Source of the DNA: Oopsacas minuta
Taxonomy: Eukaryota > Animalia > Porifera
NCBI GenBank assembly: GCA_024704765.1
Contig: JAKMXF010000300.1
Span: 124,001 to 188,000 of the forward strand
Length of the DNA: 64,000 bases
Direction of reading: 5' to 3'
Shown here: piece after piece, positions 1 through 64,000 of the stretch
Position numbering within the stretch: position 1 is the first letter of the stretch
How the letters are laid out: each line of letters opens with the position of its first letter
Program-made: the position numbers and the translations under genes
The notes under the pieces: model-generated
Told to the model about the DNA's origin: nothing
What the model saw: the letters and a program-made list of their open reading frames with translations, nothing else
The model's database searches: none

Positions 1-1339
1 CAGATAGAATCTCGTTTTGCTCAGGAAATACATTGGGATTATCAGTTGCACTATTTATTTCTGTCTCAATTATCCCAGACACGAAATCTATGGTATCAGC
101 TACAATACCATGAACCTGGGGTATACACCGTAGAGAATAAGGATCTTGTACTTTACCACAATTAGCATGTAGTTTGCATATTTCAGAAGGATGTAGGTCA
201 GAGTGTAATAAAGCTCTCAAACGTTGTGCGCATTTACCTTGACCCTTGTGTGCTCGTATTTTGTGTAGACAGGAACTGAATGGAACTTTAGAACCTGAAT
301 ACGCTTCCAGTGTTAAAGCCGCGATGACGTCAGCTTGTTGACAGAGTAGTTTAGCACGACACACAGCTTCTGCTCCTAAACTAGATATGAATTGAGTACC
401 ATTGATAAGACACAGACCTTCTTTAAACATTAGAGTAATAGGGGTCAATTTATTAGCCGATAAAACATCTCTAGCTTCTCCCCAACCTGTAACAGGACTC
501 CATAGCTCACCGTTACCCATAAGAGCATGTGATAAATGCGCCAGTGGCGCCAAATCTCCACTAGCCCCAGCTGTTCCCTGCTCAGGGATACGAGGTATAA
601 TTCCATCATTGAATATCTCAACTAAATGCTGTAGTAATGAGAACGATATTCCACTGTAGCCTTTTGCTAATACATTAATTCTCAATGCAAACATCATTCT
701 AGTATGTTTCATAGATAAATCAGGGCCTACACCAGCTGAATGGGATAGAATTAAGTTCTCTTGTAGCTGTTTGATTTTTTCATGAGGAATTCTAGTACTA
801 GCTAATCTACCAAATCCTGTATTTACTCCATATATTGTATCACCTTGTTCTATTCTATATTCGAGGTAATTTCTAGCTAGGTCAATTCGTGTTCTTACTT
901 CGGGAAATAAAGCGATTTTCTTCTCAAAATCTGAGAGTGACACAAGTTCTGAGATAGACAAGGTGTTTCCGTCAATTTTTATAAATTCTGACTCATTCTT
1001 CGTCTTTTCACGCAATATAATCGTATCGAAGTTAGTTAGGGAGGCAGATAAATCTAACTTATCTCCACTAGCCAAATGCGAAATATCTAGGGTTTCGATT
1101 TTCTCGTTACTTAGCCCATAAGCAAAGTGTATTGCATTCTTCACAGAAATATCATCTTCTAGAGATTTCAAAATTACAGTTTCTAATTTTGGTTTATCTT
1201 TCCCCTTACTATAGAATAATATATTTAAGCTAGTTGATATTTTACCAATCTTTATTTCTGCTTCTTGTTTGTTTGATTGTTCAACCTGAAGGGAGTCATA
1301 TTTGTTATCAACGTGTTCCGGAGAATTTTCGAAATGCAT
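1..1339 (-). CDS. HAL: Histidine ammonia-lyase, 3'-truncated by the window edge, intronless over the visible part
   Basis: Manual translation of an open minus frame from ATG 1339 to base 1 (absent from the ORF track because there is no stop in the window): IDGNTL, GVNTGFG, GTAGASGDLAPLAH (MIO-forming ASG at 557-565), QDPYSLRCIPQVHG, INSATDNP; ~115 aa N-terminal extension as in animal HAL. Confidence 0.95.
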   Translation of the reverse strand, partial: MHFENSPEHVDNKYDSLQVEQSNKQEAEIKIGKISTSLNILFYSKGKDKPKLETVILKSLEDDISVKNAIHFAYGLSNEKIETLDISHLASGDKLDLSASLTNFDTIILREKTKNESEFIKIDGNTLSISELVSLSDFEKKIALFPEVRTRIDLARNYLEYRIEQGDTIYGVNTGFGRLASTRIPHEKIKQLQENLILSHSAGVGPDLSMKHTRMMFALRINVLAKGYSGISFSLLQHLVEIFNDGIIPRIPEQGTAGASGDLAPLAHLSHALMGNGELWSPVTGWGEARDVLSANKLTPITLMFKEGLCLINGTQFISSLGAEAVCRAKLLCQQADVIAALTLEAYSGSKVPFSSCLHKIRAHKGQGKCAQRLRALLHSDLHPSEICKLHANCGKVQDPYSLRCIPQVHGIVADTIDFVSGIIETEINSATDNPNVFPEQNEILS

Positions 1340-1741
1340 TTAGAAAGTTCCCTAAATTTAGTCAAATGAGATATTACAGATTATATAAAATGGACAATTG
1401 GGCATGACCGTTGGTAGATAATGAAAAGTGGGTTACCTTTTGCCAGGGTCTCACCACTCTCTGGTACATAAGTCACATATAGACAAATGCAGGGAGTGGT
1501 ACCAAAGGTGTTCCCATATACACATGATTTCCAGTTAAAGATTCTAATAAAAGTGACGTAATGACAAACTATTAGTAGTGAGCTTAATGTTCCGACCCGA
1601 TGCGCAACCTGTCCGATTACGTAACGGGACCAAGGGCGTAGCAGCAAATGGATTTGAGGGGGCCTGGCAGAATTTTGGGAGGGCAAAGCTTGTCAAAATA
1701 CATTCAGTTTTCAACTAATCCGTAATATAATCAATATTTTT

Positions 1742-1796
1742 GGAGTCCCCAGCGCTTCGCTCATGAATGGGACTCCCGTTAGGTTACGTAACGGGA
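1742..1796. repeat. Two abutting GC-rich hairpins, possible Helitron/Helentron-type element remnant
   Basis: GGAGTCCC(1742-1749)/GGGACTCC(1769-1776) around agcgcttcgct; TCCCGTTA/TAACGGGA ending at 1796; the 13-mer TTACGTAACGGGA is repeated at 1617-1629 and 1784-1796. Confidence 0.45.
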
Positions 1797-1820
1797 TGGA
1801 AGTTGGGCATCCGGACAGAA

Positions 1821-1842
1821 TATATATATATATATATATATA
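1821..1842. repeat. (TA)11 microsatellite
   Basis: Direct reading of tatatatatatatatatatata. Confidence 0.95.
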
Positions 1843-2502
1843 GGGATGCGAAAATCGACCAAGATTATCGAAATACAAGAGCGTCCCTAATTCACGGAAC
1901 GGAAACGGACAAGTTTCTTGAAGAAATGTAAAATTCTTCGATTGTAGCACATTTGGCTTTGTAAATCCTTATTTTTGGTATATACAAACATTGACGTGAA
2001 ATGTCATTACATATGCTTGACAACCGTCATGATACAATTACTCTAATTGACAAGGCCTAAAATGTGCAATAAACAACAAATTAGAAATTTCAAGAAAACT
2101 TGTTCGTTCCAATTAGGGTATCAAAATGGACGATTCCCACTGTGAGTACTCTATTCACTGTTAGTCTTACAACCGGATGGTTGGCAAGTAGCCAAGTACA
2201 TATGTGGATATACAATTTCAAAACTCATTGGATTATATAAGCACGTATACTTTACTATGTTTGTGATTTTCTTCAAATTCTATAATTACACTATTGAACT
2301 ATTTTTGAATTTGGCAGGGGTAATAGGGTGTGCAGAGCTCGAAAGTAACTAATTCACAGAAAATTAACCATATGATCCATCCAATTTTATTTATTGAGTT
2401 TTTTATTGGAATGTTTCGCATGAAAAATTTGTATTTGATTTTATTATGTCATGTTTTTTATTTAGTTATATCGCGAATATTGTCGCTTTATATTCGTGAA
2501 CG

Positions 2503-5500
2503 ATGGCGGAGGGTGAAGTCGAACTTGAAAACTTGATCCAGAAAGATTATTATAACACTTCTTTCTCATATGAACTCACAAATAAATATTTATGTTACAT
2601 ATCAGTTAATAAAGATGTTTTCTTTGAGAAACAACATCAACTTGTGATTGCTGTCATTCCTGAAGATTCCCAGAATACGAAATGTAGTACTTTATCCCTG
2701 GTTCTACCTACACAAGATAGTCAAGTTATACTCATTCCAAAGGATTTAGTAATCAAGTTACATGCTGGCAGTGAAATCCTTGAAAATTCGAATTTTCTGA
2801 AAGAATTTATTCAAATTATTTTTAGTCAAGAATCATTTGAAGCAGTTGAATTATTATTACACCAGGAAATATTCTCTTGGTCAAAATTCCTTACGATTTC
2901 TATACAGTTTACTCGTGTCCTTCAATTTGTATTGAGTGAGAAACTACTAGAATATGGCGGATTTCCCTTTGATAGTTTAGAAAATGGTAACACTCTATTG
3001 CACTTATGTGTATACGGGAATTATTGTGGTAGTATTAAAGTGATATTGGATCTACTTGGATGGAAAGCATTCCAATCAATCAAAGATGTTACCAAGCAGG
3101 ATATTCAGAATTTTGTTGATAAGACAAATTCCTCAGACAATACAGCTTTACAACTCTGTGTGTTGAAACATAGTCATTATTGTCTGCTACATCTGTTGGA
3201 AGTAGGTGCTGATATTGGTAAGTTTTGTCTGAATTTCTGGTATTTACTATAACTGTAATTAAGTGTGAGATTTACTATTTATGCTTTAGGCATTGTGGAT
3301 ATGAATCGTAACTCTATCTTTCATTTTGCTAGTTATTTCGACGACGTGAAATCAATTCAGATAATATTCAACTACTTCGAATCGAGAGATGTAGCCAGTC
3401 TTATTTTACGTGATGAAATGAAGCGTTTCAATAAGCAACTTTTAGCTCCGATATTGCTATCAAAGAGTATAGCAGTGATAGATACATTTCTGGGTTACAT
3501 AGATTTAAATGTAGCATTCGATGATAGTGGAAATCTGCTAATCCATTTAGCTTGTAAACACAATAACGTTTATTTAGTAAACAAACTTTGTTGTCTATCT
3601 AGAGATTTGAATGCAATTAATAAAGATGCAAAAACTCCTTTGAAAATAGCTGCTCTACAAGGTAACGTTAAAATAGTAGAGTTGTTGTTGGATGCTGGAG
3701 TAAGTGTAGGAGAGAAAGACGATGAAAATGCTGCTTTATTTCTAGCTGCTGAGATGGGAAATATTAAGATTGTTTCAATACTGATAGGATATGGTGAGCT
3801 TGTTCAGAGGTTCTTTAGAGGCTGGTTATAAGAACATTATCCAGAATTGCATATAATGTACAATGGATATCGCTTAAATACCTTATAAGCACACAATTGG
3901 CAGTGTAGCATAATATGTTTTTATACATTTTGTTCGTCTAATCGGAATACAGTGGAGTTCGCCTATTTAGCAAATCGTATTTTGCAGTTAATACTTGAAC
4001 TTGCTATTAAATGAATTATTTCCGATACAAAATGGGTTCTAAGTTCATGAAAAAGCTTGCTATTAGGCGATACCACTGTAAATTTTACATAAGCATATGA
4101 AAACCGTTTTCAAACGATGGTTCTTATATCTGGTATTTTCTTGTGAGCGATATTCACCGTCTAAGAACATGTTCTTATAATCAGCGTTCGTATATATCCA
4201 GCTTCTACTGGTAGAAATACCTTATTATGTAATGCTATTAATCTATATTTTATTATTCAGGTGCAAGTATGTATGGCAGATATAGTAATGTGTTACACGC
4301 TGCTTCTAAGGGCGATAATATAGAGCTGATTGAGTACCTGATTACTGAACAGAAAATTGAAATAGATACCATGGATATAAATGGAGAATCTGCTTTATTC
4401 AAATCTGTTATGCTCGGTCATAAATTAAGTGTAAAGTATTTACTAATGAAAGGAGCTAATCCAAACCAAATTAACTGTGAGAAAGAAAATATGTTAATTC
4501 TCGCGATTGAACATGGCGAATTTGAAATTGTTAAAATTCTCCTCGCTTTTAAAGCGGATGCAAGTTATGTCAAACCTGATGGAAAGACTAGTCTAATAAT
4601 TGCCTGTGAGAACGATAGAGACGATATTCTGTCTCTTATTATTGATCAAATTACTCTTGAAAGTCTAAATCACTGTGACAATAATGGAAATAGTATTGGT
4701 CATATAGCAGTTATTAATGATGCGTGGAAGTGTAATCATTTATTAGTAGAGTGTTTTTCCGATCAATGTACGAATGACCAAATAAAGCAACTTCTATTCA
4801 AACAGAGGAATAATGATGGAATGAGTTTGTATGAGGTACTTTTCCGTAATAAAGGTAAAGACCTAAAATATTTATTATTTAACGCACCTATCGACTACTT
4901 CTTTGACAATCCTGAGGAATTACATAGGATGTATGATGATGGAAATTATGACCTTCTTGTAATCCTCCTTGATAGGTTTGTGGCTATTCAAGATAATGTT
5001 ACAGTTTATACTAAATGTTTCGATGCACTTAATGATGGTTCTTATCCTGGAGATGAAGGTTTTCGCTATTTTAAAGAGAGTTTCTTTCATAAAATCTTAA
5101 ATTGTCAATATGACACATTGAAGTATCACCCTGTAGTTAGCTTAGTTGCTAAGTCAAAGTATGTGCCATTTAAGTGGATCTCTTTTATCGAGTTTTTTTC
5201 GCATTTATGTTTCCTTTTTTTCATGGCATATGCTTTCATTTCAGCTTCATATACCTGCCAAGCTGAATTATTTGCGTATAATGATCTTATCTCTATTTGT
5301 AGACTGGTTAGTGAGATTTTACTCTTGATATATTATCTTATATTTGGTATATCTATTTGTCTACAGTTCTTATCAAAATGGTTGCAAGTAAGTTCAAAGT
5401 TTATACGCTATATAGTATATACGTACAATCAACTCCCGTTTTATCGAAGCTCAAAGTATTGCGATTGGATATAACTGATGAGAATATACGATATACTATT

Positions 5501-6838
5501 TTCACGGTTTGGGGCCATATTTGTACAATTTACTACTTCGATATAGCCGTATCCGATTTAACAGGAGTTGACTGTAGTTCTAAATACATCCTATGAACAT
5601 TTGAATTATTATTCTATCTGATTTCTTATCCCAGATTTATTTCTCTTTAGGTTTATGAGAATAAATCAGAGTTCTCAAGAGAATCAATGACTATTCACTG
5701 GCTACACAAACATTATAGATTTAGTCACATGAATAGCTATTATAAAGTAATGAGACCATATTTTTTTGGATTTATAAACTGGTTTGATAAAAAGACACTT
5801 TATGTCTTCCCAGCGTTATTCAAACACTTTTATCAATTTTACAATCTTCTCAGTATTGCAGCAGTATCAAGTGGAACTATTTTCATTGCATTACGATTAA
5901 CTCAAGATCAAAACCAATGGGCTTTCGCTGCTTTGACATTTTCACTGTGTTCTATGTTTTCATTGAAATATGTTAGTGTTCTCCCTAATCTAGGTGCTTA
6001 TATAGCAAGTATTCTACAGATATTCAGGTCTGATATCCCAAAGTTCCTTATAGTTGTTTTTCTCATACTTTTTAGTTATATTGGTTCAATACATTTAGCA
6101 GGGAGATATGAGGCACAACGGAGACACCCAAATGACTCTGTTTGTCTCAATGACTCATCTTATATTTACTGGTTTAATTACGAAGATTCAATTGGCTACA
6201 CCCTCAAAAATCCGTTAATTTCTGGGACTGTATTTGTGCTAGATGGCGGTCCGAGTGATGTACAATCAAGTTTGTTAAATCTCAGTTTTGTATACATTTC
6301 TATTTACTTATTTTTCGGATTTTTAGTAATAATAATATTGTTAAATATTCTAATTGCTCAGCTATCACTGACATACGCTGAGATCAGTGCTGAAAGAGAA
6401 TTCCATTTTATTTTCCAGTTGGTTGTTTACTATGAATTAATATCTACAGCTAATTTAATTCTGGGGCGTTATTTCAGACCAAGGAGTGTGATTAAACATA
6501 TTGTATTGAGCAAGACGGAATGGAGGAAATATCTCAATGGAAGTCCTAGCCGTAGTGGCGATCTGTTGACTCGAGATATTGATGTGAGATCTAGAAATAT
6601 CAGCGATAATGTTAGTTTAGTACAAACTGTATTAAGTAAAATGAAATCAAGCTTGTATACTACTTCAGAAATTATTACTCATCTGTATGATAATTTTGTC
6701 GAGCTGAGGCGAGATTATTTTTGCGAGAAATTACCGCGTGATGTCAGCACCAGTGTAGATGTGGAGCAGATTAATAAAAGATTGGATGTGTTAGAAGGAA
6801 AAATGGAGAGAATAATTCAACTACTTGAAAATAATTAA
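2503..6838 (+). CDS. Ankyrin-repeat TRP cation channel (TRPA-like), 4 exons: 2503-3217, 3290-3793, 4261-5387, 5651-6838; 1177 aa
   Basis: GT-AG junctions join the four ORFs in frame (3534 nt). Many ankyrin repeats (GNTLLHL, GNLLIHLA, KTPLKIAA, GESALFKS, GKTSLIIA, GNSIGHIA), several TM segments, and an S6/TRP-like motif LLNILIAQLSLTYAEI. Confidence 0.85.
5426..5574. mobile_element. MITE family A copy (TIR CAGTCAACTCCCGTTATATCGAA, TA flanks) in TRP intron 3
   Basis: ta|caatcaactcccgttttatcgaagctcaa ... cgatttaacaggagttgactg|ta. Confidence 0.8.
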
Positions 6839-6964
6839 TTTTGTATATGTTGCCAGTTTTGAAAATCTTGTATTTACTTGACATACTCTTATCCTTTGTA
6901 TATCTGTTTACGACAAACGTATATCTGTGATTTATTGACATTTATAGCAACAACAGTACAGTAG

Positions 6965-7046
6965 ATGAAATTCACTGCGGGATGATATATGAAAATATGG
7001 ATTACAAAATCCTTATTTTCATATATCATCCCGCAGTGAATTTCAT
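6965..7046. repeat. 82-nt near-perfect palindrome (33-bp perfect arms)
   Basis: Arm 6965-6997 ATGAAATTCACTGCGGGATGATATATGAAAATA is the exact reverse complement of 7014-7046; the inner GGATT/AATCC also pairs, with a 4-nt loop. Confidence 0.95.
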
Positions 7047-7057
7047 GCATCAAAATA

Positions 7058-7125
7058 CACTATTTCAGTTATCCGAACATCATACTTGAAATTCAAGGAC
7101 GAAGGTGTTCGGATAATCGAGGGTG
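7058..7125. mobile_element. Very small TA-flanked MITE
   Basis: ta|cactatttcagttatccgaaca ... tgttcggataatcgagggtg|ta; imperfect TIRs. Confidence 0.6.
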
Positions 7126-7166
7126 TACTGATATTATCATGTATTGAATAGTGGAAATTTTACATA

Positions 7167-7263
7167 CAGCCGACTTCGCTAAAACACAAAATAAAATTGC
7201 TTTATAGTGACCTGAGGATAACTGTCAGATAAGAATTTTCCAATAATTAAGCGGAATCGACTG
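7167..7263. mobile_element. TA-flanked MITE (family C; related right end at ~21690-21712)
   Basis: ta|cagccgacttcgct ... gcggaatcgactg|ta. Confidence 0.6.
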
Positions 7264-7294
7264 TATTACAAATTTATAAACTAAGAATATTTGA

Positions 7295-8941
7295 ATGGAC
7301 AATCTACCTACATCAACTAATGGTACTGGGGATTTGAAGAACAGTGTCCTGAAGCTGGTAAGAGAAGCAAAGCGCATGAAACTAGACGGAGTCTTAGATC
7401 CTGATGGTCTAATCAGTGGAGAAACAAGATCACATCTCCCGATTCTAAGCCAAGCACTTAACTCTTATTCTCTCCCACTTTCTAAATACTTACACGCGAA
7501 AGGTTATGAATTGTTTGGTAAAACTGATTCCAGATTTTTGGAGGTAGTTTATAAAATGCTAAGAGATGAATTCAATTACAGACCTAAGATAACTCGCCTG
7601 CAGTTCCTTACAGATTCTTCATTCATAGAACGAAAGATTCTATTCACGTTTGATCTTCTAAAACTATGTCAGTCAAAACATAGAGATTTGCAGAGATTTG
7701 CTGTAAAAGTTGGAAAACCAGTGAATAAGCCAAAAGCAATAGATAAAGTTACCAGACCTATTCGTATGCAAACTGTAAAACCTGTACAGCAAGATGCTAA
7801 TACATTCGCATTCTCTGATATCCCACAAGATGATGTATTCACTCTCAAACCGGAACAAATTGTCCCGACAGACCGGTTATCTAAAGCGTCTGCTAATTCA
7901 AGTTTAGTGCCTTTATTTCAACACAATATACCGGTTCCATCTCAATTACTCCCGCAGCTTAAGGAATCAAAACCTGAGACACCTACAGTGGAATCACATA
8001 CAAATGAGTTTCTTCCTTCTCCTACCCCCAGACCAGCTTCTTTTCCTTCTATAGACTTCCTACACGATAGAGAGTTAGACGTAACCCCGTTGCAAACACC
8101 TGAGAAACCCTCCCGGACTAAAACAGCTCCAACACGGGAAGAGTTGAAAGAAGGCGTAAGGAGAATCCGTTTTCAACTCGACACGATCCCAGATCTCCTA
8201 CCTGAAGACTCAGATAGTGATGGACCAATTGATGACAATTTAATCGAACTAGCTACTGAAGATCCTATACCTCCATCTTCTGATAAAATAACAATATCTA
8301 CATCTACAACTGGACTAATGTTTGATTCTCCTTCCCCAGAACCTGTGATACACAAAAACAAACATGAAAAACAAATGACTAATTTGGTAGAACAAATGTC
8401 TGCAAGATTAGCTCTATTTGAAACTCGTCTCAAACACGTAGAATGTACACCAATACAAACTTCTCCTCCGCTACAAGTCTCAAATACCTCACTTATACCT
8501 CCATCTACTTCACCACCAATGACATCATCTCGTATTTACAATCCTAAGAAATATTCTGAAAATGATAATATTCCTAAAGTTATCGCGAAAAAACACAACG
8601 GCAAAACGATTACTTCGAAATTTCGTTCTTCTTCCACCTCTACACCTGCTTCTCTTCCTCAAGCCGGAAATCAATTCTCTCCTCCTCATCGTACGAAAAG
8701 TTCCTCATTTGAAGTTGAAACCAATAGAACACCCTCTTTCATTCCTAGACTAGAGGCTTCGTCATTATCATCTCTACCTGATAGCATTTCTACCGAATTT
8801 TCACACCTCCAAACTTCACCGCCTACACACGAAAATGAAGTCTTAACGGTTATGTATAATCTGCGTAAAAGAGCGGAACGTGCTAGAGACATGTTAGAAA
8901 GCGCAAATTCCAGTCGCAAGAGACTTCGCTACAAATGTTGA
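7295..8941 (+). CDS. CEP44: Centrosomal protein of 44 kDa, intronless, 548 aa
   Basis: N-terminal CEP44 domain (GDLKNSV..., YELFGKTDSRFLEVVYKMLRDEFNYRPKITRLQF, FIERKI), followed by a Pro/Ser-rich region and coiled coils. Confidence 0.9.
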   Translation: MDNLPTSTNGTGDLKNSVLKLVREAKRMKLDGVLDPDGLISGETRSHLPILSQALNSYSLPLSKYLHAKGYELFGKTDSRFLEVVYKMLRDEFNYRPKITRLQFLTDSSFIERKILFTFDLLKLCQSKHRDLQRFAVKVGKPVNKPKAIDKVTRPIRMQTVKPVQQDANTFAFSDIPQDDVFTLKPEQIVPTDRLSKASANSSLVPLFQHNIPVPSQLLPQLKESKPETPTVESHTNEFLPSPTPRPASFPSIDFLHDRELDVTPLQTPEKPSRTKTAPTREELKEGVRRIRFQLDTIPDLLPEDSDSDGPIDDNLIELATEDPIPPSSDKITISTSTTGLMFDSPSPEPVIHKNKHEKQMTNLVEQMSARLALFETRLKHVECTPIQTSPPLQVSNTSLIPPSTSPPMTSSRIYNPKKYSENDNIPKVIAKKHNGKTITSKFRSSSTSTPASLPQAGNQFSPPHRTKSSSFEVETNRTPSFIPRLEASSLSSLPDSISTEFSHLQTSPPTHENEVLTVMYNLRKRAERARDMLESANSSRKRLRYKC

Positions 8942-9215
8942 TTCTACCCTATTAGTATTTACTTATTCGATCTCAGCATTTATTAACTTGAAACAAATTA
9001 ACTGTGTACACTTATTTCCTTCCTCTTCGCATTTCTATTCCGATTCTTTTTAGAATCACACATACTAGTGCCATACTGGGGAGTACGCCTTTCTAAAAAT
9101 AACTTACGTACGTACTTATAAACTGGTTAAGAGTAATTAATTAACTATAATCGTGAACTGTATGGCTCAGGCTATAATAGTATGTATATCATGTATCAAT
9201 TTATTGAAATTTCGA

Positions 9216-9373
9216 TAGGGTTACCGTGGGTACGGAATTCCCATTCCCACAGGTAATCCCATAGTAAGAAAGAATTCCCATTTGGATAGCAACCTTGAAA
9301 AAAACTGTATTTTCCCATATGGAAATCCCATATCAAGAAATGGTTGCAATTCTCATTTCCTACGGTAACCCAT
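9216..9373. mobile_element. MITE-like element with TAGGG-type TIR and internal TTCCCAT subterminal repeats
   Basis: TAGGGTTACCGT at 9216 and ACGGTAACCCAT ending at 9373 (10-bp exact IR GGGTTACCGT); several (A/T)TCCCA(T) motifs inside; no TSD seen. Confidence 0.55.
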
Positions 9374-9821
9374 GATAAAAGTGTATTGAGAAGTTTTACT
9401 TTACCGAATCGTCTGCTACAGCCAATTCTATACGAACACAAGCACATATCAATGTACTTAATCTTAATTGTACAAGTTTTAATGACAAATATGTTATTGA
9501 TATTCGTTCGCTCTTATTGTGTGCTATGTTTTCTTTCATAATTGTAACATTTATCCTTGTATGGTACTACGTAATGAGAAAATATGTTCAAATATTATTA
9601 ATTGCGACATACACTTGTATGCAACTTTTTAAGAAATTATGTATTAGCTAGTACCAAATCGTGAATCTACTGATCAGGTCATTTACTGGTCTACGCAAGT
9701 GACATTGTAACTGGTGATGTGTACTTCTTCTCGGGAGAGTATAAATAGTTAAAAGACTTGTATATGTTCTCAGAATTGCTTCATCTAATTATCTAATTTC
9801 TATATCAAATACACTAGCAAA

Positions 9822-12800
9822 ATGACAAAATTGATTTGTAGATTTGTTTGTGTTATTTTATTTGCATACATTTCACAGGTAATGAGTTTATTATACAAAG
9901 TTATCGTTTCATATTTTAAGAGTATTTTTCTCCAGTTCGCCAATGCTGAGATCCACCAGAAGGGATACTGTACATGGTATGGACAATGCGGACCAGGTTC
10001 CAATGGTGGTAAACTAAACTGCTACTACAATGGACCCGCTATTCATCAACCAAAGAGTTCTTCAGTTTTCCAAAAACTTCTTGATCTTTGTCCCAGTATG
10101 ATTAATGCTGATAATCCTTCAGATACAAGAGTGTGTTGTGATTTGAAACAACTTGAAACACTCGATGACTCAATTCTACTACCTAGACAGCTTCTAGCAA
10201 GATGTCCTGCTTGTTTAGCCAATTTTGTTGATCTGTTTTGTCGTGCAACTTGCTCACCTGACGGCTCGACATTCCAACAACCCGTAGTTGTAAATATGAC
10301 AAATGGTACGCAAGAGGTTAAATCCACAACTATGTATTTGGATCCAACAACTGTGAACCAATTTTTCACATCATGTAAAGACGTAAATTTCCCTCAAGGC
10401 AATGGAAAGGTAAAAACATACAATCAACTCCCATTATTTCGAAAATAACCGGTTTAGAACACTTATATACACAATTTAGAACTTCAAATAATGACGTGTT
10501 TCGATATAACGGAAGTTGACTGTAGTATTTTAATAAATCGATATTTATATAGTTTTATTTCTAATTTTAGGCTTTAAGCTTGCTATGTGGGACTAGTGTA
10601 AAAACATGCAATGGATTGACGTGGTTGAATTTTATGGGAAATGTCGGTAATGGAAATACACCGTTTCCAATCGTATACAAAAACACAACAGATGGTTTGG
10701 GGCCTGGACAGAGTTTGTATAAATACGAGCCGAATTTCTGTAATAAAGTTTATAATAATACGAAATGTTCTTGTCAAGACTGTAGCGCTTCCTGTACAAA
10801 CATTCCTACCATTCCACCTTCACGAAATGTAACTAAGATATTCGGTTTAGGAGCAGATTTGTTCTCAATTATAGTCTCGTATGGCATATTTATTGTTCTA
10901 TTCGTACCAGCTGTTATTCTGTATGGAATAGTTATGTTGTTGATTGAGAGAAACTCAAAATTGTCAACCACAGAAGAAAGAAAAGCCTTGATTGAGAAGA
11001 AAGAAGCTGATGAGATATTCGATCGGAAATACGGTCTTACAAAGCCAGAATGTGGCATATGTGGTATTGGGAACTATTTTGACTATTATCTACGTCTAAG
11101 CTTCTATTATTGGGGATATTTCGTGGCCAAATACCCCTGGGTTATCATTATTGGTGCTTTTGTCATTGTTATACCCCTCTGCGGAGGAATTGGGTTAATG
11201 AAGATCATTACTAATCCTGTTGAGCTATGGTCTGCTCATAATAGCCAGGCTAGACATGAAAAGGATTATTTCGATGAACATTTTGGACCTTTTTACCGTT
11301 CAGAAATGTTGATTTTTACAAGCAAAAATGTGTCTTCTTTTAATCATACGCTACACAAAAGTGTTACTGATGGAGGAAAGAATGTTTCATATAATCACAT
11401 GTTTCAAAAGGAAATTCTACTAGAAGTGAGTTCATATTTACTTGATTTTATGCGATTTTTATTCGATGTTTTTCCTTTTGTAGATATTAGAGATTCAAAA
11501 TAATTTGACTGTCATGAAAGTTCCCTACAAGAACGGTACTATAACGCTTGAAGATATTTGCTATACACCGTTATCGCCTGGGAATACGAATTGCACTATA
11601 ATGAGTGTATTACAGTACTTTCAGAATTCAGAGGGAAAACTTAATTTGACTGCCACTACTGCTAATGATGAGGAAATTAATTATCTAGATCACATTTACA
11701 ATTGTAACAGGTAAGTTATAATTCTGATACGTGCACGGAAATTTTCCGCGAATTCATTAGAATAGGTGACTAAGTTTTTGCCAACTTCAATTATTGATTT
11801 CTCTAATAGGAATCCTACTGGTATTCATGATACTGCTATTCCTATACCTTGTATTGGGCAATTTGGAGGACCTGCTCTTCCTAACCTTATCCTAGGAGGT
11901 TTTGGTGGTGAGTTTAACTTGTTTATTTACAGTAGAACTCGGTTAGTACGTACTTTTCTCCAAAACGGATACCAATTCTAGTATTAATTGTATAGGAAAT
12001 TACGAAGAATATTCGGATAAGACCTAGTGAGGTTAAAGTGTACACATTACGTCTTATCTTAGTTCTATTTCATTATAATCGATCAAAATTACTTCTATCA
12101 TACTCCACAGTAATATTACATACAATTTATAACGTGTAATATGATTATTATTATTATGGCAAACTACTGATTATATTCGTTATTATTAACGTCGGTTAAG
12201 TTTCAATTACACTATGAAATTAATGGAATAGAAAAAGCTGGATAGTAATATGATTTACTATACCAGAAGTTTTCTAATACTCTACTTGTAATTGGGTGTA
12301 CTATTACACAGGCATTTTTCAGGGTAGAATATATCTGGTGAGCGATCGGATGATATGTGGCCTGATCATGTATCCATTTCACTAATTTGGTTGTTAGAAT
12401 ATAGATTATGTTACAGGAAGCTTTTTACTTGTTATATCATATATAGTGGAGTAATCATTAAATCTTAATGGGGATGTGGAACTCAGGATATAAATGGTCT
12501 ATAGCATTCTATACGCTAATGCAATCCCACTAGCTGATTTCTTCTGTTAGTATGTTCAAAGCACTTATTCGGAATATTCATGATGTAATGATATTAACAT
12601 ATTATATTTTTTCGAAATGAACATATTTCCTAGAAATTCATTTTGAAAATTTGTCAAATTGCGCCAATATGACGTCATTGCCTTAATTCTGAATGAACTA
12701 GGTGTCATAGGGAATCCTGTTCCCACGAACATGGGAATACTTTTTCCCGTTTCCTTGATCGTGTTGCTAAGTGTGCAAGGAGAAAGACTCGGAGCAACAG

Positions 12801-15800
12801 GATTACCTCTGACACCGGTTGTATAATGCAATGATGGTAAATAGGAGCGCCCATGTTCATTGACTGGAGTATAATATCTTTTGATTACATAACACATCGA
12901 TTTAGTTCAGAGTTGAATATTATTATTCTATTCCTTTCTAATAGCTGATAAAAATGGTCTTGATCAGTTTGAAGATGCAAGAGCGGTTATTGTCGCGTTT
13001 ACTGTTAAGAACTACATATCTGATGCAGATAACAGTATGGCAGAAGCATGGGAAGCTAAGTAAATACATTCAACTATCCTATCCTATCCCATTTATATGA
13101 ATAATTTATTATTTACAAATATGATAATAGATATTTGGAATATATAAAGAATTATACACAACAGGGAAAGAGTCGTAATAATCTTACAGTTGCATTCTTA
13201 GCAGAGGTAAGACTTGGTTGTCAAGCTTTTTACGTATATACCTGTACTTTAAGTTTTATTTGTATCTCTCAGAGATCATTACAAGATGAATTGGAGAGAG
13301 AATCTGAATCAGATATAGCTACCATCGTAATAAGCTATGCAGTTATGTTCGCTTATATTGTTCTGTTCATTGGAAAGATTCCAAGTTACAAACACTTCTG
13401 CTTTGATTTCTTTGTAAGTTAATACATTTAGAGTGAATTCTATGAGAAATTTACAATTGAAAATTTAAATTTGTATCTTATTTTCATCTACAATTCTGAT
13501 AACTGTTTCATTAATATTTATTTTTAGGTTCGTAGCAAGTTGTTTATCGGTTTCGTTGGAGTATCCATTGTAATACTATCTGTACTCACAAGTATTGGAT
13601 TCGCCTGTTATTATGGAGAACCTTTAACTTTGATTATTGTAGAAGTCCTACCGTTTTTGGTGTTAGCAGTTGGAGTTGATAATATTTTTATCCTGGTGCA
13701 TTCAGTTGAGGTTAGTTACGGACTTATCTATTATTTGTAAGAAATTTTGACATCCAGTGGCTTATCTATCCATCGTGCACTACGTAGTTCACGATCAAGG
13801 GCAGGTTACTAATCAAAAGTTTGGCTCAATTAGTCCCAAAGATTTTTCAAAGATTCAGCAGAAATTTTACTGAATATACAAATTTATTTTCTCTATGAAC
13901 ATGAAACTGTTCGTTGAAAAGATGGAGCAGTTAAGCGAATGATTTTTGCATTATTTGAAAATACTTTAACTATTTATATAGGAGGAGATGTATTCACATT
14001 TCGAAGAGCCGAGATATAAGATAGTTGGCTTAGCATTAAGTAAGGTAGCTCCTAGTATTACATTAACTGCTCTATCTGAAACGGCTGCATTCTTTCTTGG
14101 TAAGTTATAAATATTTGTAGGAAATTTATTGTTGCATCGTGTATGGTGGGCTTTACGCGTAATTACATATGTATCTTGTCTTTAGGAGCTATCTCTTCAA
14201 TGCCTGCATTACGAGCATTCTCATTATTCGCTGGACAAGCTATATTCTTTGACTACCTGTTACAAGTGAGTTGAAATTCCTTTTCACTGAACTCTAGTTT
14301 GTTAGTCATATTATTCAGTTTTCATTTTCCCTATTTTTCAGATTTCACTATTCGTCGCTATCCTATCAATTGATGTAGCAAGACAACAGGTAAGTAGCAT
14401 ACTCACAAATTCACTTAGTTATATGTTACTACAAATACTTCTGAATTTAGGCAAGACGGCCTGAGCTGTGTTGTTGTGTAAGATTAAAGTTACCAGAAGA
14501 ACACAAACCTAATCTCAATGTTAATGATGATGAAAATCCTACTTGTTCACCAGATCACGTGATTAATGAAGGATTTATAAGATATTTTATTAGAACATTC
14601 TACTCACCATTTATACTATTTCCACCTGTAAAGATATTTGTGGTAAGTATTTGAATTTCATTCAATCATTGCTGTCTTAAAATTTACCTCTTTAGATAAT
14701 TATATTTGTTGGTGCATTCCTTATGAGCATTTACGCTACTATGCATCTACCGATTGGCTTGGATCAAACTCTTTCTGTCCCCAAAGTAAGCTATGTTTAG
14801 TTCTCTTTGAATGAATTTATTATCTTTTTGTTTCCTTTTAGGATTCCTATGTAATCACATACTTCGACGCTCTGAACAAGTATCTACATGTGGGTTCTCC
14901 TGTTTATTTTGTAATCAAGGGAGATTATAACTATTCTAGTCAAGCAGGAATGAATAAAGTTAGTTTTTAATACTTTTTTATATTATATATGTTTTGCTTT
15001 ATTTGGCCATTTCCAAAATACATCATTTCTAGCCAAATACATTTTGGTTTATCTGTGACTCCACTCTGTAAATCGGTCAATTATCCTGTGATTATCTTTT
15101 TAACCTCGTAAACAAACAGTCCTTTCTAAATACATTCAGCTCCCGTTATATCGAACTCAAGAGACCGCGATAATTAATACAATATAAGCGCAGCGATATG
15201 AAACACGTATAAGTTACTTTGAAGGTCAGGGACCAAATTTGTACAATATCAGATTCGATATATCCGTGTTCGATATAACTGGAGTTGACTGAATTAGGAA
15301 ATTGGTCCTTAATGACTAGAATATCTACCATCATTATATATTTATTTTTACTATCATTCCTGTAGATATGTACTCAAACTGGTTGTAATGACAATTCTAT
15401 ATTATCTCAAATCGATAATTACGTTCAGATTTCAAACTAGTAAGTCGTTTGTTTGTAATCAATAAATGCGTATTTATGATGTTGTTTAATATTTGTTTGT
15501 TTGTTTAGCTCACGTATTGCAACAAGTCCAAGTTCATGGGTGGATACGTATATTGACTGGCTCAATCCAACTATTCCTTGCTGTCAATACCACCGTCACG
15601 ACCACTCTAAATTCTGTCCTTATTCAGGTATGTCAATTTTACTTATTTCTGAACTTTGGTATATAAATCTCAAATTACATTAGTTAATTATGAACCTTAA
15701 TATGCTCCCATAATCAAGATTTATTTGCCACTATCCTATACAGACTTTTCCATCTTGTTATTAAAATATATTTTCATCAATATCTCCTTTCATATTCTGT

Positions 15801-18800
15801 TTATAAATGGGTGGAGTTTACAGCAAAACGTTGGGTATCAGTTTGCTAGTCCAGTTTGTTAGTTTCATCTTTGCTGCTATCTTAAAAACTGATAAGTTTT
15901 ACGATTTGGTTGGTTCACTAACAACTATCGGGATTGTACTGCTTAACTATCTAACTGGTACAAAATCCTGGCAACAGAAAGTGCAGACTGGAATTATTCT
16001 AGCTTGGGCAATTCGTCTCGGTTCGTATCTTTTCACGCGAACTCTAATAGCTGGAGATTGGCGATTAGATAAAGTTAAGCGAAAGCCGCTCATGTTTTTA
16101 ATGTACTGGACTTTGCAGGGATTGTGGATATTCAATAACTTGTTGCCTACATTGAGTATGCAGGATCATGCTATAATCCCTCTGTCATCGAATAGGGAGT
16201 TGATTGGGTGGGGCGTGGCTGGTGTTGGGCTCCTGCTTGAAGGTATTACAGATATACAAAAGTTTATCTTTCGTATGAAAACTGAGAATAGCGAGAAATG
16301 GTTGGATAAGGGTATCTACAGTATTATCAGGTATCCGAATTATTTGGGAGAAATATTGTATTGGTTTGGTTTGTTCATTTCCGCTTCAAGCAGCTTCACT
16401 ACTAAACGCGAGTATTTGAATTTATTATCGCCTTTATTCACTATCCTACTTCTTACTAGGATATCTGGTATCCCTATGCTTGAAACTAGGAATTATCACC
16501 GATTTCGCGAAAATCCTGAGTATACATCGCATGTAAAGAATACTAACCTGTTGATACCGTATTTGTATTAGGCATCATATTTGTGTTAGATTGTCTACTG
16601 TTTATGTTTGAAATAATATTTTATCTCATAAATAATAAGTTTGTATGGGGAGTATGAAATTTGTGTACAAAACTAGTGTTACGTTTGTGTACAGATATAT
16701 TTGTACACAAACGTTGTACTGTCTGTACACTAATGTCTCCTCCGGTATGTATCAGATTCAATTACCACATGAAAATACTGTATGCAGTTTCTTTTGAAGT
16801 TCGCGTTGTAATTTGTCAGAATTTTCATGACTGAGACTTGACAGAATCAAATATTCTGAATATTGACAACTTCAAAAAATTGACTGATATAGTTTCTGAT
16901 ATCTTCTATGAATTCGCTCTAGTTTTTCATGAAAAAATCTATAAATTTATTATAGTTTGAAGTATGACACCATGACTAGACTATTTTTATGTGTATTTAT
17001 TTAGATGTCAATGTTTCAACTTGCATTTCTTGCTTGGAAGAGGGACAAACTCGACCCAATCCAGAAGAGTTCATGAAATATTTAACATGGTTTCTCTCTG
17101 ATAATCCTGGCACTACGGCTACAGCTTGTACTAAAGGGTATGTTACTATGAGAATATTACATCATATGGATATATTATTGCTATTCGACTAATATTTCCT
17201 ATTTACCTTTACGTAATTAGAACTTTTATCTAATTATATGATTGTCATCTTTAATTGTAGTTTTGAACTCTTCTCAATTTGTAAATTCTTAGGTAATTGT
17301 GGATTATGTATTACAAAATTAAATTATCCTCCACTCTATTTCCCCGAAAATGATGTAATTTTGTGAATACTAGACATGATGTACACGTTGTATATTAGCT
17401 ATACACTTGTCTATAAATATCCGGATAAACACTATTTAAACAATACAAATCTTCTAATTCTTATCTAATGCATATTGATACACTTAGTCTCGTTTACATG
17501 GTGCTGTATGGCATGTTTTCATTTCCATCTTTCTTCCTCTTCTGGACTTGGATTGGTTTCTTAACGAATAGAATATTCCATTATCGTTCAGCTTACAATA
17601 AATTGGTTTCCAAATTGAGTTATCCCGCAGAGTTTAACATCAACGTTTTCAACATGAGAGTCAAATTCATCGTTTATATTTTGCTTCTCCTGATCATATT
17701 TAGTGAGATGCTATGTGCATTGGGATATTTACTAGGGATGTCCATGTTTAACTCTCCTATCGTATCTGCAACTGAAGATCGTCTATTTCCTCTTAATTTC
17801 ACAAAAATACAATGTACGACACAGTATGAATATATTTGGCAAGCCGAGCTAGCATATCCTCTCCTCGCGTTTCTTATGTGTTTAGGAGATGTTTCCATTT
17901 GTATTACTTTCATTCTCATGATTGGGCTGATCAAATTCGTTTTTCTCGCTTATCAATGTAAAACCGATTTTAAAAGTGTGAAAGTCTTCTTTATCAAGGC
18001 TCTGTGTGTTCCTCCTTTCTTACTTTTGATTTCTACCATCCCTCAAACTCAAATATTTTCGAAAATCTTGACACCTATCTTTTGTATTATATTAATTATT
18101 TTACTTTTTAAACACAAAAATCAATATTTTCTGATTTTGAAATGGAGATGTGGTGACGCGTTCTATATCAGAAATTATGCAAACTATATTTCCCAAGTGA
18201 AAACAAGGCGAAATTCCATTATTTCATTCCACTTGTTCCTAATGGCCTATTTTCTTTTCTTCATTGCTTTAATATTTGATAGAACAATCGCATTTATTTG
18301 TATGGTATTCACAGAACAATCACGAAGAGTTACTGCTGTTTATTACTCCGATTTGAATCTGGCATTCCTTGACTGTCATTATCAACGAATCTTCTACAAA
18401 ATCCAGGAAATCGGGGCTTTAATTCAACCAGGTTGTCTGCTAGTCGCTGGGATAATATATATAATACCTTTCTATGCAGTAATGTTTGGTGTACTTGGGT
18501 ATTATCTATATTCGCAGTGTAGAGGTGTAGATTCTCGTTATATTAGGTTTGGAGGCAATTCTCACTTATATCATCCGTTAAGAAACTGAATTGTACTGAT
18601 TATGAATTACTAATAAGATTGGTGAAGGATAGTATTGCTCAAATTTCATTCGATGTTTGTTAATATGTGTATTAGAACATTACTCTGTAATTATTATTAT
18701 TTATATCAGTAATTAAAGATTCTAATTATCCATTTCAATCTGTATCGCACAGTACGTATATGCGAATATACTGAGATGGTAAAATATACAATAATTATTT

Positions 18801-21800
18801 GAATTTTCATACACTTGATTACGGTAATTCGTGATTTTTTCCCGAGTGGATGAATTAATTTGATATTTTGCGCACAACATAAATATTTATATTCAGGGAC
18901 TGGCGATTTTCAACTAGTATCGATACCTCAAACTTTCCCGGATATTATAGATTATATTTTACAAATTAAAATAGCCACACGCTTATAAGTATGATATTTC
19001 TATGTATAACTTAATCCAACACACAATAATATATGCAAAAATAATTAATATGATCAGATTTGCTGATTTCTAACACATTCTTAAACTTATACTTTTGGGA
19101 AATTTTCATCCAAAGTTACCATTTATTCTAGCGGTGATCGATCTGGAATCTCCAATCTTAATATAGACAAGATTTTAATCATTTTCATTAACATTTTAAT
19201 AATACCCTTACGAATCACATTAGTTGATATGTTAGGTAAGGACGCTATTCAATTTGTATAAATAGTTGATGACTTGAATTGTAGTTTATACTTCTCTATA
19301 TTTTGATTGAATAATGGACTTTGAAACTGATCAGATTTTCGTTTTCGTATTCACTTTTGTACTAACAATTCTGTTAATTCCTGTTACAATATTCTGGGTT
19401 GTGTTTGTTAGTATTCGACTCTTCATCTATGTTAGATCCTATCGGAAACTAAATTCCAATATCTACCGCGATACAGCAGAACTTCCTATCACAATTTTCA
19501 ACTTGAAAATTAAAATCGTGATATATTCATTCTTTATCTTCCTTATATTCTTTGAGTTTGTAGCTGTAATCTCGCATATTTCAGGAATGGTCCTTTTATT
19601 CTTTCCATTACATTTCGGACTTGGTTTTCCCGAGATTATTCCAACAAACTGTACATTCAATTACTATGAATTATGGCAGGGTGAATTTTCTAACCGATCC
19701 ATTGCATTATGTATTAGCTTACGTGACGCTTCCTTATGTATAATTTGCATTTTAATCATTGGTATCTTAAAGTTTATCTACGTGGCTTATCAGAATAAAA
19801 CTGATTTCAAAAGTGTGAAGGTTTATCTGGTTAAATGTTCTATTCTTCCTCCAATACTAATAATCCTCTCTATTTTCCCTCAAACTCTGATTATTACCAA
19901 GATAGGTACTCCATTGCTTATCATCATCCTTTTGAGACAGCTGCTAAAACATAAGAAATCATACTTTCTGGTATTAAAATGGCGTTGTGATGATATACGT
20001 AATCAGGGCGATAACAAAGGATACATTTATAGCATGAAAATACGCCAGAACTCCATCATAACATTTAATCTATTCGTATTAGCATATTCGATTCTTTATA
20101 TTTTCATTATTCTAAACAAATCGGCTTCACTGTGTGTTATGCTATTTACGGACCAGTCTAGATATTTGACAGCTGTCTATCATTCAGATTCTAATTTATC
20201 TTTCCTGGGTTGTAAATATCAGAAAATAATATATGCTTTTCATTATATTTTGGATCAGATTGAACCTACAGCTGTTTTGATAGCTTTTATTATATATATG
20301 ATTCTATATTTTGGTGTTACGATTGGATACATTGGTGTATCTCTTTATACACACTGTAAGAGTGTTGATACCAATTATATTAGGTTTGATGGAAATGCTA
20401 GAGAAATCTGTAAATGATTGCAACATGTTTCGAATAATCATTGGATATTTTGTAATTTAAATTCAATTCACTCTTTTGTATTGATTATGTTAACTTCCAG
20501 GAAGTATTGCTATTAAATTTATTACTTATTTCATGTTTATTATTACCCAATCTGAATTGAATATTACCCTTTGGATTTCTTGCTTATCACGTCATAATAT
20601 CACAAACATTGGCGATACTAAAAATAGCTATTTATCACGTTTGAATTATTCTAAAATTTATTACATTATTTGTAAGCTGTTTATGATATATTATTTATAA
20701 TGTCTCTTTTGAATTAATATATTTGTGTTAGAAAGATTTGTTAATTATTTATATTTGTTCTAGAGGACATGCTGCTTATTTTCATGCTGTCGCTGTTAAC
20801 AGTAGCAATAAAATTGAATGTAAGGTTTAACAAAAATCCATATTTATTCATAAATACAATTTTTATATTATACTTATATTATATAGCTTCCTACTTCATG
20901 TCTTATCACACTATCCTAAGAAACTCTGTTGAATTTACTGATGGGTTACGGAAAGCAAGAGAGATCAGTGAGAGTCTAACTACCTCGCTGAATACAACTA
21001 ATGTCACTGTATTTCCCTACAGGTAACTTGAATTCACATTACTTATTCAGGTCTTAGAAATGTGAAACCTCCACAAACTGGCTTGTGGAACGGGGAACTG
21101 AGTGAAAAACATATAGCGAATTCGAGGTCCCATACAAGTGAATCTCCACAAACGGGAAACGGAGTAGCATTTTCGGCGTCCCAAGCACCCCATTTGTGGA
21201 GGTTTCACTGTATGTGTGTTTATCTTTTGTAACAATATAGTGTCTTCTATGTCTTCTATGAGCAATATCTGAATATTCCCCAAGTATCAGTCCTAACCCT
21301 TGGAGTATCAATTAGTGAGTAATCTTTAGCAATCATAATATCTTTAGCAATTCTAATATTTCGTATTATTTCAATAGTTACTATATTTGTGATGACGTTT
21401 ATACTAATCGGATTTAAGCTCTGGTCTACGATACTCGTTACAATGACTGTAATAATGTTCTTGATTGATATGATGGGAATGATGTATTTATGGGGCATAT
21501 CACTCAATGCCTTATCTCTTGTGAATCTTTGTGCTGTAAGTAAATTAGTATTCTATAGTTATCAAAGTTTGGTAGCGATATATCGCTTATGAAACATTGA
21601 AAAATACCATACATTCTGATATTTATCGAAAATTTTCGGTTAATCGGGAACTCTGATTAATTGGGACAAAAATCCTGGAACGAAAGTGTCCCAATTAAAC
21701 GGAGTCGACTGTATTTTGATATTTTAGAAATATCAAACCGATTTTTATTGTATCGAGTAATTTTTCGTTAATCGTGTGGATATCGGAGAAGTTAACAGTG

Positions 21801-22546
21801 ATCGATATTTGCCAAACCTTCCTATAACTATTGATTTGTATTCATAGCTTAATATTTGTATTATTTTAACAGTCAATCGGTATTTCAGTTGAATTCGTAT
21901 CACATATTGTACGCTGGTTTGCATACTCAGATGCTCCCACACGCAAAGAGAGAGCTCATGACGCTCTTGTTAACATGGGATCTTCAGTATTCAGTGGTAT
22001 TACATTAACCAAATTATTTGGTATTCTTGTTCTCGCATTCTCAAAGTCACAATTATTTGAAGTGAGTTTATTGTGTTATGGGTGTGATATTCCAGTTGTT
22101 TATAAACTATTGTTTATTAGGTATTTTATTTCCGGATGTATTTGGGTATTGTTGTTATTGGAGCTACTCATGGACTTGTATTTCTACCAGTTCTCCTCAG
22201 CTATATTGGTATGTTGTTTTGTTGTTGATTAAAGTGATTATTTCCTCCTGTGTAATGAAATTTATTAATTTCACTCCGCTTACAACAAATGAAACCGAGA
22301 TCCTGTGTACTTCTTTGTAATGTGAGTTTACTGTAATTGTGATTACAACGGAAATAATATTGTAGTCGTAGTGTAATTACATTAACATCCGCTTTCTCGA
22401 ACCCTCTGCAATAGAAATTGCTGGTTGCTCGTCATTCTGAGATATCTGTAGTTATTGTCTTATGTTATGCAGGTCCTAGAAGAGCGAAAAACAACCCTCT
22501 AGCAATGAAAGAATCTGGAGTAGACGATGGACTCCATTATGCATAA
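9822..22546 (+). CDS. NPC1: NPC intracellular cholesterol transporter 1, 25 exons: 9822-9878, 9936-10409, 10571-11425, 11484-11710, 11810-11907, 12945-13059, 13131-13206, 13273-13413, 13528-13710, 13982-14099, 14186-14265, 14342-14389, 14451-14642, 14696-14785, 14842-14958, 15366-15439, 15509-15627, 17005-17137, 20764-20819, 20887-21022, 21241-21314, 21378-21535, 21873-22061, 22121-22208, 22473-22546; ~1323 aa
   Basis: All GT-AG and in frame (3972 nt). Signal peptide, Cys-rich NTD ([15 protein letters not shown]), [15 protein letters not shown], sterol-sensing domain ([19 protein letters not shown]), [53 protein letters not shown]. Confidence 0.95.
10421..10522. mobile_element. MITE family A copy (internally deleted) in NPC1 intron 2
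   Basis: ta|caatcaactcccattatttcgaa ... tcgatataacggaagttgactg|ta. Confidence 0.8.
11930..12040. mobile_element. MITE family B copy in NPC1 intron 5
   Basis: ta|cagtagaactcggttagtacg...ttttctccaaaacggata...attcggataa aligns by eye with the reverse complement of 58409-58545. Confidence 0.65.
15133..15291. mobile_element. MITE family A copy in NPC1 intron 15
   Basis: ta|cattcagctcccgttatatcgaactcaagagacc ... gtgttcgatataactggagttgactg. Confidence 0.85.
15807..16571 (+). CDS. DUF1295 / steroid 5-alpha-reductase-like membrane protein, intronless, nested same-strand in NPC1 intron 17
   Basis: 254-aa ORF with family motifs [66 protein letters not shown]. Confidence 0.9.
   Translation: MGGVYSKTLGISLLVQFVSFIFAAILKTDKFYDLVGSLTTIGIVLLNYLTGTKSWQQKVQTGIILAWAIRLGSYLFTRTLIAGDWRLDKVKRKPLMFLMYWTLQGLWIFNNLLPTLSMQDHAIIPLSSNRELIGWGVAGVGLLLEGITDIQKFIFRMKTENSEKWLDKGIYSIIRYPNYLGEILYWFGLFISASSSFTTKREYLNLLSPLFTILLLTRISGIPMLETRNYHRFRENPEYTSHVKNTNLLIPYLY
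17468..18589 (+). CDS. Uncharacterised multi-pass (~7TM) membrane protein, paralog 1, nested same-strand in NPC1 intron 18
   Basis: 373-aa intronless ORF with ~7 hydrophobic segments by eye; colinear with the 19314 ORF ([44 protein letters not shown]). Confidence 0.85.
   Translation: MHIDTLSLVYMVLYGMFSFPSFFLFWTWIGFLTNRIFHYRSAYNKLVSKLSYPAEFNINVFNMRVKFIVYILLLLIIFSEMLCALGYLLGMSMFNSPIVSATEDRLFPLNFTKIQCTTQYEYIWQAELAYPLLAFLMCLGDVSICITFILMIGLIKFVFLAYQCKTDFKSVKVFFIKALCVPPFLLLISTIPQTQIFSKILTPIFCIILIILLFKHKNQYFLILKWRCGDAFYIRNYANYISQVKTRRNSIISFHLFLMAYFLFFIALIFDRTIAFICMVFTEQSRRVTAVYYSDLNLAFLDCHYQRIFYKIQEIGALIQPGCLLVAGIIYIIPFYAVMFGVLGYYLYSQCRGVDSRYIRFGGNSHLYHPLRN
19314..20417 (+). CDS. Uncharacterised multi-pass (~7TM) membrane protein, paralog 2, nested same-strand in NPC1 intron 18
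   Basis: 367-aa intronless ORF with the same motifs as the 17468 ORF. Confidence 0.85.
   Translation: MDFETDQIFVFVFTFVLTILLIPVTIFWVVFVSIRLFIYVRSYRKLNSNIYRDTAELPITIFNLKIKIVIYSFFIFLIFFEFVAVISHISGMVLLFFPLHFGLGFPEIIPTNCTFNYYELWQGEFSNRSIALCISLRDASLCIICILIIGILKFIYVAYQNKTDFKSVKVYLVKCSILPPILIILSIFPQTLIITKIGTPLLIIILLRQLLKHKKSYFLVLKWRCDDIRNQGDNKGYIYSMKIRQNSIITFNLFVLAYSILYIFIILNKSASLCVMLFTDQSRYLTAVYHSDSNLSFLGCKYQKIIYAFHYILDQIEPTAVLIAFIIYMILYFGVTIGYIGVSLYTHCKSVDTNYIRFDGNAREICK
21060..21210. mobile_element. MITE family D copy in NPC1 intron 20
   Basis: 16-bp perfect IR GTGAAACCTCCACAAA (21062-21077) / TTTGTGGAGGTTTCAC (21193-21208), ending ...CACTG|TA. Confidence 0.8.
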
Positions 22547-22828
22547 TCTATTTACATTCGCATGTACTATGTAATCTTTTTATTTACTGATAATATTTGT
22601 ACACATTATTCGTTTAGACCTACTTGTACTATCTTTTTGTTGGACTTTTTGTTCAATGTATTGATCCTTGTAACATATTTACATATCACACCTCAATTAT
22701 TAACTGCTATGACTTTTGCTTGAATATTTATTATAGTAACTCACATACTTACCAACGGAAATTTATAGAATTTTAGACATATTCAGGGATTCCAAGAAAT
22801 GTATCCAAATAGGTTCAAAGGGTTGGTA

Positions 22829-22972
22829 AGTATGGACTCGGATAAGACGTCTCTTCGTGGAACTAAATTATTGTCATAATGTGTATATCTTTTTCCGAAT
22901 AAGATTTGTATCAAATGAATGGGAAAACTTTGGCTTGTGAGAAGAAGTAAAACTGACTTATCTGAGTACTAT
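22829..22972. mobile_element. Degenerate MITE (family E), similar to 35500-35605
   Basis: Shared core aaatgaatgggaa...tgtgag and TIR-like ends ctcggataagac / gacttatctgag. Confidence 0.45.
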
Positions 22973-23040
22973 TTTTATACTCATCTAAGTATTGTGATTA
23001 TTAGATATTCTTCCATAAAGTTAGATTATTAGTAGAGCTT

Positions 23041-25680
23041 ATGTTACAATTCGCCGATTATTTCTTCACACTTTTGAGCTGGACTTATTTTACAAATTCT
23101 GTATCATGTTCTTTTGCTTGTTCCTCAAACTGTACTGTTCTGCCATTGAATGGTAAATGGCTTATCTCTACCAACAATAATACAATTTCTCTACAAGGCA
23201 TAGTCCCTGGTCAAATACACCTTGATTTGCTCAAAGAGAAATTAATCCCAGATCCATATGTTGGTTTTAATGATGATAAACTATCTTGGATACCACTTGA
23301 AGATAAATGGGTTTCCAAACGTAATTTTACTGTAGATTCTAAATTCAAGAAATATGAAAAAGTTTTAATATATTTTGAAGGAATTGATACAATTGCTAGC
23401 GTATTCTTACAAAATGCAGGAATAAAACAGTTCCTATTCAATGCTTCAAATCAACACAGACAATACGTTTATGACGTCACAAACTATATCGTATTAGGGG
23501 ATAATACTCTGATTGTTGAATTACTTAGTGCGGCGAAACTATCACATAAATACGCACTTGAATATCCATATCATGTTGATCAACAATTCACCTATTTTGA
23601 AGGGACTAATAGGAATTTTGTACGTAAGGCACAGTCTGATTTCGGATGGGATTGGGGCCCTGCTTTCGCTCCTGTTGGTATCTGGAAAGATGTTTACATG
23701 GTCGGATTTGATGAGTTCATGATATCTAACTTTGTACCTATTGTGTATTGGAATGATACATACGACTGTTTTGAAGTTAAAATCACAGTGTATATTTCTT
23801 GCACACACAGTTTTAATGGAAAACTTATAGCCGAAATTAAGCATGTTCTGACACATCCCACAGGTATATCTTGTAGCCAAGGAGATTGTGAGGTTGTTAC
23901 GAGCCTATTGGTACCTGTCAACAAAGTGTCACTCTGGTGGCCTAGCGGATATGGAGAACAACAACTCTACGATATTAGCGTTGAAGTATTTGGTGAAAAT
24001 AGATTGAATGCTCATATTATGAAGTGTATTGGTTTCCGTAAGGTAGAACTTATCCAGGAGAAATATCCTGGAGAAGAAGGATTGAGTTTTTATTTTAAAA
24101 TCAATAATTTGTCGATATTCATAAAAGGATCAAATTGGATACCAGCTGATGCTTTTACTGGGCGTGTTACTGCGGAACAAATCGACCGTATATTGACATC
24201 AGCTGTTCTGTCTCATCAGAATATGGTACGAGTTTGGGGTGGTGGTATTTACCAACAAGATGAGTTCTATCAACTATGCAACCGAAAGGGTATTTTGGTA
24301 TGGCAGGAATTCATGTTTGCTTGCTCACTGTATCCTAGAGACGCAATATTCCTCGAGAATGTACATCAAGAGATAAAATTTCAAGTTAGAAGACTTGCAC
24401 ATAATCCTTCCCTAATCCTGTGGAGTGGAAATAACGAGAATCAAGATACAGCTGTCCAGGCAGGCCCCGCAGCGACTGTAGACTACACGTCACTTTATGA
24501 TGACGTCATAAGAAGTACTCTATATCAAGAGGATAATTCTAGGCCTTTCTGGCCGTCTAGTCCTTCTAATGGAGATTTTGTTGTAGATAGAACACGTCAA
24601 CTTTTTGTTCAGAGATGGGGTGATTCACAGAATAATAATTATGGTGATATCCACCGCTATGATTATAATAGCTTATGTACTGATATAAGCAAATATCCAA
24701 GACCTAGATTCATCAGTGAATTCGGGTTTCAGAGCTATCCTTCTATGCTATCACTTCAAAACGTTATCAATGATGTATCTGATCTTGATAATAAATCTCC
24801 ATTCATGTTACATAGACAACATCATCCTAATGGTAATGCTCAATTAGAAACACAAATACAAATGCATTTTATATTACCAGAAAATACGAATAGAATTACA
24901 AGATTTTCTAACTTTATTTTCCTAACACAAATTGTACAAGGTATTTGTATGCAGTCTCAAACGGAACATTATCGTCGTATACGAAATGAGACAGGTCATA
25001 CAATGGGTACACTGTATTGGCAGCTTAATGACATTTGGCAGGCACCAAGTTGGTCTTCTATAGAATATAATGGGAGATGGAAAGTATTGCATTATATGGT
25101 AAAGCGATTTTACTGCCCTATACTGATATCAGGGTATTATATAGATAATACATTGTACGTATATGTTATTAACGATGCGAATAGAGATATTAACATCTAT
25201 GCTAATGTGTATCTTACTCGTTGGAATGGTAAAGTTGTTGATGTGATGAATAATAGTAGCAAAATACAGTCATACTCTTCTATATTGGTGCTTAATGTAA
25301 CTGGAGATTTTGATAAGTGTGGAAGTATCATAGATTGTTATTTTTATATGGAATTGTTTGATGAAGAATTAAAGGAAGTTCTGAGTACAAATTATTATTT
25401 TCCTGTTTCATTTAAGGAAGTTTCATTACCAAAAGCTGAGGTTAAGATTCAAGATTGTTACCGAAAGAATAATAATCAATTTACTATTACTATTTCTTCT
25501 GATGCATTAGCTTTGTACGTATTTCTTGAGACGAAATATTCAGGATATTTTAGTGATAATGCTTTCATAATGAAGTCTGGTACAATTGTTATTGAATTCT
25601 ATTCTTGGACAGAGATTAAGAAGAATGTTTGTCAGTCTATTTCTATCAAATCTATTTCAAATATTTATTCTGAAGAATGA
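23041..25680 (+). CDS. MANBA: Lysosomal beta-mannosidase (GH2), intronless, 879 aa
   Basis: RKAQSDFGWDWGP, KGSNWIPAD, RVWGGG, WQEFMFAC, acid/base WSGNNEN, nucleophile FISEFGFQS, LYWQLNDIWQAPSWSSIEY. Confidence 0.95.
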   Translation: MLQFADYFFTLLSWTYFTNSVSCSFACSSNCTVLPLNGKWLISTNNNTISLQGIVPGQIHLDLLKEKLIPDPYVGFNDDKLSWIPLEDKWVSKRNFTVDSKFKKYEKVLIYFEGIDTIASVFLQNAGIKQFLFNASNQHRQYVYDVTNYIVLGDNTLIVELLSAAKLSHKYALEYPYHVDQQFTYFEGTNRNFVRKAQSDFGWDWGPAFAPVGIWKDVYMVGFDEFMISNFVPIVYWNDTYDCFEVKITVYISCTHSFNGKLIAEIKHVLTHPTGISCSQGDCEVVTSLLVPVNKVSLWWPSGYGEQQLYDISVEVFGENRLNAHIMKCIGFRKVELIQEKYPGEEGLSFYFKINNLSIFIKGSNWIPADAFTGRVTAEQIDRILTSAVLSHQNMVRVWGGGIYQQDEFYQLCNRKGILVWQEFMFACSLYPRDAIFLENVHQEIKFQVRRLAHNPSLILWSGNNENQDTAVQAGPAATVDYTSLYDDVIRSTLYQEDNSRPFWPSSPSNGDFVVDRTRQLFVQRWGDSQNNNYGDIHRYDYNSLCTDISKYPRPRFISEFGFQSYPSMLSLQNVINDVSDLDNKSPFMLHRQHHPNGNAQLETQIQMHFILPENTNRITRFSNFIFLTQIVQGICMQSQTEHYRRIRNETGHTMGTLYWQLNDIWQAPSWSSIEYNGRWKVLHYMVKRFYCPILISGYYIDNTLYVYVINDANRDINIYANVYLTRWNGKVVDVMNNSSKIQSYSSILVLNVTGDFDKCGSIIDCYFYMELFDEELKEVLSTNYYFPVSFKEVSLPKAEVKIQDCYRKNNNQFTITISSDALALYVFLETKYSGYFSDNAFIMKSGTIVIEFYSWTEIKKNVCQSISIKSISNIYSEE

Positions 25681-25916
25681 TTGTATTCGAAAATATGCCG
25701 ATAACCTGTATTAGTATTTCAACCTATATTGCTTTATATATTGGATTATCTCCTTTGTTTGAATTCGAATATCTTTAATTAGATTTGTCATTCCTTCACT
25801 CTTTCTCTTAATTATTTATTTCATATCCATGGTACTCTGTATAGTCACTGCTTCTGGCCTAATATATTCGTATTAATCCATACCAAAATTCAGGAGAGGA
25901 ATTATAGAAGCATGTC

Positions 25917-26050
25917 CAAGGGTGTATTTAGTATTTCTGGGCTGTCACTATTCTTGCAGGGACTCTACTGGGATGGTCTAGACTGTGTGTCCTTCATAGC
26001 TGCCGAACTGGTACTTTTAGGTGCCCACCAAGCACCTAGATAAACCCCCG
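25917..26050. mobile_element. hAT-type MITE with 8-bp TSD
   Basis: TSD AGCATGTC / AGCGTGTC (1 mismatch); TIR CAAGGGTGTATTTAG versus rc CGGGGGTTTATCTAG; the 3' ~75 bp is homologous to 39628-39739. Confidence 0.8.
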
Positions 26051-26114
26051 AGCGTGTCTCCTAATATTTTTTAACTCACTAATAAACATCTACCCATTAC
26101 AGGTTATTATTAGG

Positions 26115-27800
26115 ATGGCCTCTTTTAGACCTCTCTGTAAATATGGTAGCAATTGTTATAGAAAGAACCCAGCACATTTTGTTGAATTCTCTCATTCAGA
26201 TGAAGTTGAAACATTTACAAAACGAAATAGCGTTGAGTTGGAGATAGATAAATCTAACCCAAAAAAAGTTAGAAATAATGATTCTACAAATAATTTAGAT
26301 GTAGCTAAATCTCCAGAATTTGAACTTTACTATTCGAGTTCATCAGATAATTCTGTCTCTCCCAAACATAAAATCGCGACAATTGATTCCTCTGTGACAG
26401 ATACGGAAACAGACTTATCCATAGTCCAAAAACCTCTAATTAGAGAAGATTCATTCGTGGATTCCGCGTACCAAGATTCGAAAAGTCACACTTTTATGTT
26501 TACAACCGTCAATGGTATAAATCCAGAATTCAATGAATATCCGTTAGCTGTTTCATTAGAACAAATTTTATCACAAAACTTTGGTGATATAAATGCATTA
26601 ATACTATTCAGCTATATGGTAGATATAGATTGGCTACTGGAACAACTCCCAAAGTCAAAACTTAATATCCCAATTCTTATTGTTGTCAAATTCGATAAAG
26701 GACTTCTTAAAAGTTTTCAGGAACAATTCCTCGCTTTCCCAAATATTAAATTTTTCTCTCCTAACCTCCCAATACCGTATGGAACACATCATACTAAAAT
26801 GCTGCTTATATTTTATCCAGATGGGATGCGTGTTGTGATTACGACTGCTAATTTTATACCAGTTGATTGGTCTCAGAAAACACAGGGAGTTTGGATAAGT
26901 CCACATTTTCCTATGGGAGAAAGCAAGGTTGAATCACTGTCTCCTTTCCAAATGGATTTAATTGAATATCTACAGGCATATCAAGCTAAAGTATTCGATT
27001 TCTCAATTGAAAAGATTCTGAAACATGAAATGCAAAATATCACAGTTAGATTGATCGCTTCTATTCCAGGCTATCATAAAGGTAGTGAGCTACAGAAATG
27101 GGGGCATTTGAAAATGAAAAGAGTTTTACAACAAATTAAATCAAAAGAAGTGAAAAGTGATTGGCCGTTAATAGCCCAGTTTTCTAGTATTGGATCTTTA
27201 GGAAAATCTCCAGAATGGTTAGAAAGTGAATGGAAACAAAGTTTTACCCATTCTTCATCTCATACTCCATTATCCATAGTGTTTCCTACTGTAGAGAACG
27301 TAAGAACTAGTTTAGAAGGTTATAGCGCAGGAAAATCGATTCCTTACAACTCAAAAACTTGCAAAAATCAACTATATTTAAATAGATATCTACACCAATG
27401 GAACAGTAGTCGCTACGGGAGATCTCGCGCTTCTCCACACATTAAAACATACATGCGATGTTCACCTGATTGTTCCTCGCTAGCTTGGTTATTACTCACG
27501 TCTGCTAACCTGTCAAAAGCCGCGTGGGGTACTCTACAGAAGGACGACTCTCAGTTTATGATTCGATCCTACGAACTAGGGGTATTATTCCTACCACAGG
27601 ATCAGGTCACGCCTCTAGAATCTTACCCCGTATCAGAACCAAGTGATGATATTTCGCTATACTATGCCAGGAGAGATAGTGTATTGATTCCTATTGACTT
27701 ACCGCTAGTTGATTATCAAAAGACTGATGAACCATGGATTGTCGATTTCTCTTATTCAAAGCCTGATACACATGGTAGGAAATATCCATATAGCATGTAA
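26115..27800 (+). CDS. TDP1: Tyrosyl-DNA phosphodiesterase 1 with an N-terminal PBZ-type zinc finger, intronless, 561 aa
   Basis: Two HKN motifs (GTHHTKM...TANF; PHIKTY...SANLSKAAWG), SYELGVLF; N-terminal CKYGSNCYRKNPAHFVEFSH = C-x5-C-x6-H-x5-H. Confidence 0.95.
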   Translation: MASFRPLCKYGSNCYRKNPAHFVEFSHSDEVETFTKRNSVELEIDKSNPKKVRNNDSTNNLDVAKSPEFELYYSSSSDNSVSPKHKIATIDSSVTDTETDLSIVQKPLIREDSFVDSAYQDSKSHTFMFTTVNGINPEFNEYPLAVSLEQILSQNFGDINALILFSYMVDIDWLLEQLPKSKLNIPILIVVKFDKGLLKSFQEQFLAFPNIKFFSPNLPIPYGTHHTKMLLIFYPDGMRVVITTANFIPVDWSQKTQGVWISPHFPMGESKVESLSPFQMDLIEYLQAYQAKVFDFSIEKILKHEMQNITVRLIASIPGYHKGSELQKWGHLKMKRVLQQIKSKEVKSDWPLIAQFSSIGSLGKSPEWLESEWKQSFTHSSSHTPLSIVFPTVENVRTSLEGYSAGKSIPYNSKTCKNQLYLNRYLHQWNSSRYGRSRASPHIKTYMRCSPDCSSLAWLLLTSANLSKAAWGTLQKDDSQFMIRSYELGVLFLPQDQVTPLESYPVSEPSDDISLYYARRDSVLIPIDLPLVDYQKTDEPWIVDFSYSKPDTHGRKYPYSM

Positions 27801-27898
27801 GATATTGGATCAGTTATATTTTATTCCATGATTTGCTTGTAACTTTATTGATCAAAAATATAATTATCTGCGATTTCAATTTTATTTTGCATTTATTA

Positions 27899-28028
27899 CA
27901 GATAATTTCCGTTTTATCGTAGCTCAAGGAACCGCGATAATTACTTGGATATATGTAGAGTTCAATATGACCGATGAAATATGTTATGGTTGGGGACCAT
28001 ATTTGTACAAAAAGGCTTCAGTTGACTG
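27899..28028. mobile_element. MITE family A copy (degenerate)
   Basis: ta|cagataatttccgttttatcgtagctcaagg ... ggggaccatatttgtaca ... gttgactg|ta. Confidence 0.7.
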
Positions 28029-28092
28029 TATTTTCATTGTAGTTAGGTAAATCTTGGGGTAATATCCAATCTTATGATTTTATAGATTTAGC

Positions 28093-29556
28093 ATGTCAGA
28101 AGATTGTTTGTTTTCAGATCCTCAACCTCGAGACTTAAGACTTATTCACTTCCAGAGAGCTGCAATCAAAACATTCGGTGAACTACAAAACTTGACATAC
28201 ATTCATGACATTGACAGCTTCAAATCTAACCAAAATGTAAATCCCTTAGCAACCGAAATTACACCTGGGAATCCACTTCTGAACCAAAAATTAACTTTCT
28301 CCAGTCCGATACCTAAAGGTTTACCCCATGGTAATTCGATGATATCAACTCAGATATCTCATCAGAAGCCTAGTGAGGTATCAGAATTTCTCAAAAATAG
28401 ATTAGGCCTTAGAGAAAAGATGGATGAAAGTACTGAGTCAATAACCCGGAAATTCATAGCTAATAAAAAACCAAATGCATTAGAGACACGTTACTTATCA
28501 GCTTGTGATGCTAATAGTAATCAAAATCCAATCCAAGATCCTTATTCCAGGATGATTATGTTTTATAAGTATTTAATTTTCCATTTCGGGCAGAAACAAG
28601 TTGATATGATTAAAAATTTCTTTACAAATTACAAGCAAGCCCTTGGTGTTAGATTTCGCATTCTAGATTCCAAGAATCATGGTTATATCTTAACTGACGA
28701 AATGAGAAATATTTGTTTTCAATTCACGAATAATTATAACAAAGATGCTATCAGTGAAATAATAGATTTTGTGGAAGAAACTGGAAGGATTAATTATAAA
28801 TGTTTTTTGGTGAGTTCAGCCAATCTGCCCGATAAATTACTATATGGAAAAGATTCTAGATCTACTCGGCTTCCAGTTGACAGGATAATGACAACTGATC
28901 AAGTTATAAGACAGAAAAGAGAAGAATTTGACAAACTCATTGCTTTGTGTAAGTCAAAGAATGTTATATTATCAAAGGGGAAGTTTGAGAGAGCGTTATT
29001 GTTACCAGAAAATAAAACCATGGATGATATAATGGATCATTTCACAGGAATATCGTTAACACGACCTAGTTCAAAACCTGGTTACGAATACGGTGGTAGG
29101 AATTCATCTGATAGTGAGAGTGAGCATGGAGAATCCAATTGCATTATGACCTACTTAGCTAATAGACAGGATACAGCCAAGAAAGTAAATTTATCAACTG
29201 GTAGAATTACACTACGCTCAAAGGTCGATTGCTGGATTAACTTTAAAGATTATTTAAAAATTACAACTTTCAGTAGAAAACCATTGAATTATTACACTCG
29301 TTATCGTATACCTGACTGTAAAAGATATCTCGCGGAACCTAACGCTTTCTGGACAGGCTCAGAAGATAATCAATACTCTTACCTACCGAATAAACCGAGA
29401 TCTTTAAATCCTACTGATGTACACTTTAAGCGTATAGGCAGACAGTTTACTGGTCCTGGGAATAACGATATGAAACATGGTACTAGTTCTTGGCCTATTA
29501 ATACAGCTGGGTATATGCAGTATGGCAGTATTCCTGATAAGCAGTGCGCTCTGTAA
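28093..29556 (+). CDS. Uncharacterised EF-hand-like protein, resembling EFCAB12, intronless, 487 aa
   Basis: Long ORF with a pseudo-EF-hand FRILDSKNHGYILTDEM; ALLLPENK, CWINFKDY and NAFWTG recall EFCAB12 motifs from memory only. Confidence 0.55.
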   Translation: MSEDCLFSDPQPRDLRLIHFQRAAIKTFGELQNLTYIHDIDSFKSNQNVNPLATEITPGNPLLNQKLTFSSPIPKGLPHGNSMISTQISHQKPSEVSEFLKNRLGLREKMDESTESITRKFIANKKPNALETRYLSACDANSNQNPIQDPYSRMIMFYKYLIFHFGQKQVDMIKNFFTNYKQALGVRFRILDSKNHGYILTDEMRNICFQFTNNYNKDAISEIIDFVEETGRINYKCFLVSSANLPDKLLYGKDSRSTRLPVDRIMTTDQVIRQKREEFDKLIALCKSKNVILSKGKFERALLLPENKTMDDIMDHFTGISLTRPSSKPGYEYGGRNSSDSESEHGESNCIMTYLANRQDTAKKVNLSTGRITLRSKVDCWINFKDYLKITTFSRKPLNYYTRYRIPDCKRYLAEPNAFWTGSEDNQYSYLPNKPRSLNPTDVHFKRIGRQFTGPGNNDMKHGTSSWPINTAGYMQYGSIPDKQCAL

Positions 29557-29657
29557 CTATTTATGAACTCATCAACTATGTACACTTATACTCAATAAAA
29601 TGATTTCTATAATATCTATTATAATTCTTATACTGATTCGTTTAATATATTTTTAAG

Positions 29658-31079
29658 ATGAGTAAGAAGCGAATAACAAAACTCGCGAAATCTGTTCTGC
29701 CAAGAGGGACTATTCATTCTTTCTCAAAAGATGAGATTGATGACACAAGGGTGTCACTTTCCGCGTGGTACGAATCAAACAAGCGTTATATGCCTTGGAG
29801 AAATTATCTCAAGTCTAATCCAGATGCTACACCTAATCAACACGCGTATGCAGTTTGGGTATCAGAAATAATGTTACAACAAACACAAGTAACTACAGTA
29901 ATACCGTATTATATTAAATGGATGAATACATGGCCTAGTGTAGAGACATTAAGTCTAGCTGGTGATGAAAATGTCAGGGAAATATGGAGTGGTTTAGGGT
30001 ATTATAATCGAGCTAAGAACCTGCTAGCAGGTTCTAAAATTGTTGTAGATAAGTATAACGGTGAAATACCAAAATCTTCCAATGAATTACAGCTTATTCC
30101 TGGGATAGGTCCATACACTGCAGCTGCTATCTCTAGCATTGTATTTGGTGAAACAGTGGGTGTTGTAGATGGTAATGTGCTACGTGTTTTGACTAGACTA
30201 CGGTTAATCGGGGCTGAGGTAACTTCCAGTCGTATTAGGGGTGTAATACAAGAATTAGTTAATGTGTTAGTAGATTCTGATAATCCTGGAGATTTCAATC
30301 AGGCTCTTATGGAGCTAGGTGCACTAATGTGTACTCCTACTGCACCAGCATGTAGTACTTGTCCTCTACAGAATGTGTGTTTAGCTTATAGTGTGAAGAG
30401 AGACAGAGAAACACAGGGAAAATTATGTGAAGATTCTGTTAGAAATAGGGTTGTTAGAAATATACAGTTTCCATGTACGAAAGATTGCAATCTTTGTTTG
30501 GAGAAATGGGACGATGATACTGGAGTTATGAATTTTCCAAGAAAAGGGAAGAAAGCTGCAATGAAGGACGAATATTTCGTTGTTTGTGTTTGTGAAATTC
30601 AGAATAAATATTGTCTTGTTAAGCGATCGAGTGATGGGCTATTAGCTTTATTCTGGGAGTTCCCTTCTCTATCAGTGAATCATACTGACAGTCAAACAGA
30701 TAATTTAGAGAAAGAAGTTCTAAACGAGTTTCTGAATAGTTCTGTAACATTTAAAGATTGTATTCCAGAGTATAAAGGAAACATAACTCATGTATTCTCT
30801 CATTTATCACATACTTACTCTGTTTATCACACTAAAGCCAACCAAGTTGATGCTCGTAATGCATTTTGTTTGGAAAATACTTTTCCAGATCGTGAGTACA
30901 AATGGGTTAGTCTAGGAGAGTTTAATACTAGCGCGGTTTCTACTGGGATGAAGAAAGTTCTAAAACTTATTACAAATAAAGAGAAGAATCGCGGCAAGAA
31001 GAGAGAACTCGAATCAGCTGTTGGAATAGAGAGTAAACGGCAAGCAACACTTAAACATTTTCTTACAAACGAAATATAA
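29658..31079 (+). CDS. MUTYH: A/G-specific adenine DNA glycosylase, intronless, 473 aa
   Basis: VWVSEIMLQQTQV, WSGLGYYNRA, HhH PGIGPYTAAAI, VDGNVLRV, DFNQALMELGA, 4Fe-4S motif CTPTAPACSTCPLQNVC, NUDIX-like C-terminus. Confidence 0.95.
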   Translation: MSKKRITKLAKSVLPRGTIHSFSKDEIDDTRVSLSAWYESNKRYMPWRNYLKSNPDATPNQHAYAVWVSEIMLQQTQVTTVIPYYIKWMNTWPSVETLSLAGDENVREIWSGLGYYNRAKNLLAGSKIVVDKYNGEIPKSSNELQLIPGIGPYTAAAISSIVFGETVGVVDGNVLRVLTRLRLIGAEVTSSRIRGVIQELVNVLVDSDNPGDFNQALMELGALMCTPTAPACSTCPLQNVCLAYSVKRDRETQGKLCEDSVRNRVVRNIQFPCTKDCNLCLEKWDDDTGVMNFPRKGKKAAMKDEYFVVCVCEIQNKYCLVKRSSDGLLALFWEFPSLSVNHTDSQTDNLEKEVLNEFLNSSVTFKDCIPEYKGNITHVFSHLSHTYSVYHTKANQVDARNAFCLENTFPDREYKWVSLGEFNTSAVSTGMKKVLKLITNKEKNRGKKRELESAVGIESKRQATLKHFLTNEI

Positions 31080-31236
31080 TTTATTTTAGATTTTAACTCT
31101 TTACCTCATTTCAATTAATACGTACGTCATTTCCTAAACTAAAATTCTCTGAGACGGAAATATTGTACACAATTTTGATTTACACTTGATATGAATGTTT
31201 CTCTTATAGCTTTGAATAGGTGGATAGGGAGATAAA

Positions 31237-34200
31237 ATGGAATATTATTCAGGAGAGACAGATAATGAACCATTCAATTTCTTTACAACCAAACCTCCCG
31301 AGAAAGGAAAGAGGCTATTTTTGTACCAGAATGGACATAATAAAATGTTTAAAACTTTCGTTTACAACAGTAGAAATGTGAGAGATTTCAGTTCTTTCTT
31401 AAATCAGGTTACATATGCAGTTGATGCACCTGCAGCTGTACGTAATATATACACACCACATGAAGGCCATCGAGTTAAGAACTTAGATAATTTGAAAGAT
31501 GGCGCGAGTTATGTTGTTGGTGGTAAGGAAGGTTTTAAGCAAGTTAGGTTAGTATTCAATAAATTGAATCAGGTTTCTATGGGGCCACTGTCATGTTAGT
31601 TGGTAACTTGTTTCAGCTCCTCCGCCCGCATCAAGTTTACCTGCCGCGTGAATATTGTCATTATTTCACCATTTTCTCAGTGAAATTCAACTACACATAT
31701 ATTTTCTAACAGGTGAATAGTAGTGATTTTATCTTCACAGATCGAAGTAGATTAAACGAAAAATTTCCATGAATTGGCCACTTTGTATTATGAAAATGTG
31801 TAGCTGAAACGAGTTTCTCATTAACAGGGGCCTAATTGTATTTAGTATTTACAATATTTCTTATAGCTATGGAATGGGACATAGTGTGAGGAATATATCA
31901 CTCAGAAAATCACTGGATACCAAGGTAATATACTTTATACAATAAATATACACAGAATATTTTCATTTATATATTCCTATAGAGTTTAGTATTACCTCCA
32001 CTACCACCTTTACCAAAGCAAATAATTGCTCAAGCTAGATTCCTAGACAATACAAATAGACCTATTGTGATCACGTAAGTAATTTATAATGTATGTCCTA
32101 TAACATTCAAGGTATAAATAGTAATTCTGCCAAATGTATCTGTACATTCTTTGAGTATTATGTTAAGCTTGTCAGCTGCTCCTAGAATAAGCCCAAATTG
32201 GGCTTGTTGTAGCTCAGAATTGTCATTCATGTGTGTTACTATTGATATTCCTTTTCCCATGATTTCTATGCTAACCAAACCGGCAGAAAATCCTCCTTGG
32301 AATTTTATTTCTATTACTTCTATTCTGACGTCCTCTTTAAATTGGAATGAAATTGATTGAAATTTCCCTTGTTCAGAATTCCAACATGTTTCTTCGTTTC
32401 CATCTAGTAAATGCTGTTTTCCAAACTGTTTCACATCTTTGTTCAAGACTGAACTTACTCTTATTTTCGCTATCAAATAATTAATATTACTTTCTTGAGC
32501 TAATAATCCTGATCCTGCTGTTGCCATTTGAATAAATATTCTCTAATTAGATGTGTAGATAATATCTATGGATTATTTCATTATATATTGGTTGTTCATA
32601 ATTGTATAATGCAATTACACTATAAATGCAATATTCGATGCGGACACTAGCCGTAACAGGGGTTGTTCTTGTTTGCAAGTTTTAACAAATTTACATGTGT
32701 GTGGACAGCCAATCGCCCAATATCTTATCATACACACTTTTCTAAGGTGATAATTAAACAACTTTAGGAGCATATTGCTTCTTTTGGCGAATTCATTCCA
32801 ATGATGTTTATTTGTAACAACTTCATAAGTCTATTGTTTATTTGCTATTCAATTATATAGACAATGTATTGTGTACGTAAGTCAGGTAAATTGCCCATCA
32901 CCATTCATACAAATATTACGCCTAAACAAATAAAAGTAGGAATCCTGTTCATGTAGGTATAATGACATCTTTCAATAAATAGCCAAACTGTTGTATTGTA
33001 TAGTCCATAATACTATATTTACTTTTGCATTTCTTCTTAAAATATTTCAAAATGGAGCTTTCATTACATATGGTCGCGGTTTTTCATGTAATTACAAGTG
33101 TATGTGGATTCGTTATTGGTACTTGTGTCTTGACGTATGCTCTCGTCAACTTGGCAACTTTCATCGAGCTAGGACTCATCGTATTCGGCTCATATTTCAT
33201 TTTTATAAGTATAGTATATTTCTTGTTATTTTCAATGAGTTACTTGTGTGATTCATGTTCATTGAGAACTTTAAAGTGGATCTGGTATTCTTATTCTCTC
33301 TTCACTCTATTTGTGATCATTCTAGACACCGTTACTGTTTTCTATCTGTTTATATCTGTTTGTTTGGGTGCAAACGTTAGCTCGCTTCTAGTTTGTTCGC
33401 TACTACTCTTGGCATATATAATTGTGAAGATAATTCTTTGTTGTTTCCAAATTAAATCATTGAGTGTTTCCGCTAAAACAGAACCTGCAGTACGAATTAA
33501 TGCAGAAACAGAACCCCCCTCTTATATTGAAGTTTGTCCAGAACTTGTAAACACTCTTCCTCCATCTTATCGTGATGTTATTGTTGACGTAGAATCTAAT
33601 AAACAGACTTGTGATGAAGTTTGAATCGTTGAGCGCGAACTCAACCAAAATCTCTAAATTAAATTCTATATTTTCTTATTCAGCTCCGCTATTGTGTTGT
33701 TTTATTATAGGAGTTTCATTATATTTTCACTTTATTTTCTTACAACTTATATTAACATATTTAGGAATAAATAAAGTTATTGGTTTATTATTATATAAGA
33801 ATTTGTTAATGTTATTCTGAATTGAGGAGGGAAGTATGTTGTTTGTGTCCAAATAATAATTTAGCTAACGCCTGAATTATATACGCTATGCATTAACAAA
33901 TTTGCTTTGTTATGATGGGCTTAAGAATTGCTAGATGGCAAAAATGTGAAGCAAACACGCCAAAGCTCATAATATACGTACAATTTCAATCCTCAAATTC
34001 TATTTTTTTGGAAATATTTTGTTTATTATAGTGTCTATCGTAATGGTGAACTACAGCAAAAAGGAAGTAAGATTCTATTGACACAGAGAGAATTGACTTC
34101 ATGGGAACGAGTTAGTAGTTATTGAATAATTATTTTGAGATATTTATTCCCATCTTTTTAGGTTTTGGAAATTATAACTGATAAGTCTGGCCTATTTTCA

Positions 34201-37200
34201 TCTGCTAAAAAGTATGTCTAATTCGCGTCTACACTTATAATAATATTTATTATTTATATTTATTCCACAGAGTATATACAACTGAAGGGAAAAGGATTAA
34301 ATTATTGGCAGACTTTGTGCATCAAGGAAAATATGTTGCAGTAGAGCCTAATAGGTAATATTATTGATTTTCACAAATATTTGGCTTCAAAATACAGTGA
34401 AACCTCGTCAATACGAACAACCATCCGACGGTCAAATTTGTTCGCTTTATCCAGAGAAATACCAATTGAATAATCATGTTAGGACCTGATTTTGTTGTCT
34501 TATCTGGAAATTCTTATTAGCCGTGTTTGTATTCACGAGGGCCGACTGTACGTGTCATTTCAATGTGTATCGAAACTTATCATCCTCAGGATTATACGTA
34601 TAAATGAGACCTTCCATAACTATGAATTTTGGCTTAAGAAATAATCCCTTGTGGATAAAATTAGTGATGTCAGGTAACCTGAGCTACTCACTACAAATAT
34701 GACTATACTGAGATTATCTATCTTGATAAGATATTAGATTAAAATATTTACTGATTATATTCTATGTCTCAATCTCAACATATTAAAGTTTTAATTGTGG
34801 GTGGACATCGAGTTGGTAAAACTACACTATTTTGTCAGCTTGTCCGAGGACAAAGCTTCCCTGGAGGCAATGACTCATTAAAACAATCAAGCGAGTACAT
34901 TATACTCAATGGTAATTTGCATATAGAAATACATGATTGTCTAGTTTCATCCCCTAAGTCATTGATAACGCAAACATGGCGAAATGTGAATGCAATTATA
35001 TACATGTTCTCATATGAAGATCTGAGATCGCTACATGAAGTTTCGGTTTGGTTTCGTCACGTAAAGGAGCTGCTGTGTGACGGACTTGTCCACCAAATTA
35101 TCGTCGGAAACAAAGTAGATTTGGCTAAGATTTCGGAGGAGGAATCCTTCGATTCCACACTAAAGACGCTTTGTAAGGAATTGAGTGTAACAGATCAAGA
35201 TAAATTTTCTGTAACAGCTACTACAGGTGACGGAATCGATGCAATTAAAGCTAGAATTGGTGAAAAGTTTCGTGAATATGTTACTCGGGGTCCCTTTCCT
35301 GATTCCTTATGTATTGTCCCACGTCAAACCCATTCAGGCTGTATGTGTATTAACTAGAATACTCTGATTTGGTATAATTTATATGTGATTACAATTCTAT
35401 TGTATTGATGCTAGGAATATATTATTAAGCTCTTTCTATTCGCATCGGATACGGATGGAAGAGTTCTTATAATCCATCTCAATATTTTGTAATTAGTAAA
35501 GTAGAACTCAGAATAATTACGTCATATCTGAGTAGATATTGTGTTAAAATGAATGGGAACTAAAATTTGGTGTGAGAGAAGGAGTGTACGTCTTATCCGA
35601 ATTATACCATATTACTTGTATTATTACAATTATGATTGCAATAACAGTTGCAGTAGAAACTCGTTTCCATTACACCTAAAAGTATTGAAATTATTACTAA
35701 TTCCTCTGGAGAAGAAGTAAAGTTTTTGACATATTCCCTGGTGTGCTTACTAGTAGTTCCTACTGACATTCCCGTGTTACATTTTATTACATTAAGTGTT
35801 GTATTCACAATCTAAAGTTAATAAGAACTACGTACTATCATAATGAAATGGGAAATGGTACATGGAACCTGATATTTGGTTCCATGTGATAAGATGTTTG
35901 GGGAATATCTAATGATGAATTTTCCTAATATTGATACCTACTTATGATAATAACTAGAATGTTGACGGGGTAACGAGGTTCTTACTGGAATTTACTAACT
36001 CCAGTAGAACCTCGAATTCACACATTTCAACGAGTTTGGAAATATCCACATTTTATTGTCCTAAGATAGTAATTAGAGCAAGCATATTTGTAGTTAATTT
36101 ATACAACAATATGCATCATCAGTCTTAGTACCAACAGGTTTATCAATTGGTAGACGATCTTTTACTCTTGGTCGTTTGTTTATGTAATCTTGACCTATTT
36201 CGTTAATCATTTCTGGAATACCTTCTCCCGTAGTTCCAGATACTTTAAAATTGTGTTTGCTTTCTATCAAAGGTTTTATTCTAGCAATACTATCATTAAT
36301 GCCATCTTCAGGTGGAACTAGGTCGCATTTATTCCCTACTAGACAGTTTATAACGCTAGACTCATGTGAGATATTCTTGTATATTGATTGATACCATTTA
36401 CCCATCTCCTCAACCGAGCTTTTGCGGTCCAATGAATACACGCACAATACTATGTCTAGGTTGCGACAAAGCGTAGTGTTAATTGAAGTGGGTGTGGCAC
36501 TGATAGTGTCACGTACTTGGATGTTAATCTGTTGACCCTGTGCTGTCCAAGAAGCTAGACCAGTATCCTCAGAAATTGGGTATAGAGAGCGAGGGGCTTG
36601 CGAACGATACATAATCTGGTTAAATATTACTGTCTTCCCGACAGATTTCCCTCCAATAATTAGTATATTACAAGTAGACATCGTCCAATGAGTATTTTAT
36701 CTTGTTAATATTGCCTAATGAGACTTTATCTTAATTTACATATCCAATTGATTCTATCGTATTTATATTATATAATTACAGATGATGTATTCAAAATTAA
36801 TAATCTCACTTCTGTCCGCCATAAATATGTCCTTGGAAATAACTAGAAATATCCAAACAGTATATTTTGTAAATGCTAATAGTTCTCAAGCAATGGTACA
36901 ATTAACTTTTATTATTTTTCAGTATTTTCCAGGAATTTCTGTATGTTCTTCCCCTTGAAACAATACTAATAATCATTTAATTCGGTAGACATAATATTTC
37001 ATTCCTCCCTAATTTGTATTTTACTAATTTAATCTCATCGACACGTGTTTTGATTAAATTTGTATACATCATCTTTTGGGGATAAGATATATAAATGAAG
37101 GAATATTCAGTTTTACATTAAAATAGCTTGAACTCTGATAGACAATGTCTAATTGTAATATACTAATCGTTGGAGGAAAATCTGTCGGGAAGACAGTAAT

Positions 37201-40200
37201 ATTTAACCAGATTACGTATCGTTCAACAACACCTCGCTTTCTCTACCCAATTTCTGAGGATACTGGTATAGCTTCTTGGACAGCACAGGGTCAACAGATT
37301 AACATCCAAGTACGTGACACTATCAGTGCCACACCCACTTCAATAAATGCTACACTATGCCGCAACCTTGACATAATATTATTTGTGTATTCGTTAGATA
37401 GAAAAAGCTCAGTTGAGGAGCTGGGTGAATGGCACGATTTAATATACAGGTTTATCCCACCTGACGTCATCAGCTGTTTAGTAGGCAATAAATGTGATCT
37501 AGTTACATCTGATGAAGGTTTCAATGATAGTATTGTTAGAATAAAACCTATCATTGGAAGCAAACACAATTTTAAGGTATCGGCTGTTACGGGAGAGGGT
37601 ATTCCGCAGATGGTTGAAAAAATAGCGCGTGATTACTTGACGAAACAACCAAGACAGCCTACTGGTGGTGTAATAGTCGGGGGAATACGTACCCCTCCTG
37701 GTGATGCATATTGTTGTATTAATTAATTATTTGGTTTATTTATTTCTCTCATTTGTGTATACTCATAATATTGTTTGAATGTTATAATTTCATTTATATG
37801 CCAACACTAAAATTCATTGAGCAATCTTTCATATACATTCAATATGCTGTTATGCTAATTCTAATAAAGAAACAGCATTTCTTCCTTGCCAAGGAAATTC
37901 CCTAAAATAGTATAGAGCATTTCTATTAGCAGTAATTACTGTTACAAACGAATAAAGTAATTTGATCTAGTTAATGCATTACTTTACATGGGACTATTTC
38001 ACAGACACTTTAAGAAGCTTCCTTATGGTGCTATTGAGTTACTAGCAGGGCAATCTCCTCTAAAAATCTCGCGGTGAGTTATAATTATTTCCAGAACTTG
38101 TTGCTTTGTGTATTTACATGAATTGTCTGTTATGTTCTATACTCTCGTGGTGTATGTATACTGAGTAAGATTTGTATTAGCATCCCCCAAGTATGATATA
38201 ACATTACTCAAGATATTTTTAATAATCCAGTACTATACTCTCCAGGCAATTCCTAATATTCCATCAGCTTTAAATTATTCTAGTCATTATATTTGACCAC
38301 ATTTACACCTAACTGTAAATATTAGATCAAATCCATATTCATATTCACTTTTGAGATAAGCAATGTTTAGACGGAGTTTAATGTAATTTTAAGTGCATTT
38401 TTCGGTCATTTTGCCTCTTTCTAATTATGCAGGTGTTTTGATAGTGGGGCAATCCTATTAGCAATTCGCTTATTAGCAATTTGCTTTTGGGCAAGTTTTA
38501 CCTGCAAAATTCTGATATCCGAAACATGATTTTACAATTTTAATTGACTGTATATTATTTCTTAAGACCAATTGGGAGTCATCCTGTTCTAATGAGGAGA
38601 AAACGAATTGTTTACAGACCAAATGTAAAGAGTGAAGCTAGTCTATCTAATGTTATAACAACTCTACCCCAACAAGCTCCTCTCACTCTACAACCTATTG
38701 TACGTAAGATAATTACATCTTATATCAGTGTTTTAATTATATTTTCTCTGTAATTTTCTAGGATAATCCTGATAGAAAAATCAAGAAAATTAGCGTTTCT
38801 AAACAGAGACCTCTTGGGGGAAGAAGAGATAAGGAAAAAAGAGAACTAGAAAAATTCAAATTTAAAGTTAGAGAGGTAATATCGCAATATTCAAAGCTAT
38901 TTACATTGTGCAATTCTCGTATGTTCTAATTTTATTCTTTTCCAATTTCACCTAAATCTGAATCAATTAGTAAGCATGAAATATTATGAAATATTCTATT
39001 GTATATTTACTTTTGCATATATAAATAATTGTGTGATTTGTTGTGTCAGAATTGATATTATATAACAAACCATTTGGTAACTGTTTATTAGATTTGCCCA
39101 ATTTACTACATAACACACTACTACGGTATTGAGCTTTTCTTCTGTGGCCCTTTCAGCAAAATAACCCGATATCTTCACTATTTCTATTAATTAATGGTTA
39201 AATATTTCAATTTTTTTTAGGACTCAGCATTTGCCCCAAGCAGTGCTACACTTCCTCAAGTAGATCGCACCGTAAACTCACCAGATGAACAAGAGGGTGT
39301 AATCTATCCTTCTAATAATTTAGAAGAAACTCAACATACTTCTGTGCCCAAACAAGATAGTGTAATAAAGGCAGAGACATACTATCCATTAGCTGAGGGA
39401 GAAGTTGAAGATGCTCCTGGTAAGTTATTGTTTGTATTTATAATTTTCTAGAATAGTTTTCCCCATAGTTCGTATAGAATAAACTTTTCCACGATTGAAA
39501 GATTTTGATTCCTAGATCTTTTAATTTTATGCGCGTCTCGAAAATATGTTTATTCGCCCAGAACATGGAGCCTAAACTACGTCTAATAAACTGTATTAAA
39601 TGAACAACTTTGCAATAAACGTGTAGCCAGGGCAAAATTGATCCTGTGCTAATTTAAGCCTCAGGGTCGGCGCTTTGTGTCCTTCATGTCTGATGAACTG
39701 GCACTCTTGATCCCCGCCAAGCACCTAGATAAATCCCTGCGTGTAGCCTAGAAATTCAACATATCTTCTCATGCAATAGTCAACAATATTTCACGTGATT
39801 GTCGCATACAAGAAAGTTCACCATATAAGGTGTACCAACTAGTAGAAATAACGTCAGATCTAATTTACAGCTAATCTTACTATATTCATTAATCCTTACA
39901 AACGATCCCATTGCTAAACTGTGCACTAAACTCTATACACTGTTTTGTAGAGGTTATTCCTCACAGGTCATGTTATTTTAATCATTACATATACAGTATT
40001 TTATTACTTAATATCCAACAGTTGAACTAATAGTGAGAAAGACGTTACTGTGTATTATTGTAGATACTTTCACTTTCAAACATTCCTTGTTTGGAATTTG
40101 AATATTCTCCATAATTTAGGAATAAACAATTATTAATAATTGAAAACTGCTTTCAATGCTTACATTTACAGTTTCCATTTTGAAAGTTTTGTAAGGTTAT

Positions 40201-41591
40201 TTGATTCAATTGCTAGGATTGGTTACAGAAAAGCCTGTGGACTTGCTACCAACAGAGGAAGTACATGAAGAGTCTGTAGACTCTGTACAACCACGAATAC
40301 AGGTATACTACATGAAATGCACAAGGTTATACTCCCTCAATATACAGTGGAGTTTGTTTATTAGCAATAGAGGTTTGGTTCACAAACAGTTGTTAATAGG
40401 GGAAAATTACAAAATATACGCTTTGGACCTGAAAAATAATTAACAAATATTGATACAATGAATACTCGTTATAACTATGTAAGTGCTTGGAATCAAGGTT
40501 CATTCGTTGTAAACAGAGTAAAGCTATATGTGGTATTTGTTATAAGGGAGTTTACTGTATTAAGCGAGATTCTAATAACTGAACCTTCTGTATACGTATC
40601 ATATTTATATGAACTTTGAACTTTAGACTCAACAGAACGACTTACCAACAGCTGATCACAGTATAACTGAAACGTCAATACCAGTTGATCAAGTAGATGT
40701 ACAGCCTCATGTATCTAGCATAGAACCTAACATTCCTGATCCACAACGCGAATCAACTCAAATTGAAGATAATTCCCTGAATGTCACAGATCTTCAAGAC
40801 CAACCAAAAATTGCCGTTACTAATGAAGATAATCAGGTGATTGCTGCGGATAGCACTGAAGCAGATAATGGTGTAACTTTTGACAAGAGTGATACTTCTG
40901 TGACAGATAATATTCCTGTTATTACTAATACTAATCAAACACAGTTGGAAACAGCTAAGGGAATTTGTATCAATGATGCTATTACGCATCAACAGTTGAA
41001 ACAGTTGGAGAGAGACACGGAAGAACATTTGCGGGCAAATGAAAATAATGTAAGCCAGGGCACGGGGGACGAAACTAAGGGAGCACATGGAGAGGGGAAC
41101 AATTCCGCGAATGTAAGTTCTAAATAATTAACTCTTCTTAATTCAATATTTATTTCACTGAGTTGTACGGTAATACAGTATTGATAGCATGCCCTGCAAA
41201 TTCTGCTGATAATAAAGTAATTAGTATACCTAACAGTATTTTTAGAAATTACAACTCACCATTTTGATAATAATGTAAGACTTTTGATTCCTGGAAAGTA
41301 CAAAAATTTATATTGAAAGTAAAACTGGACTTTTCAATCAGATACTAATGTTAATCCCTATATATTTCTATGATCTAAGGTTTATTGTACTTTTGTATTG
41401 TAGAAAATCATTTTGGAAATCTTTTCGGAATCCTTTCAATTGTGTGTATAATTCTAATAATCTATAATACGTTTATTTCCAAATTTCAAACAATAAACTT
41501 TCAATCACGAGGTGACCTTACAAATTTAATTATATATATTTATATGAATAATTATGTTAGCTAACCTCTCCTTTAGAATGGATCTACATGA
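31237..41591 (+). CDS. Doublecortin domain-containing protein (DCDC2-like), 13 exons: 31237-31547, 31867-31924, 31983-32074, 34032-34110, 34162-34211, 34271-34354, 38005-38073, 38567-38699, 38762-38875, 39221-39419, 40217-40302, 40627-41112, 41577-41591; ~591 aa
   Basis: Phase-consistent GT-AG chain (1776 nt). DCX1 (LYQNG...VRNIYTP...YVVGGKEGFKQVSY), linker ARFLDNTNRPIVI, DCX2 (VYRNG...VLEIITDK...KVYTTEG...YVAVEPNRHFKKLPY), C-terminal EKPVDLLPTEEVHEE similar to the DCDC2 EVPVDQRPAE motif. The last exon is less certain. Confidence 0.85.
32084..32527 (-). CDS. NR2C2AP: Nuclear receptor 2C2-associated protein (TRA16), intronless, nested antisense in DCDC2-like intron 3
   Basis: RVSSVLNKDVKQFGKQHLLDGNEETCWNSEQG, FQGGFSAG, DTFGRITIYTLNVIG. 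Confidence 0.9.
   Translation of the reverse strand: MATAGSGLLAQESNINYLIAKIRVSSVLNKDVKQFGKQHLLDGNEETCWNSEQGKFQSISFQFKEDVRIEVIEIKFQGGFSAGLVSIEIMGKGISIVTHMNDNSELQQAQFGLILGAADKLNIILKECTDTFGRITIYTLNVIGHTL
33052..33624 (+). CDS. Uncharacterised 4TM protein with two C-terminal PPxY motifs, nested same-strand in DCDC2-like intron 3
   Basis: First ATG at 33052; four hydrophobic segments; tail EPPSYIEV and LPPSYRDV. Confidence 0.75.
   Translation: MELSLHMVAVFHVITSVCGFVIGTCVLTYALVNLATFIELGLIVFGSYFIFISIVYFLLFSMSYLCDSCSLRTLKWIWYSYSLFTLFVIILDTVTVFYLFISVCLGANVSSLLVCSLLLLAYIIVKIILCCFQIKSLSVSAKTEPAVRINAETEPPSYIEVCPELVNTLPPSYRDVIVDVESNKQTCDEV
34395..34548. mobile_element. TA-flanked MITE
   Basis: ta|cagtgaaacctcgtcaatacgaaca ... 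tgtttgtattcacgagggccgactg|ta. Confidence 0.65.
34764..35357 (+). CDS. Atypical Ras-superfamily small GTPase 1, intronless, nested in DCDC2-like intron 6
   Basis: G1 GGHRVGKT, G4 NKVD, G5-like VTA; G3 reads HDCLV; C-terminus CMCIN. Confidence 0.85.
   Translation: MSQSQHIKVLIVGGHRVGKTTLFCQLVRGQSFPGGNDSLKQSSEYIILNGNLHIEIHDCLVSSPKSLITQTWRNVNAIIYMFSYEDLRSLHEVSVWFRHVKELLCDGLVHQIIVGNKVDLAKISEEESFDSTLKTLCKELSVTDQDKFSVTATTGDGIDAIKARIGEKFREYVTRGPFPDSLCIVPRQTHSGCMCIN
35500..35605. mobile_element. Degenerate MITE (family E)
   Basis: Similar to 22829-22972 by eye. Confidence 0.4.
36094..36681 (-). CDS. Atypical Ras-superfamily small GTPase 2, intronless, nested in DCDC2-like intron 6
   Basis: G1 GGKSVGKT, G4 NKCD, G5-like VSG; G3 RDTISA; C-terminus YCCIN. 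Confidence 0.85.
   Translation of the reverse strand: MSTCNILIIGGKSVGKTVIFNQIMYRSQAPRSLYPISEDTGLASWTAQGQQINIQVRDTISATPTSINTTLCRNLDIVLCVYSLDRKSSVEEMGKWYQSIYKNISHESSVINCLVGNKCDLVPPEDGINDSIARIKPLIESKHNFKVSGTTGEGIPEMINEIGQDYINKRPRVKDRLPIDKPVGTKTDDAYCCIN
37145..37726 (+). CDS. Atypical Ras-superfamily small GTPase 3 (close paralog of GTPase 2), nested in DCDC2-like intron 6
   Basis: G1 GGKSVGKT, G4 NKCD, G5-like VSA; G3 RDTISA; C-terminus YCCIN. Confidence 0.85.
   Translation: MSNCNILIVGGKSVGKTVIFNQITYRSTTPRFLYPISEDTGIASWTAQGQQINIQVRDTISATPTSINATLCRNLDIILFVYSLDRKSSVEELGEWHDLIYRFIPPDVISCLVGNKCDLVTSDEGFNDSIVRIKPIIGSKHNFKVSAVTGEGIPQMVEKIARDYLTKQPRQPTGGVIVGGIRTPPGDAYCCIN
39628..39739. mobile_element. 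hAT-type MITE with a perfect 8-bp TSD, in DCDC2-like intron 10
   Basis: CGTGTAGC|CAGGG ... CCCTG|CGTGTAGC; shares tgtgtccttcat..ctg..gaactgg...ccaagcacctagataaa with 25917-26050. Confidence 0.85.
40345..40557. mobile_element. One or two adjacent TA-flanked MITE remnants in DCDC2-like intron 11
   Basis: ta|cagtgg... at 40345; tacaatgaatactcgttataac near 40455; right end ttataagggagtttactg|ta. Confidence 0.45.
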
Positions 41592-42138
41592 GTTCAATAT
41601 AACCACACAACAACCTTATCTCTTACGCAGCAAAGTACTCCACTTTTCTTAACTATCCTATTACCAATATAATATATCTCAATAATGTACTGACTGTATT
41701 TATGCTTATGTCTTCTGAACTTTTACTCTTGGCCAATTCTTCACTTTACTTTCTACTTGTGCACAGCCATTGTATATTACTTGTACGCACGTGTTTATAG
41801 TAGACATAACCAAGTTCGTTGGAAAATGGCAGAGAATTACTTATGCGGTAAGGCAGATACCTGATTATCTATATTGGTTTTAACTAAGGAATTCCATTTA
41901 TTAATTATTTTCTCTGCTACATGTCAATAATAATATCAACCCCATCATGAATGAAATTATTCAAAAATTGCTGGATTTATCAATTTAAGATTTTACGCTC
42001 CCTGGAATGAGAATGGTTATGAAAAATCCTGGGACCGTCCCTGAATTCTATTACATTAATTATTATCCAAGATATTCATCCTCTATTAGTTATTTCCTCT
42101 AAATATATAACCCTGATTAAAGCAACATAATATACAAA

Positions 42139-42540
42139 ATGCCTCTACTGAGGTTATTCACTTCTCTCGCTCGTAAATCTATCCCAGAATCCTTTCCATT
42201 GATTCTATGCAAAACAGTAGCAGACACTCTTGGCAAGCCATTGGCTAGATGTGATGTAGCAATTATACCAGACTGTATAATGACATTAGGTGGTGTTAGT
42301 AGTCAGCCACAAGCTCAAGTGTATCTAACTAGCATAGGGAGTCAGAGTGAAGTTGAAAATGCCAAACACTGTTCTAAGCTTAGTACTCTAGTGTCTGAAA
42401 ATCTGAAAATACCTCTGGGGTGCATTGGGATACAATTTACTGAGGTGAAGTCACATGAAGTTGGGAGAGGGGGGAAAATCTATACAAAGATAATTGCAGA
42501 AACTCCTCCTAGTGGTGTGATGAGTAAATTCGTGTGTTAG
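42139..42540 (+). CDS. MIF / D-dopachrome tautomerase family protein
   Basis: Begins MP (catalytic Pro-1), ADTLGKP, MTLGG, LTSIG, IGIQF..V..HEVGRGG; 133 aa. Confidence 0.85.
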   Translation: MPLLRLFTSLARKSIPESFPLILCKTVADTLGKPLARCDVAIIPDCIMTLGGVSSQPQAQVYLTSIGSQSEVENAKHCSKLSTLVSENLKIPLGCIGIQFTEVKSHEVGRGGKIYTKIIAETPPSGVMSKFVC

Positions 42541-42795
42541 TATTTATTCATTGGAATTCCCAAACTTCACTTAATATATTAGTTAGATAGTAAGATACTA
42601 GTATACAGCTTTATTTCTATTTGTACATTCATTGTTTTCTAATTTCCGATAATCAATTAAACTTTGTAGAGTTGATTGTAGTCTGTATTTTCAGATTAAA
42701 GAGTAAACATACGAGATTTGTTAGTTATTTGTTTATTCTTTTAACATTTTAACTTTTATTATGTGTGACTAGTATCAGGGTTTAGTAAGTGTATT

Positions 42796-45333
42796 ATGGC
42801 GGATATAAAGAGTGAATTAGCTGCTAAGCGTAACAAGTTAGAAGAACTGAAGAGACGAAATCAACCTGCTGGGCCTAAGAACTCTCCTTCTCGTGACACT
42901 CCTCCAATTGTCGATCCGGTTATTGACGCTAAGAAGAAGCCGAATGAAGAATTGTCACAGAAAAGGTTTGAAGTAGACAGGTTAGTTAGTATTATAATTA
43001 TAACAATGGATGATGAACTTATCATTATTATCCTTAGTCTTTTGAAGGATTTGAATCTACCTTTTGTAAAAGGAGAAGCAGATACACCCAGAACATCAAT
43101 CTCTCCTTCATCTCTCACTCACAGACACAAACCTGTGTGCTCAATAACTGTACTCAAAGGTGTTAATATACTACCAAGGGATAGTGTTAACTATGCTAAG
43201 TCTACACAGACTGAATTTACAGGAGGTTAATTGAGTTGTTTATACGAAACTTTGTAGTATATTATAGCTCTTGTTTTCGCGTGACTAGAAATTTTCACCA
43301 AATTTGTGCACCTCTAGATGCATACAAGTGAAAATGTATAATTCATACCATTATACATTTAGTTATTACTTCTATTTATTCGCACTATGGATGGATATCT
43401 TACTACTTGAGTATTCGATATTCTTAAGTTCAATAAGTTGTATTAATTTTATAGAATTGAGAGAAAATGAAGATGGTGATTCACTCCCTGCTAGTCCCAT
43501 CCGTCCTGAGACATTCAATCTAGAGGAGGGGACTAATATGGATGACGAGGGTACAGTTAAAGAGGAAGATAAACACACACATGCGTCTGGAGCACTGGTT
43601 AACTTAACGGAGGAACAGAAACAAGCTATTGTATCTTCTGAGAGTTTCTTTACGTTTTTTGACTGGTCTACTCGAGTCATGGAGCGAGCTCTAGGAGAGA
43701 ATAATAATAGAGTTGATATTTTCCGCGATTACGCGGGGAAAGATCAGCTAGATGAAGATCCAATTAAAGACAAGGTAAACCGTAAAGTATAATTTTAACA
43801 ATTTCTTTGCACGATTAATATGTTAAATATATATTGTATCCGTCTGTTAGAATATTCCGCGTTATTTATATAATAATAGGTTGCGCTTAATAGAGAATTC
43901 TTTGATGATCACTGGAGTCGTAACCGTGTAGTGACGTCAATGGATTGGTCCACAACTTATCCAGAACTTCTCCTGTCTTCCTATTTCACTAATGAGGAAG
44001 CTCCTTCTGAACCAGATGGTGTTGTTTGTCTTTGGAATTATAAATATCAGAGAGAAAGTCCTGAGTATGTGTTTCATTGGCAGAGCCCTGTTCTTACTGC
44101 TAAGTTTGCTCCTTTCCATCCTAACCTTATTATAGGTATGTATAATAGATATAATGGGAACATGAGACGCCATCCTAACACTCCTTTCATTTATTTTCAT
44201 AATTCTACTGCCTACATGTTGAAAACTTCAAATGATGTATTATAGGTGGATGCTACAGTGGTCAGATAGTAATGTGGGATACCCGTACACACAAACGTAC
44301 GCCTGTACAGAAGACTACATTCTCAACAAAAGCACATGTATATCCAGTATACTGTCTAGATGTAGTTGGATCTAAAAACGCTCACAATTTAATCTCAATA
44401 TCAAAAGATGGAAAGATTTGTTCTTGGAGCTTAGAGAATTTATCTCAGCCACAATACCACGTGGGTATAGATTCAAAGACAGGCACTCAGAAGCCACTAT
44501 ACGCTACATGTATGTCATTCCCTGTCAATGACGTCAACAGGTTCTATGTAGGTACTGATGAGAAGAATGCCTACCAGATTGTACGTCATGGAAATGATCA
44601 AGGAACTCCTGTATCATATGAAGGACATAGTGGTCCTATTTCAGGTATACATAATCTCTTAAAACTTGTTTCGATATCCATATTTATGTTAAAATACCAT
44701 ATTTACTCGGAAAAGTGGGCGTATGGATCTTAGAATATTTGAAATTATCATAATCCTAACTATTAATATACTCTAATTATTATAGGCATTGATTGTCATC
44801 GTGTCAGTTCAAGTCAGTTCGACTTCTCCTCCTTGTTTCTGACTAGCTCAGCTGATTGGAGTGTAAAGTTATGGAATGCGAGTGATGCTGATCCAAATGC
44901 TGGAGGTAAAGCAGCTCTACACACATTTGCACACAGTGTGGATTATGTATGGGGTGTACAGTGGAGCCCTGTACATCCTGCTGTGTTTGCTAGCATTGAC
45001 GGAGGAGGAAATTTGTATATGTGGAATATCAACCAAGATGTTGAGGCGAGTTTTCTAATCGGTCAATAGGACTATATCTGTTTTACCCCTATTTATCCTT
45101 GAGTATTGTAGGTTCCCTCGACTAAGGAACAAGTTGGAACTGCGTTAAATTGCTTGAGATTTCACCCGGAAGGCAGACAGATAGCTGTAGGAGATGAAGC
45201 TGGTAGAATACATGTCTACAATCTTTCTGAGTCTCATATAAATCCTAGTGCTGATGAATGGGTTAAGCTACAGAATATTCTAGAAGATTTCGAATCTAAT
45301 GATTTAGCACAGACAGAAGATAGAATCCATTGA
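42796..45333 (+). CDS. DYNC1I: Cytoplasmic dynein 1 intermediate chain, 7 exons: 42796-42980, 43038-43225, 43455-43774, 43880-44135, 44246-44644, 44786-45045, 45112-45333; 609 aa
   Basis: MADIKSELAAKRNKLEELKR, NYAKSTQT (light-chain binding), FFDWSTRVMERAL, WD40 repeats (TSMDWS..YPELLLSSY, PDGVVCLWN, TSSADWSVKLW, VQWSPVHPAVFA). In frame (1830 nt); intron 6 is GC-AG. Confidence 0.95.
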
Positions 45334-45538
45334 TATTGTGGTGAATTGAAATATATTTTCTATATAAAATTTATCATTTCGTACTTATTCATATCAGAAT
45401 GTAATTATAGTTTATTAGATACCTATGGAGTAGACTCCCTTAATAGGGTCACATCGGGACCAGGCCTTTTGACCCGATTAACCGGAGTAACTAACACTAT
45501 TTATATGGTTCTGTTTTGGCCAAGTGATTAGGGTTTGT

Positions 45539-46066
45539 ATGGCAGAATTACATATAATTGGTGAAATTGTGAGTGGAGTTGGTTTCAGTTCTCCTAACTT
45601 GTTTTGTTCTTGGAAACTTTCTTACGGGAATGCGTGGAAAGAGCTGGGCGGAGATACTGAAGGACAGACGCATGTAGATATACCATCTGACTACACTACC
45701 GCGATATTCTCACATCCAATTCACGTACATTTAGCCACACGGGATGTACAAGGTTGGCCAAGGATTTTGTTCCGAGTTTACAGAGAGAGTATTTTCGGAC
45801 AATCTGAGTTATGCGGATATGGCGTTACTTATATTCCTAGTACACCAGGTATGCATGAGTTATCCTGTCATGTTTGGAAACCCGTGGGTACCCTTCTGCA
45901 TCAGGTTCTAGAGTTTTTTCTTGGTGGTAGCCCTGAGCTAGTTGATGATGACGTAATATTGTCTGGGACAAATAGACAACGTATTTGTACAACTACGAGT
46001 GGGAAGTTGAAACTGAGGATAAATGTTATTACGCGTAACTTTGATAAATTTAATGTTGATATTTGA
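45539..46066 (+). CDS. B9D2: B9 domain-containing protein 2, intronless
   Basis: MAELHIIGEI, EGQTHVD, FSHPIHVH, GWPRI, GYG..YIPSTPG.HE, WKPVG. Confidence 0.92.
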   Translation: MAELHIIGEIVSGVGFSSPNLFCSWKLSYGNAWKELGGDTEGQTHVDIPSDYTTAIFSHPIHVHLATRDVQGWPRILFRVYRESIFGQSELCGYGVTYIPSTPGMHELSCHVWKPVGTLLHQVLEFFLGGSPELVDDDVILSGTNRQRICTTTSGKLKLRINVITRNFDKFNVDI

Positions 46067-46866
46067 TGTATTATCTTTACCAAAAACCAATCACTTTTCT
46101 GTTTACTTTTCTGTTTACTTTTCTGGTTAATTAATTTGGCTGAGAATTTTACTGTGTTTAACTTTTGGAGACAAAGCACTACTTTTAATTAACTTATCTG
46201 TTAATTCTGGTGTAATCGAGTCTTGAATCCTACACAGTGAACTAATGCTGTTATAACCTCTGCTGATGTATAAATACTTAAATATGCTTTGAATATCCTC
46301 GAATTTATATTTTCCGATGGACCTTTGTTGATACAAATTCAGTTATATTTGTAGTTTTGAACTTTGAGATTCGATTACTAATATCTGCAAACGCTATTCC
46401 ATCTGTTTATTACAGCTGATAATTGCTGTAACCTTTGACCTCAAATGCCACGTATTTTGATAGATAATAATGACCTCTGTCCTACAGACGTTTCTATTGT
46501 ACTCACAATAGCGTAAGTTGTATTGTAAACCATGCCATTGTAACTCATCTGTTGCTATGAGAATAATGAATACTTGATAGAGAATACGTAGTTGTGAAAT
46601 TAATATCCTTCAATTCCAATTCATTCATTAATACTAATAGAGTATTTCATTATCTTACAGTTTTATGCCTAGCAACTAAGCAGTCGTCAAATTATGTCAA
46701 TATTGTATTGGATTCTATTAATAGGCTGGTGTATTATCCTGGGCTTATTATCATTAATTTACATAGAAAGTGTGCTAATTAGAAAACCTACTCGATAGTG
46801 TACACATATATAAAGGAATTATCAATATAGTGATAATTTGTTCTATAATTATTGTAGCTTTTAATA

Positions 46867-49800
46867 ATGGATTTATTGATTTTGAAGATTTTATTCTATT
46901 TCTCACTTACTGTATTTACTAATGTACATTCACAAGATATTTCAGTGGAAATGGCAGGCGTTTTTGTTACTTTTACTTCACCATTTCTGGTTCTAAACTC
47001 TGGTGAACCAACTCGTATAAAATGTACAAGTAATACTTCAGAATTTCCTGAATGGGTTGATCCCAATAATGCTGATATTATCTCATCAGATGTTCCCGCA
47101 ATGAATGAGAATATTTTCGCGGTTTCTAACACCACAGAAGTTTCGTCTACTCTAACATTTACTGACAATAACATATCAACAGAAATGGAGGGTGAATATG
47201 CATGTCGAATCGGTTCGACAACAATCTTCCTTCCTATATTTGTAATGATCCCTTTCTTAGATGTTACCATCGATCCAACTGATTCTTCTGTCATTGTCAC
47301 TCAAGGGAGTGGTATCATGATGCTATCTTGTTCCTCTCTAGGTTATCCCACACCCACAATTACAGTGAGTGAATCTCTCAACCTCGTGGAAACTCTCACA
47401 TCAACAACCTCACCTGTTGATATTGACATTACTACTTTATCAGCTGGTTTATATAACTTCACTTGCAGTGCTGTGAATAGTTATAAAGAATCTTCTTTAG
47501 AAATATTACTCACATTACTCCCTGTTACGGAGATAGTGCTTACCCCTGTTGAATTTCTACGTACACCATTTGACAACCAATCAATCTCAACAGTTGACAC
47601 TAACAGCCCATCATATGCCATACGTGTAGGTTCTGCTTTCAATCTATCATGTCCATTCACTGAATTCCAATACCCCAGTCCCGTAACCTGGACATATACA
47701 ACTTTAGGAGGTACAGGCAGTTCCAGTAGGGATATATCAATTCCTATTCTAACTATGGAGCATGCAGGTAACTACACATGTGGTTATCTGACGGATACCG
47801 TTACACTTGAGATAGTACCTTCTTCATATAGAGTACTAATACAAAGAAATAGCGTGGCTACGCCTGTAGCACCAACACGTATATACCAGATAACAACCAT
47901 GGATACTGTATTGTTTATCTGTATAGGTACTAGCACAGTTGATCTGTCTACAGAAGGATGGTTTTACCCGTCTGGTGGTCAGGTGACAAGCCCGTATGGT
48001 GGTTTGACAACTAACGTATCCCAAATGAGTGTAACATATGAACTGACCTTTGATCGTGCTTATATGAATCTAACTGGTAGCTACACTTGTAGAGTTAGAG
48101 GTGAAGATGGTGTGCTCAATCAGCTGACTGTTATTGTTAATATATCAGCAGTTGTCATCCCTCCAACCACAACACCAATAATAATAATAACAACCCCAAA
48201 TACAACAAATCCTAATACTATTGTTTCTACTTCTATTTCTACTGTCACAAATGACACTAATAATTCCACCACTACAGTTCTACCATCAGGTCTTACTTCC
48301 ATTCAATTGACGCTTATAACCGCTATCAGCTTGTTGTTCGTATTCATTGTGTTGATGTGCATTGTGACTTTGATTTGTTGCATCGTTGCTTGTCGCATTA
48401 CCTACATGAAATCTAATATTTCTCGGAGTAAATCTATTCAGCAAATTGAGGAATCACTTGAGCTCTCTATCTATAATCCAATAGCTAGATGCAAGTTTAG
48501 CGGATCATACCGGAAATTATCACAGGATGGTAATTTAGGGTTTGTAGAACAATTCAAGAAGTTACCTACTGATACTGGGAAGCCTTCTGAGATGGCACAG
48601 GCTGATGCAAACTCTGAGATGAATCGAGATAAACATATTGTTCCATTCGATGATTCTCGTGTCATTCTCTCTCCTGATGATTCAGGATCAGACTATATTA
48701 ACGCTAGCTTCATTAACGGAGCTTTTCTACCGAACAGATATATTGCAGCTCAAGCCCCGATGGAGGCTTTTGTAGATCATTTCTGGCGTATGATTTGGGA
48801 GCATGACGTCAAGGTTATAGTGATGTTAACTAAAATCTCAGAATGTGGAATTAAGCTCTCTTATCAATACTGGCCCACATCTAGACCAACTCAAACATAC
48901 GGTATAATCATTGTAGATATTTTAGAAGTTACCGAGTTACGTCACTGCATTATACAGACGTTTAAAATTAAGAGAATGTTTGAGGGGAAGAGTAGAGTTG
49001 TCAAGCATTTTCAATTCTTATCTTGGCCCGAGAATAATGTCCCAGACTATCCTACCTCGTTGATAACATTCACAAGGAGAATTCGAGGTTATGTGAAAAA
49101 GCAAGAAATAGAAGCTCCAATCCTGGTGCATTGTAATTTAGGGATTGGTCGTACAGGTTCTTGGATTGCTATTGATATTCTATGGGATAAATTAGAATGG
49201 GATGATACGAGTATTGACGTATATGGATGTTGTTGTTTACTTAATATGCAGCGTAAACATATGATTCAGTATATTTCACAATACGTGTTTACTCATAGGA
49301 CAATTAAAGAACTTACCGAAACGGGAAATACTGAATTTGAGATGGAAATGTTTCAACATAAGTTCCAGGAAAAAATTATGATAGTTCAAGATCATGAAAG
49401 TTTGTTAGGGAAAGAGTTTAAATTGTTAACTACTCAATACCCCAACGAACAATTCAGAACTGCTCAACTAATCGAGAATAAAAACAAGAATAGATATTCT
49501 CATTGTATTCCTATTGAAGAACATCGTGTTATTTTACCGAAGAAAAGTGGAGATATGTATTCTGACTACATTAATGCTTCCTATATTGATGGAAATGTAC
49601 GTACTTCTCAGTTCATTATAACACAGACTCCGTGTAAGGCTAATCTCGAGGATTTCTGGAGAATGGTTTTACTAACACGCTCTGAAATAATGGTGATATT
49701 CCCTTCACCTACAAAAGGGTCTTCTAGTAGGCGTGGCAGCCATTATTACCCCAATCTACGTGCAGAGACTGTAGAAGGTATATACACTATCAGTTGTCTG

Positions 49801-50220
49801 GAGGATAAAACTTGTGAAGGATTTCAATACAGAATTATTGGTGTGAAGAATACTCAAGATAATACCTATCTCAATCTACATCATTTCCAGTTCCTACGCT
49901 TGCCAAATCCTGGGATAGATATGGTAGATTCGTATCAGTCAATGCATAACATGCTACATGCCGTGAAGCAAAAATCATATGAGGTATCCAAGGGTGGACC
50001 TATTACTATGCATTGTTCATCTGGATGTGGCTGGAGTGCGGTTTTTATCGCTTTATTCGTTCTCTTTGATCATTTAGAGAAAGATTCTTGTATTGATGTA
50101 TTTCAAACAGTGAAAGCCTTGCGTTTACAACGTCCATATATGGTGGAAACACTAGAACAATATGAGTACATCCATCAAGCTGTACTCGAGAAATTCTATC
50201 CTACTCTGGCTCATGTTTGA
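46867..50220 (+). CDS. Receptor-type protein tyrosine phosphatase (signal peptide, Ig-like domains, Thr-rich stalk, TM, tandem D1/D2), intronless, 1117 aa
   Basis: Ig cysteine motifs (C..EGEYAC, C..GLYNFTC, C..AGNYTC, C..TGSYTC), a TM at ~480-510, DYINAS, FWRMIW, VHCNLGIGRTG, KNRY, MHCSSGCGW, LRLQRPYMVETLEQY. Confidence 0.92.
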   Translation: MDLLILKILFYFSLTVFTNVHSQDISVEMAGVFVTFTSPFLVLNSGEPTRIKCTSNTSEFPEWVDPNNADIISSDVPAMNENIFAVSNTTEVSSTLTFTDNNISTEMEGEYACRIGSTTIFLPIFVMIPFLDVTIDPTDSSVIVTQGSGIMMLSCSSLGYPTPTITVSESLNLVETLTSTTSPVDIDITTLSAGLYNFTCSAVNSYKESSLEILLTLLPVTEIVLTPVEFLRTPFDNQSISTVDTNSPSYAIRVGSAFNLSCPFTEFQYPSPVTWTYTTLGGTGSSSRDISIPILTMEHAGNYTCGYLTDTVTLEIVPSSYRVLIQRNSVATPVAPTRIYQITTMDTVLFICIGTSTVDLSTEGWFYPSGGQVTSPYGGLTTNVSQMSVTYELTFDRAYMNLTGSYTCRVRGEDGVLNQLTVIVNISAVVIPPTTTPIIIITTPNTTNPNTIVSTSISTVTNDTNNSTTTVLPSGLTSIQLTLITAISLLFVFIVLMCIVTLICCIVACRITYMKSNISRSKSIQQIEESLELSIYNPIARCKFSGSYRKLSQDGNLGFVEQFKKLPTDTGKPSEMAQADANSEMNRDKHIVPFDDSRVILSPDDSGSDYINASFINGAFLPNRYIAAQAPMEAFVDHFWRMIWEHDVKVIVMLTKISECGIKLSYQYWPTSRPTQTYGIIIVDILEVTELRHCIIQTFKIKRMFEGKSRVVKHFQFLSWPENNVPDYPTSLITFTRRIRGYVKKQEIEAPILVHCNLGIGRTGSWIAIDILWDKLEWDDTSIDVYGCCCLLNMQRKHMIQYISQYVFTHRTIKELTETGNTEFEMEMFQHKFQEKIMIVQDHESLLGKEFKLLTTQYPNEQFRTAQLIENKNKNRYSHCIPIEEHRVILPKKSGDMYSDYINASYIDGNVRTSQFIITQTPCKANLEDFWRMVLLTRSEIMVIFPSPTKGSSSRRGSHYYPNLRAETVEGIYTISCLEDKTCEGFQYRIIGVKNTQDNTYLNLHHFQFLRLPNPGIDMVDSYQSMHNMLHAVKQKSYEVSKGGPITMHCSSGCGWSAVFIALFVLFDHLEKDSCIDVFQTVKALRLQRPYMVETLEQYEYIHQAVLEKFYPTLAHV

Positions 50221-50869
50221 GACAGTCCATTGATAATTCCTACTATTGCAACAAATATAATGTTTGTGGACCATGCTGATTTTGATATTTGTGTATGTGA
50301 TTTTGTCTCTACTATTGGAATTTAATCTTTTGCATTTTGTGTTTGTATATTTGATTTCTTATTATGAATTGTAATATATGAATTTCAATTTTATTTAGGA
50401 GGAACTATTAAGGGAAAATTAAAGACTGATTGTATGTGGTAGGTTTTAGACGGATGGAGTGTACACAGGTTCTCAGTTCCATCCCCCTAAACTGCATTAT
50501 AATTCTTTCCATACGCCTAGTGTCCTAGACAATACATTTTGTAGTACGATATAAGAGTCTGCAAAATTTTAGTACACCAAGAGATATATTAGCTGCAATT
50601 TATGCGTCTGTAACCGCGCCTGGATAATATCCTGACTGTGAAGTCTATATTTTACTGGCTAAAGTGTAGCCTGTAATTTCTGTATAACATACGTTTGCAG
50701 AATTCTAACTAAATAACTTGAGTTAAATTATTCCTTAGACAGCCGCTGACTCTACCTTCATACAATACACATTGTAAAATGATCATATAATAGTGGGTAT
50801 CATGCTTATTATTAGCTACGTAGTTCACTGTTGCATTTTACCTAATGTTATAGCATTTACTGGGTGGTG

Positions 50870-52174
50870 ATGTCTGGAGAAGTTTGCTCCAGTGATAATG
50901 AGAGGAGTGAGGTGCGTCGTTCTGCACGCTCCACAGCTGGTAACCGTCTAAGGGAAATGATTAGACTTGAATTGAAAAGGAAAAATAATGAACGTTATCT
51001 ACAAGATACGTTTGAAGGAATTCAAACAGGGAAAGAAGGAATGGAACTTCTAATTTCTGATAATAATTCGATTTCAGATATTGATGATGAATCTGAATAT
51101 TCCACTGAAGCATCTTCTGAGGATATTGTCGATTCAGATTTTGATGATTCAGTGAATGAAGAAGGAAGCGATTCTGGACAAGAAGTGGAATTAGAATCAC
51201 AGCCAAAACGGAAAAGAATTGGGAAACGTATTCTTACTAGGTCTACTAGTCATCCAACCAAACTAGTTACAACTACTGATAGTATAAGCGAGTTTATTGG
51301 TTCAAAGAAAAAATCAAATAAATTCAAAGAAAGATCTCAATTTCCTAGCTCAATTAGTGAAGGTTATAATCTAGAATATTCTGGTTTATTTTAACTTACA
51401 GCCAACTCCCATATATCGAAGTCTTAAATGTTACAATTTGGTTCCAAACCATCAAAGTAACATAATTATAATCGGTTTTATCAAAGGATTTATCGCAGTC
51501 CCTTGAGCTTCGATATATCGTGAGTTGAATGGTATTTCATCAATGAATTTATAGGTACAAGAAGGTCTAAACGTAACTCAACACGTCAGAGTACAGAGGA
51601 AGCTAGACAGAAACATCTGACAGAGACTAAAGATAGACATGAGCGTTTTTTGAAAAGTGCTAAAAACCGTAAAAATACTGTTAAACCTCTGAGCCAAGAG
51701 GAGCTATTGAAAGAGGCGGAGGAAACCGAAAAATTAAACACAGACTCTTTAAAATCCTACCTTGAAATGCAAATTCAAAGGAAAAAGTTCGTGTCACGGA
51801 AGAAGCATGCTATCCATGGTCCTTTTATACGTTATCTCTCTACTTCTCGAGCTCCTAATGATAGTCCACGTACACGTAAACAACATGCATTATCTGGTAG
51901 TACACATGTCGTTAACTTGATAATACACAGTCATCCAGAAGAATCTCCCTCGGTTTTTCGCACTTACAACACACGCAAGCGTAACGAAAGCCTCCGTAGT
52001 ACATGTCCTATATCAGGCCTCCCTGCTAGATATAGAGACCCATTAACTAAACTTCCTTACTATAATGCAGATGCTTTTAAATCTATTCGTGCTAAATATG
52101 CACAGGAACAGGAAGAGAGGTATTTGTCCCGCATAAATACACTGAAAGATATTTTGAATGGGAAAGACTCGTAG
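50870..52174 (+). CDS. VPS72: Vacuolar protein sorting 72 / YL1, 2 exons: 50870-51362, 51555-52174; 370 aa
   Basis: RSARSTAGNRL, acidic IVDSDFD, LSQEELLKEAEETEKLN..SL, YL1-C CPISGLPARYRDPLTKLPY. Confidence 0.92.
51399..51531. mobile_element. MITE family A copy (inverted) filling most of the VPS72 intron
   Basis: ta|cagccaactcccatatatcgaa ... cttgagcttcgatatatcgtgagttgaatg. Confidence 0.75.
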
Positions 52175-52303
52175 TTATATTTAGTATGTCATTATATATA
52201 TTGTCTGAATTATTCATTTCACTTGTCAACCACCACAACCTAATTGCTAACTCACTCTTTCATCTGACAAATTTTAGATACTGGTAATATTTTCAAGAAA
52301 TTC

Positions 52304-52567
52304 ATGAGCCAGGTGAATATCACTGTACTTTTCTTTGCTAAATCACGTGAACTTGTAAAGAAGGAATCCGCTCAAATATCCGTTCCAACGCCTATATCAT
52401 ACACTGAGCTAAAACAACTAATAATTCAGTTATACCCACAGCTCAATCCTATTCAGGACAGTTTCATTCTAGCATTAAATCAAGAATATATTAGGTCAGA
52501 CCAGGGATTATTAAAGTTAAATTCAACTGATACTATTGCTATTATTCCTCCTATTAGTGGTGGATAA
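52304..52567 (+). CDS. MOCS2A: Molybdopterin synthase sulfur carrier subunit (MoaD-like)
   Basis: ITVLFFAKSREL, LALNQEY, IAIIPPISGG (C-terminal Gly-Gly); 87 aa. Confidence 0.95.
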   Translation: MSQVNITVLFFAKSRELVKKESAQISVPTPISYTELKQLIIQLYPQLNPIQDSFILALNQEYIRSDQGLLKLNSTDTIAIIPPISGG

Positions 52568-52572
52568 TTATT

Positions 52573-53080
52573 ATGAGTACTTTCATCAAATTATCAAAGG
52601 AGAAGTTATCCATTGGTGATGTGTATAGTCAGGTTTGTGACCTTTGGAAATTCAAATGTTAGGAAATCTGTTAGTACGTATATTTGTTCATAGGTCCAGA
52701 GTCCAGCTTGCGGTGGTATTAGTGTGTTCTTGGGTACCACACGTGATAACTTTGAAGGTAAGTCTGTGGTTCGATTAGAATACGAAGCTTATGAAGAAAT
52801 GGCTGTTAAAGAATTGCATACAATTTGTGAGAATCTCCGTGCTAAGTGGAGTGTAGATAAAATCGCGGTTATTCACAGATTGGGCGAGGTGCCTATTGGA
52901 GAAATTGGTGTTGCTATCGCTATATCTTCTACTCACCGTAGTAACGCAATTAACGCTGTGGAATTCGCGATAGACAATCTTAAAAAGTACGTTCCCGTTT
53001 GGAAGAAGGAGTTTTATTCTGATGGGAGCTATGTTTGGAAGGAAAATTGTGAAGCACAGAAAATTACTGAATTCACTTGA
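52573..53080 (+). CDS. MOCS2B: Molybdopterin synthase catalytic subunit (MoaE-like), 2 exons: 52573-52632, 52694-53080; 148 aa
   Basis: [45 protein letters not shown]. Confidence 0.95.
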
Positions 53081-53190
53081 AAACATTTGTATTTCTATAA
53101 TTTTCTATTATTTATTTTCAAACTTTACATTAATACTTTTCCCTAGGTTGTTAATTGCTTGTAAGTATTTATATAACTTCAATAGCTCTA

Positions 53191-54963
53191 ATGGAATTGG
53201 CTCCTAACGAGGTTATTATTAGCCCAGCGGATTATCTGAATACATATTCTTTTACAGGAGGTGAACATGAGTTCACTGGCTTTTCATTTTCACAAACAGA
53301 ACCATCTCAAACAAGCTCAAAACCTAGCAAATTGCAGCACAAAAATTCTATTTATACTAATGATAATTTTCCTTGGAAATATCTTCCAATGATAAATGTA
53401 GAGTTTTTGGTTTCATCTTATGCAAGAGTTAAATCAATTGAATTAATACAAAGAATGTTATCTTCACGTCATCTCGATAAACAACAGAAATTTGTAATAG
53501 AAAACACTATAATTTCTCCTCTTTATATCGATTCTCGTTATACTGTTTCAAATATATTACTGAGGCATCTCTTAACAGTATTAATAGTCTTGGCAACGTG
53601 GTTGTTCAATTTCTATCTCTTTCTAACTGTACTGTCTTTGACATCTTTATACCTTATTCAACAAATATTCAAACAACAATTTGATCTCATTTTTCGAATA
53701 AACCGTACATTCACAAAGGTATATGAAGAATTAAATAATTTTGAAAAACTGGTAGATGAATTATCGATTGCTTTAAAACTTCTAAAACAAATACAAATTG
53801 TAGAAAAGGCAACTTTTAATGTGAGAACTATTCCACAGAATAAAACATACAATCTAACTAAACTCAAACATTTTATGACAGATCTCTACTCAAGTATGTT
53901 TTTTGATTTACAAAATAAAACATTTTCACTACCAATACAAGATCTTCATTTCCATTCAGACGAATTGATTTGCACGATTGAAAGAGACGAAATATATAAC
54001 AGAGTATACGATGAAGTTCCTGTTAATGTCCCTGAATTATCCGTCACAAAAATGAGTTTAGATTCGTTTAATATTTGGCATTGTCTTTTGACTTGTCAGT
54101 ATGGAGAGTATTTTCAGATACTTGTTGGAATTATTGATCGTAATTTGCAATTTCAATACTCGCTGAAGTGGCTGACACAAGAAATGGAAATTATTCAGAA
54201 GTTTGATGTCCCCAATTTTAATGCAACTCTCAATTCTCTCTCAAATTTAATTTCTTTTGTTAAGTTGGATTTATTCGCTCTAAATTTGAAAGACAGAAAT
54301 ATTTCAAAAGAATTTTGTCCTAGAAAAGAAAGCAAAATTGATAGTTTGGATAAGATTGATTATATTCTACAATGCTGTATTCTGAAAATTAGAAACTTAA
54401 AAGAATTGGATAATAACGATTCTGTTCCTGAATTTAGATGTTTGAAATTCAGTTTAGAGAATGCTATTGAAGGTATTGAAACGATCGGAAAACTCTCTTC
54501 TTCAATTTCTACACAACTCAATACAACCATTGATGAAATTGAAGTTAATATCCCTCATAATATTAATGAGAGAGAAATAATCATTCCTAAATCAAATCCT
54601 CTTGAAGTACCTGCAAGTGACGAAATTATCTTTGAAGGTGTTTCGCATGATAAAGCAGATATAAATAAAAATAATATATTTCTCGAGAAAGAAGAATATA
54701 TCAATACAGGTGCTGCACGTACTGTTTTGAAAGAGCTAAAATGTGTGTTAGCTAATAAACAAATATTAAAAACAGATGAAAATCAAACTAAGAGCAATAC
54801 TTCTCCAATAAAGGAAGTTATACCTGATACCAGTTGTATTGCGAAAATTCAATCTTTTCAACCTAATGCTGCACAAAACTTGTTGAATTTCGCGATTCTA
54901 AATTCCTCACAAAATTTGAAATTATCCCAGACTGTGATTGGCGATAATTCTGATTCTGATTAA
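53191..54963 (+). CDS. Vezatin-like membrane protein, intronless (~590 aa from ATG 53191)
   Basis: Paired hydrophobic segments followed by ALKLLKQIQIVEKA; EIIFEG, VLKELKCVL and C-terminal TVIGD resemble vezatin from memory; divergent. Confidence 0.55.
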   Translation: MELAPNEVIISPADYLNTYSFTGGEHEFTGFSFSQTEPSQTSSKPSKLQHKNSIYTNDNFPWKYLPMINVEFLVSSYARVKSIELIQRMLSSRHLDKQQKFVIENTIISPLYIDSRYTVSNILLRHLLTVLIVLATWLFNFYLFLTVLSLTSLYLIQQIFKQQFDLIFRINRTFTKVYEELNNFEKLVDELSIALKLLKQIQIVEKATFNVRTIPQNKTYNLTKLKHFMTDLYSSMFFDLQNKTFSLPIQDLHFHSDELICTIERDEIYNRVYDEVPVNVPELSVTKMSLDSFNIWHCLLTCQYGEYFQILVGIIDRNLQFQYSLKWLTQEMEIIQKFDVPNFNATLNSLSNLISFVKLDLFALNLKDRNISKEFCPRKESKIDSLDKIDYILQCCILKIRNLKELDNNDSVPEFRCLKFSLENAIEGIETIGKLSSSISTQLNTTIDEIEVNIPHNINEREIIIPKSNPLEVPASDEIIFEGVSHDKADINKNNIFLEKEEYINTGAARTVLKELKCVLANKQILKTDENQTKSNTSPIKEVIPDTSCIAKIQSFQPNAAQNLLNFAILNSSQNLKLSQTVIGDNSDSD

Positions 54964-55280
54964 TGTAAACTTAATGTATTTCTCAATCTGTATTTTCAGT
55001 TTTAATTCTCTGTCCCAAATATTTCTACTGTCTGAGGTTAATAGACTACGCTTATCTACTTAGAATAACATATAAATCCCCGCTCCAACAAAGTGAGGAA
55101 TACCTCAAAATGGCTTCGAACAACATCCAAGCAGATAAACTATTGCTTAAATACTTTAATAGCACATAGGGAACCACTTTTCATAACTCTGCCAATTGCC
55201 CAGTTCCCCAGGGAAGAATCATTAATATACCAAAATAATTTATAAATAATACAACTATGGATACAAATGAAATATATACT

Positions 55281-56087
55281 TTACTCAGAATTGATCCAAT
55301 CTAAATCCATTTTCAACCCTTCTAGACTTAAGTAAATTCCTGCTATACTTGCGTAATGCATTAATGTGTGTGAATTTATGAAGTAGATAATTTTTCCGTT
55401 TATCGGTAGATTCTTCTCTGATGCATTAGACACATTAATAAGCGCACCTGCTGCGAAAATACATTCTGCCTGAATCAAGTACCAGAATGAATTATTAGCT
55501 CCACCAGACCAAGCGAATAACCGTAACGAATGAAATAAAATTCTGTAGATATATTGTATGGCTAATCCAATGATACGCTCTACTTTTGTATCAGAATATA
55601 ATGTCTTCCATAACAAGTAGAACGATAGAATCAAATGTATTATGATTAGAGTATTAGCCAAAGTAGGAAAATATATTAATGGGATATATATTGCAGGGAT
55701 TATACCGAAACATGCCACCCAATATATTCCGAATATATCAAAGCGGAGTAATGTGTTATAAGTCGTGAATCCAGAATTGTGACACATGAATAGATGGTAT
55801 GTGACACTGAGAAGAAATGGTAGACAACTCCCTTGCCAGAATATGATATAGAGTGTCATAGATGTTGGATCATCTAGATCGACACCAGGTTGAAATATAC
55901 ACGAAAAAAAGTAAATAAACGCTATTACATGACTGTAGATATTGACTGATTCATTATGGAGGTATAGCAGACTCTTGATACAAGACATTGTGCTACAAAC
56001 AGGTCTATATCCATAACGTATGTATCTATTGAATTGGAGATAACTTGGTTGAGCTGTTATTGAGGTTAATCCTCTTATATTCTGCAT
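55281..56087 (-). CDS. Progestin/adipoQ receptor family member (PAQR4-like), intronless, 268 aa
   Basis: YLQFNRYIRYGYR, LHNESVNIYSH, YHLFMCH, RFDIFGI, SHTLMH (HlyIII/PAQR zinc-binding histidines). Confidence 0.9.
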   Translation of the reverse strand: MQNIRGLTSITAQPSYLQFNRYIRYGYRPVCSTMSCIKSLLYLHNESVNIYSHVIAFIYFFSCIFQPGVDLDDPTSMTLYIIFWQGSCLPFLLSVTYHLFMCHNSGFTTYNTLLRFDIFGIYWVACFGIIPAIYIPLIYFPTLANTLIIIHLILSFYLLWKTLYSDTKVERIIGLAIQYIYRILFHSLRLFAWSGGANNSFWYLIQAECIFAAGALINVSNASEKNLPINGKIIYFINSHTLMHYASIAGIYLSLEGLKMDLDWINSE

Positions 56088-56558
56088 TGTAACAGCTAAG
56101 AAATAAAGAATTTAATAATTTATATTTTCGCTAATATTTAGTAGAGTTCGCAAGGGTCCCGAATAAACTGGCCATAAATTTCGAAATAATTTCCTCTCAT
56201 CCCTTTCGTAACGTCTGTTCTAACCCAGGGCATTGGGTTAGAACAGCCGCACTACTACACTGGGACGTATCAAGAAATCTCAGAGTGATGAGGCAGGGTG
56301 AATGTTTCCCTCAATACAATGACGATTATTTGGGATGAGGATACGGGTAAATAGGAGGGAATTGCCTCTTCTGCTTACTACGTGAAATGACATAGAATAT
56401 AGGGAGTTATTGCATGTACTGAATTCCTGAAAATATGAATCACACAACGATTGAACGCCCTAAGTTCACTCCAGTTCAAATTCTTTATTGTAGCTATTTT
56501 TAGCCAGATGCATAAGCTAAATTTAGTTACGTTAGTCATATGATACAACTTGTAAAAA

Positions 56559-56735
56559 CAGTCAACTCCCGTTACATCGAAGCTCAAGAGACCGGCTAAT
56601 TGCTTCGATAATACCGATGTAATTTATGTTACTTTGACAGTTCACGACAATTTTGGGGACATATTTGTACAGTTTCAGGCTTCGATATAAGCTGGTATCT
56701 CGATTTACCCGTGTTCGATGTAAAGAAGTTGACTA
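56559..56735. mobile_element. MITE family A copy
   Basis: cagtcaactcccgttacatcgaagctcaagagacc ... gtgttcgatgtaaagaagttgact. Confidence 0.85.
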
Positions 56736-56953
56736 TGTAAACTGTCTATGCTGTTTCTATTTCTAAGTTTATCCATCAGTTATCAACACCAAATTGTAAT
56801 CTTAGTTTGGAATTGAGCATCAAAATCCTATCACTTCCATCACAAGTCAAAGTTTATACATCGTCACGCATATATCATATACATTTTCATAACTCACATA
56901 TTCTAAGCTTCTAGGTATTATTAGCGCTTCATTTACAATCTTAGATTGTTCAA

Positions 56954-57142
56954 CTGCGCATGCTCATTTTGAAGCTCTAGCCTATATAAGGTTCATATTT
57001 CATTTCATACAATACTTTTAGTTTTTATATTAGATTCAATTTTGTAAGTTAGCTATTCCCATTCTCCATCACTAATCCAGTAAGTATTTGTGATTTATTT
57101 ATTGAAAATGTTGACTGGTTTGTTTATTTGTGGTTTTTCTAG
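56954..57142 (+). promoter_or_regulatory. Putative EF1A core promoter and 5'UTR intron
   Basis: CTGCGCATGCT (NRF1-like) at ~56954, TATATAAG at 56983-56990, pyrimidine tract ~57055-57070, donor GTAAGT at 57080 and acceptor at 57141-57142, two bases before the ATG. Confidence 0.5.
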
Positions 57143-57144
57143 GT

Positions 57145-59458
57145 ATGTCTGAGAAAGAGAAAGAGAAAACACACATCAACATTGTCGTAATCGGTCATGT
57201 AGATTCTGGGAAATCTACCACCACTGGACATCTCATCTACAAATGTGGAGGAATTGACAAACGAACAATCGACAAATTCGAGAAGGAAGCTAACGAGGTA
57301 AATGAATTATTTCTCCGTATTTTATTATGATTATTGGCATTATAATAATATTATTCTAGATGGGAAAAGGTTCATTCAAATACGCTTGGGTTTTGGACAA
57401 ATTGAAAGCAGAACGAGAGCGAGGAATCACTATTGATATTGCTCTCTGGAAATTTCAAACTCCCAAGTTTTTCGTAACGGTTATCGACGCACCTGGTCAC
57501 AGAGACTTCATCAAAAATATGATTACTGGTACATCACAGGTAAGTTTTATTTATTCAATACACAATATATATATATATATGTATCATTTATGAAACTTTA
57601 TGGAACTGATTTCTAGGCTGATTGTGGTGTTCTTGTTGTCCCTGCTGGCAAAGGTGAATTTGAGACTTCAATTTCAGATCATGGACAAACACGTGAACAC
57701 GCTCTTCTCGCTTATACCCTGGGCGTGAAACAGCTAATTGTTGCAGTTAACAAGATGGACACTTGTGAATACGGCCAGGTACTACTATCTTATGAACAAA
57801 TACAAGTTGTAAAAAATTATAAGGACGAGCAGCTTCGCTTGCTCGTCCTATGCTGCTTGCGAACACAGTATTCGCATATTACTCGACACTTCATGCCTTG
57901 ATGTTTTATAAGAACTATTATTTATACATGACTTGAAATAGCGAAATTCGGAATCAGAGTACTTGATTACCCCGTATCTCCATTGAAACAAAGTTTCTGC
58001 AACTATTTAGAAATTTGTTTACTTTATATTCATCAAAACAAATAAAATTGATAATAGTTATGACATCTCAGAATTGTGAAATTCGAATTCAATACAGCCT
58101 TCCATAAATCCTTTCCTTGACAACGGACAACAGACAAAAATAATATATTAATCTTAAAATTTTACGAATTATATCATTCTAGGCGCGATTTGAAGAAATC
58201 ACAAAAGAAGTTTCTGGCTACTTGAAGAAGATTGGATTCAATCCGATGTCAGTTGCATTTGTTCCCATTTCTGGATTCAAAGGAGATAACATGGTTGATG
58301 CAAGTGAGAATATGAAATGGTACAAAGGCTGGAATGTTGAAAAAAAAGGAGGCAAAAAAGTAAGTGATTATTGATTTAGGACAACTAGTCCTTACTATAT
58401 TGTTACTACAGTAAAACACGGGAAACGAAAATCAGTGCGTCTTAACCGAATTATATGTTATCCGAATATTATTCGTATACAATTAGTACAATAATTGATA
58501 ATCCATTTTGGAGAAAATTACTTAAGTACTAACCGAGTTTTACTCTATCTAGTAATATATTCGTTGGCACGAATATATTTTACTATTTATTTTTAGTTAA
58601 AGGGTATAACACTATTGGAGGCCTTGGATTCGATCGAACCTCCATCACGTCCATTCGACAAACCTTTGAGGCTCCCTTTACAAGATGTCTACAAGATTGG
58701 TGGTATTGGTACAGTACCTGTAGGTCGTATTGAGACTGGTATAATGAAGCCTGGATTAATTGTTACTTTTGCTCCTATGATGTTGACGACTGAGGTTAAA
58801 TCTGTTGAGATGCATCACGAGAGTCTTGCTGAAGCTGCTCCAGGTGATAATGTAGGATTCAATGTGAAGAACGTGTCAGTTAAAGAATTGAAGAGAGGAT
58901 CTGTTGCCGGAGACAGTAAAAATTGCCCTCCTAAACAATGTAATTCTTTCCTCTCTCAAGTGAGTACATACGCTATTTTCAAAGATTTCATTGTTGGATT
59001 CAAATATTTAATACTTTTCATTAGGTCATTGTATTAAATCATCCCGGACAAATTCATGCTGGCTACACACCAGTTCTAGACTGTCACACGGCACATATTG
59101 CTTGCAAGTTCAAAGAGCTCGAGAGCAAGATCGACAGGAGAAGTGGAAAGAAATTGGAGGATAACCCTACTTCCTTGAAGACTGGAGACTCAGCACTGAT
59201 ACAGATGGTCCCCCAAAAACCTATGGTTGTAGAATCATTTTCTGAATTTCCTCCTCTCGGTAAGTTAATAATAATCATAAATATTGCAATTTGTTAGTAT
59301 ATTTTAAGAGTTTTCATATACTTTCGTTAGGTCGCTTTGCTGTACGAGACATGAAACAGACTGTGGCTGTTGGAGTGGTCAAGAGTGTCGATTTCAAAGA
59401 AGGTGTTACTGGAACTACGACAAAAGCGGGAGTGAAGGCAGGCAAGAAGAAGAAATAG
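57145..59458 (+). CDS. EEF1A: Elongation factor 1-alpha, 7 coding exons: 57145-57297, 57360-57539, 57617-57778, 58183-58359, 58597-58959, 59025-59259, 59331-59458; 465 aa
   Basis: [46 protein letters not shown]; in frame (1398 nt); opisthokont insertion [11 protein letters not shown]. Confidence 0.97.
57822..58140. mobile_element. Helitron/Helentron-like non-autonomous insert in EF1A intron 3
   Basis: Terminal hairpin AGGACGAGCA/TGCTCGTCCT (57822-57849) around GCTTCGCT; far end carries ggacaacagacaaaaa; the intron is much longer than its neighbours. Confidence 0.45.
58409..58545. mobile_element. MITE family B copy in EF1A intron 4
   Basis: ta|cagtaaaacacgg ... gtactaaccgagttttactc|ta; reverse-complement homology to 11930-12040. 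Confidence 0.7.
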
Positions 59459-59648
59459 CAACAGAATTTAGTATTATTAGACTCTAGGCTCAAATTGTTA
59501 GTTTCCCCCGGAAGGGTGTTTAGGTTGTTATTTTGTTCTAGGATTCTGATTTTAGCAACTAGTATTACAAGACTTAGAAAGTTAGATTTCTACCTGTATA
59601 GTAAATGAATAGATTATTTTCAATTATGTTATTCAAATTCTTTGTACA

Positions 59649-59810
59649 CAGTAACCACGACAAACCTGGACTGTGGAAAAGGGAACTTCTGGAACGAAGT
59701 GAAAAATTAGAGCGAATTCATTTTCACATAGTAGTGAACCTTGAGAAACGGGGGTGAACAGGACAGCATTTTTCGGCGTGCATGCCATCTCGTTTGTGGA
59801 TGTTAGTCAC
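59649..59810. mobile_element. Diverged MITE family D copy
   Basis: Shares acaaac.tgg..tgtggaa..gggaact, gtgaaaaa, agcgaattc, agcatttt(t)cggcgt and tttgtgga with 21060-21210. Confidence 0.65.
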
Positions 59811-60053
59811 GTTACACTATTTGGATTTGTTGGTCTGGTGGCGAACCTGGTTAACGGCCACCTGTCAGTACATAGCGGCTTTTTTGCATAGTCGCTTGTC
59901 TGATTTTCATCATAGCCAACCTGTGAATATTGATTATATTGGTCCATTGCTTATCCGTGTACAATAACGAATTTATTAGTTGCTTCGTTCCAATGATTGT
60001 TGTATTCACCTCTAATATCTTAATTGATTACATCATTCATCGATTATCTAGCT

Positions 60054-61136
60054 ATGCTATTATTGACGAATATCGCGATACAAACCTTTGTCAACAACCG
60101 CGTGCTGGCATTCTCTTCCGTATTAAGCCTCTGTTCTTGTTGCTTCACTACTTGGAGTATAGCCCTACGCACTATTTTCTTCTTTTCACCTAAACTGCAT
60201 GAGATAACAACTCGTACAATTATCTCCTCCTATATAGTAATACAAATGTTCCCGTTATGCACTATGAATGGTGTCAAGCTTATAATCACTGGTGATAAAT
60301 TGCCTGAAAACCCCGAACGTGTACTTTATATTACAAATCACCAGTCCTGGATAGATTGGCTGTTAATTGAAATGTTTGCAGTAAAATCTAACGCATCTGG
60401 TTTAACTTCTTACATCATAAAAAATTCTATAAAATACATCCCATATTACGGACTACAGTTGTATTTGAATGGTTGCGTGTATATCCGGCGAAATAGACAA
60501 CAAGATGCGGTTCTAATGGGTAGATTTTCAAGGTGGCTTGAAGGGAAAGTTTATAATTATTGGATAGTATTATTTCCTGAAGGGACAAGATTTGATAGAA
60601 ATAATATTACAATGATTGAAAAGAGTAAACAGATAGCAGTTCAAAAAGGCTATGCACCACTTAATAATGTACTTTTTCCAAAACCTGGAGGCTTCCAGAT
60701 TCTCACTCAATCTCTTGGCCATTATTTTGAGGCGATTTATGACGTCACAATTGCATATCCGAATGGAGACAACAGGATTCCGAATTTTATTGAATTTGCA
60801 AGAGGAGACATAACAGTTATTCACATGCATATAAACCGTGTTCCGTTTAACCAAATAGCTGGTAAGATTGAGAACGAAGAAATGCTCCATGATTGGCTAT
60901 ATAATACATATAAAGAGAAGGATAATCGTTTAGAACAATTTTATGAGACAGGACAACTTGCTAATACTCCAAGTGAAGAATACAGGCTTAGTTACAAGTA
61001 TACATTTCCAACAGTCTGTTTCTATCTGTTATTTTGTCTACCTTTGCTGCTCACTACGCGTGGGAGAGGATTTTGGTGGAAGTTAAGTGTAATCTATGTT
61101 TTTGGAGGAACTTTGATTTCATCAATTTTCCTTTAG
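60054..61136 (+). CDS. AGPAT5: 1-acyl-sn-glycerol-3-phosphate acyltransferase epsilon-like, intronless
   Basis: NHQSWIDW, WIVLFPEGTRF, VLFPKPGGF, AIYDVTIAY; first ATG at 60054. Confidence 0.8.
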   Translation: MLLLTNIAIQTFVNNRVLAFSSVLSLCSCCFTTWSIALRTIFFFSPKLHEITTRTIISSYIVIQMFPLCTMNGVKLIITGDKLPENPERVLYITNHQSWIDWLLIEMFAVKSNASGLTSYIIKNSIKYIPYYGLQLYLNGCVYIRRNRQQDAVLMGRFSRWLEGKVYNYWIVLFPEGTRFDRNNITMIEKSKQIAVQKGYAPLNNVLFPKPGGFQILTQSLGHYFEAIYDVTIAYPNGDNRIPNFIEFARGDITVIHMHINRVPFNQIAGKIENEEMLHDWLYNTYKEKDNRLEQFYETGQLANTPSEEYRLSYKYTFPTVCFYLLFCLPLLLTTRGRGFWWKLSVIYVFGGTLISSIFL

Positions 61137-61253
61137 CAGTACAACTATTTATCATTTCAGATTTATTTCGTCAAATGTTAGTTCGATCATAATTTTTTTC
61201 CTTTCTGATTAGTTACAAGTTTCTTTGTTGATAAATTTTGTATTTAACTACTA

Positions 61254-61424
61254 CACTAAACTCCTGCTATATCAAAGCTAAAGAACTGCGAATATTACTT
61301 TAATATATGCGAGTTCGATATTTATGTTATTTTTGACGGTTTGGGACCATATCTGCTCAGTTTCAGAGTTTGATATAAACGGGTATTTTGATATATCCGT
61401 GTTCGATATAATGGGAGTTGACTG
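61254..61424. mobile_element. MITE family A copy ending 37 bp upstream of the DHTKD1 ATG
   Basis: ta|cactaaactcctgctatatcaaagctaaaga ... gtgttcgatataatgggagttgactg. Confidence 0.8.
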
Positions 61425-61461
61425 AATTTGTAATTTTATTTTTAAGTTTGTTTTAAGCCAA

Positions 61462-64000
61462 ATGTTAAGAGTCATCCAACTTTTAAGAACATCCCTTCAA
61501 CATCAGAATTCTATCACATCCATCAATAGATTCCCGATCCTGATACAAGCTAAGAGCCAACGTTACTATCAATTCAAATCTGGCATATACGGGTATTACC
61601 CCAAACCTGATCTTCATGATTGCTCTCAAATACTAGGAAACATTCCTTCTATTCAAGAACCTAACTACTTTAAATTGTGTCAGCTGATTGAAGCTTATAG
61701 AAATTTTGGACATGAAAAAGCTAACTTGGATGCAATCTCTCTAACAAATAGCAATAACAAACTGCCTTTAAATCTGAAAGATTTTGGTCTTGAAAATTGT
61801 CAAAAAGATATCTTCAACATATCCGATATTTTGCCAGGATTTGGCTCAGAAAAAGGATCTTTAGCGGAAATTATGGAATATTTGGATAAGACATATTGCA
61901 GTACATTAGCCATTGAGGTTAAACAACTCTATGAGAGCGATAGAGCATGGTTAATTCAAAAATTCGAACAAATCCAACAATTAAAATTCAGCGAATCTGA
62001 CAAAACAAATATACGAAATGTAATGTTGAAGGCTCAATCGTTAGATCGATTTTTAGGCAAAAAGTTTTCAACAGTAAAACGTTATTCAGGTGAAGGTGCC
62101 GAGAGTATGCTCGTATTTATGAACCAACTAATATCTCTTTCAATCCGAGAGTCTAGCTCTCTAACGAATATTGTACTGGGCATGCCTCATCGAGGTAGAT
62201 TGAACTTACAAACTGGTGTATTAGGTTATCCTTTACAAGCTTTGTTCCGTAAGCTTAGAGGTAACCCTGAGCTCATTGACAATTCTGGTACAGCTACTGG
62301 CGATATTCTCTCTCATCTATTCCAGTCTATTGACCTTCCTATAGAAGGGGAAGGTAGAAAGATACATTTAAGTATGTTACCTAATCCTTCACATTTAGAA
62401 GCAGTTAACCCAGTCGCTTTAGGAAAAACACGCGCAAAACAGCTGTTTTTAAAAGAAGCTCCCTATGACGTTACTGGAAATTGCGGATCACGATTAGGAG
62501 ATAGTGTAATGTGTGTTTTAATACACGGTGATGCTAGTTTTGCTTCACAAGGAGTAGTAGCTGAGTGTCTAATGATGAGTTCATTACCCAATTTCTCTGT
62601 AGGAGGAACTGTTCATGTTGTCGTCAATAATCAGTTGGGTTATACTACTAGTGCTGAATTTGGACGTTTCACTGATAAATGCACAAACTTTGGTAATCTA
62701 GCTAATTGTCCGGTTATTCATGTGAATGGTAGTGATCCTGAATCAGTAGTGAAAGCTTGTGAATTGGCATTTCAGTATAGGATGGAGAAACGTCGTGACG
62801 TCATAGTAGACATTTCCTGTTTCAGACGTTGGGGACATAATGAATTGGATGAACCAGCGTTTACTCAGCCTCAAATGTACCAATTTATCAACAATAGACA
62901 AACTGTCCCTGATCAGTATAGCGAGAATCTGAATTTTAATTCCAATTCTGTTGGTAAAGATTATGAATCTCATCTTAACTCTTGTCTCGCGGAAAGTGAC
63001 GCTTATGATCCTCCACCATCTCAATTCCAAGCACAGTGGTCTGCTATTCAACCTGCGACTAATAACATTACACAATGGGATACAGGATTACCTACTGAAC
63101 TGTTAAGGAAAATAGGAATTCATTCGGTTAAATTGCCGAATACATTTACTGTACATCCTCGGTTAATGAAGTCTCATGTTCAATCTCGTTTGAAAGAAAT
63201 GGAAACTGGAGAGAAATTAAACTGGGCAACTGCAGAAGCTCTTGCTATTGGTAGTCTACTAGTGCAGAGACACACTGTGCGTTTATGTGGCCAAGACTCG
63301 GGCAGAGGTACTTTTTCGCAGAGACACGCACTATTAGTTGACACACAGTCAGAAGATGTACATATACCTTTGAATAATCTCAGTACTGAACAAGCATACT
63401 TTGAGATAGTCAATTCCCCGCTGATTGAGGAATCCGTACTAGGATTTGAGTACGGAATGAGTATTGATAATCCCACACTACTAGTTATATGGGAAGCTCA
63501 ATTCGGAGATTTCTTCAATTGTGCTCAGTTATTTATTGATACGTTTATTTCCTCGGGTGAAGCTAAATGGATGCTACAAAGCGGACTAGTATTGCTACTA
63601 CCACATGGATATGATGGAGATGGACCTGAACACTCATCATGTCGTATTGAGAGATTCTTACAGCTGTGTAACACATCTCCTAGCATTCGTGATTCCGATA
63701 ATGTTAATATGAATGTTGTATTTCCTACTACACCTGCTCAATACTATCATTTACTAAGACGGCAACAGGTCAGGAATTTCCGAAAACCTTTGATTATTGT
63801 AGGTCCTAAAGGATTGTTAAGATTACCAGAAGCTGTTTCTTCCTTGAATGAAATGTCATCTGGTACTCATTTTAAAACAGTTCTATCTGATTCTAATGCA
63901 GGCAGTGCTGTAGAAAATACGCAGGGAATTTTGTGTAGTGGAAAGCATTATTACGCATTAGATCAGTATAGAAGGGAAAATGGTATTAAGGATTGTGTTA
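61462..64000 (+). CDS. DHTKD1: 2-oxoadipate dehydrogenase E1, intronless so far, truncated by the window edge
   Basis: Manual translation from ATG 61462 (basic mitochondrial-leader-like N-terminus, YQFKSGIYGY): KRYSGEGAESM, GMPHRGRLN, MLPNPSHLEAVNP, HGDASFASQG, RRWGHNELDEP, GQDSGRGTFSQRH, WEAQFGDF, PHGYDGDGPEHSS. Confidence 0.95.
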   Translation, partial: MLRVIQLLRTSLQHQNSITSINRFPILIQAKSQRYYQFKSGIYGYYPKPDLHDCSQILGNIPSIQEPNYFKLCQLIEAYRNFGHEKANLDAISLTNSNNKLPLNLKDFGLENCQKDIFNISDILPGFGSEKGSLAEIMEYLDKTYCSTLAIEVKQLYESDRAWLIQKFEQIQQLKFSESDKTNIRNVMLKAQSLDRFLGKKFSTVKRYSGEGAESMLVFMNQLISLSIRESSSLTNIVLGMPHRGRLNLQTGVLGYPLQALFRKLRGNPELIDNSGTATGDILSHLFQSIDLPIEGEGRKIHLSMLPNPSHLEAVNPVALGKTRAKQLFLKEAPYDVTGNCGSRLGDSVMCVLIHGDASFASQGVVAECLMMSSLPNFSVGGTVHVVVNNQLGYTTSAEFGRFTDKCTNFGNLANCPVIHVNGSDPESVVKACELAFQYRMEKRRDVIVDISCFRRWGHNELDEPAFTQPQMYQFINNRQTVPDQYSENLNFNSNSVGKDYESHLNSCLAESDAYDPPPSQFQAQWSAIQPATNNITQWDTGLPTELLRKIGIHSVKLPNTFTVHPRLMKSHVQSRLKEMETGEKLNWATAEALAIGSLLVQRHTVRLCGQDSGRGTFSQRHALLVDTQSEDVHIPLNNLSTEQAYFEIVNSPLIEESVLGFEYGMSIDNPTLLVIWEAQFGDFFNCAQLFIDTFISSGEAKWMLQSGLVLLLPHGYDGDGPEHSSCRIERFLQLCNTSPSIRDSDNVNMNVVFPTTPAQYYHLLRRQQVRNFRKPLIIVGPKGLLRLPEAVSSLNEMSSGTHFKTVLSDSNAGSAVENTQGILCSGKHYYALDQYRRENGIKDCV

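Follow-up and report, generated by a model that had tools for sequence, protein, structure and literature searches.

Nested genes are a known feature of glass sponges, whose genomes are compact and rich in single-exon genes (PMC10282587). The nested genes described in Aphrocallistes vastus and Oopsacas minuta, of which Glassin is a published example, are intronless, sit within introns of multi-exon hosts, and are conserved between hexactinellids; they number 2432 in A. vastus (12.4%), with conservation of many, and the O. minuta annotation lists only 83 (PMC10282587). Same-orientation pairs also occur in mammals and flies, such as OMP in CAPN5, where an independent nested unit has the same strand as its host, splicing of the host passes over it, and the expression of the two is generally uncoupled (survey in PMC11694760). 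The premise of our first-pass annotation, that nested genes are mostly antisense, was overstated, as opposite strands are only slightly favored among mammalian host/nested pairs (PMC11694760) and thousands of genes are nested in glass sponges (PMC10282587). A third point of comparison is the spliced-leader operon of nematodes, tunicates, and chaetognaths, in which same-strand genes are tightly packed in series. Spliced-leader trans-splicing has been reported in glass sponges, with a candidate leader of about 37 nt in A. vastus.

The NPC1 gene of O. minuta, which lies in a 64,000-nt window (the whole stretch of DNA that was analyzed), resembles each of these systems in part. Three intact intronless open reading frames lie on its own strand, wholly inside two adjacent introns, and the host splices across them. 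Unlike the glass-sponge cases described so far, one of these introns hosts a tandemly evolving gene family, and unlike the mammalian and fly pairs the locus is far denser, with three genes in 5 kb of introns of a 12.7-kb host and spacers of 180-720 nt between genes and exons. With spliced-leader operons it shares tight packing on one strand and a lineage with a reported spliced leader, but its start codons have no abutting acceptor, each gene has a TATA box or a conserved element, and the genes sit within another gene's introns rather than in series after it. We consider it likely that these are three autonomous genes with promoters of their own, one encoding a DUF1295 protein and two encoding GPCR-like 7TM proteins. 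The nesting in NPC1 is very probably another example of the abundance of nested genes published for glass sponges, among which such layouts are ordinary, and not an operon. Text searches of either genome paper returned no description of NPC1 hosting a DUF1295 gene and a 7TM array.

The host gene (9822..22546, + strand) extends from an ATG at 9822 to a stop codon at 22544-22546 in about 24 exons, mapped with Pfam, PDB matches, and tblastn against syntenic loci. Exon-by-exon Pfam searches of the upstream exons returned NPC1_N (137 bits), NPC1_MLD (42 bits), and Sterol-sensing/Patched (68 bits), and the exons around the nested genes are collinear with human NPC1 (PDB 3jd8/5u73). The exon preceding nested gene 1 (15509..15627) matches human residues 934-967 over 15510-15626; the exon separating nested gene 1 from genes 2 and 3 (17005..17137) matches residues 979-1009 over 17007-17135, as well as residues 992-1022 of NPC1L1; and the exon at 20887..21022 matches residues 1036-1081 over 20889-21020 (E 2.6e-6). 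The intron hosting the DUF1295 gene (15628..17004, 1377 nt) and the intron hosting the two 7TM genes (17138..20763, 3626 nt) both have GT..AG ends, and the reading phases join across them, G+AT encoding D over 15627|17005 and GG+A encoding G over 17137|20764, so that the exon at 20764..20819 completes the sequence K-G-G-H-A-A-Y.

Evidence for splicing came from the assembled contigs of a single run, X4, whose kind is not on record and which we treated as RNA-like because it has splice joints and TruSeq adaptor ends and because the species paper reports RNA-seq; all depths quoted from it are per-contig means and indicative only. The 15627|17005 joint was spanned by one X4 contig of low depth (35), the 17137|20764 joint by two, and the 20819|20887 joint (67 nt skipped, GT..AG) was also present, placing joints on both sides of the exons at 17005..17137 and 20764..20819. 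A loose end at 15439 runs on into the first bases of exon 15509..15627, and exon 17005..17137 is conserved in loci L001, L002, L004, L005, and L006. Both phase-linked junctions proposed in the first-pass annotation are therefore exact, and its three + strand frames of 254, 373, and 367 amino acids stand as described. The exons it called 17, 18, and 19 are real, although the numbering is approximate (about 16-18 in our own map), with no effect on the finding. The host intron at 11931-12983 (about 1 kb) held no convincing additional gene, and an Rfam search of 9000-23500 returned no match.

The same nesting, whose conservation in related species had been posed as a check, recurs in five loci from four other assemblies (L001/L002, L003, which is partial, L004, L005, and L006), and the layout is older than the divergence of five or more of the lineages sampled. 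Nested gene 1 (15807..16571, + strand) encodes an intronless DUF1295 membrane protein of 254 amino acids that matches Pfam PF06966, of the steroid-5-alpha-reductase/ICMT clan, over profile positions 2-235 of 235, scoring 135.2 bits where the cutoff is 20.4 (E 3.3e-39). Its orthologs occupy the same position in five other loci and are 67-81% identical, with dN/dS of 0.06-0.14 (about 0.1), denoting strong purifying selection, and saturated synonymous divergence. The protein also matches Steroid 5-alpha-reductase PF02544, over a partial stretch only, at 23.5 bits against a cutoff of 22.6, and gives weak Steroid_dh Pfam matches; a C-terminal PNYLGE-type motif is held in common with bacterial SRD5A (PDB 7c83), which it matches at E 0.48. 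Where the glass-sponge gene departs from the rest of the DUF1295 family is in being intronless and housed inside NPC1. X4 contig depth over the open reading frame is 989-1727, against 51-63 downstream in the same intron (per-contig means, indicative).

Nested genes 2 (17468..18589, + strand, 373 amino acids) and 3 (19314..20417, + strand, 367 amino acids) encode intronless orphan 7TM proteins that are paralogous and 42% identical. A search with gene 2 returned 30 homologs at 37-58% identity. In the tree, gene 2, the first in the intron, falls in an orthogroup A clade (support 99/98), and gene 3 groups with the last-in-intron copies of L001, L002, L004, and L005 in an orthogroup B clade (support 100/100). 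The intronic family grew and shrank by tandem duplication and counts between 2 and at least 5 copies per intron. All 24 copies are intact, with dN/dS of 0.4-0.8, and X4 contigs cover gene 2 (17314-18452) and the gene 3 region (18423-19736 and 19762-20792) at depths of 182-239, compared with 32 where that intron begins (per-contig means, indicative). Pfam, including 7tm_1 (PF00001), gave no match in the 28 family members or 10 distant relatives scanned, and an ESM Atlas feature search with the 373-amino-acid protein gave sub-threshold matches only. By sequence comparison, the family appears to be small and restricted to glass sponges.

An AF2 model of the gene 2 protein (pLDDT 85, pTM 0.82) predicts a seven-helix GPCR-like fold, an assignment of fold only that does not imply class A membership. 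The top VIA-align matches of the model were all GPCRs (Z 14.5-16.1 over some 260 aligned residues, with an rmsd of about 4 A), the predicted bundle superposing on P2Y14, P2Y12, GPR34, and NTSR1 at Z of about 15-16; Z values near 14 are possible for helical bundles generally. Foldseek E-values were no better than 0.02-0.1. Like many receptor families, the sponge genes are intronless and tandemly duplicated, but no DRY, CWxP, or NPxxY motif stands out among the residues that are invariant.

Each nested gene is preceded by sequence that may act as its promoter. The TATAAATA box stands 56 nt before the ATG of gene 2 (17412..17419, + strand) and 57 nt before that of gene 3 (19257..19264, + strand), and across the family TATAWAW occurs between -75 and -30 in 18 of 24 copies, with a peak at -60..-45, compared to 5.5% of control windows. 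The enrichment holds among non-redundant copies (14/17 against the same 5.5%) and is kept across species. Upstream of the DUF1295 gene lies a conserved element, TCTCAAATTAC ... CCATAAT (15668..15714, + strand, 93-139 nt before the ATG), both blocks of which are kept in 5/5 aligned loci despite saturated synonymous divergence; its position follows the ATG and not the donor site, and the 61-Mb genome has just 3 occurrences of the composite motif. Its placement and conservation suggest a promoter role. A bacterial-type promoter and terminator scan told nothing about the locus, with 33 sites where 34.6 were expected. Downstream, AATAAA or ATTAAA was found within 250 nt of the DUF1295 gene in none of the species examined, and such signals are irregular behind the 7TM genes in the species compared.

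Four other accounts of the locus were weighed against autonomous nested genes. That the arrangement is an artefact, with a mis-assembled host or dead frames open by chance, could draw on a break of the DNA contigs at a 30-nt repeat (16685-16714), but the three DNA-like runs X1-X3 cover the region colinearly in their contigs over the locus, with splice joints absent from them, RNA joints bridge both introns, the same order is kept in the five independent loci, and no species has a broken frame, dN being far lower than dS. These data already refute the artefact, which retains practically no probability; NPC1 is neither split nor mis-assembled. A more substantial proposal is that the nested mRNAs are excised from the NPC1 pre-mRNA or intron by spliced-leader trans-splicing and polyadenylation, so that four genes share one NPC1 promoter. 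All genes here are on one strand, a candidate leader is reported in A. vastus, and an AG occurs at most 12 nt before the ATG at 13/14 other gene starts in the window. The nested genes depart from this pattern, their nearest AG lying 63, 69, and 29 nt upstream for genes 1, 2, and 3, and across species an AG within 12 nt was found in 6/20 nested copies, compared to a background of 47%. A general avoidance of AG across species was only weakly supported, with an AG adjoining the ATG in some of the nested copies from other species. X4 contigs break wherever there is a real splice site, yet they pass through the three nested 5' regions without interruption, with no loose end there among those listed, and the depths of host exons and of nested genes (as per-contig means, indicative only) are more than a factor of ten apart. 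An operon would also carry an acceptor immediately upstream of each cistron and no promoter elements between cistrons; all three nested genes lack the former, and both the 7TM TATA boxes, at their fixed distance from the ATG, and the DUF1295 element lie in between. Operon-like processing is thus very improbable, and, given upstream elements of their own and the lack of ATG-adjacent acceptors, the earlier proposal that a special mechanism must operate on a sterol-linked mini-operon is unsupported.

The RNA over the DUF1295 gene might instead be largely a truncated, intron-retaining NPC1 transcript that ends at the DUF1295 3' end. One X4 contig (15598-15931, mean depth 549) does connect the NPC1 exon and the intervening intron sequence with the DUF1295 frame in one unbroken stretch, and some read-through or intron-retained RNA may be present; depth also drops from about 900 to about 50 just past the stop codon (per-contig means, indicative). 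The same mean of 549, however, fits about 150 positions at background plus about 120 at the depth of the frame, which would place a start site at 15750-15790, and the upstream element keeps its distance to the ATG, not to the donor. Moreover, since such an RNA would carry an upstream open frame of about 970 codons with its stop at 15683, DUF1295 could not be translated from it by scanning, yet its frame is under strong purifying selection. We find the truncated transcript a very unlikely source of most of this RNA. A further proposal is that the DUF1295 gene has been retained in NPC1 through a shared sterol pathway and co-regulation. In favor are a nesting common to all sampled relatives despite saturated dS, the weak Steroid_dh matches, and the motif shared with the bacterial enzyme. 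No member of the DUF1295 family has a known substrate, though, the gene has a putative regulatory element of its own, and the 7TM genes have no sterol connection; the sole basis for a sterol link would be the clan that DUF1295 shares with steroid reductases. In the annelid Owenia, the DUF1295 ortholog is not found within 10 kb of NPC1, and we set aside an ancient linkage of the two genes. Because an intronic gene cannot easily relocate without disrupting its host, and synteny in any case extends to about half of glass-sponge genes, conservation of the nesting requires no functional link, and we regard a sterol module as improbable.

For three autonomous genes, we propose that transcription of each most likely starts at a separate promoter within the intron, which for the 7TM genes would be the TATA box that precedes the ATG by about 55 nt and for DUF1295 the conserved gene-specific element some 95-140 nt upstream of its ATG, and that each transcript probably ends at its own 3' end within the intron; the start and end points of these transcripts are inferred. 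The NPC1 pre-mRNA would read through, with the nested genes being removed along with the introns at ordinary GT..AG sites. NPC1 would probably escape truncation because an intronless nested gene supplies nothing by which a terminal exon could be defined for the host transcript, neither a 3' splice site upstream nor a cap close by. Strong GTATGT donors nearby would favor read-through as well.

Most genes in the O. minuta genome appear to bear a trans-splice acceptor abutting the start codon. A broader reading is that same-strand nested genes have been selected to lack a 3' splice site upstream of their ATG, using TATA-type promoters and unspliced leaders instead, because the host's upstream donor would use such an acceptor in cis and truncate the host. 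We hold this to be rather doubtful, but if true, the lack of upstream acceptors would be a rule for the tolerance of dense same-strand nesting.

The NPC1 locus offers a clean, RNA-supported, and deeply conserved case of same-strand nesting in a class of genomes already known for nesting, and it corrects the idea that such nesting requires an exotic mechanism. As the published O. minuta set holds so few nested genes, annotation can easily overlook or fuse genes of this kind. The locus also flags a GPCR-like glass-sponge family that evolved via tandem duplication within an intron, and it provides a concrete place to study how the splicing of a host gene is reconciled with promoters and 3' ends in its introns.

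In AT-rich eukaryotic DNA (GC 0.31 to 0.39 in the window), the three long plus-strand ORFs that the first-pass annotation had claimed within 15628-20763 were found at exactly the coordinates it gave, inside two adjacent introns of NPC1. Nested gene 1 (15807-16571, + strand, 254 aa) encodes a DUF1295 protein with a Pfam match and lies in the first intron (15628-17004); nested genes 2 (17468-18589, + strand, 373 aa) and 3 (19314-20417, + strand, 367 aa) encode members of a 7TM family and share the second (17138-20763). The host, on the same strand, was traced by exon-by-exon searches and sequence reading from its ATG at 9822 to its stop codon at 22544-22546. When flanking coding segments were searched one exon at a time, those at 15510-15626, 17007-17135 and 20889-21020 (all +) aligned to human NPC1 residues 934-967, to NPC1 979-1009 and NPC1L1 992-1022, and to NPC1 1036-1081, respectively, and upstream exons matched NPC1_N, NPC1_MLD and the sterol-sensing domain. 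Sequence reading carries the phase across both introns, as G + AT (Asp) across 15627/17005-17006 and as GG + A (Gly) across 17136-17137/20764, yielding K-G-G-H-A-A-Y. Both introns open with GTATGT and close with a pyrimidine-rich tract and AG; the remaining NPC1 introns are mostly 40 to 400 nt long.

Four public sequencing runs from one sample cover this stretch, and the O. minuta species paper reports the production of Illumina RNA-seq, DNA-seq, Nextera mate-pair and PacBio data. Three runs (X1 to X3) behave as DNA, with even depth, contigs colinear with the window (16685-21200, for example, is colinear in a single 5,988-nt contig) and no splice joints in their contigs over the region. The fourth (X4) behaves as RNA, with TruSeq adaptor ends and very uneven depth. 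Its contigs contain GT..AG joints that skip exactly 1,377 nt at 15627|17005 (one contig, depth 35), exactly 3,626 nt at 17137|20764 (two contigs, depth about 6,700) and exactly 67 nt at 20819|20887. Because the DNA contigs are colinear and the joints fall at the exact sites, NPC1 is one correctly assembled gene, spliced as predicted at both junctions. No splice joint connects any NPC1 exon to a nested ORF, and the nested ORFs are transcribed: X4 depths, which as per-contig means give presence and rough contrast rather than transcript ends or ranks, were 989 to 1,727 over DUF1295 versus 51 to 63 in the remainder of the same intron, 182 to 239 for contigs 17314-18452, 18423-19736 and 19762-20792 versus 32 where the second intron begins, and about 9,000 to 25,000 when summed over NPC1 exon bins.

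Contigs of X1 to X3 break at a 30-nt repeat at 16685-16714. All three DNA runs branch at this 30-mer, with loose ends, and the 30-mer is also found elsewhere in the genome; a short palindromic repeat occupies 16664-16730, 3' of DUF1295. Between 19017 and 21079 the assembly differs from the runs covering each place by seven single bases and two 1-nt insertions, including a nonsynonymous change at position 19564 in nested gene 3 (A84V); they stem either from errors in assembly polishing or from another haplotype. An element of about 170 nt with terminal inverted repeats (GTGAAACCTCCACAAA ... TTTGTGGAGGTTTCAC) lies at 21050-21220, within the following NPC1 intron, and DNA contigs break at its edges. 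It is MITE-like, because at least 40 copies at 70 to 84% identity are scattered across the genome.

Five long syntenic loci in four other assemblies, along with a short Logan contig, were located through homologs of the nested proteins. Maps by tblastn place CEP44, the NPC1 5' exons, DUF1295, the small NPC1 exon, two to at least five 7TM copies, the NPC1 3' exons, beta-mannosidase and TDP1 in the same order in all five, so that nesting is conserved in related species; in one locus (L006), the NPC1 3' exons fall beyond the end of the stretch used. DUF1295 orthologs share 67 to 81% identity, with dN/dS of 0.06 to 0.14 where dS could be estimated. Other comparisons are saturated at synonymous sites, so the sampled lineages are old. 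Among the glass-sponge relatives sampled, the layout is ancient, and the three nested ORFs are real, selected, transcribed genes. Downstream in O. minuta, a single-exon beta-mannosidase gene (23041-25680, 879 aa, GH2 domains) precedes a TDP1-like gene (26115-27800); both are syntenic in all relatives.

Nested genes 2 and 3, neither of which matches Pfam, are 42% identical over 346 residues, and all 24 family copies in the loci compared are intact ORFs of 342 to 394 aa. Close pairs have dN/dS of 0.4 to 0.8, which indicates fast evolution still below 1. A maximum-likelihood tree groups the copies by position: the first O. minuta copy clusters with the first copy of locus L005 and a ten-copy expansion in L001 and L002 (support 99/98), the second clusters with the copies that lie last in the intron in L001, L002, L004 and L005 (100/100), and a third clade, missing in O. 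minuta, holds the copies in the middle position in L004 and L005. Given these positional orthogroups, the common ancestor already carried at least two or three copies inside the NPC1 intron, and copy number has been altered since by tandem duplication and loss. A C-terminal fragment in an NPC1 intron at L004:11251-11520 (about 90 aa, 44% identity) is probably a decaying copy. At L002:11753-12255, the final NPC1 exons are partly duplicated amid additional 7TM copies that lie downstream of NPC1, so host exons were carried along when the array duplicated in tandem. The single other good O. minuta copy (G000:C33:736186-737286, corresponding to L008:7181-8287, - strand) shows 39% identity.

This family is small, with 55 proteins at E ≤0.001 in a profile search of 1.84 billion representatives, all 55 from eukaryote-like assemblies and none with a Pfam domain. 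An AlphaFold model (28 sequences; pLDDT 85, pTM 0.82) has seven long helices, and its top structural matches are all class A GPCRs, at Foldseek E values of only 0.02 to 0.1 and VIA-align Z of 14.5 to 16.1 (rmsd about 4 Å over about 260 residues); in the Atlas, the best match was to a GPR143-like cluster (TM 0.55). Classical class A motifs were not evident among the family's invariant residues. We call these proteins an orphan family that is GPCR-like but not proven to be GPCRs.

The first-pass annotation held that same-strand nesting demands a special mechanism, on the premise that nested genes are mostly antisense. That premise does not hold up well: host and nested pairs in mouse and human have only a slight opposite-orientation bias, and their expression correlation is independent of orientation (PMC11694760). 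Co-orientation is also the local norm, since 17 of 19 ORFs of at least 200 aa in the window are on the + strand. One way to express such genes would be to process their mRNAs from the host pre-mRNA. An AG lies within 12 nt before the ATG at 13 of 14 other gene starts of at least 200 aa in the window (4 nt for NPC1, 3 for mannosidase, 1 for TDP1 and 9 for CEP44), a pattern that fits spliced-leader acceptors, but the closest upstream AG is 63, 69 and 29 nt away for the three nested genes, and across species 6 of 20 nested copies have one within 12 nt versus a 47% background. X4 contigs break at each real splice site, roughly 29 nt inside the exon, and continue uninterrupted through the 5' region of each nested gene. 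In the glass sponge A. vastus, a candidate spliced leader lacking a dominant sequence was present on only 4% of long cDNA reads (PMC10282587).

Sequences upstream of the nested genes also argue against processing from the host. TATAWAW occurs at -75 to -30 of the ATG in 18 of 24 7TM copies (14 of 17 once the near-duplicate L002 is set aside) versus 5.5% of control noncoding windows from the same loci, an enrichment whose nominal significance is inflated by the relatedness of the 24 copies. Its position peaks sharply at -60 to -45. The box TATAAATA lies at 17412 (+) upstream of nested gene 2 and at 19257 (+) upstream of nested gene 3, and TATATAT sits at about -50 in the third O. minuta copy, on C33. 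As noncoding sequence between species is saturated, retention at a fixed distance argues for a functional TATA box. Upstream of DUF1295, the blocks TCTCRNRTTAC and CCATAAT lie 70 to 140 nt before the ATG in all five aligned loci, at a stable distance from the ATG; their distance from the NPC1 donor ranges from about 65 to 270 nt. Because this composite occurs only three times genome-wide, it is an element specific to this gene and not a general motif. Taken together, the upstream elements, distant AGs and unbroken X4 contigs favor separate intronic promoters. To define a terminal exon, the host transcript would need a nearby cap or an upstream 3' splice site, and an intronless nested gene provides neither; strong upstream donors also suppress nearby intronic poly(A) sites. 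On these general grounds, NPC1 would escape truncation at the intronic 3' ends.

The first-pass annotation also proposed a co-regulated, sterol-linked mini-operon, for which the support we found was limited to the clan membership of DUF1295. Nested gene 1 is a full-length DUF1295 protein (PF06966, E 3.3e-39, profile positions 2-235 of 235), with weak secondary Pfam matches to Steroid_dh, ICMT and PEMT from the same clan. Its sole PDB similarity is a short PNYLGE-type motif that it shares with a steroid 5-alpha-reductase from bacteria (E 0.48). DUF1295 proteins occur widely in bacteria, plants and invertebrates, and we found no characterization of them in the searchable literature. The Owenia ortholog contains introns, and NPC1 was not found within 10 kb of it. 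Any gene caught inside an essential host's intron is expected to stay linked to it in a lineage where microsynteny is extensive.

Nested genes number 2,432 in A. vastus (12.4% of genes), and the O. minuta annotation contains only 83, which the authors of that comparison blame on annotation method (PMC10282587); the O. minuta genome paper makes no mention of nested genes or NPC1. The NPC1 locus adds a new example to a known kind of nested gene and does not represent a new mechanism.

Follow-up and report, generated by a model that had tools for sequence, protein, structure and literature searches.

Can a single gene be spliced across two introns that are each occupied by complete, intronless genes, and are such introns the places where new genes keep landing, or were they filled long ago? 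The question is raised by a locus in the genome of the glass sponge Oopsacas minuta (assembly GCA_024704765.1), in which the exons of a doublecortin (DCX) gene lie scattered among five smaller genes. The window, i.e., the whole stretch of DNA that was analysed, comprises 64,000 nt of contig JAKMXF010000300.1 (positions 124,001 to 188,000, forward strand) and is AT-rich (about 33% GC); all coordinates given below are those of the window.

Structure of the locus

The host gene is about 9.9 kb long and was modelled as 12 exons with GT-AG borders on the + strand (31237-41127), which join into a single open frame of 591 codons plus a stop codon. Frame continuity was established by arithmetic and by translating each exon separately (the searches likewise used single exons); all 11 introns begin with GT and end with AG, their phases are consistent, and in none of the 12 exons was an in-frame stop found. 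Intron 3 (32075-34031) measures 1,957 nt and intron 6 (34355-38004) 3,650 nt, and the remaining nine introns range from 51 to 797 nt. The exons of the host are:

31237-31547, + strand: host exon 1, start codon and first DCX domain (DCX1); ends in phase 2 at the donor GTTAGT
31867-31924, + strand: host exon 2, 58 nt, linker; same length and AG/GT borders in five relatives
31983-32074, + strand: host exon 3, 92 nt, proline-rich linker to the start of the second DCX domain (DCX2); phase 2 donor GTAAGT
34032-34110, + strand: host exon 4, 79 nt, first strand of DCX2 (VYRNG...)
34162-34211, + strand: host exon 5, 50 nt, middle of DCX2 (VLEIITDK); donor GTATGT, phase 2
34271-34354, + strand: host exon 6, 84 nt, core of DCX2 (KVYTTEG...VAVEPN); donor GTAATA, phase 2
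38005-38073, + strand: host exon 7, 69 nt, closes DCX2 (R-HFKKLPY...); phase 2 at both ends
38567-38699, + strand: host exon 8, 133 nt, basic linker
38762-38875, + strand: host exon 9, 114 nt, rich in K, R and E
39221-39419, + strand: host exon 10, 199 nt, acidic tail
40217-40302, + strand: host exon 11, 86 nt; carries the conserved tail motif PVDLLPTEEVHEE
40627-41127, + strand: host exon 12, last supported exon, predicted to end with the TAA at 41125-41127; AATAAA at 41211

Five guests and one copy of a dispersed repeat lie within the two long introns:

32084-32527, - strand: guest 1, NR2C2AP orthologue, 147 aa, intronless, in intron 3
33052-33624, + strand: guest 2, orphan four-helix membrane (4TM) protein, 190 aa, in intron 3
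34390-34495, no strand assigned: dispersed repeat copy, about 105 nt, in intron 6
34764-35357, + strand: guest 3, GTP1, Ras-superfamily GTPase-like, 197 aa; Pfam Ras 9e-11, Arf 3e-6
36094-36681, - strand: guest 4, GTP2, 195 aa; inverted duplicate of GTP3, seen in O. minuta only
37145-37726, + strand: guest 5, GTP3, 193 aa; Pfam Ras 2.3e-16; ends 279 nt before exon 7

Much of this layout had already been proposed from the letters and a list of open reading frames alone (the sequence-only reading). It had recognised that exon 1 alone of the gene appears in that list, and the frame concerned (31237-31599) is indeed the only one at the locus with a DCX match; the starts that it gave for exons 4 to 7 (34032, 34162, 34271 and 38005) proved exact, with canonical splice sites and matching phases. 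Its placement of NR2C2AP (-) and the 4TM gene (+) in intron 3 and of three GTPases (+,-,+) in intron 6 was also correct, all five coding sequences lying entirely between a donor and an acceptor of the host, as was its count of guests on the host strand (three of the five: 4TM, GTP1 and GTP3). It had counted 13 exons, of which 12 are supported; exon 13 (41577-41591) was a guess, as no conservation was found there and the 3' ends of the relatives differ. The alternative to a thirteenth exon, an unspliced exon 12 that ends at the TAA and is followed by the AATAAA, is of equal length. Exon 12 itself is conserved in part among the relatives, and the C-terminal ends vary. No conservation was seen in a patch of intron 10 that is richer in GC, and scans of the region from 30.5 to 42.5 kb with Rfam (E up to 0.1) and for tRNAs found nothing.

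Identity of the host gene

Exon 1 matched the Pfam DCX profile (PF03607) with an E value of 5e-16 and 59 bits (cut-off 22), and exon 6 alone also scored above the cut-off (E 2.3e-5, 24.9 bits, profile positions 32-55 of 60). Support for DCX2 was gathered exon by exon, from the profile match of exon 6 and from the alignment of exons 4, 6 and 7 to the DCX2 of the DCDC2-like proteins P0008 and P0011, in which exon 7 aligns to FKKVPY or FKKLPY (tblastn). The end of a DCX domain has the pattern F[KRQ][KRNQ][ILVM].[YF], which occurs once on the + strand of the locus, at 38009, after an AG in the required phase. A second DCX domain completed by small exons, as had been suggested, is what we find, with exons 4-7 interrupted by intron 6. 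When the whole O. minuta genome was scanned for DCX domains in six frames, exon 1 alone was picked up at this gene, which is why it looks hidden; the host is the only detectable tandem-DCX gene of the genome.

When DCDC2-like proteins of unrelated organisms are aligned to the window (tblastn), they match exons 1, 4, 6, 7, 10, 11 and 12 in this order; the tail motif of exon 11 (PVD...EEVxEE) recurs in the tails of such proteins from Ptychodera, Syssomonas and other organisms, and the best full-length named matches are DCDC2-like or DCDC2B by protein name. By these sequence criteria the host appears to encode a DCDC2-like protein with two predicted DCX domains and a long acidic tail. The same arrangement characterises the DCDC2 family (two N-terminal DCX domains, then a long low-complexity acidic tail with a P[VI]D...EEV motif), although the identity in DCX1 is only 35-50% and DCX2 of the host is cut into four exons. 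Members of the DCDC2 family in other animals are microtubule-binding proteins and, by analogy, the host protein probably binds microtubules as well.

Conservation of the layout in related loci

Related loci were found in ENA assemblies through their NR2C2AP-like guest (L008, L009 and L010 from one sample, L011, L012, and L013), giving a comparison set of six loci in five other assemblies (ERZ25069837, ERZ25072740, ERZ25766962, ERZ20067936 and ERZ23489137). A gene order common to all six, running from beta-mannosidase and TDP1 through an unknown gene of 490 aa and MUTYH to the guest-bearing DCX gene and MIF, suggests that they belong to glass sponges; the sample label of L013 moreover agrees with a study of Vazella pourtalesii, although only as circumstantial evidence. 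The unrooted MUTYH tree comprised the groups (O. minuta,(L008,L013)) and (L011,(L009,L010)), and L012, with 57-66% protein identity between groups. Loci L003-L007, from more distant organisms without the nest, were used for intron positions only. Another candidate, L002, was a scrambled contig of 3 kb that contains several 3' pieces of MUTYH, and it was useful only for MUTYH adjoining exon 1.

All 12 host exons were present in order in each of the six related loci (exon-by-exon tblastn). In L008-L012, exons 2-10 are identical in length to those of O. minuta (58, 92, 79, 50, 84, 69, 133, 114 and 199 nt) with AG/GT at the predicted borders (the two exceptions fall at partial or gapped tblastn matches), and introns 3 and 6 measure 1,547-3,794 nt and 2,449-3,203 nt, respectively. 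Amino acid identity in the relatives was 77-88% in exon 1, 85-92% in exon 4, 75-100% in exon 5, 86-100% in exon 7, 77-82% in exon 8, 82-93% in exon 9, and 70-90% in exon 11. For the closer pairs, dN/dS was 0.10-0.11 in exons 1-6, 0.08 in exons 7-11, 0.12-0.26 in exon 12, and 0.09-0.22 in the guests. Nucleotide similarity to O. minuta is nearly confined to the exons and the coding sequences of the guests.

Four of the five guests occupy the same introns in all six related loci. An extra antisense LRR gene (530-557 aa) is present in intron 3 of L009, L010 and L011; a search of the O. minuta genome with the L009 gene as query did not detect it, which does not prove its absence. Judged from these alignments, the recurrence of exons, borders and guests in six loci is far beyond chance. 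That the layout is an assembly artefact, or that the guest open reading frames are decaying or due to chance, has practically no probability: the layout was seen again in six loci from five independent assemblies, and the guest frames are all intact, at the low dN/dS given above. The comparative data have already refuted this explanation.

The guests

The NR2C2AP guest aligned over 83-98% of the query with many proteins that bear this name, at 41-49% identity, and was 54-72% identical to its sponge relatives; its place and strand are kept in the six related loci (dN/dS 0.11). Named NR2C2AP orthologues range from amoeboflagellates and fungi to vertebrates; by sequence, NR2C2AP is pan-eukaryotic and so not a new gene. 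Its stop codon lies 10 nt from the donor of exon 3, a tight spacing that is kept in the relatives, and at this distance the 3' UTR of NR2C2AP must overlap host exon 3 in antisense; the gene is nested as coding sequence only.

The 4TM guest carries two invariant C-terminal PPxY motifs (alignment A1, six orthologues), with dN/dS of 0.10-0.19. None of the Pfam families, including LAPTM4/5 (PF03821, Mtp), was detected in the six orthologues, and the ESM Atlas gave only a weak LAPTM5 lead (score 0.82); no family was assigned, and the likeness to LAPTM4/5 is one of architecture alone (four TM helices and C-terminal PPxY motifs).

The three GTPases in intron 6 scored 42-60 bits against the Pfam Ras profile (cut-off 21.6), and a GxxxxGKT P-loop and NKxD are readable in each of them. 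The canonical DxxGQ of switch II is absent from all three (HDCLVS in GTP1, RDTISA in GTP2 and GTP3), and the same was found in the relatives; they are GTPase-like in sequence, and catalysis is doubtful. GTP1 has kept its place and strand in the relatives, with 53-70% amino acid identity and dN/dS of 0.13-0.16. GTP2 and GTP3 share 72% amino acid identity and 82.5% nucleotide identity over 520 bp in inverted orientation. In intron 6 of the relatives there are two GTPase genes; both lie on the host strand, and one is of the GTP2/3 type, a family that was met only in this sponge group (word search). The pattern of identities marks GTP2 as the product of a local inverted duplication of GTP3 rather than a newcomer to the locus. 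The repeat of about 105 nt in the same intron has at least 40 copies in the O. minuta genome (75-84% identity), and in L008 a copy lies elsewhere, in reverse orientation. As far as their coding sequences tell, the guests are intact and under purifying selection.

A proposed single gene across guest-filled introns

In the model that we propose, the primary transcript of the host would run through the guests and would be spliced at the 11 GT-AG introns into a message of 591 codons; introns 3 and 6 would be long because each contains independent, intronless transcription units. We infer both the passage of the host transcript through the guests and a promoter of its own for each guest. Hexamers of the type AATAAA/ATTAAA occur on the host strand within both long introns, and read-through by the host polymerase is thus an assumption of the model. 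Counts of poly(A) hexamers are uninformative in a genome of 33% GC.

The two halves of the host lie 3.65 kb apart, with three genes between them and host-strand AATAAA/ATTAAA hexamers within the gap, as would also be expected of two genes, namely a short DCX gene that stops with exon 6 and, downstream of it, a second gene made up of exons 7-12. We consider this very improbable. At every locus the junction of exons 6 and 7 is in phase 2 on both sides, exon 7 provides the FKKLPY with which DCX2 is completed, and in L003, L004 and Ptychodera both pieces lie within a single exon. Exon 7 has no ATG and the sole Met of exon 8 is replaced by Leu in L009 and L010, so that the 3' half is without a conserved start codon; furthermore, dN/dS is alike in exons 1-6 and exons 7-11, which fits one gene. 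Conserved borders, conserved phases and the completion of a domain all argue for a single tandem-DCX gene of many exons that is spliced across both guest-filled introns and hidden from the list of open reading frames, as had been predicted from the sequence of O. minuta.

Age of the introns and origin of the nest

The DCDC2-like gene of Ptychodera flava shares intron positions 1, 3 and 5 with the host and lacks positions 4 and 6; its intron at about position 3 is roughly 250 nt long and empty. In L007, a more distant animal, introns are present at positions 3, 4 and 6, the first of these in the same phase as in O. minuta; intron 6 also agrees in phase and is about 75 nt long and empty. DCX2 of L003 and L004 is contained in a single exon. 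Since positions 3 and 6 are present, but short and empty, in outgroups, it appears that the guests entered pre-existing introns. The nest would have formed before the sampled glass-sponge lineages diverged and would then have been passed on nearly unchanged, with few later changes (the inverted duplication of a GTPase in O. minuta, the LRR gene gained or lost in another clade, and the insertion of a small repeat). Our preferred reading, to which we assign a probability of about 0.86, is that of one DCDC2-like gene with two guest-filled introns that are older than the nest, the guests having been in place before the sampled lineages diverged.

The sequence-only reading had regarded introns as the main landing sites of new intronless genes. 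The part of this claim that stands is that guests entered old introns; the part that concerns new genes and ongoing landing is not supported, because the guests are old and NR2C2AP is pan-eukaryotic, and a single locus is too narrow a basis for calling introns the main landing sites. An ongoing colonisation, in which new intronless genes continue to settle mainly in introns, with some guests as recent arrivals at the locus, would agree with the short and empty outgroup introns at positions 3 and 6, with the extra LRR gene in intron 3 of one clade, and with the extra GTPase copy and the copy of the dispersed repeat in intron 6 of O. minuta. It is nevertheless unlikely, as four of the five guests are found in the same positions in six loci although the lineages differ by 34-42% in MUTYH protein, and the extra GTPase is a local inverted duplicate. 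Moreover, most O. minuta genes are single-exon, nested or not (9,872 of the 16,340 annotated genes; PMC10282587), so that intronless guests are nothing special in this species.

Expression of the guests

Under our preferred reading of an old nest with independent guests, each guest would be transcribed from its own promoter. Alternatively, the guests on the host strand (4TM, GTP1 and GTP3) might be cut from the host transcript, either by operon-like spliced-leader trans-splicing or by alternative polyadenylation. Every GTPase guest of the relatives lies on the host strand, with two genes about 262-265 nt apart in L008 and L013, and leader sequences were reported on about 4% of the long reads of Aphrocallistes vastus (PMC10282587). 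Such processing is improbable all the same: NR2C2AP (-) and 4TM (+) stand head to head, 524 nt apart, as do GTP2 (-) and GTP3 (+), 463 nt apart, and both pairs look like shared bidirectional promoters; in addition, one ancestral guest and GTP2 of O. minuta are antisense to the host and must have promoters of their own.

We give little credence to a further possibility, that the nest has been kept by selection and not by inertia and that host transcription gates the expression of the guests, the two being coupled or mutually exclusive. It may find a basis in the switch-degenerate GTPase pair, met so far in glass sponges alone, that has been kept inside DCX2, on the host strand, across deep glass-sponge divergences. 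If it were true, the guests would be tied to a cytoskeletal or ciliary programme and the locus would be a regulatory unit, not an accident of compaction.

Annotation and comparison with other nested genes

Exact proteins were found in the public collection for GTP1, GTP3, MUTYH and MIF, and GTP2 is represented by a 172-aa model (P0281); the open reading frames of NR2C2AP, 4TM and exon 1 had no exact sequence there. A protein containing exon 1 was found neither among 1.84 billion representatives nor, by word search, among proteins of 57-180 aa, and only the exon-1 open reading frames of the relatives were matched in these searches. The sequence-only reading had expected that automated annotation would probably fragment the locus; the public annotation probably misses the host, with no exon-1 protein in a collection in which the GTPases, MUTYH and MIF are present. 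Only 83 nested genes were counted in the v1 annotation of O. minuta as compared to 2,432 (12.4%) in A. vastus, a difference that was blamed on the annotation method (PMC10282587), and the missing host protein fits this shortfall.

The nests described from A. vastus and O. minuta (Francis et al. 2023, PMC10282587) resemble the present one in their intronless guests, multi-exon hosts and compact genomes, in a layout conserved between glass sponges (many nested genes of A. vastus are conserved), and in the failure of automatic annotation. A DCDC2-like locus with guests is not mentioned in the text of that paper as searched, and the locus adds a case with five guests in two introns, one of them inside a protein domain, with host and guest sharing a strand in three of the five cases, and with outgroup evidence that the introns predate the guests. 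Nested genes of Drosophila and mammals (e.g., PMC5174743) are alike in that short guests lie within long host introns; the Drosophila guests are described as typically young duplicates that were inserted into long introns, whereas here the nest is old and most guests lie on the host strand. That genes of glass sponges are nested, that the nesting is conserved and that annotation suffers from it had already been published in 2023 (PMC10282587), and the locus is a further example, not a new mechanism.

The practical gain is a corrected gene model, as the sole detectable tandem-DCX gene of O. minuta appears to be absent from the deposited proteins. Missing core genes are reportedly stressed in the O. 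minuta genome paper, and the corrected model is relevant to any census of cytoskeletal and ciliary genes in early-branching animals. As a case of nest history, the locus suggests that two old, short introns were filled with genes before the sampled lineages split and have barely changed since.

Intron 3 of the DCX gene

The donor of host exon 3 and the stop codon of NR2C2AP, which lie on opposite strands, are separated by 10 nt (window 32074-32086), and therefore the 3' UTR of NR2C2AP must overlap the host coding exon in antisense; this tight spacing is preserved in the relatives. The 4TM protein of this intron (33052-33624) is an orphan that is conserved in six relatives and carries two invariant C-terminal PPxY motifs. 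A search of family profiles with this protein returned no match; its architecture is similar to that of LAPTM4/5 or other NEDD4 adaptors. An extra leucine-rich-repeat gene (530-557 aa) occupies intron 3 in one clade of relatives, at three of the related loci from other (inferred glass sponge) assemblies:

L009 6790-8463, antisense LRR gene
L010 6842-8434, antisense LRR gene
L011 7281-8900, antisense LRR gene

A search of O. minuta with this one query did not recover the LRR gene. L009 and L010 come from the same sample, in which the whole region is present on two contigs (286 kb and 705 kb) at 98% MUTYH identity; the two contigs are haplotigs, or else they reflect a large duplication of recent date.

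GTP2 and a dispersed repeat

For GTP2 (36094-36681), the inverted duplicate of GTP3, the deposited model P0281 has 172 aa, whereas the intact ORF encodes 195 aa and aligns end-to-end with GTP3. The window also contains a copy of a dispersed repeat:

34390-34495, copy of a repeat of about 105 nt

At least 40 copies of this repeat (75-84% identity) occur genome-wide, and L008 holds a copy at another place; it could be a MITE or a SINE.

Downstream region and tail of the DCX gene

Between the 3' end of the DCX gene and MIF, a non-coding block of 73 nt (41675-41747) shows 84-85% identity with L008 and L013. Because it includes a CCAAT at 41733-41737, which precedes the start codon of MIF by about 400 nt, the block may be a promoter element of MIF. 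Downstream of the DCX gene, MIF is present as one copy in O. minuta, L008 and L013, but as a tandem pair in L012 (283-639 and 1879-2337).

In the tail of the DCX protein, a motif of P[VI]D with acidic residues after it is present twice, in exon 11 (40217-40302, PVDLLPTEEVHEE) and in exon 12 (about 40670-40710, IPVDQVDVQP). DCDC2-like proteins from Ptychodera, Syssomonas and others also carry the motif in their tails, and it may be a short linear motif of the family that has so far gone unrecognised.

What the first reader, a model, noticed from the sequence alone, without database searches (positions are those of the whole stretch)
34764..37726. Intron-nested cluster of three small GTPases lacking both switch motifs but keeping nucleotide-binding and lipidation signals
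Seen: all three retain GxxxxGKT, NKxD and a G5-like motif, but G3 DxxGQ is replaced by DCLVS or DTISA (no Gly, no catalytic Gln), and in two the switch-I YxPT region reads LYPISED (no Thr). C-termini are CMCIN, YCCIN and YCCIN. Known: G2 Thr and G3 Gly sense the gamma-phosphate, the Gln drives hydrolysis, and CCXX ends are Rab-type geranylgeranylation signals; RGK proteins have a different altered G3. Inference: a new family of membrane-anchored pseudo-GTPases or non-switching GTP-binding scaffolds. The ORFs are intact despite deep divergence between copy 1 and copies 2/3, which suggests selection.
Basis: partly seen in the sequence, partly recalled or inferred. Interest (0 to 1): 0.78.

Follow-up and report, generated by a model that had tools for sequence, protein, structure and literature searches.

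The report
Glass-sponge Rab-like proteins with broken switches
Three real, selected genes inside one intron of a doublecortin gene encode a small-GTPase family so far seen only in what are probably glass sponges; it keeps the nucleotide pocket and a lipid-anchor tail but has lost the residues that normally sense and split GTP, so it is probably a membrane-bound non-switching G protein, which no experiment has yet tested.

Summary
Three intact intronless ORFs (197, 195 and 193 aa) match Pfam Ras and fold as G domains. G1, NKxD and G5 are kept. G3 reads DCLVS or DTISA, and the G2 Thr column holds Pro in copies 2 and 3 and Ser in copy 1.

A spliced contig joins 34354 to about 38005, so the cluster sits in a 3650-nt GT..AG intron of a doublecortin gene.

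There are two old paralogue types: A (copy 1) and B (copies 2 and 3). They lie side by side in the same intron in seven other assemblies, always intact. dN/dS is 0.08-0.28 between orthologues and 0.37 between copies 2 and 3.

A profile search of 1.84 billion representative proteins found only the two family clusters (283-291 bits). The next single domain scored 93 bits. No known subfamily fits: type B is nearest Rab12/Rab10 and type A nearest Rab33B/Rheb, at 28% identity or less.

Nucleotide binding, hydrolysis and lipidation remain untested. Nesting itself is ordinary in glass sponges.

Another first-stage reading (s1-237711) noted the same stretch as the doublecortin host gene. I found no earlier follow-up of these GTPases.

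The parts
34764..35357 (+). Copy 1, type A Rab-like G protein, 197 aa. G1 GGHRVGKT, Ser38 at the G2 column, G3 DCLVS, NKVD, T-A at G5, tail GCMCIN.
   Evidence: An in-frame stop lies 12 nt upstream of the ATG. X4 contigs over the ORF are much deeper than over its flanks.
36094..36681 (-). Copy 2, type B, 195 aa. An inverted duplicate found only in this species. G3 DTISA, tail AYCCIN.
   Evidence: sister to copy 3, SH-aLRT 95. dN/dS against copy 3 is 0.37. X4 depth is at intron background.
37145..37726 (+). Copy 3, type B, 193 aa. It shares strand and order with the single type B gene of the other species, so it is probably the positional orthologue.
34355..38004 (+). Host intron (GT..AG, 3650 nt) of the doublecortin-domain gene. 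It holds all three genes.
   Evidence: A spliced contig in X4 joins 34354 to about 38005. The splice sites were read.
34266..34354 (+). Host exon just upstream of the intron, coding the end of the second DCX domain. Its 5' edge is approximate: the X4 joints end at 34271 or 34274.
   Evidence: Conserved tblastx block. Pfam DCX E 3.6e-6. X4 joints at 34211>34271/34274 and 34354>38006.
38005..38072 (+). Host exon just downstream of the intron.
   Evidence: Conserved block at 38003-38080. X4 joints 34354>38006 and 38072>38567.
31237..31560 (+). First coding exon of the host gene, holding DCX domain 1. Its 3' edge is approximate.
   Evidence: Pfam DCX E 5e-16. Conserved in all loci.

Best explanation
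These genes form a lineage-restricted family of Rab-like small G proteins, seen so far only in what are probably hexactinellid (glass sponge) assemblies. An old tandem duplication gave two types, A and B. Both lie inside the same intron of a doublecortin gene in every species sampled. This species added an inverted copy of B. Shown: the genes are real, intact, conserved in synteny and under purifying selection. They adopt the G-domain fold. They keep the P-loop, the (N/T)KxD motif, the S/T-A motif and a C-terminal di-cysteine tail. They have lost the gamma-phosphate sensors (G2 Thr, G3 Gly), the catalytic Gln and the guanine-stacking Phe. Inferred: they still bind a guanine nucleotide, because the pocket motifs stay invariant across species whose synonymous sites are saturated. 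They probably cannot hydrolyse GTP on their own and cannot perform the classical loaded-spring switch. They are probably held on a membrane by lipidated C-terminal cysteines. On this reading they act as permanently 'on', or state-insensitive, membrane adaptors: class II-type pseudoGTPases rather than timers.
For: Family and fold: Pfam Ras; AF2 models with pLDDT 86.5 and 88.5; best Foldseek matches are Rab10, Rab8, RhoB, Rheb and Rab33B. Isolation: only two clusters at 283-291 bits among 1.84e9 representatives, and the next single domain scores 93 bits. The word-index search found 16 family proteins, none of them named, and the next hit scored 77 bits. Conservation: types A and B sit together in seven other assemblies in the same gene order, and all ORFs are intact. 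Selection: dN/dS is 0.12-0.19 for A and 0.08-0.28 for B, against 0.10-0.27 for a neighbouring gene; none of 1000 bootstraps reached 1. Motifs: G1, K and D of NKxD and the T-G-x-G after G5 are invariant, while G2, G3 and the Phe28 column are replaced in every member. A and B are sisters: SH-aLRT 97, and still 80.7 after the G2, G3, Phe28 and tail columns are removed. Expression: run X4 carries spliced host transcripts, and its contigs over copy 1 and copy 3 are deeper than the surrounding intron.
Against: No biochemistry exists. Loss of the Phe28 equivalent could weaken nucleotide binding. Type A keeps a Ser at the G2 position. TBC-type RabGAPs supply a Gln in trans (established knowledge; see entry 2G77), so the missing cis-Gln alone does not prove inactivity. 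The tail CMCIN is not a standard Rab motif, and REP recognition is uncertain because RabF-like segments are poorly kept. The expression evidence rests on contig depth, which the tool warns is a poor measure; the strand is unknown, and copy 2 shows none. That the species are glass sponges comes from earlier scan notes and from the fit to published genome traits. I did not test it.
Confidence: 0.55

Rival explanations
1. They are still working molecular switches that hydrolyse GTP by a non-canonical route. For example, a GAP could supply the catalytic residues in trans, as TBC GAPs do for Rabs or RapGAP does for Rap. A Ser or Thr of the altered switch II, or the Ser at G2 in type A, could take over sensing.
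For: G1, G4 and G5 are strictly conserved. Type A has an invariant Ser at the G2 column, and type B has conserved hydroxyl residues at G3+1 and G3+2 and a Thr in EDTG. Asp57 is invariant. The altered switch II segments are themselves highly conserved within each type (DCLVS-PKSL in A, RDTIS..S.N in B), which points to a specific role rather than decay.
Against: Gly60 is replaced by Val, Ser or Cys in all 16 members, and its flexibility underlies the switch II transition in canonical GTPases. The G2 Thr, G3 Gly, Gln61 and Glu62 are lost together. This resembles known hydrolysis-deficient proteins more than Rap-type variants, which keep DxxG.
Confidence: 0.25
2. They are nucleotide-free scaffolds (class I pseudoGTPases) that use the G fold only as an interaction surface.
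For: The Phe28-equivalent column, which stacks on guanine, is lost in both types. The G2 Mg2+ ligand is lost in type B.
Against: GxxxxGKT, the K and D of NKxD, and the S/T-A motif are invariant or nearly so across lineages whose synonymous sites are saturated. Described class I pseudoGTPases have degenerate G motifs (PMC12490416).
Confidence: 0.1
3. They are highly derived orthologues of a known Rab subfamily (Rab33 for type A, Rab12/Rab10 for type B) rather than a family of their own.
For: The combined profile scores Rab33B best (75.7 bits, against 67.5 for Rab12). The segment RNVNAIIYMFS resembles Rab33B's RNVHAVVFVYD. Type B alone scores Rab12 best.
Against: The two types point to different best matches. 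Type A scores Rheb as well as it scores Rab33B (51 against 50 bits). Identity to any match is 28% or less, under the 40% subfamily cut-off of the Rabifier scheme (PMC3192815). A and B group with each other, not with separate outside sequences. I did not build a tree against a named Rab reference set.
Confidence: 0.08
4. They are decaying or non-functional ORFs, or exons of the host gene that have been misread as genes.
For: In run X4, copy 2 shows only background depth. Gene callers truncated some models.
Against: All ORFs are intact in eight assemblies. dN/dS is well below 1. The host transcript splices across the whole cluster. Copy 1 has its own ATG with an in-frame stop 12 nt upstream.
Confidence: 0.02

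Closest known systems
Rab family small GTPases (nearest solved: Rab12, Rab10, Rab1, Rab8 for type B; Rab33B for type A)
   Same: Same G-domain fold. Same P-loop, NKxD and SA motifs. Similar length of about 195 aa. A hypervariable C-terminal stretch ends in two cysteines. From memory, CCxx ends such as Rab5's CCSN are known Rab tails.
   Different: Identity is 28% or less. WDTAGQE is replaced by RDTIS.. in B and HDCLVS. in A. There is no G2 Thr in type B. The RabF segments are mostly not recognisable. Type A ends in CxCxx. No orthologue turned up outside the family's own assemblies.
Rheb
   Same: Type A scores Rheb as well as Rab33B by profile and by fold. Rheb is also a lipid-anchored G protein whose switch II behaves atypically (established knowledge).
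   Different: Rheb keeps DTAGQ and the G2 Thr, and ends in a CaaX box. Type A groups with type B, not with outside sequences.
RGK proteins (Rad, Gem/Kir, Rem)
   Same: Small G proteins of the Ras superfamily. They bind nucleotide but have a non-canonical G3 and lack a classical switch. This is the best-known case of an altered G3 (established knowledge).
   Different: RGK has a DxWE-type G3, long N- and C-terminal extensions, and no lipid anchor. The family here has DTIS or DCLV, no extensions and a di-cysteine tail. No RGK chain appears in the listed top matches (best 60 by profile; best 50 by fold).
Hydrolysis-deficient Rho proteins (Rnd1-3, RhoH) and class II pseudoGTPases in general
   Same: Lipid-anchored small G proteins that stay nucleotide-bound and are controlled by expression or location rather than by a GTPase cycle. 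This is the working model proposed here. The class concept is described in PMC10731463.
   Different: Rnd and RhoH keep DxxG and the G2 Thr and differ mainly at the positions equivalent to Ras 12, 59 and 61. The sponge family has lost the sensors as well.
Rab-like proteins (RabL2, RabL3, IFT22/RabL5, IFT27)
   Same: Divergent Rab relatives with atypical catalytic residues.
   Different: From memory, these lack C-terminal prenylation cysteines and are widely conserved among eukaryotes. The family here has the cysteines and is lineage-restricted.

Membership tests
Ras superfamily small G domain (Pfam PF00071) | Significant match to the family profile, above the curated cut-off | tested here: met
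   42, 57.5 and 60.3 bits against a cut-off of 21.6.
Ras superfamily small G domain (Pfam PF00071) | Alpha/beta G-domain fold | tested here: met
   AF2 pLDDT 86.5 and 88.5. Foldseek probability 1.00 to Rab, Rho, Ras and Rheb structures, with TM-score by target length (TMt) 0.7-0.85.
Canonical switching GTPase | G2 Thr, which binds Mg2+ and senses the gamma-phosphate | tested here: not met
   Type B has Pro, Gly or His at that column. Type A has Ser in 8 of 8. The outside sequences have Thr in 71 of 78.
Canonical switching GTPase | G3 DxxG Gly and the catalytic Gln | tested here: not met
   Gly is replaced by Ser or Cys in B and by Val in A. Gln is replaced by Ala, Ser or Thr. This holds in all 16 members.
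Canonical switching GTPase | G1 GxxxxGK[ST], G4 [NT]KxD and G5 S/T-A | tested here: met
   Invariant or nearly invariant in all members.
Rab family (Rabifier criteria, PMC3192815) | The best matches among small GTPases are Rabs | tested here: inconclusive
   Type B: Rab12, Rab10 and Rab1 come first. Type A: Rab33B ties with Rheb.
Rab family (Rabifier criteria, PMC3192815) | At least one RabF motif | tested here: inconclusive
   I compared by eye with RabF motifs recalled from memory. Only scattered residues match, for example the VY of RabF5 and the S-I of RabF3. No motif scanner was available.
Rab family (Rabifier criteria, PMC3192815) | At least 40% identity to a named subfamily; otherwise the protein is classed RabX | tested here: not met
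   Identity to the nearest outside proteins is 15-28%.
Rab family | C-terminal cysteine pair for geranylgeranylation | tested here: met
   CCIN in type B and CMCIN in type A. Both cysteines are invariant and align with the CC or CxC ends of the outside sequences. Actual lipidation cannot be tested here.
Rab33 subfamily | Consistent best match of both types, with subfamily-level identity | tested here: not met
   Rab33B is best only for the combined profile and for type A. It ranks about 31st for type B. Identity is about 21%.
RGK family | DxWE-type G3, long terminal extensions, no lipid anchor | tested here: not met
   The sequences show DTIS or DCLV, no extensions and a cysteine tail. No RGK chain appears in the listed top matches by profile or by fold.
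Class II pseudoGTPase (binds nucleotide, does not hydrolyse) | Nucleotide binding without catalysis | not testable with these tools
   The sequence pattern fits: the pocket is kept and the catalytic and sensor residues are lost. The definition, however, is biochemical (PMC10731463, PMC12490416).

The most novel reading that the evidence does not exclude
Types A and B are an obligate pair of permanently nucleotide-bound, lipid-anchored Rab derivatives. They would mark a membrane compartment peculiar to glass sponges, whose tissue is largely syncytial, by expression and location rather than by a GTPase cycle. If so, this is a new lipid-anchored pseudoGTPase family that evolved from a Rab and has been kept as a linked gene pair since before the sampled lineages split.
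Probability: 0.25. Interest if true: 0.6.

Novelty: new variant of a known kind. Interest (0 to 1): 0.42.

Why it matters
Small GTPases that have lost their switch are a growing but still small class. Most known cases either lose nucleotide binding altogether or keep DxxG. A family under purifying selection that keeps the pocket and a lipid-anchor tail, yet has replaced both phosphate sensors and the catalytic Gln, would be a natural experiment on what a membrane-bound G domain can do without a cycle. It is also a lineage marker for a poorly studied animal group. The limits are plain: no function is known, no experiment has been done, the organism is hard to work with, and lineage-specific divergent Rab-like proteins are common in eukaryotes (the 'RabX' class of PMC3192815).

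Tried and rejected
- Rab33 origin. The combined profile scored Rab33B best. Separate profiles disagreed: type A ties Rab33B with Rheb, and type B prefers Rab12. I kept this only as a minor rival.
- ESM Atlas look-alikes. Only generic Ras/Roc/Arf clusters came back, including protist and giant-virus clusters, with no specific family. I rejected a viral origin because synteny is conserved across host genomes.
- Naming the nearest representatives. Cluster look-ups gave no useful names beyond 'small GTP-binding protein' from Histomonas and Tritrichomonas.
- Identifying the species of the related assemblies. The neighbouring MutY-like proteins are ENA-only and unnamed.
- Literature. I found no paper on hexactinellid Rab or small GTPases. 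The two glass-sponge genome papers do not mention GTPases.
- RNA runs. No run is on record as RNA. Only contigs were available, so strand, transcript ends and expression levels could not be settled.
- A tree against a curated, named Rab/Ras/Rho/Arf reference set was not possible, because no tool returned such sequences.
Full report
**1. What is there**

The region holds three uninterrupted ORFs: copy 1 at 34764-35357 (+, 197 aa), copy 2 at 36094-36681 (-, 195 aa) and copy 3 at 37145-37726 (+, 193 aa). All three match Pfam Ras PF00071 well above the curated cut-off, with E 9e-11, 2e-15 and 2e-16. A plain sequence search of solved structures puts Rabs first: Ypt6 and Rab10, at E about 3e-8. Copies 2 and 3 are 72% identical to each other. 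Copy 1 is about 25-28% identical to them. The window is AT-rich (about 34% GC) and has long uninterrupted exons.

**2. The motifs**

I aligned the 16 family members with their 78 nearest non-family single-domain proteins.

- Kept: GxxxxGKT, the K and D of NKxD, the T-G-x-G after G5 and Asp57 are invariant. G5 itself reads S-A or S-G in type B and T-A or T-S in type A.
- G2 Thr column: the outside proteins have Thr in 71 of 78. Type B has Pro, Gly or His. Type A has Ser in all 8.
- G3 Gly column: the outside proteins have Gly in 74 of 78. Type B has Ser or Cys. Type A has Val.
- Catalytic Gln column: Ala, Ser or Thr in the family.
- Also replaced: the following Glu, the Trp before Asp57 (Arg in B, His in A) and the guanine-stacking Phe28 column.
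- In three species the type B G4 motif reads TKCD, which is within the accepted [NT]KxD.
- Both C-terminal cysteines are invariant. They align with the CC or CxC ends of the outside proteins. In type B the tail DAYCCIN is invariant, and the longer TDDAYCCIN is identical in seven of the eight sequences (copy 3 reads PGDAYCCIN), although the G domains are only 53-64% identical between species.

Type A keeps a Ser at the G2 position, and type B has a conserved Thr five residues further on.

**3. Nesting**

Conserved exon-like blocks on the + strand flank the cluster. Pfam finds DCX in the first exon (31237-31596, E 5e-16) and in the exon that ends at 34354 (E 3.6e-6).

Of four public runs that hold the stretch, three have even depth, like DNA. 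The fourth, X4, has depth in the thousands over host exons and 3-130 over introns. X4 also carries spliced contigs joining 34211>34271/34274, 34354>38006 and 38072>38567. The genome shows GT at 34355 and AG at 38003-38004. The three genes therefore lie in a 3650-nt GT..AG intron of a doublecortin-domain gene.

Nesting is ordinary in this group. The Aphrocallistes vastus genome paper reports about 12% nested genes and strong microsynteny among glass sponges (PMC10282587).

**4. Relatives and synteny**

The word-index search found type B proteins only in ENA assemblies, and none is named. I fetched the loci. They show the same gene order in seven other assemblies: mannosidase, TDP1, an unknown gene, a MutY-like gene, the first DCX exon, an F5/8-C gene on the minus strand, a TM protein, type A, type B, MIF and B9-C2.

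Every species has one type A gene followed by one type B gene on the host strand. Only the window's species has a second, inverted type B. Two type B models that gene callers had truncated are in fact full-length ORFs.

That the genome is a glass sponge comes from earlier scan notes. It fits the published traits, but I did not test it independently. The window's MutY-like protein is present in NCBI and UniRef.

**5. How isolated the family is**

I searched a profile of 15 members against 1.84 billion representative proteins. Two clusters came back, at 291 bits (type B) and 283 bits (type A). The higher totals that followed belong to multi-domain proteins, and the best single outside domain scores 93 bits.

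The word-index search with the same profile found 16 family proteins, and then nothing above 77 bits. Atlas look-alikes are generic Ras/Roc/Arf clusters.

Profile searches of solved structures do not agree on a subfamily:

| Profile | Best matches |
|---|---|
| Types A and B combined | Rab33B 75.7 bits |
| Type A alone | Rab33B 51 bits, Rheb 50 bits |
| Type B alone | Rab12 65, Rab10 55, Rab1 50 bits |

AF2 models are confident (pLDDT 86.5 and 88.5) and dip over switch I and the tail. Foldseek gives the same mixed picture. Under the published Rabifier scheme, which needs a G domain, best hits to Rabs, at least one RabF motif and at least 40% identity for a subfamily call (PMC3192815), these proteins are at most unclassified 'RabX'.

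**6. Evolution**

In a tree with the 78 nearest proteins, type A (SH-aLRT 99), type B (98) and A+B together (97) are each one side of a branch. Copies 2 and 3 are sisters (95). After I removed the G2, G3, Phe28 and tail columns, A+B still grouped together at 80.7. Long-branch attraction cannot be excluded. Adjacency and the shared tail point the same way.

For species pairs whose synonymous sites are not saturated, dN/dS values are:

| Comparison | dN/dS |
|---|---|
| Type A orthologues | 0.12-0.19 |
| Type B orthologues | 0.08-0.28 |
| Copy 2 against copy 3 (dS 0.48) | 0.37 |
| Neighbouring gene, same species pairs | 0.10-0.27 |

None of 1000 bootstraps reached 1 in any comparison. Copies 2 and 3 have evolved at indistinguishable rates (Tajima test, p 0.35-0.58).

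**7. Expression**

X4 contigs over copy 1 have depth 880-2470, against about 130-150 in the flanks. Over copy 3 the depth is 119-232, against 20-36. Over copy 2 it is 33-45, which is background. The tool warns that contig depth is a poor measure, and the strand is unknown. I read this as weak support for expression of copies 1 and 3, and as no evidence for copy 2.

**8. Interpretation**

Strict conservation of G1, G4 and G5 across lineages with saturated synonymous sites argues that a guanine nucleotide is still bound. The joint loss of the G2 Thr, the G3 Gly, Gln and Glu argues against intrinsic hydrolysis and against the classical loaded-spring switch. This inference rests on established Ras-superfamily mechanism. 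PseudoGTPases are recognised by exactly such substitutions (PMC10731463).

The invariant cysteine tails suggest lipid anchoring. Which enzyme would do it is open: RabGGTase through REP, a CaaX-type transferase acting on CCIN, or palmitoylation.

The best reading is a lineage-restricted pair of membrane-anchored, nucleotide-bound, non-cycling Rab derivatives. The rivals are:

- a non-canonical but working switch, since a GAP can supply Gln in trans;
- a nucleotide-free scaffold;
- a very derived Rab33 or Rab12 orthologue;
- decay, which is essentially excluded.

**9. Verdict**

This is a new, unnamed family-level variant within the known kind of atypical or pseudo small GTPases. The nesting is unremarkable for this group. 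I rate the interest as moderate.

Noticed in passing
L007:1-8317 (ENA ERZ26869290 ctg232200): A second contig from one related assembly carries a rearranged version of the cluster. It has a type A fragment that lacks its N-terminal part, with inverted pieces next to it. It also has a full type B gene and two further type B pieces on the minus strand at the contig ends. All the type B pieces match P0005 exactly where they overlap it. This is either a recent inverted duplication like copy 2 here, or an assembly artefact.
   Followed up: partly
L008:5730-7322 and L009:4930-6549 (minus strand): Two related species have an extra gene of about 530 aa with weak LRR matches, nested between the TM-protein gene and type A. 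The window and the other loci lack it. Nested genes have therefore been gained or lost within this host gene.
   Followed up: no
window 34211-34274: In run X4 the host doublecortin gene shows two alternative joints for a tiny intron, skipping 59 or 62 nt. This suggests alternative acceptor use or alignment ambiguity. The host exons are very deep in that run.
   Followed up: no
window 36094-36681; L008:9860-10435; L009:9836-10411: Public gene calls truncate type B genes at internal Met codons, giving models of 172, 145 and 137 aa that lack the P-loop. The full ORFs are intact.
   Followed up: yes
L001, L003 and L004 type B genes (about 10001-10588): In three closely related species the G4 motif of type B reads TKCD instead of NKCD, and the Trp after helix 3 is replaced by Cys.
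   Followed up: partly
L002:14554-16608 and L003:14230-14628: The MIF gene downstream of the host gene is duplicated in one assembly and inverted in another, while the rest of the gene order is kept.
   Followed up: no
window 33025-33624 (+) and 32084-32527 (-): Two more genes sit in upstream introns of the same doublecortin gene and are conserved in all loci. One encodes a multi-pass membrane protein with no Pfam match. The other, on the minus strand, encodes a protein with weak F5/8 type C matches.
   Followed up: partly
same genome, another piece (note s1-248629): An earlier first-stage note reports another tandem pair of atypical Rab-like proteins in this genome, with DQQF in place of DxxG. 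It did not appear among the close relatives of the present family, so it is probably a separate divergent lineage.
   Followed up: no
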